A DNA stretch of 63,130 nucleotides, counting the filler, from Basidiobolus ranarum (lineage: Eukaryota): the NCBI GenBank assembly GCA_040143965.1. It is 34 parts of 34 records of this genome, joined end to end, with 100 filler letters (N's around TTAATTAATTAA, not from the genome) between each part and the next. Parts side by side here need not be neighbours in the genome. Positions count along the whole stretch, not along the records: positions 13,068 to 14,833 come from JASJQH010011260.1; 33 more parts are not named here. One strand, written 5' to 3'. Below, one piece after another: positions 1 to 63,130 of this stretch (its first letter is position 1; each line of letters starts with the position of its first letter). Position numbers and translations under genes: made by a program. The notes under the pieces were generated by a model. The model did not search any database. It saw nothing but the letters and a program-made list of their open reading frames with translations, and was not told the origin of the DNA.

Positions 1-505
1 ATTGAACCCTTCACTCTTTAATAATCAAAGCTGCTTCCTTTACAGTTAGTGGTATGAATGGACTAGTGTTTGCCAATAACAAAGAGTCCATAACAAACCC
101 ATCATCTTATTCTTCAACTTCTGATATAATACCATTGTTACTGGAATAACCAAGGGCAACATCTAGCAGCAAGTCCTCAAAGTTGTTTGGACTTACTGGT
201 TTGACCAAAGTTGCATTTTGACCTACATCCTTCTGTTCATATAACTGTGGTAACTCCACGGTATGTCAACTTTTGGCAGTGTTGCCAAAACTTTGAGGCA
301 AACAGCAGTCAGTGGACTCAAATGGCAAAACCAAAGTCAATTTAGTGCACTTATTACTGTTGTTATACACCAGGCTGTGTGAAGCTGGTGGCTTTGAACA
401 GCAACTGTGCTTATGATTATTCTTTCTATGAATGCTCCTGCACTCATAGCACAAGAATTGGTGACAATAATAGCAGGGTTTCTTTGAAAGTTTGTGTTGT
501 GGCAA
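1..505 (-). pseudogene. CMC/EnSpm transposase N-terminus (decayed)
   Basis: KKPCYYCHQFLCYECRSIHRK Cys/His motif, with the frame continuing through stops to KEAALIIKE*RVQ. Homologous to 18009-18562(+). Confidence 0.6.
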
Positions 506-601
506 GAGAAGGATGTTGTAGAAAAAAGAACACCTCCTGTGTAACTGTGGTATTTTTGGTATAGCCCATCATTATCATCAGCCAATTCTGAGACAGTGTC
601 A

Positions 602-616
602 CAGATGAGTCATCAG
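602..616. promoter_or_regulatory. Gcn4/AP-1-type palindrome in the CMC element divergent intergenic region
   Basis: CAGATGAGTCATCAG here. The second copy is a perfect CAGATGACTCATCTG at 17898-17912. Confidence 0.45.
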
Positions 617-716
617 GGGACTTACAAGAAATTTCCGGTAATGGATGGCAGTTTTGGTTTATTATGAGTTATTTTAAGCAATTTCATTACACCAAGTTGA
701 CCATCTTAAAATTTCA

Positions 717-1768
717 ATGCCATTCAAATAGCATTCAAAATCTAAATCAAAATAGGCTTCCAAGCCAAAGCCTGCTGGCACAAAAGGAAAAAAACCAGCA
801 AAAGCAGAGGACTTGATTGATGAGCAGTCCAGCAATCCACTATCCACTTTGGGTGGCATTAACATGCCGGAAACTAACTCAAGTAATAATGAAGCACTAA
901 TCAATTGACCAGATGTTTTCCTTTCCAGCAATAATGCAAGTGGAGAGATTGTAATCCCCCAATCATATAGTAAATCAATAATTGAGCAAAGTTCCACCAA
1001 AACACCATCAAGACCATCAACCTCCAAAATGGCTACTTTGCCCACTATTGAACCCTCCTTAGAAAATTGGGATAGAATTATTACAACAAGCAAATTGCAG
1101 GCAGAACACCATGATCATTTGTATGCAATTATAAGTAAAAACTACAAAGCTGCTATTCAGGCCATGATAAGCAATAATGCCACAATATTGCAAATAATGT
1201 AGTGTTTGGAAGCAACTAGTAAATAGTTAGAGAGTCACTCAACAATGATACCAGACCTTCAGAATGCTGTACTTGAGCTTCAGCAAGATGCTGCTCTCTC
1301 CGTCCATTCTCATATGGGATTTCAATCAATCCCCCACCATAAATATGAATGTCACTGTGACTATCTAGAAGAGCAGAATATGTATTGCACCATGAAGCCT
1401 ACACAACAACCCAAAATTGCTTGGGCACATCAAAGTAGAAACCTTACTCATATAAATCAGATAAAAATATGCCAAAAATAGTCAAGTGTTTGAGGAGTAT
1501 TTTTAAAATTATGAAGGGAAAAAAATAGTGCAAGTATGCAGAAAGTGGCTTTAGAAGAAGAACATTCAACTTGGCATTCAGTCTGGTGTTGACTGTGCAG
1601 ATATCTGGGAAGAACTTAATACAGAGTGGCATAATATTGCAAGGTATCTGCCAGATAGCTGGAAGAATGTTGATTCAGCAATGTTAATACAATGGTAGGC
1701 TTTGATGGGGATATTGATACAAACTTGTGGTGGTTATGAGCTAAATCTTGGGTACAAAGAACTCTATA
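717..1768 (+). pseudogene. CMC element accessory ORF (ORF-A), internally deleted near 1450-1470
   Basis: Frame MPFK*HSKSKSK*ASKPKPAGTKGKKPAK...MATLPTIE...LQNAVLELQQ with point stops, then a jump to the C-terminal block DIWEELNTEWHNIARYLPDSWKNVD. Matches the reverse complement of 16799-17796 and 53400-53750. Confidence 0.7.
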
Positions 1769-1868
1769 NNNNNNNNNNNNNNNNNNNNNNNNNNNNNNNN
1801 NNNNNNNNNNNNTTAATTAATTAANNNNNNNNNNNNNNNNNNNNNNNNNNNNNNNNNNNNNNNNNNNN
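1769..1868. other. Artificial contig linker N44-TTAATTAATTAA-N44 (first of 33; last at 61279-61378)
   Basis: An identical 100-nt linker recurs about every 1.86 kb. The core has stops in all six frames. Intervening contig lengths decrease from 1768 to 1752. Confidence 0.99.
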
Positions 1869-3736
1869 AGTTATGGCTGAGTGATTCTCCAACATATTTG
1901 ACAGTGCGAGTTAAATGACAATAGAAGTCAAAGGAGCCACCAACCAATAAGAGATTCTACTAATAAAATCATCTCCATACTGAACAGTATCTTCAGTAAC
2001 ATCTTGGTAAATAAAGGGCCACACCGACTAGTGCGTATTAATCAACATACTAACCAACCTTCATTTTGGTTTATTTGTGTTAACCGTTACACCAACTTTG
2101 TACAATCATTAAACTTACAATTATGATACAACAACATTTGGCTAACTGATGACCTCTTGCTACAAGCGTATGATCCAGGATTTATACAGAATGTCATATT
2201 GCTTTTACTTATAGTTTCCAGTATGAACTGACATATTAGGTGCCATTGAATTGTACATAATACATACATAGATAAAATACTTACACTCGCATTATAGAAC
2301 CTTGAGTAAATATCAACACAAAGTGACCTATAAAAATGAGGAAGGACAGAAGTAACAAAACACATGCAAAGTATAATACACATTGTAAGTTAGAATCAAG
2401 ATCATTGCCATTGCTACAGAGTTCAATAGTGATAGCAATGATGCACTAAGAATAGATAGTTATGTGACATGAGATGGATATATAAAGATCAATCTACTTA
2501 ATTCTGCGCACAGGTACTGCTAGAATGAAGAAATGTAGTGATGGCTCAAGAGTGTGTAATGGGCACCAGGTACTAATATGTAATTGTATTCCTTTCTAGA
2601 GAACTCTTTGAGAGAACCCATCCCAGCCTTTAAACTGAACATTTAACCAAGCTTCCTTCTTTCCAGCTAGAGGTATGGCATAAAATACTGATACTTGCTC
2701 TACATTCATAGTTTTAGTAGATATTCAGCAATGTCAACCCATTTTTCAAAAACATCATTTTTGGCAACTGTGCCTTGCAGTAAGCCTCATTCTTTCATTA
2801 CTTCAGGATTTGCTATCCAAATTCCCCAGAGTGAAGACAAAGATTGTTGATTTTTGCTACTGATATATCACTTGTTTCTCTTCTAGCCTTCATCAATTCC
2901 TTTGTTATTAAGGTGGGAAACTTCTTAAACATGAACTTTCTTACTCTTGCACTCATAGTTGATATTTATTCTATCCTTTCATTAGGGTATTATAAGTGCT
3001 GATTTACTGACTGTCACCATTAACATATTTTTCAATGAATTCACAACATTTGTAGATTAACTATTGAAGGTATACTTTGGAAAAGAACTTCATCTTTGAA
3101 TATTTATTATCTTTATAGATTTGCTAACTTTGAATCTTTTCGCATTCAAATTGGTGCCTTGGGAGCCATGCTGTGTGGTACTATGTCTACTTTGCTGAGT
3201 GCTACAATTGCTGGCATGTTGTTTTGTTAGATTTTTCCTATCATCAAAACTCACTACCTTGCAAAACAGCCTACTTATTAATCCTCACCCCCATTTTATT
3301 GAGAAATACCAATTCAAAACCATCATGAAAAGGGGTAATGCACCCAACAAGAGATAGCAAAGCAGGCAGCCTAGAAGTTGTGAAAATAATAACCAATGAA
3401 GTTCTGTGCAATCTTGCCAGCATTGCTAATTTGAGGTTAACCAGCCTTGCTAATCAAGTCTGTGGCCATGTTTCCATACTTTGTTACAGTGCCCTCAAGA
3501 AAGCAGGACTCAAGGTAGATCAAAATTAGTACATATTGGTCATGACTTTCCAACATATATTCAAACAGAGCAAATATCTCACTTGATAGTGCTTATTACT
3601 CTAGTCATGGTAACAGAGCCTGTAAATAGTCTTCTTNNNNNNNNNNNNNNNNNNNNNNNNNNNNNNNNNNNNNNNNNNNNTTAATTAATTAANNNNNNNN
3701 NNNNNNNNNNNNNNNNNNNNNNNNNNNNNNNNNNNN

Positions 3737-4115
3737 TATTGGGAAATACTCCAGGAAATGGAAGGAATTTAGAGTCTCTAAATCTTTTGTCCCAGGCATC
3801 TTCAACATCATTTGTCACTGATGCTAGATAATTCTCACTTACTTGAAGCCTAGTATGGATGCTTCTCCCACTTTTGCTACCAACAATAGTGCACTGAAAT
3901 CTGATTGGACAATGGTTTTTGTAGTAACAAAACAAATTGAATAGCTGCTTTCTGGTACGTATTGGAGTATATGAGCCACAGTATTTCTCAAATATAGCCT
4001 CTAGGGTGATGACAGGAAAGCCAGTAGTTGCTTTTGGATTAATGAGGAATGACCATTTAGAATAGATGGAGAGCATGATATTAACCTTGTTTTGAGCTGC
4101 CATGATATTGATCAA
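3737..4115 (-). mobile_element. PIF/Harbinger (ISL2EU-like) transposase N-terminal fragment
   Basis: TTGF..TLEAIFEKYCGSYTPI..QLFNLFCYYK..AWDKRFRDSKFLPFPGVFPN resembles the HTH region that precedes DDE_Tnp_4 cores. Repeated twice in 56186-57325. The catalytic core is not visible. Confidence 0.5.
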
Positions 4116-4458
4116 TCTGGCACGTGCAAGTTATTTACCTAAGAATTTCAATTATCATGGTAAAATTCCCTATATTCTGTATAATAAAATTTCTGTTTGC
4201 ATTTATTATTCTAATTATTTCAATTATGTGTAATTGCATGGCAATTATATAATAAACTGCATCAGTAAAGTTAATCATGGTTTCATCCAAATCAATTTAT
4301 TTAGCGCATATATTGAAACGGCTCAAAGAGGAATGCATTATGCTTGATCATACTATAGGAAATTAACTTTGACATTTTAAGCAACAATATAAGAAGATCC
4401 CTAATTCTGATTGAAACCAATAAAGTCAAACATCATAGATATATGGTAGTTACGTATC

Positions 4459-5503
4459 ATGTCAAAGCAGATTCTTCCTGATTCAAAACCTACTTTGGTA
4501 CAGGAAACCACCACTTCCAAAATTTTGTGCATGCAGTCAAATGAAGGTGTGGGTGGCATGAAGCAGCGCATGCCTAATGATTTTACAGATGCCCAGGTAT
4601 TCACTATAAATTCTTGCTTGGATATATGGGAGTTATTGATAAACTTGACAGAAGCTGGGGAAGGGGGCATCTGACAAAAGTGGAAGCAACTTTTGACTCT
4701 GCTTTGGAGAGAATACTATATCTTCATGCCTTCATAAGTCTGCAAGAAAATATACATTAAGACTCATGAGGATAGAAAGCGTCAATTGAGAAATAGGAAT
4801 TTTGATTTTGAGTCTGCAAAGATACAATTCCAATTGTGTTTTTGCTTGTAAGGACCAGAAGTGACCATTGCGGCCTCAACTTTGGAGACAGAAGATGTTC
4901 TATATAGATATCTACCACTGCTCAATGAGACTTTGCAGCAACTGTTGATGGAGGTTGCAGGGTTCAAAACCACATTTCAGGACACTATGGCAACAGTAAT
5001 CAACAGAGGTGTAAAGAGAAAAGCAAGACAATTTATAGAATAAGAAGATATTCCCAAAGGCAAATTGGAGCAGTCTAGACCATTGCAGAGACATACTAGA
5101 TCACTCCAAATCAAAGAGACTCCTGACAAGGTATCTATTTCACAAGAAGAATCTACACAACTCACCACTAGAATTGAGGTAACACCTCCAACAAGGGCAA
5201 GAGCCCAACAAGTTAGTTCATCAGCTAGTAGTACACATTGACAGCAATACCAGCTTGGAACAGTCCGTGTTGTTTCTATTGTTTTTGATGACAAGCAAGC
5301 AGTCATTGGAGAACCAGAAAGAGGACGGCCTGCATTTTCATGCATTGTAGCATGCAATTTACCTGATTCAACCAAACCAACCAGTGAGCTTTTTACATCT
5401 GGAGAAGAGTCAGCTCCAAGGAGCATGCCACCAGAAAGAAATACCAGTTTAACATGTACAACCGCGCGACAGCAACAAAGGCCAACTGCAAGAATTATTG
5501 AAC
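4459..5503 (+). pseudogene. Myb/SANT-like accessory ORF of the Harbinger-like element
   Basis: One frame of about 348 codons with 5 point stops. FTDAQV...QKWKQLLTLLWREYYIFMPS*VCKKIY is trihelix-like, followed by an S/T/P-rich tail. Divergent from the transposase. Confidence 0.5.
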
Positions 5504-5603
5504 NNNNNNNNNNNNNNNNNNNNNNNNNNNNNNNNNNNNNNNNNNNNTTAATTAATTAANNNNNNNNNNNNNNNNNNNNNNNNNNNNNNNNNNNNNNNNN
5601 NNN

Positions 5604-5905
5604 AGATTTCTTGATTGTTGGGATAGAGTGGGATTTTACAAAGGCAGAGTCAATAAAACAGGAGGAAGCACCTGAATCAAGAAGTGCAGTTGTTTTTATT
5701 GACTTGGAATTTGGTAGCAGGAGTGTAATGGGCAGCTTTAATGATTCATATGACTGCAGAGATTGCAATGTATGGAGAAGATACATATTTTAAGATGGTT
5801 TGCCCAACTGCATGTCCATTATTGCAGCTGGGCATTGAAGTTTTCCAACTGTTGGGAAGAGTTCTTTTTGCAGTGGATCAGTGTGCCAAGATCAGAATCA
5901 TGACA
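5604..5905 (-). mobile_element. Ty3/gypsy fragment: LTR-3 start (5856-5905) fused to gag end and aspartic protease
   Basis: TALLDSGASSCFIDSAFVK protease motif. Gag end LENFNAQLQ* overlaps GGAAAAC, a possible -1 frameshift site. Confidence 0.8.
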
Positions 5906-6367
5906 GATTCTCAATGGAGGCACACACAATCAGCCAAAAATGTCCAAAATGCTTGGGAAACACTTGAGGGACTATATGAGACTCAAAGTCTGGCTAATAG
6001 GCTATATCTTGGGTGAAAATTTTTCTCAATTCAGATGATTTCTGCTGATTCTATGCTTAACTATATAAATGAGAAAAAAACTATGCCAGATCAGCTCTCA
6101 TTCATTAGAGCACCTCTAAATGAAGATGACCTAGTCACGACTCTACTTTGGAGCCTGCCAGTTGAGTGTGGAAATATCATAATTGCCTTAGAATCAAGAT
6201 CAGAGCCTTTAATGATGGAATGTGTTAGTGCTAGGCTTTTGAATGAGGAATTAAGAAGATCTAATTCTCAGCAAAATAAAGGAGAACAGTCATTTTTTGG
6301 AGCTGTAAAACATCCCACAGGCTTCAATAATGGTGCCCCAAGTAGGAAAGCAATTATCTGCAAGCAC
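5906..6367 (+). mobile_element. Ty1/copia gag fragment
   Basis: AWETLEGLYETQSLANRLYL...DDLVTTLLWSLP...IIALESR...ICKHC. The zinc knuckle is interrupted by a gypsy LTR. Confidence 0.85.
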
Positions 6368-7027
6368 TGTTTAAGCAGGATATATCAGCAGAGCAGATCT
6401 AACTAATACATGTCTTGGGAATAGTAACGGGTTGCTATGTTATGGTAGAGAGTAGGTTTGCTAGGCAGCTAGGCTTGGTGTTCTGTAGAGGCTAGTGGAT
6501 ACTAGGCTTGGATAGAAATGAGAGGAGAATATTGAATTTGTTGAGAAACACTAAGAAGTGTTATGATCCTATATTTGTTAAGACACACACTAAACCAAAA
6601 GGTTCAGTTAGCTTTATTTATACTTTTTAATAACAAAGTGAATTAGTCAGCGCCAAGATATTAGATGACTAATTATGATAGAAGAAAATGTGCTTGCATT
6701 GATAGATAGATAGATAACTGAGTCATGCATCAGCTAAAGTCTTGGCAGTGAAAGATCATTGGTTATGAATCTTGTGACTCAAATTGAATTATGTCTAGAC
6801 AGATGACTCAGAGGTTAATACTGATTGGATAATGATCATGTGATGGGTCATATGATCGGATAGAAGGGATAAGCAAATAGATAGTTAGTCAGGTGATAGG
6901 TCACATGATAAAGTCACTGGGTAAGATCAGATGACTAGTTAGCAATAATGATAAACTAAACAGATATTCATGCAAGTTGTATAGATATGGCATATGTTTA
7001 AACAACTTTGTATATTGGTGCATAACA
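6368..7027 (-). repeat. Gypsy LTR-4 (3' LTR, about 660 bp)
   Basis: TG...CA termini, preceded on the minus strand by PPT AGGGAGGGAATGT. A partial copy lies at about 8010-8358. Confidence 0.8.
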
Positions 7028-7369
7028 ACATTCCCTCCCTGGATGAGAACTCTTCTTGGTAAATGATCCTCTACATTTCCAATATTGGTCAATGATAGAG
7101 ATATCATCAAAGTGGCTATAGGGCTCCCAAGTAATGTGTTTGGCATTACAACCTCTCCACTTGACTAAGTAAAGGCAGTTTGGTTCTTCACCATCATGAT
7201 CATCTATGGCTTCTACTTTGTATGATTCTGTAGATATTTGATCTTGTGAAATAAGTTTAAGGGAAGACAGAGGAAAGTTCCTGGGGAGTAAGGCTCCAGT
7301 GTTGTCTTGAAGTATATAAGATCCTCCAGTGGTTCTTCTGATAATCTTGAATGGACCTTCATACTTGGG
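7028..7369 (-). mobile_element. Chromovirus integrase C-terminus with chromodomain
   Basis: PKYEGPFKIIRRTTGGSYILQD...YKVEAIDDH...LYLVKWRGCNAKHITWEPYSHFDDISIIDQYW in an open frame. Confidence 0.9.
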
Positions 7370-8009
7370 NNNNNNNNNNNNNNNNNNNNNNNNNNNNNNN
7401 NNNNNNNNNNNNNTTAATTAATTAANNNNNNNNNNNNNNNNNNNNNNNNNNNNNNNNNNNNNNNNNNNNCAATGCAAAAAGGCAAGTAATGGATAAAAGC
7501 TTCATCGTAGTTGAAGTGAAATAGAGAGAAGCCAAATGAATACTTTATAACAAAAGTTGTGGATATGGTCCTTTAAATACACTGGTTTGCTAAAAGACAT
7601 GCTACTCTTGGGCACCACATAAGTAACATGCAGAGGAAACACAAAAAAAAGAACTGAACCTAGATGCATCAAATGTGACACAATTGCTGATGCGTAAGTT
7701 GTCAATGCCCAATCTAAGCAATCAGAACATAAATGCAGGAAAATATTTGCAATATATACATCATGGACTATTACATTACCCAATGAATCTGATATCACCT
7801 CTCGGAGTAACGGGCCAATAATTGTTAATTTTTTCAAGAATTTCAACAGTATAACAATATGCTTCCATAGGAAATGATGGCACTAGTAAGGAGAGCTAGC
7901 ATCCTGGTTAAAGCTAAATAGAGGCTTGACAAGCTTCCAAGAGAGAAGTGGATAAAAAGTCTTGAACTCTACTGAACCCAAGAAATAGTTAAGTGCAGAA
8001 TCATATAAC

Positions 8010-8358
8010 TATTTAAGCAGGATATATTAGCAAAGCAGATCTAACTAATATATATCTTGGGAATAGCAGCGGATTGCTATGCTATGGTAGAGAGTAGGTT
8101 GGCTAGGCAGCTAGGCTTGGTGTTCCATAGATGATAGTGGATATGAGGCTTTGATAGAAATAAAACAGGAATATTAAATTCATTGAGATGCATACTAAAT
8201 CAAAAGGTTCAGTTAGCTTTATTTATACCTTTTGATAGCAAAGCAAATTAGTTAGTACAAAGTTAATAGATGCCTAATTCTGATGAAAGAGAATATGATT
8301 GGATAGATAGATAGATGGATAAGTGAGTCATGAATCAGCTGAAGTCTTGGCAGTGAAA
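8010..8358 (-). repeat. Gypsy LTR-4 partial copy
   Basis: Homologous to 6368-6753 with internal deletions. Confidence 0.8.
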
Positions 8359-8365
8359 CAGGGTA

Positions 8366-9235
8366 TAGATGCTCTTGTAAAGGTTGGGATGAAAAGAGTG
8401 GGTCCAGGGGATGATGTCTTCCAGATATAAAAAGAAAGCTGGGGGTTTGGGGCATTCAATCCCCCATGTAGAAAAAAAAGCAGGGGGTTTGGAGAATACA
8501 ATCCCCATGTACATCCTTGTGTCACCATACACTCAAGTTACTAGCAAAGGGGAAGAATTAGGCTTGTGTAAAGTTTCTGAATAACCAATCTCCAGCCTTT
8601 GACCTATCTGAGGAAGAGACACTGTTTGCAACATTATAACCCAACTGTTTCTGGCTTTTGTAACATTTATTAGGGGCAAGAAAAGCACCAGAAGGTGTAA
8701 TCTTTATTTATCTCAAGTCACTCTTGCAAATAAATACAGAAGGCAAGATGAAAGTAAAAGTCAAAGGTCAAGCTAACTAAGACCTATTTAGGGCAGCTTC
8801 CTAAATCTCATCATATAAAATAAAAGGGTTAAGGGGAGGATAACACTATAGGGTGTAATATTTATTATAATGGTAGATAGACAACTATAAAATAAATATG
8901 CCAAAGTAGCAAAATATGCCAACAATATATGTTGAAGTATAGATATAAAGAAAATATGGAAGTAGAGAAATACTGAGATTGGTTGAAAATCTAAGAGTTT
9001 TCTATTTCCCATAGGTGTTTGGGTTAGGGGGGGAGACAGTCACCAAAAGGTGAAATCTTTATTTCAAACAAAACAAAGAAGCCATAACTACTTTTGTAGT
9101 CTCTTAACTAATGTATGGAGATCAGGAGTATTTGTATGAATGTTGCAAAGCAGAAGAGTTAAGTCAGTAGAATCTAAGACACTGTTAAGTGGAGTGGGAG
9201 GGAGTAACAAAGGTAAAAATGGTTTGTCAACAATG
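8366..9235 (-). repeat. Unclassified repeat shared with 61927-63002 (possibly non-LTR); contains a 41-bp tandem duplication at about 8429-8511
   Basis: The reverse complement of about 8890-9020 aligns to 62460-62590. Confidence 0.45.
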
Positions 9236-9335
9236 NNNNNNNNNNNNNNNNNNNNNNNNNNNNNNNNNNNNNNNNNNNNTTAATTAATTAANNNNNNNNN
9301 NNNNNNNNNNNNNNNNNNNNNNNNNNNNNNNNNNN

Positions 9336-10159
9336 CTTTAAATCTGTAATAAAGTTTTTCATATCCAACTACAAAATCTTTGCACAGTTGCTGTATCTGC
9401 CTGAGATCTGCCAATGTGAGTTGATGCCATAAGAATATATAAACAATATCCACAAACCATTCCCAATGTTGCCAATACTTCTCAGGCAGAAATTTTTTCA
9501 AAATTCCACTTGAATATATACAAATCCAATACTTCCAGTCTTTGCATTTGAATAAATGCCAAGATGAGTGGATATTGATTGGAGTCATGGTAAAATATGA
9601 TGGTATCTTGATGTTTTCAAGCATTTTCCCAATCAATTCAAACTTTGATCCTATCTTGAATGGCTCATTCATATTGAATTTTCCACCATATAGCTGAGTA
9701 AGTAGTATTGGAATGTTGTTGAATAGTAAGTGCATAGTGCCTAATGGGAAGCTCTGGCTCCAGCTGATATCCTTTAGCAATATAATCTTAGGCTTACGGC
9801 TAATACCAAGCTTGATGTTAGACTTACTATTTGGTGAATTGATATCAGTGAGTATATTGAAATAGGACTGGGCTCTTGACAGTAAAATCATGAAGTTTAG
9901 TGTTGTATTTGGATAGTAGTAATGCAGATGCCTGTTAGAGTAAACTCCATTGATTTGACAAAATCTACAGCAAGATAGTGCATTGTGCCCATGAAAACCT
10001 CCAAGTTTAATGATGGCAGGAGTGTCACCAATACATACAATGATATTAACTTTAATAAAATATTCACCCATCTGAACCCCATTAGATAACCATTCAAATT
10101 CCCCAATCAAAGGCTCCAAGAAGCTATCTATAAGCACTGGTGATTTAGGTCCAGATATG
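9336..10159 (-). mobile_element. CMC/EnSpm (Tnp2-like) transposase core
   Basis: DSFLEPL..IGDTPAIIKLGGFHGHNALSCCRFC..PLGTMHLLF..FKCKDWKYW..LPEKYWQHW. Confidence 0.9.
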
Positions 10160-10508
10160 TGTTAAAGTATTTGGGAGCCTATTGGAAGTGGTTTGGAGAA
10201 TGACAGGAATTGGTTGTTTTCACTTATTGATTTATTGAGTAGAAAGTTGACATTTATAGTTTTGTCAAGATCTAAACAAACTAACATGTAGAATATGTTA
10301 CAGAAGGTCCCAGGAATATGTGTGCAAAGTTTGGGGCTTCTAGCACAAGTTTAAAAAATCTATATATTAGCATACCTCTAAGTTGGGGAAAAATATTTAA
10401 GTAAACTCAAACTGAGAATAATTGGTAATATCTTAGTGAAATATAAGATAACTAAGTGCTAAGTTATATATGACTATTTAGATGTTTAGGCAATGATAAT
10501 TTTGAAAA
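10160..10508 (-). repeat. Copia LTR-1 (about 350 bp) with PPT
   Basis: Family consensus TGTTGAAATTAGCATTGCC...ATACTTTAACA. PPT TTGAGGGAGA is adjacent. More than 10 full or partial copies in the window. Confidence 0.9.
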
Positions 10509-10589
10509 TCTCCCTCAACCAAATAGTCATATAAACTAATTGTAACAAAGATGTTGCACACCAACATACAAAGTTGTTTAACTTTCACT

Positions 10590-11101
10590 ATATTTATACA
10601 ACTTACATACTATCTTGGAATCCAAATTAAAATAGATAGAACTTCCAAACAATAACTTTAAACCAGTCTAAGTATATCCTAGATATACTAAAGAAGTTTA
10701 AAATGGAAGAATGTAATCCAGTGTCCATCCCAATGGAGACAAATCTTAACTTGACCAAAAATGGCTCAAAACAGACATTCTTGGATTCAAATGAAAGCCA
10801 GAAATTTCCTTATCAATTGATGGTTGGTAGTTTGATGTATATCATGGTTGGAACATGGGCAGATATTGCATATTCTGTGGGAGTTATGTGCCAATATCTT
10901 CAAAATTATGGATCTGATCAAATCATAGCAGTTAAGCAGATTTTCAGATGTTTGAAAGGTAGTATGGATCTATGATTAAAATACACTTATTCTTGATTTA
11001 ACTTTGATCTTATTGGTTATTAAGATGCAAATTGGGTAAGAGATATTGAAGACAGGAGATCTACCACAGGATACTTATTTCTTTGCTGTAATGGAGCTAT
11101 T
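10590..11101 (+). mobile_element. Copia reverse transcriptase C-terminus / RNase H start (decayed)
   Basis: PYQLMVGSLMYIMVGTWADIAYSVG...DRRSTTGYLF. Confidence 0.9.
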
Positions 11102-11201
11102 NNNNNNNNNNNNNNNNNNNNNNNNNNNNNNNNNNNNNNNNNNNNTTAATTAATTAANNNNNNNNNNNNNNNNNNNNNNNNNNNNNNNNNNNNNNNNNNN
11201 N

Positions 11202-11913
11202 TAAGCTGGATTGGCAAGAAACAACAAACGGTTGCATTATCAACTACAGAAGCAGAATATATGGCAAGCTCTATAAGCTATATGGCTAAGGAGTCTTCTC
11301 AAGGAACTAGGAAATGATCAAGTTAATCCTACCCCAATATATCAAGATAACATTTGTTATAAACAGATTACCAAGAATCCTGAGCATCACTCAAGGAAGA
11401 AATGTATTGACATAAGACATCACTTTATATCATGGAAAGTTCAAGACAAAGAAGTGAACTTTATTTATTGTTCTACTGAAAATATGCTTGCAGATATACT
11501 AACAAATCCACTCAAAACTTCAAGCTTTGAGAAGTTCAGAGCAGGAATAGGCATTAGTGTATATAAGCACAATGATGAACAAGCATTAAGGGAAGGTGTT
11601 GGATAATTAATCTTTACTCAACATCATAGTTAATTTTAGTTATGATACATATATCAGAAGCAGAGAGCTATGCATCTATAACTCCTATACTCAAAATAGG
11701 AATATCTCTATATCTATATAACAAGTATGTCTTATTACCGCCACTTATCTACTATATTTTATTACACAAACTCCAAAATAAATTAAACAATTGATTTACT
11801 TTTCTACTATATAAGTCACCATATACTCTTAAGAATAAAGCAACTAAAACACTCTATCTTAAGTTGATTCTAATACTAAAAGTATACCCCCATTATGTCA
11901 AGATCCTCCAACA
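11202..11913 (+). mobile_element. Copia RNase H, PPT and 3' LTR-6 (11597-11913)
   Basis: KKQQTVALSTTEAEYMA...IDIRHHFI...MLADILT, then TTAAGGGAAGG|TGTTGG. The LTR end matches 22389-22445. Confidence 0.85.
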
Positions 11914-12680
11914 AATCTTCAGTATTACCATATGCCAATATGATTAACAATGTATCAGCAAAATCAGTGATGGATGTAATGCAATAGGTCAAGGATACTC
12001 CAGAGTATATTAACCTTCCAACAAAGAGCTCTTTTCAATGTGCTCACAGGTTTTTGCATTGTTTGAGCACAATAACAGCAACAAAGCCCAATCCATGGAC
12101 ATAGAGTAAGTACCTCTATAATTTGGACTAATTTGTTTGTGTGATAATCTGACAGTATTTTTATGAAAGCTGCAAGACAGACTTCTTGGTGAGATAGATC
12201 AAGATCTGCAGGATTATTGTTCTAGCCATGGGGTAATCTATTTGAGCAATGACACATCTACTTGTGGCAGGACATTTGTTGACTGCAAGTTGGGGATATA
12301 CTGGCTGAATTCTTTACAGAAATTTGCCAAAATCCAAGAGCTGATTCTCATTGTTAAAGGTTACAAGAGTCAGCTATTTGCCAAGTGTTAGTGCTATTTA
12401 AAATTTCAGATGCTTAGCAATTTTTCCACCATTAGGTTGCTGGTAAATCATGATGATGTTGTTCAGTTATGTCTAATCAGTCAAGTATGAGCACAGGTAG
12501 AGACTAAACACAACAAGATTCTTGTATTTTTTGATGCCCATTAAGACTGGAATACAAAGCCTAAAATATCTAAATAAAGGCATGCATAATAATTTGAACT
12601 CCTACAGCAGTACACCCAGTAATTTGCTATTTGAAAGTTAGATTTTTGTAAAAATGCCGGATATTGCTACTAATATTGCT
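11914..12680 (+). mobile_element. CMC transposase C-terminal region
   Basis: Homologous to 28040-28800. Confidence 0.85.
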
Positions 12681-13067
12681 TTGTACCAGTTGATAGATCC
12701 ATCTGAGTTAAGTTTCAGTCTCTGAATCCATCTATTCCCAAAGGTTTTTCAACTAGTATGTAAGTCCACAAGGGTCATTGCGTTATTCTACCTCAGGTAG
12801 TGAATTTTATCATTAATGGTTTTTCTCCATTGTGTTGCTTCATAAGATCTCAGAGCTTGTGTCAAATTTTCTGGTTCAGAAAAGACTACATGTAAGGCTA
12901 TATTCCACCCTTTTTCACAATTGAATCTATGGATTTCATGCTCCAATTTAAGACATCTAAAGTCCTTNNNNNNNNNNNNNNNNNNNNNNNNNNNNNNNNN
13001 NNNNNNNNNNNTTAATTAATTAANNNNNNNNNNNNNNNNNNNNNNNNNNNNNNNNNNNNNNNNNNNN

Positions 13068-13330
13068 GGCTATTTGATGTGCATACTTTAAGTTAATTGG
13101 CTCATATAAACTATGTTGAAAGTAAAAGTCTCGATGGTTGTTGATAAACTCTTGGTAGGTTCTTGACTTTGACGATGCTGGTTTTTTATTTGGTTTGTAA
13201 TTCTGGAGAAGTGACAAGAAGATTTCTCTGTAAAAATCAACGTTGGAAAATTTTTCCAGGGCAAAGGCAGGGTCATTTTCCAATTCTTGAATAAAAATGT
13301 ACTTTAAACAGGTGAACGAGAATGATATCC
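13068..13330 (-). CDS. Probable Fanzor1 (eukaryotic TnpB/Cas12-like RNA-guided endonuclease) N-terminal fragment, truncated by the contig edge
   Basis: SFTCLKYIFIQELENDPAFALEKFSNVDFYREIFLSLLQNYKPNKKPASSKSRTYQEFINNHRDFYFQHSLYEPINLKYAHQIA is an open frame that follows the helical pattern I recall for fungal Fanzor1 REC regions. RuvC is not visible. Confidence 0.6.
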
Positions 13331-13408
13331 TAGTACTTAAGGAGTTATTGGCAGTGTTTGGAGAGTTAGAAGTTTGAAGATGTATCCATTTTGAAGTCCA
13401 CAAATTCT

Positions 13409-13954
13409 TGTTGAAATTAACATAGCCTAAACATCTATAGAGTGATATATGGCTTAGTATTGAGTTAATCCATATTGAACTGAGATATTACCCTATTCTC
13501 AAGAGGAATTTACTTGGAAGTTTGAAGACATATAGATTTTGTTAACTTGTCTTAGAAGCCCCAAACTTTGCACACATGTTCCTGGGACCTTCCTTGACAC
13601 ATTCTACAGTTAAATTATTTGGAAGCCTGTTGGAAATGGTTTGGAGAATTAGAGAAACTGGTGGTTTTAACTTATTGATTTATTGATTAGAAAGTTGACA
13701 TTTGTTATTTTGTCAAGATATAAGCAGAATAACATGTAGCATGTGTTAAGGAAGGTCCCAGGAACATATGTGCAAAGTTTAGAGCTTCTAGCACAAGTTT
13801 GAAAAATCTATATATCTGAGAACTTCTAAGTTGGTAAAAGTATTCTAGTGAGTTCCAATTTAGAAAAATGGAAAATATCTTAGTGAATTATAAGATAGCT
13901 AAGTACTAAGCTATATATGACTATATAGGTGTTTAGGCAATGCTAACTTCAACA
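13409..13954. repeat. Two copia LTR-1 copies in opposite orientation (13409-13607 + truncated; 13608-13954 -)
   Basis: Match to LTR-1. PPT at 13955-13966. Confidence 0.85.
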
Positions 13955-13969
13955 CTCTCCCTCAACTAA

Positions 13970-14833
13970 ATAGTCATATAAACTAATTGTAAGGAAGGTC
14001 TAAATTTCTCAAATTTCTGTCTGGCTAATGGTTTAGTTAATATATCAGCAATCATGTCTTCTGTAGAAGAATAAGTTAAGTCTATAAACTTACTCTCTAT
14101 AGTCTCTCTAATGAAGAAATGTCAAATATCTATATATTTGCTTCTATTAGGAAACATGGGATTTTTAGCTAATTTGATACAACTTGGATTATCTTGAAAC
14201 ATTGTAGTTGGTGAATTTTGAGAATAACCTAAATCTGGTAAGAGTTTTCTTAACCATATTGCTTCTTTGGTTGCTTCACAGGCAGCCATGTATTCTGCTT
14301 CTGTGTTGAAAGTGCTATGGTAGATTGTTTCTTTGAACTCCAAGAAATAGCTCCATTTCAGCAAAGAAATAAGTATCCTGTTATAGATCTCCTGTCTTCA
14401 ATATCTCTTCCTCAATTTGCATCTGAATATCCCATCAGATCAAAGTTTGATCCAGAATATGTGTATTTTAAGCACAGATCCACAGTACCTTTCAGATGTC
14501 TGAAAATCTACTTAATGCTATGATTTGATCAGATTCAAAATCTTGAAGATATTGGCACATAATACCCCAGAATAGGCAATATCTAGCCATGTTCCAACCA
14601 TGATATACATTGGATTACCATCATAGATTGCTAAGGAAATTTCTGGCTTTCTTTTAAATCCAAAATTGTCTGATTTGAGCCATCTTTGGTCAAGTCAAGA
14701 TTTGTCTCCTTTGAGGTAGATACTGTTAAAGTATTTGGGAGCCTGTTGGAAGTGGTTTGGAGAATTAGAGGAATTGGTAGTTTTCACTTGTTGATTTATT
14801 GAGTAGAAAGTTGACATTTATAGTTTTGTCAAG
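13970..14833 (-). mobile_element. Copia RT/RNase H interrupted by LTR-1 (14724-14833)
   Basis: TEAEYMAACEATKEAIWLRKLL...FQDN...RSKYIDI. Confidence 0.9.
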
Positions 14834-14933
14834 NNNNNNNNNNNNNNNNNNNNNNNNNNNNNNNNNNNNNNNNNNNNTTAATTAATTAANNNNNNNNNNN
14901 NNNNNNNNNNNNNNNNNNNNNNNNNNNNNNNNN

Positions 14934-15497
14934 CAGTATATCTGACTGTGGAAATGCAGACCTTTTTAAAGGTGTGAAGAATTTGGTAAGTGGGACAGTA
15001 GAGCCAAAGCTCACTGGCTTCTTTGCTTTTGCCTTGGGTTTATTAACTTCCTGCTCCTTGAATACTTCTTTGGCTGCTTTTCTTTCTTTTCCAAGTCAGT
15101 AATTGCATACATTTTTGAGATGTATCAAGAATGGGCCTATACTAGCCCAATTGCCACTTGCTTGCAAAAACCCAGGATAAGCAACATGAAATAAGTCAAG
15201 AACCTTCAAAGTAATGCCTGGTTTTTGGTTTTTCCACAATTGGCTCAAATCCATGTGATTTTAGGCAAGATTCCAAACAGTTTCCAAAGTGTTAAACCAC
15301 TCATCATCAAAGCAAGTGACAACAGCTCTGACATTCAGAGTTTTTTGGCTTGCTGGAGTTCCTATGAGATTTCTATTTTCATGTGCCAAAGCAACTTCAG
15401 GTTGTTGTGTAGGCTTCATGGGCCAACACATGTTCTGCTCTGCTTGATTGTCATGGTGATGTTCATATGTATGGTGTGGAATTGATTGAAATCCCAT
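14934..15497 (-). pseudogene. CMC accessory ORF-A, middle part
   Basis: LWKNQKPGITLKVLDLFHVAYPGFLQASGNWA block followed by a Lys-rich segment. Confidence 0.7.
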
Positions 15498-16525
15498 CCC
15501 TAACAAAAATAAAATCAATTTGATCCAGATTGGATCCACCCTCCAAAAGAGCAAAACCATCAGAGAACCGTCACAATATTGGTAGCTTGCATTCTGCCAG
15601 GGATTTTGATGGTGTGATTGCATTTTTATGGCATTCATACATGTTAAAATATTGATCCTCAAATTGGCATGCATTATTCAATATCCAGCAATTTTTGCAA
15701 AAGTATAACTTTTGAATGGCAAATTACTGGGTTTACTGCTGTAGGAATTCAACTTAATATGCATGCCTTTATTTAGATATTTTAGGCTTTGTATTCCAGC
15801 CATAATGAGAATCAAAAAATACAAAAATCTTGTTGTGTCTAGTCTCTACATATGCACATACTTGACTGATTAGACACAACTCAACAACATCAATATGCTT
15901 TACCAGCAAACTAATGGTGGAAAAATTGTTAAACATCTGAAGTTTTGAATAGCACTGAAACTTGGCAAATAGCTGACTCTTGTTACCATTCACAATGAGA
16001 ATAAGCACTTGGATTTTGGCAAATTTCTGTAAAGAATTCAGCCAATATATCCCCAACTTGCAGTCAACAAATGTGCTGCCACAAGTAGATGTGTCATTGC
16101 TGGAATAGATTACCCCATGACTAAAACAATAATACTATGCATCTTGATCTATCTCACCAAGAAGTCTGTCTTGCAGCTTTTCTAAAAATACCATTAGATT
16201 ATCACAAAAGCAATTTAGTCCAATTATAAAGGTACTTACTCTGTGTCCATGGATTGGGCTTTGTTGTTGTTATTGTGCTCTAACTATGCAAAAACCTGTG
16301 AGCACATTGAAAAGAGCCCTTTGTTGGCAGGTTAATATACTCTGGAGTCACCTTAGCCCATTGCATTACATCCATCACTGATTTAGCTGATACATTGTTA
16401 ATCAGATTAGCATACAGTAATACTGATGATTTCACATGGAGCATCATTTCACCGCAGGTGCACTCCATTGGGAACTCCCAGAATGTATAGCAAGGGCCTA
16501 TAATCTCTAAGCTTTGTGAAAGATG
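15498..16525 (-). mobile_element. CMC element right end (TIR CCCTAACAAAAAT) and transposase C-terminus
   Basis: Sharp terminus at 15498. HLSQSLEIIGPCYTFWEFPMECTCG motif. Interrupted by LTR-1 at 16526-16698. Confidence 0.9.
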
Positions 16526-16798
16526 TGTTGAAATTAGCATTGCCTAAACACCTATATAGTCATATATAGCTTAGTATTTAGTTATCGTGTAATTCACTAA
16601 GATATTATCAATTATTCTCAATTGGAATTTACTTAGAATATTTTTACCAACTTAGAAGTTCTCAGATATATAGATTTTTCAAACTTGTGCTAGAAGCCNN
16701 NNNNNNNNNNNNNNNNNNNNNNNNNNNNNNNNNNNNNNNNNNTTAATTAATTAANNNNNNNNNNNNNNNNNNNNNNNNNNNNNNNNNNNNNNNNNNNN

Positions 16799-17796
16799 TC
16801 AATGATTGCATACATTTTTGAAATGTTTCATGAATAGGCCTATACTAGCCCAATTGCCATTTGCTTGCAAAAACCCAGGATAAGCCACATGAAATAAGTC
16901 AAGAACCTTCAGAGTGATGCCTGGTTTTTGGTTTTTCCACAATTGGCTCAAATCCGGGTGATTTTGGGCAAGATTCTGCACAGTTTCCAAAATGTTAAAC
17001 CACTCATCATCAGAGCAAGTGATGACAGCTCTGACATTCAGAGTCTTTTGGTTTGCAGTTTTCCTATAAGATTTCTACTTTCATGTGCTCAAGCAATTTT
17101 GGGTTGTTGTGTAGGCTTAATGGTCTAACACATATTCTGCTCTGCTAGATTGTTATGGTGATATTCATATGTATGGTGTGGGATTGATTGAAATCCCATA
17201 TGAGAATGGACAGAGGGAGCAGCATGTTGCTGTAGCTCAAGTACAGCATTCTGAAGGTCTTGTATCATTGTTGAGTGACTCTCTAACTGTTGACTAGTTG
17301 CTTCCAAATGCTGCATTAATTGCAATATTGCAGCATTATTACTTGTCATGGCCTGTATAGCAACTTTGTAGTTTTTACTTATGATTGCATACAAATCATT
17401 ATGGTGTTCTGCCTGTGATTCCCTTGTTGTAATAATTCTATCCAAATTTTCTGTGGAGGGTTGTTCAATAGTGGGCAAAGTAGCCATTTTGGAAGTTGAT
17501 GGTCTTGATGGTGTTTTGGTTGAACTTTGCTCAACTATTGATTTACAATGTAATTGAGGATTACAATCTCTTCACTTGCACTATTGCTGGGAAGGAACAT
17601 ATCTGGTAAATTGATCAATCCTTCATCATTACGTGAGTTAGTTTCCGGAATGTAAATTCCTTCCAAAGTGGATAGTGGATTGCTAGACTGCTCATCAATT
17701 AAGTCCTCTGTTCCTGCTGGTTTTTTTCCTCTTGTGCCAGCAGGCTTTGGCTAGGAAGCTGATTTTGACTTAGACTTTGAGCACTTTAAATGGCAG
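16799..17796 (-). pseudogene. CMC accessory ORF-A, N-terminal part
   Basis: Homolog of 717-1450. Coiled-coil-like segment followed by the YPGFLQANGNWA block. Confidence 0.7.
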
Positions 17797-18008
17797 TGAA
17801 ATTTTCAGATGGTAAACTTGGTGTTTTGAAATTGCTTAGAAACAACTTATAATAAACCAAAATTGCCATCCATTACTGGAAATATCTTGTAAATCACCAG
17901 ATGACTCATCTGTGACACCATCTCAGAATCAGCTGATGATAATGATGGGCTATATCTGAAATACCACCCTTATGTGGGAGATGTTCTTTTTTCCACAATA
18001 TCCTTCTC

Positions 18009-18562
18009 ATGCTGCAACACAAACATTGAAAGAAGCCCTGTTGTGATTGTCACAAATTCTTGTGCTATGAAAGCCAAAGGCTTCATAGAAAAATAATCAC
18101 AAGCATGGTTGCTATACAAAGCCACCAGCTGCACAATGCCTGGTTTATAACAACAGTAATCAGTACACAAAATTGACTTTAGTTTTTCACATTGAGTCCA
18201 CTGACTGTAGTTTCCCTCAAAGGTTAGGTAACACTTCCAAAAGTCAAGATACCATGGAGTTACCACAGTTATATGACCAGAATGATGTAGGTCAAAATGC
18301 GACTTTTGTCAAACCAGTATATACAGACAACCTTGTGGACTTGCTGCTACATGTTGACCTTGGTTATTCCAGTACCAATGGTAGTATTACAGAAGTTGAA
18401 GAAGAAGACAATGGTTTTGTTATGAACTCTTTGTTATTGGCAAACATTAGTCCACTCATAATACTTACTGTAAAGGAAGCAGCTTTGATTATTGAGGAGT
18501 GGAGAGTTCAATCCAATCTTAGCAACCAGGTGTTTATTGGTTTTCTTACACTTTAACACAGT
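18009..18562 (+). pseudogene. CMC transposase N-terminus
   Basis: MLQHKH*KKPCCDCHKFLCYE...KEAALIIEEWRVQSNLSNQVFIGFLTL, similar to EnSpm N-terminal W..N.S helices. Confidence 0.6.
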
Positions 18563-18662
18563 NNNNNNNNNNNNNNNNNNNNNNNNNNNNNNNNNNNNNN
18601 NNNNNNTTAATTAATTAANNNNNNNNNNNNNNNNNNNNNNNNNNNNNNNNNNNNNNNNNNNN

Positions 18663-20425
18663 TATGTGCATGAATATGTTAATCAAATAAGAAACTGTTC
18701 AACTCTGGCATAAGAGATTTGGCCATATTGGATTTGATTAATTGAGCAAAATGATCAAGAATTGCGCAATATCTGGAACTCAAATTAGCCCCCCAACCAA
18801 ACTGGAAATTTATGAGGGTTGTATGTATGGAAAATATGCCAGGCAACCATTCAAGAGCTCTGGTTTAATCAAATCTGTCAAAAAATTGGATCTAATTCAC
18901 TCAGATATGTGTGGAACTATGTAAAATTTATCTTTGGGTGGAAACAGATATTCAAACACATTTATTGATGATTATACAAGATACACTTGGGTCTACTTTA
19001 TGGAAAGAAAAGAAGATGCACTCTCTATCTTTAGAGATTTTAAAACACTTGTGAAGACTGAAAGTGGAACTAAAATCAACAAAATACATACTGATAATGA
19101 TGGAGAATACACTTCAACACTATTTACACAATTTTGAAAAGTTCATTGAATTAAGCAAGAAACTACTGCCCCCTATTCATCTCAAGAACATGGAGTTGCT
19201 GAAAGAGCTAATAGGTCTATAATAGAAATGGCAAGATCTATGATAAATGCACAAAATTTATCTCGTAACTTTTTGCCGGAATCTGTTGCTACCACTGCAT
19301 ATCAGAAGAATTGGAGTTTTACTTGAAGTCTGTCTAACTCTACACCATATTCAAGCTTGGTTTGGAGTTAAACCAGATGTAAAACATTTCAGGATTTCTG
19401 GATGCATTGCTTATTTTGAAATTAAGAACAAATATTGGTCTGAATTTGGTACAAAAAGTAAGATATTCAAATTTCTGGGTTATTGCACTCAAACTAAGGC
19501 TTACAAACTCTATGATACCAAAATTTTTAAGTTTGTCAATTCCAGGGATGTTTTACTTAATGAAAATGAAATATTTTCACCTAAAGTGACCGCAGATGAT
19601 GACAAAAATCAATTTTTTCCTGATTCAATCATTTGAAATGTTTGAAAACCAAAGCAATAAAGAAAATTTCATTCCCATGGACCCTTCATCCAAAATTTTG
19701 CTTACTGAAGTGCCGAATACAATGCCAGAAGTTGTAGTAACTTTATCCCAAAGAAGGAGATCAAATTGGATCTAAATAGCACCAAATACTATATATATGA
19801 GTCCCCAAATTGGGCCTATGCCTGCCCAGCTCAAATGCATGAGCCCAAGACTGTAAAAGAGGCCCCAAATGGCCCTGAAACAAAATATGGAGATCTGCTA
19901 TGGCTGATGGGTCCCTGGCTTTGATTGTTAATCAAACTAGGATTTTAACCAACTTACCTGATGATGGAAAATCAATTGCCTGCCCATGGGTGTTGAAAGT
20001 TAAATACAACTCTAACAGCAATATAGAACAATTCAAGGCTAGACTAGTAGCCAAAGGCTAGTCAGAAGCACCAGGAATATGATTATACAGAAACCTTTGC
20101 TTCTGTAGCAAAGTATAATTCAATGAGATTGATGTTGGGAATTTCAGCTAAATATCTGTTTATTATACATTGAATGGATGTTAAAACTGTTCTTTAAGTA
20201 GGGAGCTTGCTGAGGAGATCTGCATAGCCCAGCCAGATGGATTTGTGGATCCAGAAAACCCAAAAAAAGCTTTCAGACTCCAGAAAACACTCTATGGCTT
20301 AAAATAATCTCCAAGAGCTTAGAATAGCAAGGTAGACACTTTTTTGGAAACACTCAAATTCCAAAAGAGTAATGCTGACTATAGTCTCTACTTCAGGCCA
20401 GATAAGACAAGCCCAGTTTTATTAG
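18663..20425 (+). mobile_element. Copia GAG-pre-integrase, integrase and RT (decayed)
   Basis: LWHKRFGH, LDLIHSDMCG, TFIDDYTRYTWVYF, TDNDGEY, GVAERANR, FKARLVAKG, MDVKT. Confidence 0.95.
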
Positions 20426-20525
20426 NNNNNNNNNNNNNNNNNNNNNNNNNNNNNNNNNNNNNNNNNNNNTTAATTAATTAANNNNNNNNNNNNNNNNNNN
20501 NNNNNNNNNNNNNNNNNNNNNNNNN

Positions 20526-20918
20526 CAGACTGAGGTCTGATCAAGGAATACATGGGGCTCATATAGATATTGCAAGGTGAAACATAATATACTGAATAGG
20601 GAATATACTTTGGCAAGTTTGAGAGTTGGGATGTTAGGGACTACAAGGACCAATACAAAAGGGATGATATAAGGATGATGTAAGGATCGTCAGGTGACCT
20701 TCCATGAAAGGTCTTGGCAGAAATACACTATTGTGGGATGACATGCTTGGTTGGGTTTCATGGAATGTTCCAAAGAACATGACTTCCATATAAGGTAATC
20801 TGGATGAATTGACACCAGATTGCCAAGAACGGATGGCACAGCAGATATGATGTCATAATCTAATAATAGAAGAGTTCTATTTGCAGTGGATCAGTATGCC
20901 AACATCAGAATCATAACA
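20526..20918 (-). repeat. Gypsy LTR-3 partial
   Basis: Homologous to 33041-33424. Confidence 0.85.
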
Positions 20919-21720
20919 CAGAGTGGCACAAGATTGCAAGGTATCTGCCAGATAGATGCAAGAATGTTGATTCAGCAACATTAATACATTGGTGGGCTTT
21001 CATGGAGATATTGCTACAAACTTGTGTTAGCTATGAGCTAAACCTTGGGTATGAAGAACTCTAAAAAAATATTCAGGTGAATATATCAAGGAAACTAGGG
21101 ATTTCAAGGTGACAAATCAGAGTTCAAGTGATAAATGTATAAGATTTGAATTGTGTTTTTCACACTGGTGTTGATCCATAGTTTTCTGAGATTGCAGCCA
21201 ATTGTGTGCAACTATTTTGTGAGATCTTGAAATTTCACTCCTGAAACTGCAAAAATTGATTAAAATCAAATCTAACTTGATGATTTTATGATTAAAATCA
21301 TATCTAACTTAACAATTTTATGACTGCAAGTGAGTGGTCAATCCCACATGGATTAAGATTGTGATGGTTTTCCTACAATGACAATCCGCCAATATCTGTT
21401 GGGGCAGACTGAATGTAAAGTTGAATGTTCTTCTTCTGAAGCCACTTTCTGCATACTTACACCCTGTTTTTCCCTTCATACTTTTGAAAATACTCCTCAA
21501 GCACTTTTACTATTTCTAAACATCCTTTTAGTATGACACTACTGAGGGTGCTTTACAGTGTTTGTGTGGGTTTTTGCTTGCCTTTAAGTTTGGGGCTAAT
21601 TTCAGCACTTTGAGTAGTATTGGCTGAGGTTGGAGAGCTGTGAGTTTTACTTGCTGGTGCTTTGGCTTGCTGGGAGGTGCCAGACGTTGGAGACACTTGC
21701 AAATTTAGCACTTTTTCAAC
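20919..21720. mobile_element. CMC left end (terminus 21404) abutting ORF-A interior in opposite orientation
   Basis: ...ATATCTGTTGGGG|CAGACTGAATG. Both sides match 53150-53867. Confidence 0.8.
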
Positions 21721-22288
21721 TATTAAAGTAATCAGGAGCCTGTTGGAAGAGGTTTGGAAAATTAGAGGAATTTGTGGTTTTTGCTTATTGATTTTTTGCG
21801 TAGAGAGTTGACGTTTGTAGTTTTGTCAAGATATAAACAAACTAATATGTAGAATGTGTTAAGAAGGTCCCAAGAACATGTGTGGAAAGTTTGAGGCTTC
21901 TGGCACAAGTTTGACAAACTATATATCTGAGAACTTCCAAGTTGGTAAAAATGTTCAAAGTAAATTCCATTTGAGAATAATGGATAAGATCTTAGTGAAT
22001 TATAAGATAACTAAGTACTAAGTTATATATAACTATATAAGGACTTGGGCAATGCTCACTTCAACACTCTCCCCTAACTCAATTGTCATATAAACTAACT
22101 GTAATAAAGATCTAAATGTCTCAAATTTCTGTCCAGGCCACGAATTGGTTAATATATTAGCAATCATGTCTTCTGTAGAACAATAAGTTAAGTCAATAAA
22201 CTTATTCTCTATAGGCTCTCTAATGAAGTGATGCTTAATATCTACATGTTTGCTTCTATTATGAAACATGGGATTTTTGGCTAATTTA
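21721..22288 (-). mobile_element. Copia RNase H end and 3' LTR-1 (21721-22066)
   Basis: FHNRSKHVDIKHHFIRE...STEDMIANILT. Confidence 0.9.
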
Positions 22289-22388
22289 NNNNNNNNNNNN
22301 NNNNNNNNNNNNNNNNNNNNNNNNNNNNNNNNTTAATTAATTAANNNNNNNNNNNNNNNNNNNNNNNNNNNNNNNNNNNNNNNNNNNN

Positions 22389-22575
22389 TCATAAGTTGCT
22401 TCTAATACTCAAAGTCTACCCCCATTATGTCAAGATCCTCCAACATGGTAGCAGCAAGTGAATTAGAGTCTTCTTCCCAAAAGGAGATTACTAATATTCC
22501 AACATTCAATGGGGAAGATTTCCATGAATGGAAATTCAAGATGCAACTTGTGCTTGAAGGGAAACAAGTGCAGAT
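22389..22575 (+). mobile_element. Copia 5' LTR-6 end, PBS (TGGTAGCAG, tRNA-iMet-like) and gag start
   Basis: ...CTCCAACA|TGGTAGCAG, then IPTFNGEDFHEWKFKMQLVLE. Confidence 0.85.
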
Positions 22576-22836
22576 GGGATATATATAGGGGGACAACACT
22601 ATTTTATATATTTTATAGGATTATTATTTATATATAGGTGTACCATCCTTTCCAAAATAAAAAAATATGTTTTTCCCTTCCCTATTTTCCCACACATATT
22701 CTTCCCTCTTTTTCCCATATCCTATTCCTATATCCCAATTTTTTTCCTTGCCCATATTCATTTTTATTTTGGTTATTTTTTGCATTTCCCATATTTTTTT
22801 GTTTGATTACACCCTTGCCTCAGATATTGTTATTTT

Positions 22837-23573
22837 TTAACATATGTCACAAGTATCACTAAAAAATTCTTCCACATTGTATTGCATTAATCTCAAACGT
22901 TGTAAAGTTGTCAAACTTGTATTGTTATAAAAAATTTGCATCTTTTTTGCAAGTAAAAATATTTGTTTGTCTGTCAACATCAACAAATGCATAGGCATTG
23001 GAGTTGTATCTATACTGCGCAATTTCTGTTCTAATGTCAATAGACTTGCATCTCTACATTTTTATATTCAGCCTCAATTTTTGGATTAGAACTAATAGAT
23101 GGAAAATCTACAGGTATAATCGTCATATTTCCTAGTTGTGCTTTAATATTATTCGAATTTTTGTCATCCCATTTTTGATCTGCATTGGTTATTACACGTA
23201 CCCCATTTACTTCAAATGCTGGGCCAAAAATTGTTTTTACAAATTCTGTTATAGATCTATCTAATTCATCTATTGTACCAGATTTCTGTATGATGCATAT
23301 ATGATGAAATTTTGCTGAAACTTTCATGATGAAATCACAGACATCCTCAAAATTTACGGGATTACTAGATTCATATAATCCAACTGTATCACATATTGTC
23401 CAATTTGGATTTGTACTATTTTCTTTACACTTTAAAGTTACCAATTTTGCCATGTCACCGATTTTAAATTCATCTTTATTGTTGTTACGTAAATGTCCCT
23501 GACAAAGCATAGATGCCACAGTAGATTTTCCTGTGCCAGTTTTCCCAAATAATATGATGTTTTTCTTTTCCAT
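22837..23573 (-). pseudogene. AIG1/GIMAP-like P-loop GTPase, single frameshift at about 23059-23063
   Basis: G1 GKTGTGKST, G3 DTVG, G4-like VITNAD. Adding one A joins EAEYKK to CRDASLLTLEQKL. Intronless. Confidence 0.8.
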
Positions 23574-23668
23574 TGCATAAAATTTATTTATTATAATACA
23601 GACTTTCTATCATTGAAAAAACATTTGTGGCAGTTGATAATACAATTAGATACTTATATTATTCTACA

Positions 23669-23935
23669 ATGGAGGAACAATGCATAATAGTTTTTGGAAA
23701 ATTGGGCATTGGAAAATCCGTGTTATTAAATGTCATCATTGGTGTTAATATGGACAATTAATTAAATTCAGACCAAAAATTTGACATATGAAAAGGTAGT
23801 TTACCAGTTACAACTGCATGCAAATATATTACAAAAAATAATTATAAGTGAATCAATACACCAGGACTGAATACCATTCAAACAAATGATGAAAAATCAA
23901 GGATATTGTTGAATGTATAAATAATCCAATACATT
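23669..23935 (+). pseudogene. Second AIG1-like GTPase, divergent, decayed and truncated (absent from the ORF track)
   Basis: MEEQCIIVFGKLGIGKSVLLNVIIG...PVTTACKY...YK*INTPGLN with 3 internal stops. Confidence 0.75.
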
Positions 23936-23937
23936 AT

Positions 23938-24150
23938 GCTCACTAAGAATATGGAACTAAAGACCTCTGAAGATATTGAAACCATGAAACATATTCCTTA
24001 CCGTAGTGCAGTTGGAAGTCTCATATATGCAACAACTGGTACTTGTTGAAGTTTATTGTCTTTATCATATATGTTATCCCTATCTTTATACACCTAACTA
24101 TTTCATATATCACATATTAGTTAGTCAACATTATTTAGTCAAATATCACT
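23938..24150 (+). mobile_element. Copia RT fragment interrupted by LTR-2 (24044-24150)
   Basis: MKHIPYRSAVGSLIYATTGT|TGTTGAAGTTT. Confidence 0.85.
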
Positions 24151-24250
24151 NNNNNNNNNNNNNNNNNNNNNNNNNNNNNNNNNNNNNNNNNNNNTTAATT
24201 AATTAANNNNNNNNNNNNNNNNNNNNNNNNNNNNNNNNNNNNNNNNNNNN

Positions 24251-25365
24251 GGATATTGAATAACACATGCCAAACTTGAGGATCAATATTTTAACATGTA
24301 TGAATACCGCTAAGATACCGTCAAGAAACTGCCATCACATCATCAAAATCCCTGGCAGAATGCAAGCCAACAATTTTGTGATGGTTCTCTGACGGTTTTG
24401 CTATTTCAGAGGGTGGATCCAATCTGGATCAAATTGATTTTATTTTTGTTAGGGTAATATATCAGCAAAATTAGTGATGGATGTAGTGCAATGGGTTAAG
24501 GAGACTCCAGAGTATATTAACTCTTCAACAAAGGGCTCTTTTCAATGTGCTCATGGGTTTTTGCATTGTTTGAGCACAATAACAGCAACAAAGCCCAATC
24601 CATGGACACAGGTTAAGTATCTCCATAATTTGGACTAATTTGCTTGTGTGATAATCTGATGGTATTTTTAGGAAAGCTGCAAGACAGACTTCTTAGTGAG
24701 ATAGATCAAGATATGCAGTTCCACTGCTTTAGCCACAAGGTAATCTATTCAAGCAATGAGACATCTACTTGTGACAGGACATTTGTAGACTGCAGCTTGG
24801 GATATAGTGGCTGAATTCTTTATGGAAATTTGCCAAAGTCCCAGAGCTTATTCTGATTGTGAATGGTAACAAGAGTCAGCTATTTGCCAAGTGTCAGTGA
24901 TATTCAAAATTTCAGATGTTTAGCAACTTTTCCACCATTAGTTTGCTGGTAAAGCATATTGATGTTGTTGAGTTATGTCTAATTAGTCAAGTATGTGCAT
25001 ATGTTGAGAGTAAACACAACAAGATTCTTGTATTTTTTGATTCCCATTATGGCTGGAATACAAAGCCTAAAATATCTAAATAAAGGCATGCATAGTAATT
25101 CAAGTTCCTACAGCAGTAAACCTAGTAATTTGCCATTCAAAAATTATATTTTTGCAAAAATTGCTGGTTATTGAATAACAGATGCCAAATCTGAGGATCA
25201 ATATTGTAACAAGTATGTATACCATCAAAATACTGCCAAGAAACCACCATCACACCATCAAAATCCCTGGCAGAATGCAAGCCACCAATCCTGTGATGGT
25301 TCTCTGACAGTTTTGCTATTTCAGAGGGTGGATCCAATCAGGAACAAATTGATTTTATTTTTGTT
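24251..25365 (+). mobile_element. Two nested CMC right ends (terminus 24454; second end clipped at about 25365)
   Basis: TTTTTGTTAGGG is followed directly by transposase interior. Confidence 0.85.
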
Positions 25366-26010
25366 AACTAAGGTTAGTTAAAATTATATAGTTAAATATC
25401 ACTTGGCTGAAATTCGGAACATATATTACTTATATATGTGAATAAGTTGAGAGTTAGCAATTTAAAATTGGAAATTTCAAACTTGTCTAAATTGCTCCAA
25501 AGATAGCTCATTTTACTCCCACCAATGTTCTGAGCACAACCCCAGTGTTAGTTTTCTGTATTTCCACAAAAAGGTATAAATGTTTTATTTCTGGACAATA
25601 AACAATTATCTCACAAATCTATTCACAACTCCTCTTCTCTAAAGTTCCTCCAAACAGCCCATATTTTCCCAATATTATTGATCTGTTTGCACATTCTGCT
25701 ATTCCATTCTGCTGTGGGGAATATGGCACTGTAGTCTGCTGTTTAATCCCATGTGTTGAGCAGAAGTTAGAGAAGAGTTTTGATGTACATTTATTGAAAT
25801 TAGCATTGCCTAAACACCTATATAGTCATATATAGCTTAGTACTTAGTTATCTTATAACTCACTAAGATATTATCAATTATTCTCAATTGGAATTTACAT
25901 AGAATATTTTTACCAACTTAGAAGTTCTCAGATATATAGATTTTTCAAACTTGTGCTAGAAGCCCTAAACTTTGCACACATGTTCCTGGGACCTTCCTTA
26001 ACATATTCTA
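25366..26010. repeat. Copia LTR-2 part, integrase scrap and LTR-1 start (about 25792)
   Basis: Matches to 60080-60368 and to LTR-1. Confidence 0.75.
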
Positions 26011-26167
26011 NNNNNNNNNNNNNNNNNNNNNNNNNNNNNNNNNNNNNNNNNNNNTTAATTAATTAANNNNNNNNNNNNNNNNNNNNNNNNNNNNNNNNNN
26101 NNNNNNNNNNAGACTAAACAATCTTTCCAACCACTTAGCGCTTACTAAACATATTTCGTCGATGTAG

Positions 26168-26335
26168 ATTGGGAATGACGTATGGGTTGGTGGAGGAGCC
26201 ATTATCTGTCCTGGAGTCACTATTGGTGATGGTGTTACCATTGCTGCCGGAAGCGTAGTTACTAAAGATGTTCCACCACATGTATTGGTAGGTGGAGTAC
26301 CAGCCAAGATCATCAAAGAGATACCTAGAGATTAA
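26168..26335 (+). CDS. Maltose/galactoside O-acetyltransferase, upstream tandem copy (last exon only)
   Basis: [57 protein letters not shown]. Confidence 0.92.
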
Positions 26336-27100
26336 TTCACACTAACCTATGCATCAAATTTCGCATCATTCACTCAATCCTTGAAAATAAACCACAGTTT
26401 TGAAATCATAATGGTTTATTTAGTAATATGGTGATAAAATATGTACCTCAATATAACACTGTTATATTTCTTTAGACATTAACTGATGGCTCTAGTAAAG
26501 TAAGCTTAAATCTCTACTTACACTTATTAGAGACATGAAATTTGTTCTCGATCGAAAGTATAAGGATTTTCAACTCTAACAATCGATCAACTCATGTAAA
26601 ATTATGACATCAAGTATTCTATCAAGATCTCTACTTTGTGAGAAAATGGTTGTAATGGATACAACATGGATATATTGAAATGGAATATATATTAATATGA
26701 GCGCTATAAATAGTATTAGCTATTTGCTGGTAATAAATTAATTTATGAATTAGTTACCAATGATCCTTCAACACAACATGTATACTCCAAAATATGTAGC
26801 TTAGGATCAGTTAATCAAATCCATAATAAATTTAAATATAATATGGAGAGCCTGGTGCATATTCAAAAAATGAGAATAGCATGTCTAGAATAACTTGAAC
26901 TACTTGCCATTTTCGTTGGTTAAACATATAGTTTACCTTGGTGGCTTCACAAATCCATAAAGGATGTAATTTCGCCTTTAATCAACCATCATTGATATGT
27001 ATATATATACTCTATGTACTTAAGTTTGTATATATCAAGTAACCACATGATTGAACTGATCATATTTATATAGGCTTTCTCTTCCGCTACAAATCATTAT

Positions 27101-27815
27101 ATGAATATAGCCAACAAAACTGAAAAAGAGAAGGCTTTATCTGGTGAGTTTTATATTGCTTCTGATCCAGAGCTCGTCGAAGACCGCTTGAAAGCACGAA
27201 AGTTTGCACGAAAATTTAACACTTCTAAACTGGAAGATGTCAAAGAACGTCAGCAATTACTTAAAGAGAATTTAGGAACCTTTTCTGAGGGGACTCATAT
27301 AAAGCCACCATTCTATGTTGACTACGTAATATAATTTCCTTTATTGATTCTATAACCTTTATTAAACATGGTTATTCTTATCCAACTACAATTATAGGGT
27401 TACAATATTCACGTTGGAAAGAATTCTTACATGAACCTCAACTGTGTCATTCTCGACTGTAACCGAGTTGATATTGGTGATAACGTAATGTTTGGCCCTA
27501 ACGTACAAGTTTATGCCGCTACCCACCCTTTACAACCAAAACGTAGAGCTGATGGAGGACCAGAAATGGCCTACCCAGTGAAGGTATATATAACCTAAAA
27601 ATCTCACCAACCACTTTGCTCTTTCTGAGCTCATTTCGTCTATATAGATTGGGAATGACGTATGGGTTGGCGGAGGAACCATTATCTGTCCTGGAGTCAC
27701 TGTTGGTGATGGGGTTACCATTGCTGCCGGAAGCGTAGTTACTAAAGATGTTCCACCATATGTATTGGTAGGTGGAGTACCAGCCAAGATCATCAAAGAG
27801 ATACCTAGAGATTAA
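27101..27815 (+). CDS. Maltose O-acetyltransferase-like (hexapeptide repeat), complete, 192 aa; exons 27101-27325, 27398-27583, 27648-27815
   Basis: [12 protein letters not shown]...[16 protein letters not shown]...[12 protein letters not shown]...|IGNDVWVGG. Both introns are GT-AG and in phase. Confidence 0.95.
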
Positions 27816-27970
27816 TTCACACTAACCTATGCATCAAATTTCGCATCATTCACTCAATCCTTGAAAATAANNNNNNNNNNNNNNNNNNNNNNNNNNNNNN
27901 NNNNNNNNNNNNNNTTAATTAATTAANNNNNNNNNNNNNNNNNNNNNNNNNNNNNNNNNNNNNNNNNNNN

Positions 27971-28988
27971 TATAGGCCCTGGCAATACATTCTGGGAGTT
28001 CCCAATGGAGTGCACCTGAGGTGAAATGATGATCCATGTGAAATCATCAGTATTACCATATGCTAATCTGATGAACAATATATCAGCAAAATCAGTAACA
28101 GATATAATGCAATTGGTAAAACAAACTCTAGAGTTTATTAACCTGCCAACAAAGGGCTCTTTTCAGTGTGCTCATGGGTTTTTGCATTGTTTGAGCACAA
28201 TAATAGCAACAAAGCCCAATCCATGGACACAGAGTAAGTATCTCTATAATTGGACTAATTTGCTTGTGTGATAGTCAGATGATATTTTTATGAATGCTGC
28301 AAGACAGACTTCTTGGTGAGATAGATCAAGATATGCAATATTATTGTTTTAGCCATGGGGTAATCTATTCCAGCAATGACTTATCTACTTGTGGCAGGAC
28401 ATTTGTTGACTGCAATTTGGGGATATATTGGCTAAATTCTTTATGGAAATTTACCAAAATCCAACAGCTTATTCTCATTGTGGACAGTAACAAGAGTCAC
28501 CTCTTTGCCAAGTGTCAGTGCTATTCAAAATTTCAGATGTTTAGCTGTTTTTCCACCATTAGTTTGCTGGTAAAGCATATTGATGTTGTTCAGTCATGTC
28601 TGATCAGTGAAGTATATGCATATGTAGAGAGTAAACACAACAAGATTCTTGTATTTTTTGATTCTCATTATGGCTGGAATACAAAGCCTAAAATATCTAA
28701 ATAAAGGCTTGCACATTATTTCAAATTCCTACAGCAGTAAACCCAGTAATTTGCCATTCAAAAATTATATTTTTGCAAAATTGCCAAATATTGAATAATG
28801 CATGCCAAATTTGTGGATCAATATTTTAACATGTATGAATACCATCAAAACACCATCACAAAATCACCATCATACCATCAAAATCCCTGGCAGAATGCAA
28901 GCCATCAATATTGTGACAGTCTCTTAAGGTTTTGCTCTTTTGGAGGGTGGATCCAATCTGGATCAAATTGATTTTATTTTTGTTAGGG
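27971..28988 (+). mobile_element. CMC transposase C-terminus and right TIR
   Basis: FWEFPMECT motif. Ends TTTTTGTTAGGG at 28988. Confidence 0.9.
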
Positions 28989-29730
28989 AACCAAAAATCA
29001 GTCTAAATTTGATCCAAAAAGTAAGAAATACGTACTTCTGGGGTATTGTACCTGAACTAAGGCCTACAGACTCTATGATATCAAAACTTCCAAGTTAATC
29101 AATCCAGCAATGTTTTGTTTACTGAAAGTGAACATTTTTCACCTCAAATGGCCTCAGATGATGACAAAAATCACTTTTCTCCTGATCCAATCATTCAAAT
29201 TGTTTGAAACTAAAACAATGAAGATAATAGCATTCCTGTTGACCCTTCAATCAAATTTCGCCTACTGAAGTGCCCAATACCATGCCAGAAGTCATAGTAC
29301 CTTTATCCCAAACCAGAAGATCAAATTGGATCTGAAAAACCTTCCTTACCATGTCAATGAGTTCTAAATTTGGCCTATGCCTGCACAGCTCAAATACATG
29401 AACCCCAAACTGTAAAAGAGGCCCAGAATGTCCCTCACATAAAATTTTGGAGATCTGTAATATCTGATGAGTACCACACTTTGATTGATATTTGGACCTG
29501 AATTTTAGCCAACTTACCTGATTATTTAGAAATGATTGACTGCCAATGAGTTTTTTAAGTTAAATAAAACTCTGACGGCAATGTAGAAAGGTATAATGCC
29601 AGACTTGTAGCCAAAAGATATTTCCAAACACCAGGAATAGATTATACATACACTTTTGCTCCTGATGCAAAGTTTAATTTAATTAGATTGAATTTAGCAA
29701 TTTCAGCTAATTTCAGTTTATTATACATCA
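28989..29730 (+). mobile_element. Copia integrase-RT linker and RT start
   Basis: [26 protein letters not shown]. Confidence 0.9.
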
Positions 29731-30763
29731 NNNNNNNNNNNNNNNNNNNNNNNNNNNNNNNNNNNNNNNNNNNNTTAATTAATTAANNNNNNNNNNNNNN
29801 NNNNNNNNNNNNNNNNNNNNNNNNNNNNNNACCAAAGAATCAATTAGCCAGAACCAGATACTACTGTATTAGGGTATTATGTAGCTAAAAATCAGGCAAA
29901 TATTGAGGATAATTCGAAAGTCCATATTAATCAAGGAAGAGAGAAAAGAGAAGTTTAGTCGAGGTGAGCATCATTATCGCATAAGAGACCAAGAGTTTAT
30001 CTGAACAAAAGACATAAAGTTAATCGGTCAATTGTCACTCGAGAATAGGGATTTTGAGCCAGTCTTAGTGTTAGATAACAAGACTCGATCAACTCCGTAT
30101 TATGTGAGATATTCCTTGTGACTTGAAACCACTTTGCAAAAGAAATTCCTCTGCCCCATCTATTGCCTTGAAAGCGTCGGTTTACTGCTCACCTTGTAAT
30201 GGGCCAGGTCTCGATTTAATCAAGACAGTCATTTTCAATAGATCATCCATTCACTATTATAGGAAAACATGAAGGAGTATCGTTTCCCGAGGGGTAATAT
30301 TACAGGGGAGCCAAGGATCATAATATCGACGTCTGATCTTGGGCCCAAGTGGTTCAAGTTTGGACCTGCTTTCGTTTATAGATTGTATTGACGACAAGAA
30401 TCTCGAATCAAGTAATGCTCAAGTATAGTTTGCATTCGTCTTATGGAAACCTGAGGCGCAACATCCCATATTATGCAAATTAAGGCATTGAAGTGTAGTA
30501 CGATTTAGGTGGTTTTAAACGTTGGAAAGCTAATTCGTAAACGCTGCATGATTCATATGGATCAATAAAGGATAATAAGAGACTGTCTAAACGGAAAAGC
30601 TAAAAAGAGTAGTTGATGTTATGAAAAGAATAAAGTGTGTACGTACCCTGTATCCAGTCTTATACCTTTTGAAACCTCCAAACTCGTAGCCAATAGGGGG
30701 TGGAATTGACTAAGCGCATTCAATCAATGTAACCTTAGATTGAAAGCAAGTTTGATGAAGAGC

Positions 30764-30885
30764 TTAGGGTTAGGCTCCGATTTCATAGCTAAAATTTAGT
30801 GAATCTGGGTATCCCTAGCCCAGATGATTTAATGGAGCGTAACCCTAAACGTGATGATCACTATCACTTAGCCCTAACCCTAACC
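30764..30885. promoter_or_regulatory. Cluster of telomere-like motifs (telo-box-like) upstream of NAG1
   Basis: TTAGGGTTAGG 30764-30774, TAACCCTAA 30840-30848, CCCTAACCCTAACC 30872-30885. Confidence 0.5.
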
Positions 30886-31322
30886 GTTTATCCTCAAGCG
30901 GTATCGGTGTTGGGTGAGGGCAAAGTCTAGTCACAAGTTAGGATCTATAAATTACTTTTACACCTGGACTTTTAATAGCCCGTGTGAAACGTGGAGACAG
31001 TCAACAGAGCCAATTAAGTATTCATCATAATTGGTCCGGATTAGGATTCTAGACAGCCACTTACTGCCAAAACTATATAACCTCCAGATATGGCTAATAT
31101 CTGATTAATCAACGCTATGCTGGGCAAAGTAGCAGGTAAAACTAATCTTCTCCATCTTTCTGAAGGGTTTGATTCGTCATCTATAATGGCTGAGTTCATT
31201 TGAATCCAGCCAATCTCACATGAGATAAAGTGAGAGAACAATGTGATTGAATGTATATAATGTACATGATCGAGTTTCCAAAATGTTGTAGATCTGCGTC
31301 TTACACTCATTTCTTATACATT

Positions 31323-31589
31323 ATGAGACTAGTTATCCGTGACGACGCTTCGAAAGTGAGCCAATATATTGCCGAGTATATCAAACGTCGTATCTTGGAG
31401 TTCAACCCAACTGAAGAGAGACCATTTGTGATCGGACTTCCTACCGGTGGCTCACCTATACAGGTTTACAGGCGCTTGGTTGAGTTCCACAAGGCTGGCG
31501 AGCTTTCCTTCAAGAATGTCATCACCTTTAACATGGACGAGTACGTCGGTCTCCCCAGAGATCATCCTGAGAGTTACCATTCTTTCATG
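31323..31589 (+). CDS. NAG1: Glucosamine-6-phosphate deaminase, 5' part
   Basis: MRLVIRDD...[13 protein letters not shown]...[24 protein letters not shown]. Confidence 0.97.
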
Positions 31590-31689
31590 NNNNNNNNNNN
31601 NNNNNNNNNNNNNNNNNNNNNNNNNNNNNNNNNTTAATTAATTAANNNNNNNNNNNNNNNNNNNNNNNNNNNNNNNNNNNNNNNNNNNN

Positions 31690-32889
31690 TACCAGCAAAC
31701 TAACGGTGGAAAAATTGCTAAACATCCAAAATTTTGAATAGCACTGACACTTGGCAAATAGCTGACTCTTGTTACCATTCACAATGAGAATAAGCTCTTG
31801 AATTTGGCAAATTTCTGTAAAGAATTCAGCCAATATATCCCCAACTGGCAGTCAACAAATGTCCTGCCACAAGTAGATGTGGCATTGCTGGAATAGATTA
31901 ACCCATGGCTAAAACAATAATACTACATATCTTGATCTATCTCACCAAGAAGTCTGTCTTGCAGCTTTCCTGAAATTACTCTCAGATTATAACACAAGCA
32001 AAGTAGTCCAATTACAGAGGTACTTACCCTGTATCCATGGATTGGGCTTTGTTGGGGTTATTGTGCTCAAACAATGCAAAAACCCATGAGCACATTGAAA
32101 AGAGCCCTTTGTTGGCAGGTTAATATATTCTGGAGTCTCCTTAACCCATTGCATTACATCCATCACTGATTTAACTGATACATTGTTAATCAGATTAGCA
32201 TATGGTAATACTGACAATTTCACATGGAGCATCATTTCACCACAGGTGAACTCCATTGGGTACTCCCAGTATGTATAGCAAGGGCCTATAATCTCTAAGC
32301 ATTGTGAAATATACAGCAGGGAATGTATCAAATATCAGCATAGATTCAGTCTATCTTCTTTAAACCTGTAATAAAGTTTTTCATATCAAATTACAAAATC
32401 TTCACACAGTTGCTATATCTACCTGAGATCTGCCAATGTGAGTTGATGCCATCAGAATAAATTAACAATGTTGATAAACAACTCCCAATGTTGCCAATAT
32501 TTATCAGGCAGAAATCTTACCAAAATTCCACTTGAATATATACAAATCCAATACTTCCAGTCTTTGCATTTGAATAAATGCCTAGATAAGTGGAAATTGA
32601 TTGGAGTCCTGGTAAAATACAATGGTCTCTTGATGCTTTCAAGCATTTTCCCAATTGATTAAAATTTGATCCTATTTTGAGTTTCTCATTCATATTGAAT
32701 TTTCCACTATCTAGCTAAGTAAGTAGTATTGGAATGTTGTTAAATAGTAAGTGCATAGTGTCTAATGGGAAGCTCTGGCTCCAGCTGATCCCCTTTAGCA
32801 ATATAATCTTAGGCTTGCAGCTAATACTGAGTTTGATGTTAGAATGCCTATTTGGTGAACTGACATCAATGATCATGTTGAAATTAAAG
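31690..32889 (-). mobile_element. CMC transposase core to C-terminus (decayed)
   Basis: PLDTMH, FKCKDWKYW, IHSLL..GPCYTYWEYPME. Confidence 0.9.
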
Positions 32890-33438
32890 TGTCACATCAA
32901 GGAACTGGAAACGGACTGCAAACAACAACAAGAGGCTAGAAGGCAGGAGAGTACTTGGGTGTAGACCACAAGACAAGACAAGACAAGCCAGGACAGGGAA
33001 GATACTTTGGCAAGAATCTTTATTGATAACTGGCATTGATCAGACTGAGGTCTGAGCAAGGAATACATGGGGCTTATATAGATATTGCAAGATGAAACAT
33101 AATATACGGAATAGGGAATATACTGTGGCAAGTTTGAGAGTTGGGGTGTTGAGGACTACAAGGACCAATACAAAGAGGGATGATGTAAGGCTGATCAGGT
33201 GACCTTCCATGGAAGGTCTTGGTGGAAATACACTATGTGTGGGATGACTTGATTGGTTATGTTTCATGGAATGTCCTAAAGAACATGACTTCCATATAAG
33301 GTAATCTGGATGAACTAACACCAGATTGCCAAGAAGTGATGGCACAGCAGATATGATGTCATAATCTAATAATAGAAGAGTTCTATTTGCAGTGGATCAG
33401 TATGCCAAGATCAGAATCATGACAGTATCCCCTTCTTT
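32890..33438 (-). repeat. Gypsy LTR-3, full 3' LTR (32890-33424, 535 bp) with PPT
   Basis: TGTCA...TGACA termini. Minus strand reads AAGAAGGGGATAC|TGTCATG. Confidence 0.9.
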
Positions 33439-33548
33439 AGTGATGGCTNNNNNNNNNNNNNNNNNNNNNNNNNNNNNNNNNNNNNNNNNNNNTTAATTAA
33501 TTAANNNNNNNNNNNNNNNNNNNNNNNNNNNNNNNNNNNNNNNNNNNN

Positions 33549-34745
33549 CAACATTCCAATACTACTTACTCAGCTATATAGTGGAAAATTCAATATGAAT
33601 GAGCCATTTGCGATAGGATCAAAGTTTGAATTGATTGGGAAAAAGCTTGAAAACGTCAAGATACCTTCATATTTTACCAGCACTCCCATCAATATCCACT
33701 TGTCTAGGCATTTATTCAGATGCAAAGACTGGAAGTATTGGATTTGTATATATTCAAGTGGAATTTTGAAAAGATTTCTGCCTGATATAACATTATATGT
33801 ATTGATGACACTCCTGCCATCAATAAACTTGGCGGTTTTCATGGGTACAATGCACTATCTTGCTGTAGATTTTGTCAAATCAATGGAGGTTACTTAATCA
33901 GGCAAATACATTACTACTATCCAAATGCACAACTAAATTCCATGATTTTACCATCAAGAGCCTGGTCAGATTTCAGCATGATCACTGATATCAATTCACC
34001 AAATAGTCAGTCTAACATCAAGCTTGGTATAAGCTATAAGCCTAAGATTATATTGCTCAAGGGGATCAGCTGGAGCCAGTGCTTCCCATTAGGCACTATG
34101 CACTTACTATTTAACAACATTCCAATATTACTCACTCAGCTATATAGTGGAAAATTTAATATGAATGAGCCACTCAAGACGGGATTGAAGTTTGAATCAA
34201 TTGGGAAAATGCTTGAAAACATCAAGATGCCTTCATATTTTACCAGGACTCCCATCAATATCCACTCATCTAGGAGTTTATTCAAGTGCAAAGACTGGAA
34301 GTATTAGATTTGTATATATTCAAGTGGAATTTTGAAAAGATTTCTGCCCAATAAGTATTGGCAACAATGGGAGTTGTTTGTCAATACTTTCAATATATTC
34401 TTAGAGCATCAACTCACATTGTTAGATATTAGGAAGATATGGTGACTGTGCAAAGATTTTGTAATTGGATATGAATAACTTTATTACAGGTTTAAAGAAG
34501 ATAGACTGAATCTATGCTGGTATTTGATACATTCCCTGCTACATCTTTCACAATGCTTAGAGATTATAGGCCCTTGCTATACATTCTGGGAGTTCCCAAT
34601 GGAGGGCACCTATGGTGAAATGATGCTCCAGGTGAAATTGTCAGTATTACCATATGCTAATCTGATTAACACTATATCAGCAAAATCCGTGATGGATGTA
34701 AAGCAATGGGATAAGGAGACTCCAGAGTATATTACCCTGCCATCA
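33549..34745 (+). mobile_element. CMC transposase with internal duplication (33549-33787 recurs at about 34115-34350)
   Basis: NIPILLTQ...KRFLP occurs twice. Confidence 0.85.
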
Positions 34746-34889
34746 AAGTATTGGCAAAATATGGGCTGTTTGGAGGAACTTTAGAAAAGTGGAGTTGTGA
34801 ATAACTTTGTGAGATTTGACTAAGTAATGTTAACTAACTTATATGTGATATATGAAATAGTCAGGTGTATAAAGATAGAGATAATAGAT

Positions 34890-35306
34890 CCCTAACAAAA
34901 ATAAAATCAATTTGATCCAGATTGGATCCACCCTCCAAAATAGCAAAACCATCAGAGAACCATCACAATATTGTTGGCTTGCATTCTGCCAGGGATTTTG
35001 ATGATGTGACAGCGGTTTCTTAACGGTATCTTAGCGGTATTCATACATGTTAAGATATTGATCCTCAAATTTGGCATGCATTATTCAATATCCAGCAAAT
35101 TTTGCAAAAATATAATTTTCAAATGTCTAATTACTGGGTTTACAGCTGTAGGAATTCAAAATAATATGCATGCCTTTATTTAGATATTTTAGGCTTTGTA
35201 TTCCAGCCATAATGAGAATCAAAAAATACAAGAATCTTGTTGTGTTTAGTCTCTACATATGCATATATTTGACTGATTAGACATAACTCAACAACATCAA
35301 TATGCT
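34890..35306 (-). mobile_element. CMC right end inserted in copia LTR-2 (34748-34889)
   Basis: CCCTAACAAAAATAAAATC at 34890. Confidence 0.88.
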
Positions 35307-35469
35307 NNNNNNNNNNNNNNNNNNNNNNNNNNNNNNNNNNNNNNNNNNNNTTAATTAATTAANNNNNNNNNNNNNNNNNNNNNNNNNNNNNNNNNNNNNN
35401 NNNNNNACTCTCCTGCCTTCTAGCCTCTTGTCGTTGTGCCCAGTCCTTGTCCAGTTCCTTATTGTGACA

Positions 35470-36080
35470 TTTTTGATGTTATCTCTGCAAATGTATCAAA
35501 CTTTGTCAATTTCTCTCCTATTAGCAGTTTAAAGAAATATGCCCAATTGCCATTTGCTTGTCAAGACCTAAGATACACCACTTGAAATAAGTTATGAAAT
35601 TTTTGAGTAATACTGTCCCTTTGGTCTACAGGATTAATTCAATTCAAGGTACTTGAGTGCAAGATTGTGCACATTTTTCAAGATTATAAGCTATTAATCT
35701 TCTGTGCAAGTTATAACTGCTTTGACATTCAAAATCTTTTAGTTTGCTGGTTACCCAATGATATTTCTACTTTCATGTGCCTCAGCTATTTTTGGCTGTT
35801 ATGTAAGCTTGATTATTGAACACGTGTGCTGCTTTGTAGATTTTCATGGTAAGGTTCACATATGTTGTTTGAGATTGATTGAAATCCAGTATGACAATAG
35901 AAGGGAGTAACAGCCTGTTGCAGCAGCTAATTACAGCACAATTGATATCCTGTGTCAGTGTTCACTGAGCATGTAACACTTGTCTTATTGCCTCTGTTTG
36001 CTGCGGTAATGAATTCTTGCCACACTGTTGCTATTTGCAACCTCAATAGCAGCTTCACAGTTTCTACCTATTATATTATA
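35470..36080 (-). pseudogene. Diverged sister-subfamily CMC ORF-A
   Basis: QANGNWA block and flanks align loosely to 16840-17200. Preceded by the LTR-3 end at 35407-35469. Confidence 0.6.
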
Positions 36081-36111
36081 CAAACTATCACTGGGTAATG
36101 CACTCAGTATT

Positions 36112-37055
36112 CCCTAACAAAAATAATATTGATTTGATGCAGATTGGATCCACTCTGCTTGATTGCACAACATTCTGAGAACCATCACAATATTGGTGGC
36201 TTGCATTCTGCCACAAATTTTGATGGTGAGATGGCAGCTTCTTGATGGTATTTTGAAGGTATTCATACATGGTATAATATTGATCTGATTTTTGGCATGC
36301 ATTAATTAAATTGAAACAATTTTTGCAAAAACTAACTTTTAAATGGCAAATTACTGGGTTTACTACTATAGGAGTTCAAGTTAATATGGATGCCTTTATT
36401 TAGATATTTTAAGCTTTGTATTCCAGCCATCATGAGAATCACAAACTACAACAATCTTGTGGTGTTAAGTCTCAATATATGTACATACTTGACTGATCCT
36501 ACATAACTCAACAGCATCAATATGGTTTACCAGCAAATTAATGGTGGAAAAATTGTGGAACATCAAAATTTTGAATAGCACAGACACTAGGCAAATAGCT
36601 GACTCTTGTTGCCATTCACAATGAGAATAAGCTTTGGATTTTGGCAAATTTCCATAAAGAATTAAGCCTAAATATCCCCACTTGAAGTCAACAAATGTCT
36701 GCCACAAGTAGATGTGTCATTGCTTGAATAGATTACCCTATGGCTAAAACAATAATACTACATATTTCAATCTATCTCACCAAGAAGTCTGTCTTTCAGC
36801 TTTCTTTGAAATACCATCAGATTATCAGACAAACAAATTAGTACAAATAATAGAGGTATATACTCCCTAACAAAAATAAAATTGATTTGATCTGGATTGG
36901 ATCCACCCTCCAAAATTGCAAAACTGTCAGAGAACCATCACAATAATGGTGTCTTGTATTCTGCCAGGGATTTTGATAATGTGACAGTGGTTTCTTGATG
37001 GTATTTTGATGGTATTCATACATGTTGAAATATTGATCCTCAAATTTGGCATGCG
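36112..37055 (-). mobile_element. Two nested CMC right ends (termini 36112 and 36865)
   Basis: CCCTAACAAAAAT occurs twice. The second interrupts the transposase of the first. Confidence 0.88.
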
Positions 37056-37264
37056 TTGTAGTGGGGTAGCATTGCTACCCACTGGCAGGTTGACTTATTT
37101 CCACTCCAAGCTCATATCATTACTATTGCACAATTTCTATTTTATTATCCTTATTTGACTTACCNNNNNNNNNNNNNNNNNNNNNNNNNNNNNNNNNNNN
37201 NNNNNNNNTTAATTAATTAANNNNNNNNNNNNNNNNNNNNNNNNNNNNNNNNNNNNNNNNNNNN

Positions 37265-39021
37265 ATCTTACTGTGGAGTGTCAGGTACAGTAGGTTGATG
37301 CTTAATTCCATGTTTAGAGCAAAAACTAGCAAAGTCTTTAAAGCAGTATTCTCCACCATTATCACTCCTTAGTACCCATATTTTTTGTGCTGATTCTTTC
37401 TCTACCATTGCTTTGTAGTGCTTGAATGTAGCTAAAGCTTTAGTTTTTTATTTGAGAAAGAATACCCTAGTAGATCTTTTTTGTCATCACTAAAGGTCAT
37501 GAAGTACCTTTTTCACCTACTGAGACATTTTTCATGGGCCCACATAGGTCAGAATGAATCAGGGAAAAACTCTGACTGGAACTGATCTCTCCAGAGCTTG
37601 GAAATGGCAGTTGGTGCTGCTTTCCATATATATACCTTAACACAGATCCAATTTAGTGGTATTTCCAATTTGTAAGCCTAAACAAGCAGATTTTGGATCA
37701 TTTGGGTCAGTTTTTATCACCAATGTAGCCTGATCTTCTATGCCACATTTGACAACTTATTTCACCAGTTTTGGCCAAGTTTACATGCTGAGAATGCAAT
37801 TTGTCAATTTCTAGCTTGTATAAGTTTTGAGTGTTGAGCACAGTTGCTAATTTGGTATTATTCTGATCTTTGATAGTGCACCCAGCCTTATTGAACACAA
37901 AATTTAGTCCTGGAGTTGTTGCTTGGCTAACTGAGGGTAGATTCTTGGCTAAATTTGGGATTTGTTCTATTGTGCCAGGATTTATTGAACCTTAGATCAA
38001 TATATTAGAATAAGTCTGATTGAAATTGATCATGCCAGAGGGTGATGGATAGATCCAAATTTTGCCGCATAAATTTTAGAATAATGTATCCAATATGATA
38101 TATATAGAACAATCTGGCACTATCACAGAGAACAGGTCCTTGGTTCACAGAGTACATCATCTTATTTTGCAGATTGTGTAGCTGAATTGTGGTCTAAATT
38201 GAGTACAACTGTGCCCAAACCAACTGCATCTAGTGCATAGTCTTTACCTAAGTAGACTTTCCATTTATGGATTGGTTTTAAGCTGGAAAACCATTCTTTC
38301 TTGTTTGACATATGCTGGGAAGCTCTTGAATCAATGTACCATGTTTCTGAGTCTTCTTTAGTGGTTACTGATAGGCCAGACATAAATATATAATCTCTAT
38401 CAGGACTTACTTGATTTGCTTATTCTGATTTTAGCTTTTCAGCAAAAATCCTTTTCCTGCAATCTTTGATTAAATGGCCTGGTTTGTTGCAATGCTTGCA
38501 GATGACTAATTTCCTATTAGAGGCACCATTATTGAAGCCTATTGCATGTTTTACAGCTCCTAAAATTGCCTGTTTTGCATTATTTTGCTCAGAATTAGAT
38601 CTCCTTAATTTCTCATTTAAAAGCCTAGCACCAACATATTCCATTGTCAATGGCTCTCATCTTGATTCTAGGGCAATTATGAGGTTCTTAAACTTGTCTG
38701 GCAGGCTTCCAAACAGTGTCATGACTAATGCATCTTCATTTAGAGGTGCTCCAATGGATGAGAGCTAATCTGCCATAATTTTTGTCCAATTTATTTGATT
38801 AAGCATAGTATCATTGGGATTCACCTGAATTGAGATTAATCATTGCCTAAGTCATAGCCTATTGGCCAGACTTTTAGTCTTGCATAGTCACTTAAGTGTG
38901 TCCCAAGTACTTTGGACATTTTTGGCTGATTGTATGTGCCTCAATTGAGAATCTTTGAGGTGTAGACAAAGTGTAGAGAGTGCTTTCCTCTACTTCTTGT
39001 GCAAGGCCAGGATGACTTCTG
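37265..39021 (-). mobile_element. Copia gag-protease-integrase (decayed), with a 172-bp insert at 37963-38134
   Basis: CKHCNKPGHLIKDC, WYIDSRASQHM, MWHRRSGY, IHSDLCGP, LRSDNGGEY. Confidence 0.95.
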
Positions 39022-39121
39022 NNNNNNNNNNNNNNNNNNNNNNNNNNNNNNNNNNNNNNNNNNNNTTAATTAATTAANNNNNNNNNNNNNNNNNNNNNNN
39101 NNNNNNNNNNNNNNNNNNNNN

Positions 39122-39227
39122 ACAAAACTATAAATGTCAACTTTCTACTCAATAAATCAATAAGTGAAAACCACCAATTCCTCTAATTCTCCAAACCACT
39201 TCCAACAGGCTCCCAAATACTTTAACA
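39122..39227 (+). repeat. Copia LTR-1 end, about 215 bp from the glucosyltransferase stop
   Basis: ...CTCCCAAATACTTTAACA. Confidence 0.9.
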
Positions 39228-39441
39228 AATATATCCTCAAATATCACTATTTCTCACTTTGCAAATCAGCAACACCATGAGAATAATGAAATTACTCAAA
39301 CTTTGAATTCCATCAAAAATGGCTAGGAATACTAGCAACATACATCACTGGCTGTAATTTAATTGTTTAATTGATAAATATGATGTACTGTACATTGCTA
39401 ATCAACACAATATTTAAACAAGCTCAAATTAGCATTTGCAA

Positions 39442-40878
39442 TTACTTTGCGGTATCGTGCATTATGGCTTCAAACTTCAGTAACACTGCCTCTTGATCCA
39501 ATTGAACCGCTACATCTTTTCTTCCATGAGGGTTCTCCCGTTTTTCTTCATTTATCAAATCACTAGCTGAGTTGTATATACCTTGCGATGATAAAGTAAC
39601 CAAGTCGATACAGCCAGCAAGAGGCTTCGTTAACATACTAACACTACCGATGGCAAACCCCTTACCAAATCCGGGCAAGCCTTCGGTCATAGCGCCCTTA
39701 ATTGGCTTTGTGAAAAAATCCGAAAAACCTAGTTAAAAGTGAGAACAATTTGGTTAACGTAAAGTACCAAACATGGACGTGAAAAAGAATTGGAGCTGGT
39801 CATTGAATATATTAGATACTTGCCTTCTCCTACTCCTTTCCCTAATTCTGCAAACCCTTTAAGTATACCATCGCCTGCTCCGTGAATCATAGGGATGGGC
39901 CGAACTGACTCACTCTTATCTATTAATGCAGTGGTATTTCTGAACCCATCACCTAGACTCTTCAAGGATTTCCCTCCGCCTGGTAAAAATGTCATGTAAG
40001 CATTTCATTCCAGTACGAATCAGTTTTCAGTGCATACCTAATATAGAATGGCCAAGGCTACTTGCCAATCCTTTCCCCACACCTAAAATAACCTCTTTAG
40101 TGGCCTGATCTGCTGGCTTGCCTCTCGCTTTCCGGATTCCTTTAGAGGATTCGGCGAAAGCACTCTTGGTGCCGTTAACAAACCCGTTGCATAGTCCCCA
40201 TGCTGCACTCAGGGAAGCCGAAAAGAGATCCTCCAATAATACCTCAGTGTACCAATGTTTTGGTTTATACTGTCGTAATTTGTTCGCTTTAATTTTGCCC
40301 TGAGATAGTAATATATCCGCAGCCGCTTGGCATAGCTTAAGATGAACATCTTCGGCATAAAGAGTGGCGAGTTGGGAAGGCTCGATATCACAGAGCATGT
40401 CATCTAGAGGAAGATTGGCATGGAATGCATCCACTGTAGCCTCTGCTCCATTTTCAGCTTGAATTCTTCCTCCTACTTCCTCCGCCTTTTGCATCGTTTC
40501 TGGCGAAATCGCCAAGCGAATAGCTTCTGCCAGATTATTGGCATTAAGTTGCTTGAAGGGTATTGGCGGAGGGCCACATCCGATCTCGGCAGTCATTTTT
40601 CCCCAGAACGGCTGGTCACCAAAGAAGGGAACAATGATAGTGCTTCGGCCAGTTCTCAGGCCAGCTGCAGTTGTACCTGCACCTCCATGGTGACAAACAG
40701 CCATGCAGCGTGGGAACAGCCAGTCATGAGGGCAATTCTCGATTATCATAACGTTCTCTGGAACTGTAATCTCATCTCCACCCAATCCACCCCACCCTTT
40801 AGAAACTAGAGCTCTGACCCCTGCTTGGCGAATTGCATCGAATATTGTCTTCGTAAGTCTGTCGGGATCATCCACTAC
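39442..40878 (-). CDS. Sterol 3-beta-glucosyltransferase-like (GT1), 3' part; exons 40878-40038, 39979-39824, 39728-39442
   Basis: CPHDWLF..VCHHGGAGTTAAGLRTGRSTIIVPFFGDQPFWG. A GT-AG intron and a GC-AG intron restore the frame. Confidence 0.93.
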
Positions 40879-42835
40879 NNNNNNNNNNNNNNNNNNNNNN
40901 NNNNNNNNNNNNNNNNNNNNNNTTAATTAATTAANNNNNNNNNNNNNNNNNNNNNNNNNNNNNNNNNNNNNNNNNNNNGGTGGAGATAGATTGGTAATTT
41001 GAAAGACCTAGGATGACTAACAGCTTTTACAGAGCACTATTTCACAAGATTCGATAGCTCGTATGCATATTGCACTCTGGTCAGGAGGTGATGACAAAGC
41101 ATAAACTAATAAAATAGAGAGTGCATGCTAATGGGTTTTTTGAAAGGTAATTCTGCGGGCCACCTAAATCAGGCCGTTGAGGAAGGGTTTACATCCCCCC
41201 ATTGTATATTCGATGATGGAGCTGGGAGTTAGAAATAACTACTAGGTCAATTCGTAAGTGTGGTAACATGATTCAATTTTCAATTGGGGGCAATCCTGAG
41301 ACAGCTAAACCAACTGCATCAACAACACCAGGATAGTAAATAATTGAAGCTTTTGACATGGCTACTCAGATACTGTTTTCAATTGAAGGAACACTGCAGA
41401 TACAGAAAATGACTTTAAGATCAATAGCATTTGCATTAGCATGGTTGGTTTCATTACTGGCCAGTCTTCTTCTTTGTCTTAAGTACATCTGATGCTTTTG
41501 GATTTGTGTGGCAAACAGTCTGAAAATGGTTACAAACTCTTCACAGTTTACTGGCGATTATACATTTATGGGGGAGATACTTGTCGTATGATAGCAGAAC
41601 AAGTATTATCGACCTGAGAAACTTAGTGACCATTGGGTAACGCTTCGATCATCAATATCCCGTTGTATCAGTCCATATAAAAGAATAAGACTCCGTAGAT
41701 AGAACATGCTGATGATTTCACATGGTAATCAATGGCCCCGCATTATGCTTGAAACGCAATTGCTAGTTCCTGATTTCATGATATGTAAAACAGTTTACTG
41801 GAACTCACTCTACTATGCCGTATGCCTCACCTTATCACACTACTCCATCAGCATAGGCAAGTGGGGATGAAATCCATCAACCATCACTGCTACCAGATTT
41901 TCAGTTACAGTATTTCTTACCTATGAAATATACTGCTGAGTGCTTTTCTTGATCCATGTCCTATTACAGTGGAGCACTTCCATGTGTTCGTTTATTTAAG
42001 ACATTACGTAGAGCTCGGAATATGGCGGAGACTCATTAGGGTAATGATGAAAAATGTTTAGCCATCTCATATGTAAAATGACTTGGAACTAGATACCTTG
42101 GCCAAGTTGGGATGACAACAGAACACTTCTCTATTAAACAAGTGCTACACCGGGGTCGTTTGCTACAACATCCATACTGCATCATTGTTCCTGGCATGCG
42201 ATCATACTCACATAGTGAGCTCTGATATCCTCCATGTTGGTAGCCACATAGTGCACTTGTAATTGATCTATGGCATTAGATAAGCAACAGATTTGTGTTG
42301 TACCATTAGACGAATCTCTGATGAAAGTCAAATGATCAGTCATTGGTGGTTTGCCATCTTGCCTGAATGCAGCACCAGGACGAATCCAAGCTTCTGCAAA
42401 GGATTTGCACTAGAATAATCAAGCCACCTAATAGGTCAATATCATTATCATCTGCATTGGGAGCTGTAAGGATAGGCAATGTTTCCCAGATGTTGCAATG
42501 GTTTGTGGAATATACTGATCACATGAAACAACCCCAGCGCCAGTCACATGAAAATAATTGAAGTTTCCTCGTCACCCTTAACAACGCACAGATCTAGCTA
42601 AGGAGTGACTTTCCTCGATATTCAACACTAAACAATAGGAGAGTCCAACAATATGGCACACGTTAGAAGTGAAATTGGTAGCCATCAACTCAAAAACCGG
42701 CATGGATTGAGGGGTGGAGGGGTTGCAAATGCATANNNNNNNNNNNNNNNNNNNNNNNNNNNNNNNNNNNNNNNNNNNNTTAATTAATTAANNNNNNNNN
42801 NNNNNNNNNNNNNNNNNNNNNNNNNNNNNNNNNNN

Positions 42836-43298
42836 TGTGTAAAATTTGAGTTACGTTTTTTGCACATGTGTTGATCCATAGTTCTCTGAGATTTTAGCCG
42901 ATCATTTGCAACTATTTTGCAAGATCTTGAAATTTCACTCCTGAAACTGAAAAAATTGATTAAAATCAAATCGAACTTGACGATTTTATGACGGTAAGTA
43001 AACGGTAAATCCCAAATGGATTAAAATTGTGATGCTTTTCCTATAAAAACAATCCGCAAATTTCTGTTAGGGCACAAGTTTGTATCAATATGTCCATCAA
43101 AGCACACCATTGTATTAAGATTGCTGAATCATCAATCTTCCAGCTATCTGGTGAATACCCTGCAATATTATGCCACTCTGTAGTAAATTCATCCCAGATA
43201 TCTGCATGGTTCACACCAGATTGAATGGCAATTTAAATGTTCATCTTCTCAAGTCACTTCCCTGCATAATTGCACTGTGTTTTTCCCTTCATACTTTT
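42836..43298. mobile_element. CMC left end (terminus 43072) abutting ORF-A interior
   Basis: AAATTTCTGTTAGGG|CACAAGTTTG. Confidence 0.85.
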
Positions 43299-43847
43299 TG
43301 TCATGATTTTGATCTTAGCATACTCATCCACTGCAAATAGAACTCTTCTATTATTAGATTATGATATCATATCTGCTGTGCCATTCTTTCTTGGCAATCT
43401 TATGTTAGCTCATCCAGGTTACCTTATATGGGAGTCATGTTCCTTAGGACATTGAATGAAACCAAACCAATCATGTCATCCCACACATAGTGAGTATCTA
43501 CCAAGACCTTCCAATGGAAGGTCACCTGATCACCCTTACATCTTCCCTCAGTGTATTGGCCCTTGTAGTCCCCAATACCCTGACACTTGAACTTGCCACA
43601 GTATATTCCCTATTCTGTATATTATGTTTCCCCCTGCAATATCTATATAAGCTCCATGTATTCCTTATTCAGACCTGGGTCTGATCAATGCCAGTTATCA
43701 ATAAAGATTCTTGCCAAAGTATCTTCCATGTCTACTCTCATCTTTTCTTGTCTTGTAGTCTACATCAAAGTACTCTCCTGCCTTCTAGCCTCTTGTTGTT
43801 ATTTCCGGTCATTGTCCAGTTCCTTATCATGTCAGTTTGATCAGACT
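43299..43847 (+). repeat. Gypsy LTR-3 5' LTR (43299-43834) with self-priming-type PBS (43837-43847)
   Basis: PBS TTGATCAGACT is complementary to the LTR sequence about 30 nt downstream of TATATAA. Confidence 0.8.
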
Positions 43848-43889
43848 ACTTACACTTGCCTGTAGACTTCTCTCTATCCCTGTTCTCCA

Positions 43890-44592
43890 ACCTTGAAGTA
43901 CTAAGCTATATATGGCTATATAGGTGTTTAGGCAAAGCTAATTTCAACACTCTCCCTCAACTAAATAGTCATATAAACTAATCCTAATAAAGGTCTAAAT
44001 TTCTCAAATTTCTGTCTAGCTAACGGTTTGGTTAATATATCAGTAATCATGTCTTCTGTAGAACAATAAGTTGAGTCAATAAACTTATTCTTGATAGTAT
44101 CTTTAATGAAGGGATGCTTAATATCTATATGTTTGCTTCTATTGTAAAACATGGGATTTTTAGTTAATTTGATACAACTTTGATTATCTTGAAATATTGT
44201 TGTTGATGAATTTTGAGAATAACCCAAATCTGTTAAGAGTTTTCTTAACCATAATGCTTCTTTTGTTGCTTCACAGGCAGCTATGTATTCAGCTTGTGGT
44301 GTTGAAAGTGCAATGGTAGGTTGTTTATTTGTATTCCAAGAAATAGCTCAATTGCACCACAGAAATAGGTATCCTGTTGTAGATCTCCTGTCTTCAATAT
44401 TTCTTCCCCAATTTGTATCTGAATATCCCATCAGATCAAAGTATGATCTGCAATATGTGTATTTTAAGTATAGATCCACAGTACCTTTCAAATATCTGAA
44501 AATCTGCTTAACTTCAATGATTTGATCAAATCCATAATTTTGAAGATATTGGCACATAACTCCCACAAAATATGCAATATCTGGCCATGTTA
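43890..44592 (-). mobile_element. Copia RT/RNase H with PPT and LTR-1 start
   Basis: GYSDTNWG..DRRSTTGY..FQDNQSCI..RSKHIDI. Confidence 0.92.
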
Positions 44593-44801
44593 NNNNNNNN
44601 NNNNNNNNNNNNNNNNNNNNNNNNNNNNNNNNNNNNTTAATTAATTAANNNNNNNNNNNNNNNNNNNNNNNNNNNNNNNNNNNNNNNNNNNNCACCAAAA
44701 AGTATAAATGCTTTATTTCTGGACAATAAACAATTATCTCACAAAGCTATTCACAACTCCACTTTTCTAAAGTTCCTCCAAACAGCCCATATTTTCCCAA
44801 T

Positions 44802-45387
44802 AATTTGTTGATTGCAAGTCAGCAATATTTTGGCTGAACTTTTTTAGAAATTTCCCTAAAATCCAAGCACTTATCCATATTTCAATGGTAAGAAGAGTCA
44901 GTTATTTGCCAAGTGTGAGTGCTATTCTATATTTCAGATGTTTGGCAATTATTCCATCATTAGTTTGCGAGCAAAGCATATTAATGTTATTGGGTTATGT
45001 CTAGTCAGTCAAGTATGTGCTTATGCAGAGACTAATCATACTGAGATTCTTGTATTTTTTGATTCTCATTATGGCTGGAATATGAAGCCTAAAATATCTA
45101 GATAAAGGCATGCATATTTGATTTCCTATAGCAGTTAACCTAGTAACTTGCCATTCAAGATTGGTTTTTTCTGAAATTGCAGGAAATTGAATAATATATG
45201 CCAAATATTGAGGATCAATATTTAAGCATGTGTTAATACCATCACAATACTGTTAGGAAGCTGCCATAAATACCATGGAAATCTCTGGCAGAATTTAAGC
45301 CATCAATATTGTGATGGTCCCCCAATGGTTTTGTGCTCCACTTGGGTGGATCTGATCAGGATCAAATTGCTTTTGTTTTTGTTAGGG
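44802..45387 (+). mobile_element. Diverged CMC right end (terminus 45387), after LTR-2 end (44693-44801)
   Basis: TTTTTGTTAGGG terminus and transposase C-terminal homology. Confidence 0.8.
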
Positions 45388-46799
45388 TTACTATTATCAA
45401 GTCATCATATTTAAATCATGTCTCCAAATACAAAAAACACTAGACCACTTTCAATAATTGCTCGCAAATTTCTGAATGCAATTGCTTCATGTCAAAATAT
45501 GAAGCGTAGCTATGATCAGCTAGTTTATAGCCTATCTAAAGCCATATCGGTAAAATTAAACAGGCTTCCCGATATTATAATTAATAAATCGTGTTTGCTT
45601 TCAAATAACCTAATAGATAAGTCAAACTGGCTTTCAAATACCTTCATTAATTAATGCAACCCTTGAACCGGCATCTCATTCCAATACTTCATTGATGAAG
45701 ATAAATAGGGTAAGAGAGGTATATGCTTCAATCATGCGAGGCGAATATTCTTGAACTTGGGCATATTAATCCCATGGAGTGTTACTAGTATTTAGGAAAA
45801 ACGCGAATGTACAATTTCCCTTACTAGATATCACTTGAAAGCAATATGTCTCGAGAGAGCATTTGGTCTCCATTAGTGTATTGCCCATATAGCCTTCTGA
45901 ATTGGTGTGATAGTCATTCATTGCACTTATATTCTCCTTGACTATTGACACCAAGAGAAGTGATGTAGTTCAGCTGGCTATTATCTCGTAACATCTCCCT
46001 AGGAGTGGATCTAAGCCCTTAATTCGAAGATCATTCTCCAACAGAGCTATCTCTTTGCTTATTTCTACCCGACTGCGTTAACCCTCCCAGAAGGTATCGG
46101 ACGCCTCTAAATATAATTCAGGAGATACCACAGCTTCTGTTATTGCTCCATCTGTGATTGCTAAGTCTTTGCCACTTAATGATAATGCGAACCGGGAAGT
46201 CAGAGATATTTGTGTATTAAATAGTTAGATTCAACGATTGGACCTAGCATCATAGTTTCAATTATAAGAAAACCATTCTAAATATCTGGCAATGTTGTAA
46301 TGATTATCTTTCTTGAAGATGGCCGTTTGGTTGTAGGTACTCCCAACATATACGATTAGCCAGATCTTAAACAAGTCAGCTAACCCGATTATATCACTTT
46401 GCTAGCATTAAAACTTGTTTGCACGTAAATTTATTTTTAATGCTCTATNNNNNNNNNNNNNNNNNNNNNNNNNNNNNNNNNNNNNNNNNNNNTTAATTAA
46501 TTAANNNNNNNNNNNNNNNNNNNNNNNNNNNNNNNNNNNNNNNNNNNNAATACTCTACACTGAAACATTAGGCGTCGTTGGCATATTTAATGAAACATAA
46601 ATCGTTGACAATTGGCTCAGATTGGAAAACAAGCAGAGTCAAGAGGAATAACAGGCTCACGATAATTAAATCGGCGTTCAAAGCATATTGCTGCAGTAAA
46701 GGTATAAAGTTGCGACTTATCTTAGCCTAGGTCGTGTAACTATTATGCACTCTATATTTAGAGCTTACTAAATATAAATAGAATTTATTTTTGATTGGA

Positions 46800-48304
46800 T
46801 GATTACTGAAGCATGTGTTACTGTAAAACCACAAAATTGCAACAAGCTAACTTTTTTGATTTTGGATTTGAAACAGATGATGCATATTTTGTTTGTCTAA
46901 AAAGCTACACCAAATCAATGATTGATACTTGTGGGGAGGTTAAAGTAAACCACATGTTGTTAGTAGTGCAATTGGTAGCAAAACCTCTATTACCACACTC
47001 ATTATTAGGCTACTTCACAAGCAAAGGCCTGTTTGTTTGAACCATTGGATTTATATACACAATTGGGCTTTGTCAAGATTTTTGAAAACAGAGCTATGAT
47101 TAAGTTTAGAAAGTTTTGTTAATTAACCATAGGGGAAGCATTGATATTTTTTTGATAGGAATACAGATATGAAACAAAGTTATATCTAGTACTGTTGGAG
47201 GATTGGATGTTCATGCAGATGGACTTTATTGGTTTGATTAACTTATATTTTCACAGTAATCACTAGGATTATATCTAAGTTTGTATATGTTCTGTTCCTT
47301 TTCCTCCAAAGCTTAATAAATCCCATTGTGTTCAGTGAAGATGAATCCTGACTTACCAAAATTCAATATTAGTCCTTCTGGTAAGTTCTTGCATATAGAT
47401 ATTCAATTGTTGGCAACATCTGGAGCATGTAGTACATCCTTGAAAGTATACACTCTTTCTTCAGAAGCACTGGTTAAACTGACTTGAATTGTTCCCATTC
47501 CAAAGATATCCAATATAGAGTTATCTCCCATGAAAACCTTTTTAATTGGAATTTCTTCATAATCTGCAAACCACTGTTTTTCATTTGTGGAATTGTAGAG
47601 GCTCTGGAATCATCATACCATGTCCAAGAATCCTTGTTTGTAGTCCTAGATTGGGCAGATATGACCAAGTAATAATTTGCTTCAAAGACATTTCCAGATT
47701 CAGTATGTGTTGCTTCTTTTGCAATTCTTTTGAAGCAATATTTTCTTAAATGGCCAGCTCTTTTACAGTGTTTGCAAAATGTATTACTTCTCCTCTCAAA
47801 GTGCTTGTAACCCTTACAGGAAGGTCTCCCATAGTCAATTAATGCTTTTTCTGTATTATTATGGTTGGATCTAGATTTGCATAAGTCTTCTTGAAGGAGC
47901 CTGCAAAAGCAATAATTGAAGGTCAAGTTTTCAGTTCCAGATTTTAGAGCATTTACTATGATCTGAAACTTGTCAGTTAGACTTTTCAGGACTGTGACTA
48001 TGATATCCTGATTTGAAGTAGGTACTTTAATGTATTCCAAATCCTCTACTAAAATTGTAACTCTATAGATGAGTGATTCAATGTCTTACTCTGGCTTCAT
48101 TTTAACATAGATTATTGTCTTCTTAGAAACAACCTGTTGGTAGTATAAAATGCTTGGTGATGTCTTTCAAGGCTTCTCCTATCTTCTTGGGATTTCTGGC
48201 TCTGGACTTTTGAATTTGCAATATATCTTCAACATTGGGATAATAAGGCTGAAGGCACTTTGTTTCTCCAACCTTGAGTAAAACTTTAGTTTTAGACAGC
48301 TTTG
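46800..48304 (-). mobile_element. Old copia gag-protease fragment
   Basis: CKHCKRAGHLRKYC, WYDDSRAS, KDVLHAPDV. Confidence 0.8.
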
Positions 48305-48404
48305 NNNNNNNNNNNNNNNNNNNNNNNNNNNNNNNNNNNNNNNNNNNNTTAATTAATTAANNNNNNNNNNNNNNNNNNNNNNNNNNNNNNNNNNNNNNNN
48401 NNNN

Positions 48405-50159
48405 AAGTTAAATTGAATTGAACATGTCCTATTGATAGCTTACTATGAAATAGGAGTATTGCACATGCTTAGATCATAAAAATAATGTCTGTTAATCCTG
48501 GGTGACAATTTGGGGTGATTTGGGCAAGATTTGAGAAAATAGTGAAGTTGATAAAATTGACCTAAAGGAAATTTCTATCAATTAGATCAATAAACAAACA
48601 TTTGTGAATGCCAGAATTGAGTTCAAATAATCAGAATATGAATAAGCTGACCACTAAATAATGAGATGCTATTTATATAATTTCAATATTGCTACTCAAC
48701 TAATTATTTTGTATTTCTCTTAAACCTAACTTATGTCTTAATAATTCAAATTCTTCTCTAGCTAAAGGTTTAGTTTAGATGTCAGCAATCATATCCTCAT
48801 TAGGGCAGTGGACAAGTTTGATTTTATCATTCTCTTTTTCTTCTCTAACAAAATGATATCTAAAATCCATATGTGTTATTCTACTGTGAAATGTAGGGCT
48901 TTTAGCTAATGAAATACAACTTTGAGTATCCTCTAATACAGTAAAAGCATGTTTTTACATTTATCCTAAGTCTTTAAATAACTTCCTTAAGCATATAGCT
49001 TCATGTGCAACAGCAGAGGCAGCCATATACTCTGCTTTTGTAGTGGACAGTGGTATGGTTGGTTGCTTCTTACTATTACAAGTTATGACTTCATTACTAT
49101 TGAAAAAAGTGTACCCAATTGTTGAGCCTCTATCTTCAAGGTTTCTTCCCCAGTCTGCATCACTTTAGCCTTCAAAATATATGCATCAGAAGTGCCAGAG
49201 TATTCCATAACTAGATTTACAGTTCCTTGCCAATACTTGAAGATTTGTTTTACAATGGTTTTGTGCTCAGATCCCAAGTTTTTGAGATTTTGGCTGTCAG
49301 TTCCTATAGCTACAACCATGCCTGCACATGTTCCAACCTTTGTATACATTAAACCACCCACCATTGTCTAATACAGGAATTCCTGGCGTTGATTTGAGTC
49401 ATTGAGGGCCAAATCCAATGAAAGTTTGATCAATATCATATTGGGATCCATTGGTGTTGATATAGGCTTGCTAATTTCCATGTTGAAGCATTTCGGGTTA
49501 TCTAAGATGTTGCAGTTAGGCAAATAGTTGCTCAATATTCAGTAGTGGGTTTATTCATATTCTGATTTTTTAGCACTCAATTCTGCCACTCAAAAATGTG
49601 TGTTTTTTGCTCTTATTCATAGAAACATAATTTAGATAACTCTTATCAATTTTTGCTCTTTTCTCAAGACTTCCCCAAATCACCTCAATTTTTGCCATAC
49701 TTTAAGGGCATGTGCTATATGATCTATGCACGTTTGGTTGCTCCATTTCAAACTACACTATAAATAGGACAGAATTCTGATGATTTTATGGCTAGTTATT
49801 AAATTGGATCAAAGCTCTGGCAGATCAGCTCTCATCAATTTGATCAGCTCTGAATATGATGGCTCCTTCACGACCTTACTTGGGAGCCTGGCAAATGAGT
49901 TTGGGAGCCTTTTAATTGCCCAAGAGTCAAGGTTGGAGCCATTAACAAAGGAATGTCTTCAAGCTAGGCTTTTGATTGAGGAATTAAGAAGTGATAAAAG
50001 TGTTTAGGGGATTTGAAAGTGTTTTGGACAAGATTTGGATTTGTGAATTAGAACAAAACATATAGATATTAGGCATCATTTTGTTAGAGAAGCAATAGAG
50101 AATGATATAATTGAACTTGTCTATTGCCCTACTGAAGAAATGATAGCTGATATCTTAAC
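48405..50159. mobile_element. Scrambled copia pieces: LTR-5 (-), RNase H/RT (-, about 48700-49500), LTR-5 (+, about 49508-49775), gag scrap, RNase H end
   Basis: LSTTKAEYMA, MVGGLMY, LQARLLIEE, KHIDIRHHFVRE. The LTR-5 homolog is at 57326-57573. Confidence 0.8.
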
Positions 50160-50259
50160 NNNNNNNNNNNNNNNNNNNNNNNNNNNNNNNNNNNNNNNNN
50201 NNNTTAATTAATTAANNNNNNNNNNNNNNNNNNNNNNNNNNNNNNNNNNNNNNNNNNNN

Positions 50260-51605
50260 AGAACATCTGTGGGAGTAAAATGAGCTATTTTAGGGGCAAT
50301 TTGGACAAGTTTGAAATTTCCAATATGGAATTGCTAGTTCTCAGTTTATTCACATATATATATATTATATGTTCTGATTTCAGTTAAGTGATATTTGACT
50401 AAGTAATGCTAACTAACTTATAAGTGATATATGAAATAATTAGGCGTATAAAGATAGAGATAACAAATATGATAAAGACAAGAAACTTCCATACTCCTAC
50501 TCAACTAAATATTCTTATATCTTAATCCTAACTTAAATCTTAAATCTTCACATTTTGGCTTGTAATGGTTTGTTAAGGATGTCAGCAATTATGTCCTCAG
50601 TTGAACAGTACTCCAGTTGGACATGCTTATTCTCAATAGCTTCCCTAAAAAGTGATGTTGGATATCAATGTGCTTACTTCTAGTATGAAATTTGTGATTT
50701 TTAGCTAAAGAAATGCAACTTTGATTATCCTTGAAAATTATGGTGGGTGAACTTTGAATAATGCCCAAGTCTTTGAACAGTTTCCTTAACCACGTAGCCT
50801 CCTTTGTTGTATGTGATGCTGCAATGTACTCTGCTTCAATTGTTGAAAGTGCTATGAAGGGTTGTTTCTTGCTATTCCAAGATATGGCTGCATCACTATA
50901 GAGAAAGGTATATCCAGTGATAGATCTTCTGTCCTCAATATCACGTCCCCAATCTGCATCACTAAACCCAATTAGATCCTTATTCTCATAAGAATATGTG
51001 TATCTTAATCCCAGATCAATTGTCCTCTTCAAATATCTGAAAATCCACTTAACTGCTGCATAATGCTCAGATCCTGGGATTTGCACCAGTTGGTTGACTA
51101 CTCCCACTGCAAAAGAGATATTTAGTTGGGTTCCAGTCATAGCATAGATCAAACTACTACCATAGATTGATAAGGGAACCCAGGGCTATCAAATGACTTA
51201 TTTTAAGCCATATTTGGCCATTTTGATCATTTTGGATGGGATTTTTGACTAGTTTCACACCTGGATCTATGGGAGTTGCTACTGGCTTGCAATTCTCGAT
51301 CCTGTAACGTCTGAGAATGTCTGAGATATATTTAGATAGATTCAGAGTGATAGATTTACTGAATATATCTGTATGGATCTTCAGGCCTAAAAAATATGTA
51401 AGTTCACCTAAATCGGACATCTTGAATTGGACTGATAGATCTCTTTTGGTGCTCCTGCAAGCTTCATCATTATTGGTAGCTATAATCTGATCATCTACAT
51501 CTAAGGCAAGTATCACCTTACTGTCCTTATCTGTCTTAAAGTAGATCCCAAAATCCACCATACTCTTTTGGAAATCAAGTGATTCCAAGTATGTATCTAT
51601 CTTAG
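50260..51605 (-). mobile_element. Copia RT-RNase H with 3' LTR-2 (50260-about 50493)
   Basis: LDVDDQII, MSDLGELTYFLG, GFSDADWG, ALSTIEAEYIA, TRSKHIDI. Confidence 0.95.
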
Positions 51606-51725
51606 TAGACTTGTTCCATCCGACCAGGTCAGATTGTGCTGCTCAATCCAGCCTGCTAGTACACTATCTGGCGCGATCTGTCAATTATCATGGCTGGGTC
51701 CTATAACACTCAATTGGACACTATA
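51606..51725 (+). repeat. Unclassified repeat starting TAGACTTGTTC (second copy 59875-60006)
   Basis: Two copies share a sharp 5' boundary with different flanks. Confidence 0.6.
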
Positions 51726-52113
51726 AGGAACAATATGGCACTATCCCACCACAATTGGACACAATGATTTTATTGGAGATATTGTGCCAGCCTGTACCAA
51801 GTTACCCAATTTAGTATTGCCAAATTACAATTTTGGGTAACTGACAAAGTAAGTTCATCCCCTAGTTTGTAACTTACAAATTACTGAATGTGTAACAATA
51901 AGCAATTTATACTGTAACTTACCCAATCAAATGTATAACCAAGACATTCCCATGTTTTTAGGCCAATCATCTGTTCCTCACTAACACAGTATCATGATTT
52001 TCAATTGGGCACANNNNNNNNNNNNNNNNNNNNNNNNNNNNNNNNNNNNNNNNNNNNTTAATTAATTAANNNNNNNNNNNNNNNNNNNNNNNNNNNNNNN
52101 NNNNNNNNNNNNN

Positions 52114-53867
52114 GAATATATCAAAGAGACTAGGGATTTCAAAGGTGACAAATTAGCGTTCAAGTGGTAATTGTGTAAAATTTGAGTTACGTTTTTTGCA
52201 CATGTGTTGATCCATAGTTCTCTGTGATTTTAGCCAATCATTCACAACTATTTTGCAAGATCTTGGAATTTAACTCCTGAAACTGAAAAAATGATTAAAA
52301 TCAAATCTAGCTCGACAATTTTATGATGGTAAGTAAACGGTCAATCCCAAATGGATTAAAATTGTGACGGTTTACCTATGGCAACAATCCTCAAATTTCT
52401 GTTAGGGATGGTAATACTGATCATTTCACACAGAGCATCATTTCATCACTGGTGTGCTCCATTGGGAACTCCTATAATGTATAGCAAGGGCCTATATTCT
52501 CTAAGCATGGTGAAAGATGTAGCAGGGAATGTATTGAATACCAGCATAGATTGAGTCTATATTCTTTAAGCCTGTAATATAGTTTTTCATATCCAGTTAC
52601 AAAATCTTTGCACAGTTGCTGTATTGGCCAATGATCTGCAAATGTGAGTTGATGCCATAAGATTATATTAACAATATCAACACACCATTCCCAATGATGC
52701 CAATACTCATTGGGCTGAAATCTTTTCAAAATTCCATTTTAATATATACAAATCCAATACTTCCAGTCTTTGCATTTAAATAAGTGCCTAGATCAGTGGA
52801 TAATGATGAGAGTCCTGGTAAAATATGATGGTATCTTGATGTTTTCAAGCATTTTTTCCAATTGATTCAAACTTTGATCCTATCTCCAATGGCTCATTCA
52901 TATTGAATTTTCTGATATATAGTGGAGAAAGGAACATTGGAATGTTGTTGAATAGTAAGTACATAGTGCCTGACGGGAATATCTGGCTCCAGCTAATCCT
53001 CTTTCACAATATAATCATAGGCTTATTGCTGATACCAAGTTTGATGTTAGACTGACTATTTGGTGAATAGATATCAGTGATCATTTTGAAATCTGACCAG
53101 GCTCTTGATAGTGAGATCATGGAGTTTAGTGTGGTATTTGGATAGTTTGCTAACAGAAATTTGGGGATTGTTATTGTAGGAAAACCATCACAATTGTAAT
53201 CCAATTGGGATTGATTGTTTACTTACAGCATAACAATGTCTAGTTAGATTTGTTTTTAATCAATTTTTCAGTTTCAGGAGTGAAATTTCAAGATCCTGCA
53301 AAATAGTTTTGCATGATTGGCTACAATCTAAGAGAACTATGGATCAACACATGTGCAAAAAATGGAATGCAAATTTTACACAATTTCCACCTGAATGCTA
53401 ATTTGTCACCTTTGAAATCCCTATTCTCTTTGATAAACTCTCCTGAATATTTTTATAGAGTTCTTCATACCCAAGGTTTAGCTCACACCCAACACAAGTT
53501 TGTGTCAATATCTCCATCAAAGCCTATCATTGTATTAACATTGCTGAATCAACATTCTTCCAGCTATCTGGTGGATATCCTGCAATATTGTGCCACTCTG
53601 TATTAAGTTCTTGCCAGATATCTGCAGAGTCAACACCAGACTAAATTTCAAGTTGAAAGTTTTTCTTCTGAAGCCACTTTCTGCATACTTGCACTGCATT
53701 TTCCCTTCATACTTTTGAAAATACTCCTCAAGCGCTTTGACTATTTTTGTATGTCCTTGTAGTGTGACACTACTAATGGTGCTTTGCAGTGTTTGTGTGA
53801 CTTTTTGCTTGCCTTTAGGTTTGGGCTAACTTCAACACTTTGAAAAGTACCAGTGGAGGTTGGAGAG
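52114..53867. mobile_element. CMC mosaic: left end (terminus 52407), transposase core (-, 52408-53147), left end plus ORF-A C-terminus (from about 53148)
   Basis: Two left-type TIRs (CCCTAACAGAAAT, the second eroded) flank transposase interior. Confidence 0.88.
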
Positions 53868-53968
53868 NNNNNNNNNNNNNNNNNNNNNNNNNNNNNNNNN
53901 NNNNNNNNNNNTTAATTAATTAANNNNNNNNNNNNNNNNNNNNNNNNNNNNNNNNNNNNNNNNNNNNT

Positions 53969-54184
53969 GACTCTGAGCGCCAACAAGTTATCCATGGTGC
54001 TGAAGAGCATGAGCTTGTCTACTCTGGATTGGAGGATACCATGATCAAGGCATGTGAAGAGACTCGTTTGACTGCTGAGGAGTTTGAAAGCAATGATTAC
54101 CGTACTGCAGCTATTGCCAATGCCATCCGTAAGATCGCCTCCTGCTTAGAGGGCACTGGTATCATGTTCACCAATCGTGGATAA
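53969..54184 (+). CDS. Glutamate dehydrogenase (GLUD1-like) C-terminus
   Basis: QVIHGAEEHELVYSGLEDTM...DYRTAAIANAIRKIASCLEGTGIMFTNRG* matches the animal GDH pattern GASEKDIVHSGLAYTM..DLRTAAYVNAI. Confidence 0.9.
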   Translation, partial: DSERQQVIHGAEEHELVYSGLEDTMIKACEETRLTAEEFESNDYRTAAIANAIRKIASCLEGTGIMFTNRG

Positions 54185-55606
54185 GTACTTCGTTAGGTGT
54201 GGCTTAAAATGGTATACTTGTATGCTATACGTCGAAACCATTTCAGAAATATTCCTTATGAATTTTAGAAAATCATTGATTCAAGCTTTACTCGTGTTGA
54301 CGCGTTTAACTTAAATAAATAAATATATATTTGGGCAATATTCAATACATGTCAAATTGTGATCAATCATAACATTTGCTTATTGGTAGTGAGTTAATTT
54401 ATGTTTGGATACACTAGCATTTGAATTGAGTTTTTAGCTAGTAATTTGAATATCTATGATATTGCATCATCAGTAAATGTGTCCGGATTCCTGGGACTAC
54501 GAAACGGATTTGCAATCTTTTAATCTTGTGCGCCCCATCTGGAAAGTCTGCATTACCTTAATATAAAGGGTTTAGTACTACCTTAAGAAATATATATATA
54601 ATAATTGTAAAAGGCTACTATTATAGTCGGGTCTCTACGGGTGAACTCGTTACAATATCAAATATGACCCGTAGTGGCTGTGAATACCATGCGGCACATG
54701 GATAGGAGAAGCTGAATTAAGGTTGATTAATTTCAGAGCTTGGAGGATAAACCTCTCAATATCCACAATATTCATGTGATTACCCCACTCCTCCTCCTAA
54801 TTCAGGTTCAGAGCAAACTGAGATGTGTAGTAGGTTTGCAGTGGATGGAATCTAGTACTAAGAGAACCCTCAGTTTACCGCCAATTGCAATTAGGCCCGG
54901 GTCTCTAAGTCAGTTTAAAATTTCAAGTTATTTAATGGTTTTAGTGATAATCTCGCATTGATGTTTATTAGCTAACAACCTCACCCACTGATTACACGTG
55001 AAAGTGTAATCAATGAAAATCTATCACCTCAGTCAGATGATGTTCAAAAGGGGTTTCCGATTTTCGCCGATATTTATCCTCAATACCTTATGATTAACCG
55101 AGTAAATTACAGCTTAAATTGTATCCAAACTACATTGCCAGTCACTGGATGGTACTAATGGCACCTGCTCGTGCTCCTGCCTTATGCTACCCAAAATGGT
55201 CACAAAATTAGCAGTCCTGCGAAGTTCTCACTCAAACCACATCGCTATTTTGGATTCAATAAAAGGAATCATTCATAAAGCAACTTTCCCGTACTTGTGT
55301 CACATCGGAAAAATTCCTTTTATCGTGGTCATTTCGAACCCTAGTTAACAATTAAATTTCCATACATTTTAATCAGAAGAGGCAAAGGGTTAGATCGTTG
55401 TATCTAATCCTCTCACGAGACGAGGAATGGGTGAATTCCAGATTAGGAATATATACTAACCAATGGGTCATGCGTTCAATATGAAAAAGATTAATGAAAT
55501 CATGACGAGGCACTATAGATTTGGAGATAAAGATAGTTCAAACTTGACATATAAGCCGATAAATCCATCTCGAGAACATCAATCTTCAACACAAGTCAAT
55601 ATCACT

Positions 55607-55720
55607 ATGAAATACCAAGGAAACGAAAATGCCGCATGCGAGGCCCACGAGCCTAACTTCCTTCAATGTGTTGAAGAATTCTTTGATATTGCCGCCAAGG
55701 CTAGTGGAGTCAAGAAATCT
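55607..55720 (+). CDS. Glutamate dehydrogenase N-terminus, tandem second copy
   Basis: MKYQGNENAACEAHEPNFLQCVEEFFDIAA resembles GLUD DPNFFKMVEGFFD. ACT-ATG context, with CATATAAG about 55 nt upstream. Confidence 0.75.
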
Positions 55721-55820
55721 NNNNNNNNNNNNNNNNNNNNNNNNNNNNNNNNNNNNNNNNNNNNTTAATTAATTAANNNNNNNNNNNNNNNNNNNNNNNN
55801 NNNNNNNNNNNNNNNNNNNN

Positions 55821-56185
55821 ATATTGATACAAACTTGTGTTGGGTATGAGCTAAACCTTGGGTATGAAGAACTCTATAAAAATATTCAGGACAATATATC
55901 AAAAAGGCTACGGATTTCAAAGGTGTCAAATTAGCATTCAAGTGGTAATTGTGTAAAATTTGAGTTATTTTTTTGCACATGTGTTGATCCATAGTTCTCC
56001 AAAATTGTAGCCAATCATGCACAACTATTTTGTAAGATCTTAGAATTTCACTCCTAAAACTGAAAAAATTGATTAAAATCAAATCTAACTTGACAATTTT
56101 ATGATAGTAAGTAAATGGGCAATCCCAATTGGATTAAAATTATGATGTTTTTCCTATGATAACAATCCTGAAATTTCTGTTAGGG
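55821..56185 (-). mobile_element. CMC left end (terminus 56185)
   Basis: AAATTTCTGTTAGGG. Confidence 0.88.
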
Positions 56186-57325
56186 TGAGTTGTTTCAATG
56201 GGTACACTAAATAAATTGATTTGGATGAAAATATAATTAACCTTTGCTGATCCAGTTTATTATATAATTTCCATGCAATTGCACATAATTGAAATAATCA
56301 GGATAATAAATTCAAACAGATATTTTATTATACAGAATACCAAGAATTTTAGCATGATAATTGAAATTTTTTAAGAAACAACTCATGCATGCCAGATCAA
56401 TCAGTATTGTGCCAGCTTAATACAAGAATAATATGATGCTCTCCATCTACTCTAAATGGTCATTCCTCATTAATCAAAAAGCAACTACTAGCTTTCCTAG
56501 CATCACCCTAGAAGCTATATTTCAGAAATACTATGGCTCATATACTCCAATACCTGCCAGAAAGCAGCTAGTCAATTTGTTTTGTAACCACAAAAACTAT
56601 TTTCCAATTAGATTTCAGTGCACTATTAATGGTAGCAAAAGTGGGAGAAACTTCCATACCAGGCTTCAAGAAAGTTTGTATTATCTAGTTTCAATCATGA
56701 ATGATGTTGAAGATGCCTGGGACAAACGATTTAGAGACTCTAATTTCCTTCCATTTCCATTTGGGATACTTAGGTATTGGAGTATATTAGCCACTGTATT
56801 TCTCAAATATAGCTTCTAGGGTGGTGATAGGAAAGCCAGTAGTTGCTTTTGGATTAATGAGGAATGACCATTTAGAGTAGATGGGGAGCATGATTTTAAT
56901 CTTGTATTGGGCTGGCATGATACTGATCAATCTGGCGCATGCAAGTTATTTATCTAAGAATTTCTATTATCATGGTAAAATTCCCTACATTTTGTATAAT
57001 AAAATTTCTGTTTCTGTTTATTATCCTAATTATTTCAATTACATGTAATTGCATGGAAATTCGATAAAAAACTGCATCAGCAAAGTTAATCATAGTTTGA
57101 TCCAAATCAATTTATTTAGCATACATATTGAAATGGCTCAAAGCGGAATGCATTATTCTTGATCACACTATAGGAAATTAACTTTGACATTTTAACTAAT
57201 GATATAAAAAGATCCCTAATTCTGCTGGAAACCAATAAAGTCTAACATCATAGATATACATGGTAGTTACATATTATGTCAAAACATATTCCTCCTGATT
57301 CACATCCTACTTTGGTATAGGAAAC
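56186..57325. mobile_element. Two inverted partial copies of the Harbinger-like element (junction about 56760-56775)
   Basis: Both arms are homologous to 3750-4510. Confidence 0.75.
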
Positions 57326-57673
57326 TGATAAAAGTGCTTAAGGGATTTGGAAGGGTTTTAGACAAGATTTGGATATGTGAATTAGACACTTAAGTATTAT
57401 TGAATTGAATATGTCCTATTTAAAGTTTACCATGAAATAGGACTATTGGATGTGCTTAGATTATAACAAACATGCCTGTTAAGCATGGGTGAAAATTTGA
57501 GGTGATTTGGAGAAGTTTTGAGAAAATAGTGAAAATTGGTAAAAGTGATCTAATTGATATTTCTATCAATTAGNNNNNNNNNNNNNNNNNNNNNNNNNNN
57601 NNNNNNNNNNNNNNNNNTTAATTAATTAANNNNNNNNNNNNNNNNNNNNNNNNNNNNNNNNNNNNNNNNNNNN

Positions 57674-59426
57674 GATCAGATCCATAATTTTGAAGGTATT
57701 GGCACATAACTCCCACAGAATATGCAATATCTGGCCATGTTCCAACCATGATATACATCAAACTACCAACCACAGATTGATAAGCAAATTTCTGGCTTTC
57801 ATTTGAATAAAAAAACGTCTGATTTGAGCCATTTTTAGTGAAGTTAAGATTTGTCTCCATTGGGGTAGATATTGGATTACATTCTTCCATTTTAAACTTC
57901 TTTAGTATATCTAGGATTTACTTGAACTGGTTTAAAGTTATTGTTTTAGTAGTTCTAACTATCTTAATATAGATTCCAAGATAGTATGTCAGTTCACCAA
58001 GATCAGTCATTTTAAATTTGGCAGATAAGCTGGGTTTGTTTCCTCCAAAGTCTTCAAGTCATTGGCAGCAATAATAGGGTCATCAACATTAAAGGCTAAT
58101 AAAATGGGGTTTGTCTTTTCTGGCCTGAAGTAGATACTATAGTCCACATTATTCTTTGAAATTTGGGTGTTTCCAAAAAAGCACCTATCTTGCTATTGCA
58201 AGCTCTCAGTGATTGTTTTAAGCCATAGAGTGTTTTCCAGAGTCTGCAAACTTTTTCAGGGTTTTCTGGTCCACAAATCCCTCTGGCAGCTCTATATAGA
58301 GCTCCTCAGCAAGCTCACCGTTCAAAAAAGCAGCTGTAACATCCATTTGATCTATAATCAACCAATATTTAGCTGAAATTGCTAAATCAATCTAATCAAA
58401 TTAAAGTTTGTTACAGGGGCAAAAGTTTCTGTATAACCTATTCCTGGTGTTTGAGAAAAGCCTTTGACTACTAGTCTAGCCTTGTACCTTTCCATAATGC
58501 CATTAGAGTTGTATTTAACTTTAACACCCATTGGCAGCTAATTGATTTTCTATCATTTAGTAAGTTGGTTGAAATCCAAGTTTGATTGACACTGAAGCCT
58601 GGTACTCATTAGCCATTGCAAATCTCCAAAATTCTGTGTGAGGGCCATTAAGAGCCTCTTTTACAGTCTGGGGTTCATGAGTTTGAGCAATGTAGGCATA
58701 GGTGCAATTTTGGGACTCAATGATATCATCATCAGGGCTATTTCTGATCCCATTTGAACTCCTGGTTTAGGATAAAGGTACTACAGCTTCTGGCATTGTA
58801 TGGGGCACTTCAGTGGGCAAACTTTGGTTGAAGGGTCCACAGGAATGCTATTTTCTTCATTGTTTTGGTTTGAATAAATTTGAATGATTGGATCCGGAGA
58901 AAATTGATTTTATCATCATCTGAGATCATTTTGGATGAAAATATTTCATTTTCATTAAACAAGACATCCCTGGACTTGATTAAATTGAAAATTTTGGTAT
59001 CATAGAGTTTGTAGGCCTTAGTTTGAGTACAATAACCCAGAAATATGTGTTTCTTACTTTTTGGATCAATTTTAGACCAATTTTTGGTCACAATTTTGAC
59101 ATAAGCAATGCATTCAACAATCCTCAAATGTTATACATGAGATTTAACTCCAAGCCAAGCCTGATATGGTGTAGAGTTAGACAGACTTCTAGTAAAAGTC
59201 CTATTCTTTAGATATTCAGCTGTAGCAACAGATTCTGTCCAAAAGTTATGAGATAAATATGGTGCATTTAGCATAGATCTTGCCATTTCTATTATAGTCA
59301 TGTTAGCTCTTTTACCAACTCCATTTTGTTGAGGTGAATAGGGAGCAGTAGTTTCTTGCTTAATTCCATGAACTTTGGAAAAGTGCTTAAATAGTGTTGA
59401 AGTATATTCTCCACCATTATCAGTAC
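57674..59426 (-). mobile_element. Copia integrase-RT (decayed)
   Basis: [50 protein letters not shown]. Confidence 0.95.
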
Positions 59427-60006
59427 NNNNNNNNNNNNNNNNNNNNNNNNNNNNNNNNNNNNNNNNNNNNTTAATTAATTAANNNNNNNNNNNNNNNNNN
59501 NNNNNNNNNNNNNNNNNNNNNNNNNNGGCAACCTCAAATTGATACTAATATTTACTTCTCCCATAAACACTGCCGTGATGTGAATGCTGTATCAATCAAG
59601 TGTAGTGTACTTTTAAACTTTGTACCTAGCCTTTATTACTACTATCTGCTTATTATTGGAATTCAGTACTTGCAAATGAACCTTGGCAATAAAGTTATTT
59701 CTCTCTGTAACCTAAAGTCTATTGTTTGTGACAACTTGCAATGGATGCTATTACATAATATTGTTGTCCAATTTTACTCCTTGATTGTAGCATGCTAGGG
59801 GGGATGAAATGCAACAAATGATGCAAACTCTGCTTAGTTAAGTACTAATCTAAATAACATCACAGATAGGACAATAGACTTGTTCTGTCAGACCAGGCCA
59901 GATAGTGCTGTGCAATCCAACCTGCTAACACTTTGTCTGGCAAGATCAGGCAGTTACCAATTGGCTGATCAGCCAGGTCCTATAACACATGATTGGACAC
60001 TGTAAG

Positions 60007-60368
60007 TGTTGAAGTTTATTATCTTTATCATATTTGTTATCTCCATCTTTATACACCTAATTATTTCATGTATCACATATAAGTTAGTTAAGATTACTTA
60101 GTCAAATATCACTTAACTGCAAATTGGAACGTATATTATATATATGTGAATAATATGAGAATTAGCAGTTCCATATTGAAAATTTCAAACTTGTCCAAAT
60201 TGCCCCAAAGATAGCTCATTTTACTCCCACAGATGTTTTGAAAACAACACCAGTGTTAGTTTTCTGTATTTTCACCACAATATATAAATGCTTCATTTCT
60301 GGACAATAAATAATTATCTCACAATGCTATTCACAACTCCACTTTTCTAAAGTTCCTCCAAATAGCCA
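60007..60368 (+). repeat. Copia LTR-2 (near full length)
   Basis: TGTTGAAGTTTATT start. Copies at 24044, 25366, 34748, 44693, 50260. Confidence 0.85.
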
Positions 60369-60369
60369 A

Positions 60370-61278
60370 TTTGAATAATTGGATCAGGAAAAAGTCAATT
60401 TTTGTCATCATCTGAGGGCATTTTTGGTAAATATTTTTTGTTCTCATTTAACAAAACATCTATGGACTTGATTAGCTTTGAAACTTTGGTATCATACAGT
60501 CTGTAGGCCTTAGTTTGACTGCCATAACCCAGAAATATGCATTTCTTACTTTTTAAATCAAATTTAGACCATTTTTTGGTCACAATTTTGAACTAAGCTA
60601 TATATCCAAAAATCCTCAAATGTTTTACATCAGGTTTAACTCCAGACTAAGCTTGATATGGTGTAGAGTTAGACAGACTTCTAGTAGAACTCCTATTCTT
60701 TAGATATATAGCTGTAGCAACTTATTCTGCCCAAACACTATAAGAAAATTTTGTGTATGTATCATAGATCTTGACATTTCTTTTATAGTCCTGCTATCTC
60801 TTTCAGCAACTCCGTTCTGTTCAGGTGAATAGGGGGCAGTAGTTTCTTGCTTAATTCCATGAACTTTGCAAAAGTGATTAAATAGTATTGTGGGATATTG
60901 TCAACCATTTTTCATACATATTTTCTTGATTTTAGTTCTAGTTTCAGTCCCCACAAGTGTTTTAAAATCTCTAAACACAGAGAGTGCTTCTTCTTTTCTT
61001 TCCATAAAGTAGATCCAAGTGTATCTTGTATAATCATCAATCAATATGATCAAATATCTTTTCCTGCCTAAGGATAAGTTTTACATAGGTCCACACAAAT
61101 CTGAATAAATTAGATCCAATTTTTTGATAGATTTGATTGAACCAGATGTTGAAATTAGCTTTGCCAAAACACCTATATAGTCATAAGTAGCTTAGTACTT
61201 AGCTATCTTATAATTCACTAAGATGTTATCCATTATTCTCAATTGGAATTTACTTGGAATATTTTTACCAACTTAGAA
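60370..61278 (-). mobile_element. Copia integrase interrupted by LTR-1 (61147-61278, +)
   Basis: LIYSDLCGP, LIDDYTRYTWIYF, PEQNGVAER, KSKKCIFLGY. Confidence 0.92.
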
Positions 61279-62030
61279 NNNNNNNNNNNNNNNNNNNNNN
61301 NNNNNNNNNNNNNNNNNNNNNNTTAATTAATTAANNNNNNNNNNNNNNNNNNNNNNNNNNNNNNNNNNNNNNNNNNNNGATCCTTTGGATTCTGAGTTAG
61401 CTTTACAGCTGCATGAAACAAAACAGCCTGAAATTGTTGCTATAGACTTCCAGCTAGCCCTTTGGAAGCAATCCCTTGGCTCCAGGACACCTTTCTTAAT
61501 TCCCATTATTCCCGGTTTTTGTCCTATTGTCCATCTGGTATGCACTGAGTACCTTCATTTCTGTTTACTACCTTTGCCCCTTAACACTATATTTACATCC
61601 ACTCAGCTTGATTACATTGGGCATCAGGTTAAGTAAGGATATGATCTAGTATTGTCACAATATCTTAAAAGATTGATGTCTTGATTGTCACTTTATTTAG
61701 ATTAGTATTTAAGCTAAATAAAGTCCACACCATCTTGTGTTTTTCATCCCCCTAACCCTCTAGCACAAATTTGAAAAATATACATATATGAGAACTTCTA
61801 AGTCGGTAAAATTATTCTAAGTAAATTCCAATCGAGAATAATGGATAATATCTTGGTGAATTATATGATAACTGGGTTCTAAGCTCTATATGACTATATA
61901 GATGTCTAGGCAATGCTAAGTTCAACAACCCCATCATGTCTCTTCCCAGAGTCACTATCAATTACTTCAGACTCAACCATTCACAACCTCAAAGTGAACC
62001 AGAGCACCATCTAAGCAAGTCTTTTCCAAG

Positions 62031-62500
62031 CCACAAAGATTTCCAATTACTTCTGATACTCCTCCAGCAGCCAACTGGACTATATGCTACTTCTGCAATG
62101 CAGGTTATCTTCCTATATCTGAGCAAAAAAATATCTCAAGTTGTCAGGTATTTATATGCCAAGAATTGTTAACCTTCAGTATATTTCTAGAAACCTATTA
62201 GAAGTCATACTTGACAAGGATATTGCTGATCTTTTCATAGAAGAAGTCAAGGAATACCTTGAATGGGATCTCTTTGATCATACTTTCAAACAGCATATTG
62301 ACAGCCCTCTTTTTGCACCTCTCTCTTTGGAAAAGGAACTCGTAGCAAGATTCACAAGTCTGCTAAAAAACTCTCCCTCTCTTCAAGTCACAAGTTTTCT
62401 AAAAAATTACTACAGTGAACAAGCAGTTGAACTTCATTCTCCACTAGACTTTGACATTGAACATCTATGGGAAATAGCAAACTCTAAGATTTTCAACTAA
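62031..62500 (+). pseudogene. Possible non-LTR retrotransposon ORF1-like fragment
   Basis: With one frameshift: NWTICYFCNAGYLPISEQK/YLKLSGIYMPRIVNLQYISRNLLEVILDKD, reminiscent of zygomycete LINE ORF1. Its 3' end is repeated at about 8890-9020. Confidence 0.35.
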
Positions 62501-63002
62501 CCTCAGTATTTCCATATTACATTATTTTTTTATATATTAACTTCAACTTTTATTGTTAGCATATTATGCTACATTGGCTTATTTGTTTAATTGTTGTTGA
62601 TCAGTTTATTAAATAAATATTACACCCTGTGGTGTTTATCATCCCCCTTGACTTTTGCTTTCATTTTGGCTTCTATGCTAATTTGTGTTGTAGGACTTGA
62701 GATTAATAAAGATTACACCTTGTGGTGCTATTCATCCCCCCTACTGTTTATGCTTACTTGGGAAGGAACTAAAGGCACCTTCTCAGCTGACAGTAACTTA
62801 TGACTATTAGCAACTCCCAGGTCTAGCTCACTAGGAACTCTCTACTTTTGGCTCCATCCCTTCTGTAAAACTCTACTCAGGCCCCATTCCTTCTGGAATA
62901 TTTTACTCTTGGCTCCATCTAATATGGAATACTCTTAGACCTAGGTTACTACAAAACTCAGCTCAGTCAACATCTTGACTTTATCTTTGACTATGATATT
63001 CT

Positions 63003-63130
63003 TGTTGAAATTAGCATTTCCTAAACACCTATATAGTCATATATAGCTTAGTACTTAGTTATCTTATAACTCACTAAGATACTATCAATTATTCTCAATT
63101 GGAATTTACTTAGAATATTTTTACCAACTT
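63003..63130 (+). repeat. Copia LTR-1 start (another partial copy at about 61760-61926, -)
   Basis: TGTTGAAATTAGCATTTCC. Confidence 0.9.

What the first reader, a model, noticed from the sequence alone, without database searches (positions are those of the whole stretch)
13068..13330. Probable Fanzor (eukaryotic RNA-guided TnpB-like nuclease) fragment hidden among LTR debris
Seen: an uninterrupted frame of about 87 aa that runs into the contig edge and keeps several CpGs, unlike its neighbours, so it is younger or less methylated. Its order of motifs is LKYIF, then NVDFYREIFLSLL, then a basic linker, then YQEFINNHRDFYFQHSLYEPINLKYAHQIA. This parallels my recollection of the fungal Fanzor1 REC region, which is normally followed by a Y...T...NN/NV..HF motif. 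The comparison is from memory and must be verified. Known: Fanzors are transposon-encoded, omega-RNA-guided endonucleases. Inference: this genome carries a Fanzor family whose RuvC domain, omega-RNA and host transposon lie on other contigs. The 5' end of this copy appears cut by insertions.
Basis: partly seen in the sequence, partly recalled or inferred. Interest (0 to 1): 0.75.

Follow-up and report, generated by a model that had tools for sequence, protein, structure and literature searches.

The report
Broken Fanzor1 nuclease gene relic
This is a real but truncated piece of a Fanzor1 RNA-guided nuclease gene in a fungal genome, cut off by a retrotransposon on one side and by the end of the contig on the other, so it is an ordinary transposon fossil and not a working nuclease.

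Summary
On the minus strand a stop-free frame of 140 codons runs from 13487 into the contig edge at 13068. All 4 CpGs of this 1766-nt contig lie in 13068-13408. The last 86 residues match the solved Parasitella parasitica Fanzor1 (PDB 9cf0) at E 4.5e-13. A family profile built without the query scores 100 bits. An AlphaFold model finds only Fanzor structures with TMq of 0.59 or more. Full-length relatives carry the RuvC D-E-D residues and the zinc finger. Only about 89 codons (13068-13334) are clearly Fanzor, covering the N-terminal helical (REC-lobe) part. At 13409 the frame runs into the 3' LTR of a degenerate Ty1/copia element. The frame has no ATG. No other of the 34 short contigs in the window holds any Fanzor sequence. 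The host is probably a Basidiobolus-like fungus. A metagenome relative (L001) shows the whole element between 135-nt inverted repeats. Verdict: a new but broken member of a known family. RuvC, omega-RNA and transposon ends could not be tested for this copy.

The parts
13068..13334 (-). Fanzor1-derived coding remnant. It is 89 in-frame codons (TRISFSFTCLKYIF...KYAHQIA) for the N-terminal helical part of the REC lobe, and it runs off the contig at 13068.
   Evidence: phmmer to PDB 9cf0 PpFz1 gives E 4.5e-13. The family HMM built without the query gives 100 bits, E 1.7e-32, aligned from 13334. There is 74% nt identity over 250 nt to the full-length relative L001. The AF2 model has pLDDT 81 and is helical. 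Foldseek's top hit is PpFz at TMq 0.74. dN/dS against L001 is 0.14 over 89 codons.
13335..13408 (-). A 74-nt stretch between the LTR end and the clear Fanzor homology. It stays in frame but is not alignable to relatives at DNA level. It is either heavily decayed 5' coding sequence or filler.
   Evidence: There is no DNA similarity to L001 here. Conserved family positions are violated, for example H->F at a column that is 94% H and L->P at a column that is 93% L. In-register identity to the closest relative P0002 is 6 of 24, against 53 of 79 downstream, and 1-4 of 24 to five other relatives. The stretch 13366-13393 weakly resembles an LTR segment (23 of 28, E 0.056).
13409..13954 (-). 3' LTR (546 nt) of a minus-strand Ty1/copia retrotransposon. 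It starts TGTTG and ends CAACA, and it has an internal palindromic structure. It truncates the Fanzor frame.
   Evidence: Repeat copies on 7 other contigs of the window (6, 9, 12, 14, 24, 33, 34) all begin within contig positions 337-347, most at 341-342; position 342 = window 13409. The sequence reads pol stop TAG 13968-13966, purine tract GAGGGAGAG 13963-13955, then TGTTGAAG from 13954. Inverted arms are 13409-13500/13863-13954 and 13512-13608/13735-13831. It has zero CpG.
13966..14397 (-). Degenerate C-terminal part of the Ty1/copia pol, containing an in-frame stop at 14122-14124.
   Evidence: Two adjacent same-frame ORFs are separated by a stop. The upper one is 66% identical over 59 aa to the ORF on contig 28 that overlaps the 3' end of an RVT_2 reverse transcriptase ORF. 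Pfam itself gives nothing on these short pieces.
14721..14833 (.). A second, partial copy of an LTR segment at the other contig edge.
   Evidence: It is a direct repeat of 13605-13717 at 88% identity.

Best explanation
The stretch 13068-13334 (minus strand) is a fossil of a Fanzor1 gene. Fanzor1 is the eukaryotic, transposon-borne, omega-RNA-guided RuvC endonuclease.

How an intact family member works (established knowledge, from passages of PMC11423790): the protein binds an omega-RNA made from the transposon's end. Its REC and WED domains clamp the TAM duplex and hold the first guide nucleotides. The guide pairs with the target strand, and the C-terminal RuvC/TNB lobe cuts the DNA.

What survives here: only about 89 codons for the first REC-lobe helices. 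Upstream, the gene is severed by the 3' LTR of a now dead Ty1/copia element at 13409, after 74 nt of unalignable sequence. Downstream, the assembly simply ends.

The frame has no start codon, and nothing catalytic is present on this contig. I therefore infer that this copy makes no active nuclease. It does record that a Fanzor1-bearing DNA transposon family lived in this genome, which is probably Basidiobolus-like.

Shown: the homology, the fold, the LTR junction, the missing ATG, and the coding-type divergence. Inferred: the REC-domain label, the inactivity of this copy, the host taxon, and the kind of transposon that carried it.
For: Homology:
- PDB 9cf0 PpFz1 matches at E 4.5e-13 over query residues 54-139. 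The next PDB hit is at E 0.5.
- 37 library hits have E<=1e-3, and 7 have E<=1e-10.
- The family HMM scores 100 bits in this frame and less than 1 bit in the other two.

Fold: the model has pLDDT 81.3. Foldseek ranks PpFz first (E 9e-5, rmsd 1.7 A over 91 columns), and SpuFz is the only other hit with TMq of 0.59 or more.

Family identity of the relatives:
- P0180 (Mucor mucedo, 685 aa) hits PpFz1 at 5e-213 and SpuFz1 at 2e-47.
- The L001 ORF hits them at 4e-134 and 3e-41.
- Both show IDPGRRD, L(I/F)DE(Y/F)(K/R)TS..CP.C and WNRD.

Truncation: the repeat boundary is at 13409, with TG..CA ends, a purine tract and the pol stop. There is no M in the 139 translated residues. tblastn with the library hits finds Fanzor only at contig 8 positions 1-342; 36 of the 37 hits match there and none matches any of the other 33 contigs.

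Former function: dN/dS is 0.14 against L001. In the well-aligned part, most of the family's conserved positions are kept.

Host:
- The glycosyltransferase on contig 22 is 79% identical to Basidiobolus meristosporus. The highest identity among the other 119 listed hits is 57%.
- Contig 22 shares the LTR repeat with contig 8 (95% over 121 nt).
- A Basidiobolus ranarum protein is among the hits and is 81% identical to L001.
Against: Pfam and NCBIfam give no TnpB/Fanzor hit on the fragment. Pfam also misses or under-scores full-length relatives.

No RuvC, zinc finger, omega-RNA or transposon end can be seen for this copy, because the contig ends at 13068.

The frame carries no stop or frameshift over 89 homologous codons and keeps CpGs. 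An intact downstream part therefore cannot be excluded.

The REC-domain label rests on the order of elements and on the all-helical model. I did not read residue boundaries from the paper's figures, which are not held.

The host assignment rests on one gene.
Confidence: 0.85

Rival explanations
1. The fragment is an exon of a still functional Fanzor1 gene. The copia element would sit in an intron or upstream region, the missing N-terminal codons would lie on the other side of it, and the RuvC half would lie just beyond the contig edge.
For: The frame is open and conserved over 89 codons with dN/dS 0.14. CpGs are retained, unlike in the adjoining repeat. The 74 nt next to the LTR are unalignable to L001 and could in principle be intron. 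Relatives have short introns, for example L001 between 4041 and 4086.
Against: There is no ATG anywhere in the frame. The full-length relative L001 is colinear coding DNA, with no intron, across the corresponding region. A multi-kilobase retrotransposon inside an intron would be unusual for fungi with short introns; this is general knowledge and was not tested here. The flanking copia is itself decayed (in-frame stop), so the disruption is not recent.
Confidence: 0.08
2. The fragment is a chance open frame in LTR debris, with only superficial motif resemblance to Fanzor.
For: The window is AT-rich and full of retrotransposon remains. The frame continues open for 26 codons into the LTR purely by chance. 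Pfam finds nothing.
Against: E is 4.5e-13 to PDB, 3e-29 to the best library hit and 1.7e-32 to the family profile. DNA identity to L001 is 74% over 250 nt. The stretch has no copy on the other 33 contigs.
Confidence: 0.01
3. The fragment is a piece of a host gene that merely shares a REC-like helical module with Fanzor1 (a domesticated or captured fragment), not a transposon nuclease gene.
For: Only the REC part is visible. 28 of the 37 hits are gene models shorter than 350 aa with no nuclease part.
Against: Wherever a relative is long enough, the same N-terminal module is followed by RuvC and a zinc finger: P0024, P0038, P0180, P0181, P0046 and L001. The closest full-length relative, L001, lies between 135-nt inverted repeats like a DNA transposon. 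The short hits mostly sit on contigs of 0.7-2 kb, so they look truncated by assembly.
Confidence: 0.04

Closest known systems
Parasitella parasitica Fanzor1 (PpFz1; PDB 9cf0-9cf3; PMC11423790, passages read)
   Same: The fragment has the same N-terminal helical module. HMMER aligns 86 residues at E 4.5e-13. The predicted fold superposes at rmsd 1.7 A, TMq 0.74.
   Different: Only about 89 codons are present here. PpFz1 is a complete enzyme with WED, REC, RuvC (with the FRI insertion) and TNB, a 75-nt omega-RNA and a 5'-ATN TAM. The closest relatives of the fragment have a much shorter N-terminus (M-x-P-P-L-K..VKSS).
Short-N-terminus Fanzor1 subgroup. Members: Rhizopus microsporus CEG74287.1 (P0002), Gilbertella persicaria (P0004), Basidiobolus ranarum KAK9663772.1 (P0012), and metagenome locus L001
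   Same: These are the best matches. Identity over the core is 53 of 79 to P0002. To L001 it is 66% over 53 aa and 74% at nt level over 250 nt. To P0012 it is 58% over 50 aa. L001 shows that this subgroup has the full D-E-D plus zinc finger.
   Different: The window copy lacks the conserved WK..Y...L..LV...N.LVTHTF segment and everything after AHQIA. L001 lies between 135-nt inverted repeats, whereas no transposon end is visible here. A tree of 33 sequences does not place the fragment in any supported clade.
Fanzor1 families of Mucorales described by Bao and Jurka 2013 (PMC3627910, passages read): ROr, PBl and MCi elements
   Same: The protein family and the fungal setting are the same. These are non-autonomous DNA transposons carrying only Fanzor1.
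   Different: Those elements were assigned to MuDR with 9-bp TSDs. The carrier of this copy is unknown. Basidiobolus is not in that paper's species table as shown.
Prokaryotic TnpB (IS200/IS605, IS607) and Cas12
   Same: They share ancestry and the overall logic of a REC/WED lobe plus a RuvC/TNB lobe guided by a transposon-end RNA.
   Different: The fragment has no detectable sequence similarity to them. No TnpB or Cas12 chain appears among the 6 PDB sequence hits at E<=10 or among the 47 fold-search rows shown of 84 matches.

Membership tests
Fanzor1 | Significant sequence homology to experimentally characterised Fanzor1 proteins | tested here: met
   PpFz1 9cf0 matches at E 4.5e-13. The family HMM without the query scores 100 bits. 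There are 37 library hits. Those that are full length hit PpFz1 and SpuFz1 strongly.
Fanzor1 | REC-lobe fold as in solved Fz1 structures | tested here: met
   The AF2 model has pLDDT 81. Foldseek pdb gives PpFz at E 9e-5, TMq 0.74, and SpuFz at TMq 0.59. No listed non-Fanzor hit exceeds TMq 0.29.
Fanzor1 | Split RuvC catalytic triad D-E-D | not testable with these tools
   It would lie beyond the contig edge at 13068. No genome is held, and no other contig of the window matches. It is present in relatives: IDPGRRD, LIDE/LFDE and WNRD.
Fanzor1 | C-terminal zinc finger / TNB domain | not testable with these tools
   The reason is the same. Relatives show CP.C...C..LL.C. One relative has a weak Pfam Cas12f1-like_TNB hit at E 0.007, below the cut-off.
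Fanzor1 | Omega-RNA encoded at the 3' end of the gene, reaching the transposon end | not testable with these tools
   The 3' end of the gene is not on the contig. Rfam finds nothing in the window.
Fanzor1 | Residence in a transposable element (TIRs and TSD) | not testable with these tools
   No element end is visible for this copy. The relative L001 has 135-nt inverted repeats, 89% complementary, around the gene, and both outer flanks read TA before TAGTG.
Fanzor1 | Complete, translatable ORF (needed for an active member, not for family descent) | tested here: not met
   There is no ATG in the 139 translated codons. The 5' part is replaced by 74 unalignable nt and a copia LTR. The 3' part is absent from the contig.
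Ty1/copia LTR retrotransposon (the flanking element) | Pol related to RVT_2-type elements, followed by a purine tract and an LTR with TG..CA ends | tested here: met
   It is 66% identical over 59 aa to the ORF on contig 28 that overlaps the 3' end of the RVT_2 ORF. The pol stop, GAGGGAGAG and then TGTTG...CAACA are seen. The LTR is repeated on other contigs. The 5' LTR, the primer-binding site and the target-site duplication are not on the contig.

The most novel reading that the evidence does not exclude
Intact sister copies of this short-N-terminus Fanzor1 may persist elsewhere in this Basidiobolus-like genome. They would sit in roughly 2.9-kb elements bounded by long inverted repeats, as in L001, and would be active omega-RNA-guided nucleases of a subgroup shared at about 65-70% protein identity between Mucorales and Basidiobolus. 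That level of identity might reflect transfer of the transposon between these distant fungal lineages.
Probability: 0.25. Interest if true: 0.4.

Novelty: new member of a known kind. Interest (0 to 1): 0.3.

Why it matters
Fanzor1 proteins are the eukaryotic RNA-guided nucleases now being explored for genome editing. Their distribution among early-diverging fungi is part of the story of how TnpB-like systems spread in eukaryotes.

This fragment, the Basidiobolus ranarum hit and the metagenome element L001 together show that the Basidiobolus lineage carries (or carried) a Fanzor1 family close to the Mucorales one. I found no paper holding both 'Fanzor' and 'Basidiobolus' (0 papers). Supplementary tables of the large Fanzor surveys could not be seen and may already list it.

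The copy itself is a dead fragment. Its value is as a pointer to where intact copies might be sought, and as a clean case of a first-stage reading from memory that stood up to testing.

Tried and rejected
1. Pfam and NCBIfam on the fragment gave no relevant hit. Pfam on 12 longer relatives gave only one sub-threshold TNB hit. These libraries cannot decide the question.

Full copies, expression and small RNAs could therefore not be sought.

3. Two of the three homologous-protein searches found nothing. The first used the fragment with 'longer' lengths. The second used alignment A1 with 'longer', which searched only proteins of 1200-3425 aa and was a poor choice on my part.

4. I tested whether the divergent stretch 13335-13408 hides two compensating frameshifts, because another frame reads YIFKLLTLQT, like YISPLKTLVT of P0002. 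A position-specific score from 28-30 relatives gave that peptide no positive score, and the family HMM found nothing in the other frames. The idea was dropped.

5. I tested whether 13335-13408 is another LTR scrap. There is only a 28-nt match, 23 of 28 identical, E 0.056 within the window. This remains unresolved.

6. A maximum-likelihood tree of 33 sequences over 109 columns left the fragment in an unresolved polytomy, with no starred clade holding it. P0012 was left out as too short. No statement on the donor lineage is possible. By hand count, core identity to L001 is 54 of 79, the same as to Rhizopus P0002 (53 of 79). The data therefore do not favour a Mucorales origin over a Basidiobolus one.

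7. Earlier findings of the scan hold nothing for this genome or sequence. One unrelated Fanzor relic in an algal virus turned up and did not affect the reading.

8. Rfam gave 0 matches in the window.

Full report
**What the window is.** The 63,130 bases are 34 contigs of 1752-1768 nt joined by N44-TTAATTAATTAA-N44 linkers. Overall GC is 35% and CpG observed/expected is 0.21. The finding lies at the low-coordinate end of contig 8 (13068-14833).

**The observation.** On the minus strand the frame is open from 13487 down to the contig edge at 13068. That is 140 codons; one search lists it with linker X's, and translates 139 of the codons.

All four CpGs of the contig (13132, 13173, 13241, 13317) lie in 13068-13408, giving o/e 0.44. 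The other 1425 nt have none. Across the window, contigs that look genic have CpG o/e 0.43-0.78, and repeat contigs have 0.02-0.25. The fragment therefore sits between the two classes. Four CpGs is a small count, and 18% of the 986 sampled 341-nt windows reach it.

Stop-free runs of 139 or more codons are 12 observed against 0.38 expected after shuffling.

**What it is.**
- Pfam and NCBIfam are silent.
- A phmmer search of PDB sequences gives one clear hit: the MBP fusion of Parasitella parasitica Fanzor1, 9cf0, E 4.5e-13, query residues 54-139. The other five hits are at E 0.5 or worse.
- An exhaustive phmmer search of 1.84 billion representatives gives 37 hits at E<=1e-3. The best is P0002, 59% identical, at E 3.2e-29.
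- I looked up 30 of the 37 hits. Fourteen carry an organism name. Twelve are from Rhizopus, Gilbertella, Spinellus, Helicostylum, Mucor and Parasitella, which are Mucorales by my own knowledge of taxonomy. One is Syncephalis and one is Basidiobolus ranarum. The other 16 come from unnamed records.
- Long relatives have the Fanzor/TnpB hallmarks IDPGRRD, LIDEYKTS..CP.C and WNRD.
- P0180 (685 aa) hits PpFz1 at 5.4e-213 and SpuFz1 at 2.3e-47.
- A profile built from the relatives without the query scores 100 bits (E 1.7e-32, three sequences searched) on this frame, aligned from 13334 to the contig edge. It scores nothing in the other two frames.
- An AlphaFold2 model of the 113 residues outside the LTR, built with a 35-row alignment, has mean pLDDT 81.3 and is helical. 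Foldseek against the PDB ranks PpFz first (E 9.1e-5, TMq 0.74, rmsd 1.7 A), then SpuFz (TMq 0.59, weak E). Everything else listed has TMq 0.29 or less.
- According to passages of PMC11423790, the REC lobe (REC plus WED) clamps the TAM duplex and holds guide nucleotides 4-8, and R448 of PpFz1 lies in the WED-RuvC loop. The fragment maps well upstream of that residue. I call it the start of the REC helices, but I did not see residue boundaries because figures are not held.

**Where the gene stops being a gene.**
- blastn of contig 8 against all 34 contigs shows that positions 1-336 are unique in the window. Repeat copies on seven other contigs all begin within positions 337-347, most at 341-342; position 342 corresponds to 13409.
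- Read on the minus strand, the sequence shows the end of a pol frame (TAG at 13968-13966), a purine tract GAGGGAGAG (13963-13955), and then TGTTGAAG... running to ...TTTCAACA at 13409. This is a 546-nt LTR with TG..CA ends and two pairs of internal inverted arms.
- The pol piece (13966-14397) has an in-frame stop. It is 66% identical over 59 aa to an ORF on contig 28 that overlaps the 3' end of a Pfam RVT_2 ORF. The flanking element is therefore a decayed Ty1/copia.
- Between the LTR end and the clear Fanzor homology lie 74 nt (13335-13408) that stay in frame but do not align with the full-length relative L001 at DNA level.
- This stretch breaks nearly every conserved position of the family's WK..Y...L..LV...N.LVTHTF segment. 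Its in-register identity to P0002 is 6 of 24 (shuffle p 0.005, chosen after seeing the data). Downstream the figure is 53 of 79. Against five other relatives the stretch scores only 1-4 of 24.
- The translated frame contains no methionine.
- Only about 89 codons, roughly an eighth of a protein of some 700 aa, are recognisable. They have lost their start.

**Is the rest nearby?** tblastn with the library hits against all 34 contigs finds similarity only on contig 8, positions 1-342. Thirty-six of the 37 hits match there; P0030, a repetitive protein, matches nothing. RuvC, zinc finger, omega-RNA, TAM and the carrier transposon are untestable for this copy.

**Host.** Contig 22 encodes a glycosyltransferase that is 79% identical over 99% of its length to a Basidiobolus meristosporus protein. 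The highest identity among the other listed hits is 57%. Contig 22 begins with the same LTR repeat as contig 8 (95% over 121 nt). One of the Fanzor hits is a B. ranarum protein. I infer a Basidiobolus-like fungus from this single gene.

**A full-length relative.**
- A metagenome scan with hit P0006 returned one locus, L001, of 4815 nt.
- It carries a Fanzor1 gene from about 2217 to 4361. The N-terminus is short (MEPPLKIITVKSS...).
- There is a one-base excess in a T run that shifts the frame near 2430. This is either a real frameshift or an assembly error.
- There is a short intron-like gap between 4041 and 4086.
- The full IDPGRRD, LFDEFRTSSLCPSC and WNRD set is present.
- Its main ORF hits PpFz1 at 4.4e-134 and SpuFz1 at 2.7e-41. 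It is 81% identical over 109 aa to the B. ranarum protein.
- The window fragment is 74% identical to it over 250 nt. It differs from it with dN/dS 0.14 (89 codons, Nei-Gojobori method, dS 1.56 and near saturation). The divergence therefore accumulated mostly under protein-level constraint.
- The L001 gene lies between inverted repeats of 135 nt, 89% complementary, at 1721-1855 and 4446-4580. Both outer flanks read TA before TAGTG. This suggests, but does not prove, a TA-flanked DNA transposon.
- Upstream lies an ORF with a weak tyrosine-recombinase signature (Pfam Phage_integrase, E 6e-4, below the cut-off).
- No other part of L001 matches the window.

**Comparison with what is known.**
- Fanzor1 in Mucorales and other early-diverging fungi has been known since Bao and Jurka 2013. 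That paper's species table lists Rhizopus, Mucor, Phycomyces, Allomyces and Spizellomyces, and assigns some elements to MuDR (passages of PMC3627910).
- PpFz1 is biochemically active, with a 5'-ATN TAM and a 75-nt omega-RNA (passages of PMC11423790).
- No paper in the searchable library holds both 'Fanzor' and 'Basidiobolus' (0 papers). A five-term search (min_terms 2) pairing Fanzor with Zoopagomycota, Mucoromycota, Entomophthoromycotina and Rhizopus found 1,271 papers. It listed 15 of them, and none of the 15 contained the word Fanzor.
The Nature 2023 survey is recalled, not read.
- A tree of 33 sequences does not place the fragment. It is about equally distant from the Rhizopus and the Basidiobolus-type relatives.

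**Verdict.** The object is a truncated, start-less remnant of a Fanzor1 gene next to a dead copia element. It is a new but broken member of a known family in a lineage where that family is not prominent in print. It is of modest interest, mainly as a pointer to possibly intact copies elsewhere in this genome.

Noticed in passing
whole window; per-contig table: CpG depletion is bimodal. 27 of the 34 contigs have CpG o/e 0.02-0.25; those checked carry retrotransposon or transposase remains. Seven contigs have 0.43-0.78. Examples are contig 22 with the glycosyltransferase at 0.64 and contig 17 at 0.78. The copia part of contig 8 has 0 CpG where about 38 would be expected from base composition (my arithmetic). 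This fits repeat-targeted cytosine methylation and deamination, or a RIP-like process.
   Followed up: partly
window 13409-13954: The copia LTR is largely palindromic. There are two nested pairs of inverted arms: 92 nt at 75% complementarity and 97 nt at 85% complementarity. This is an unusual foldback-like organisation for an LTR.
   Followed up: no
window 13366-13393: A 28-nt stretch just outside the LTR resembles LTR segments 13514-13541 (23 of 28) and, inverted, 13803-13829 (E 0.056). It coincides with the part of the frame that has lost Fanzor homology. Whether it is chance, filler DNA or an older LTR scrap is not resolved.
   Followed up: partly
window 9336-10161 (-) and 33786-34307 (+): Two related long ORFs on contigs 6 and 19 carry a weak Pfam Transposase_21 (tnp2) signature (E 2.6e-4, below the cut-off; ORFs). 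They are probably a DNA-transposon transposase family present in several copies.
   Followed up: partly
window 23040-23606 (-): A 189-aa open frame matches the AIG1-family GTPase domain (Pfam PF04548, E 2e-9, above the cut-off).
   Followed up: partly
window 40030-40878 (-): This is a C-terminal part of a sterol-glucosyltransferase-like GT1 enzyme. It is 79% identical to a Basidiobolus meristosporus protein and has Pfam EryCIII-like_C. It was used here as the marker of the host lineage.
   Followed up: yes
window 47477-48085 (-), 50592-51642 (-): There are further Ty1/copia pieces: a gag (Retrotran_gag_2, E 4e-6, just under the cut-off) and an RVT_2 reverse transcriptase (E 5e-22) with the adjoining C-terminal pol region.
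   Followed up: partly
L001 1-906 and 1721-4580: The metagenome relative carries a complete Fanzor1 gene between 135-nt inverted repeats, with TA next to both outer ends. It has one extra T in a T run that breaks the frame near 2430. Immediately upstream is a tyrosine-recombinase-like ORF with a weak Phage_integrase hit. Whether the recombinase belongs to the same element (Crypton-like) or to a neighbour was not examined.
   Followed up: partly
window 31251-31589 (+): An open frame at the edge of contig 17 reads like the N-terminus of glucosamine-6-phosphate deaminase. This recognition is from memory and was not tested by any search (sequence).
   Followed up: no
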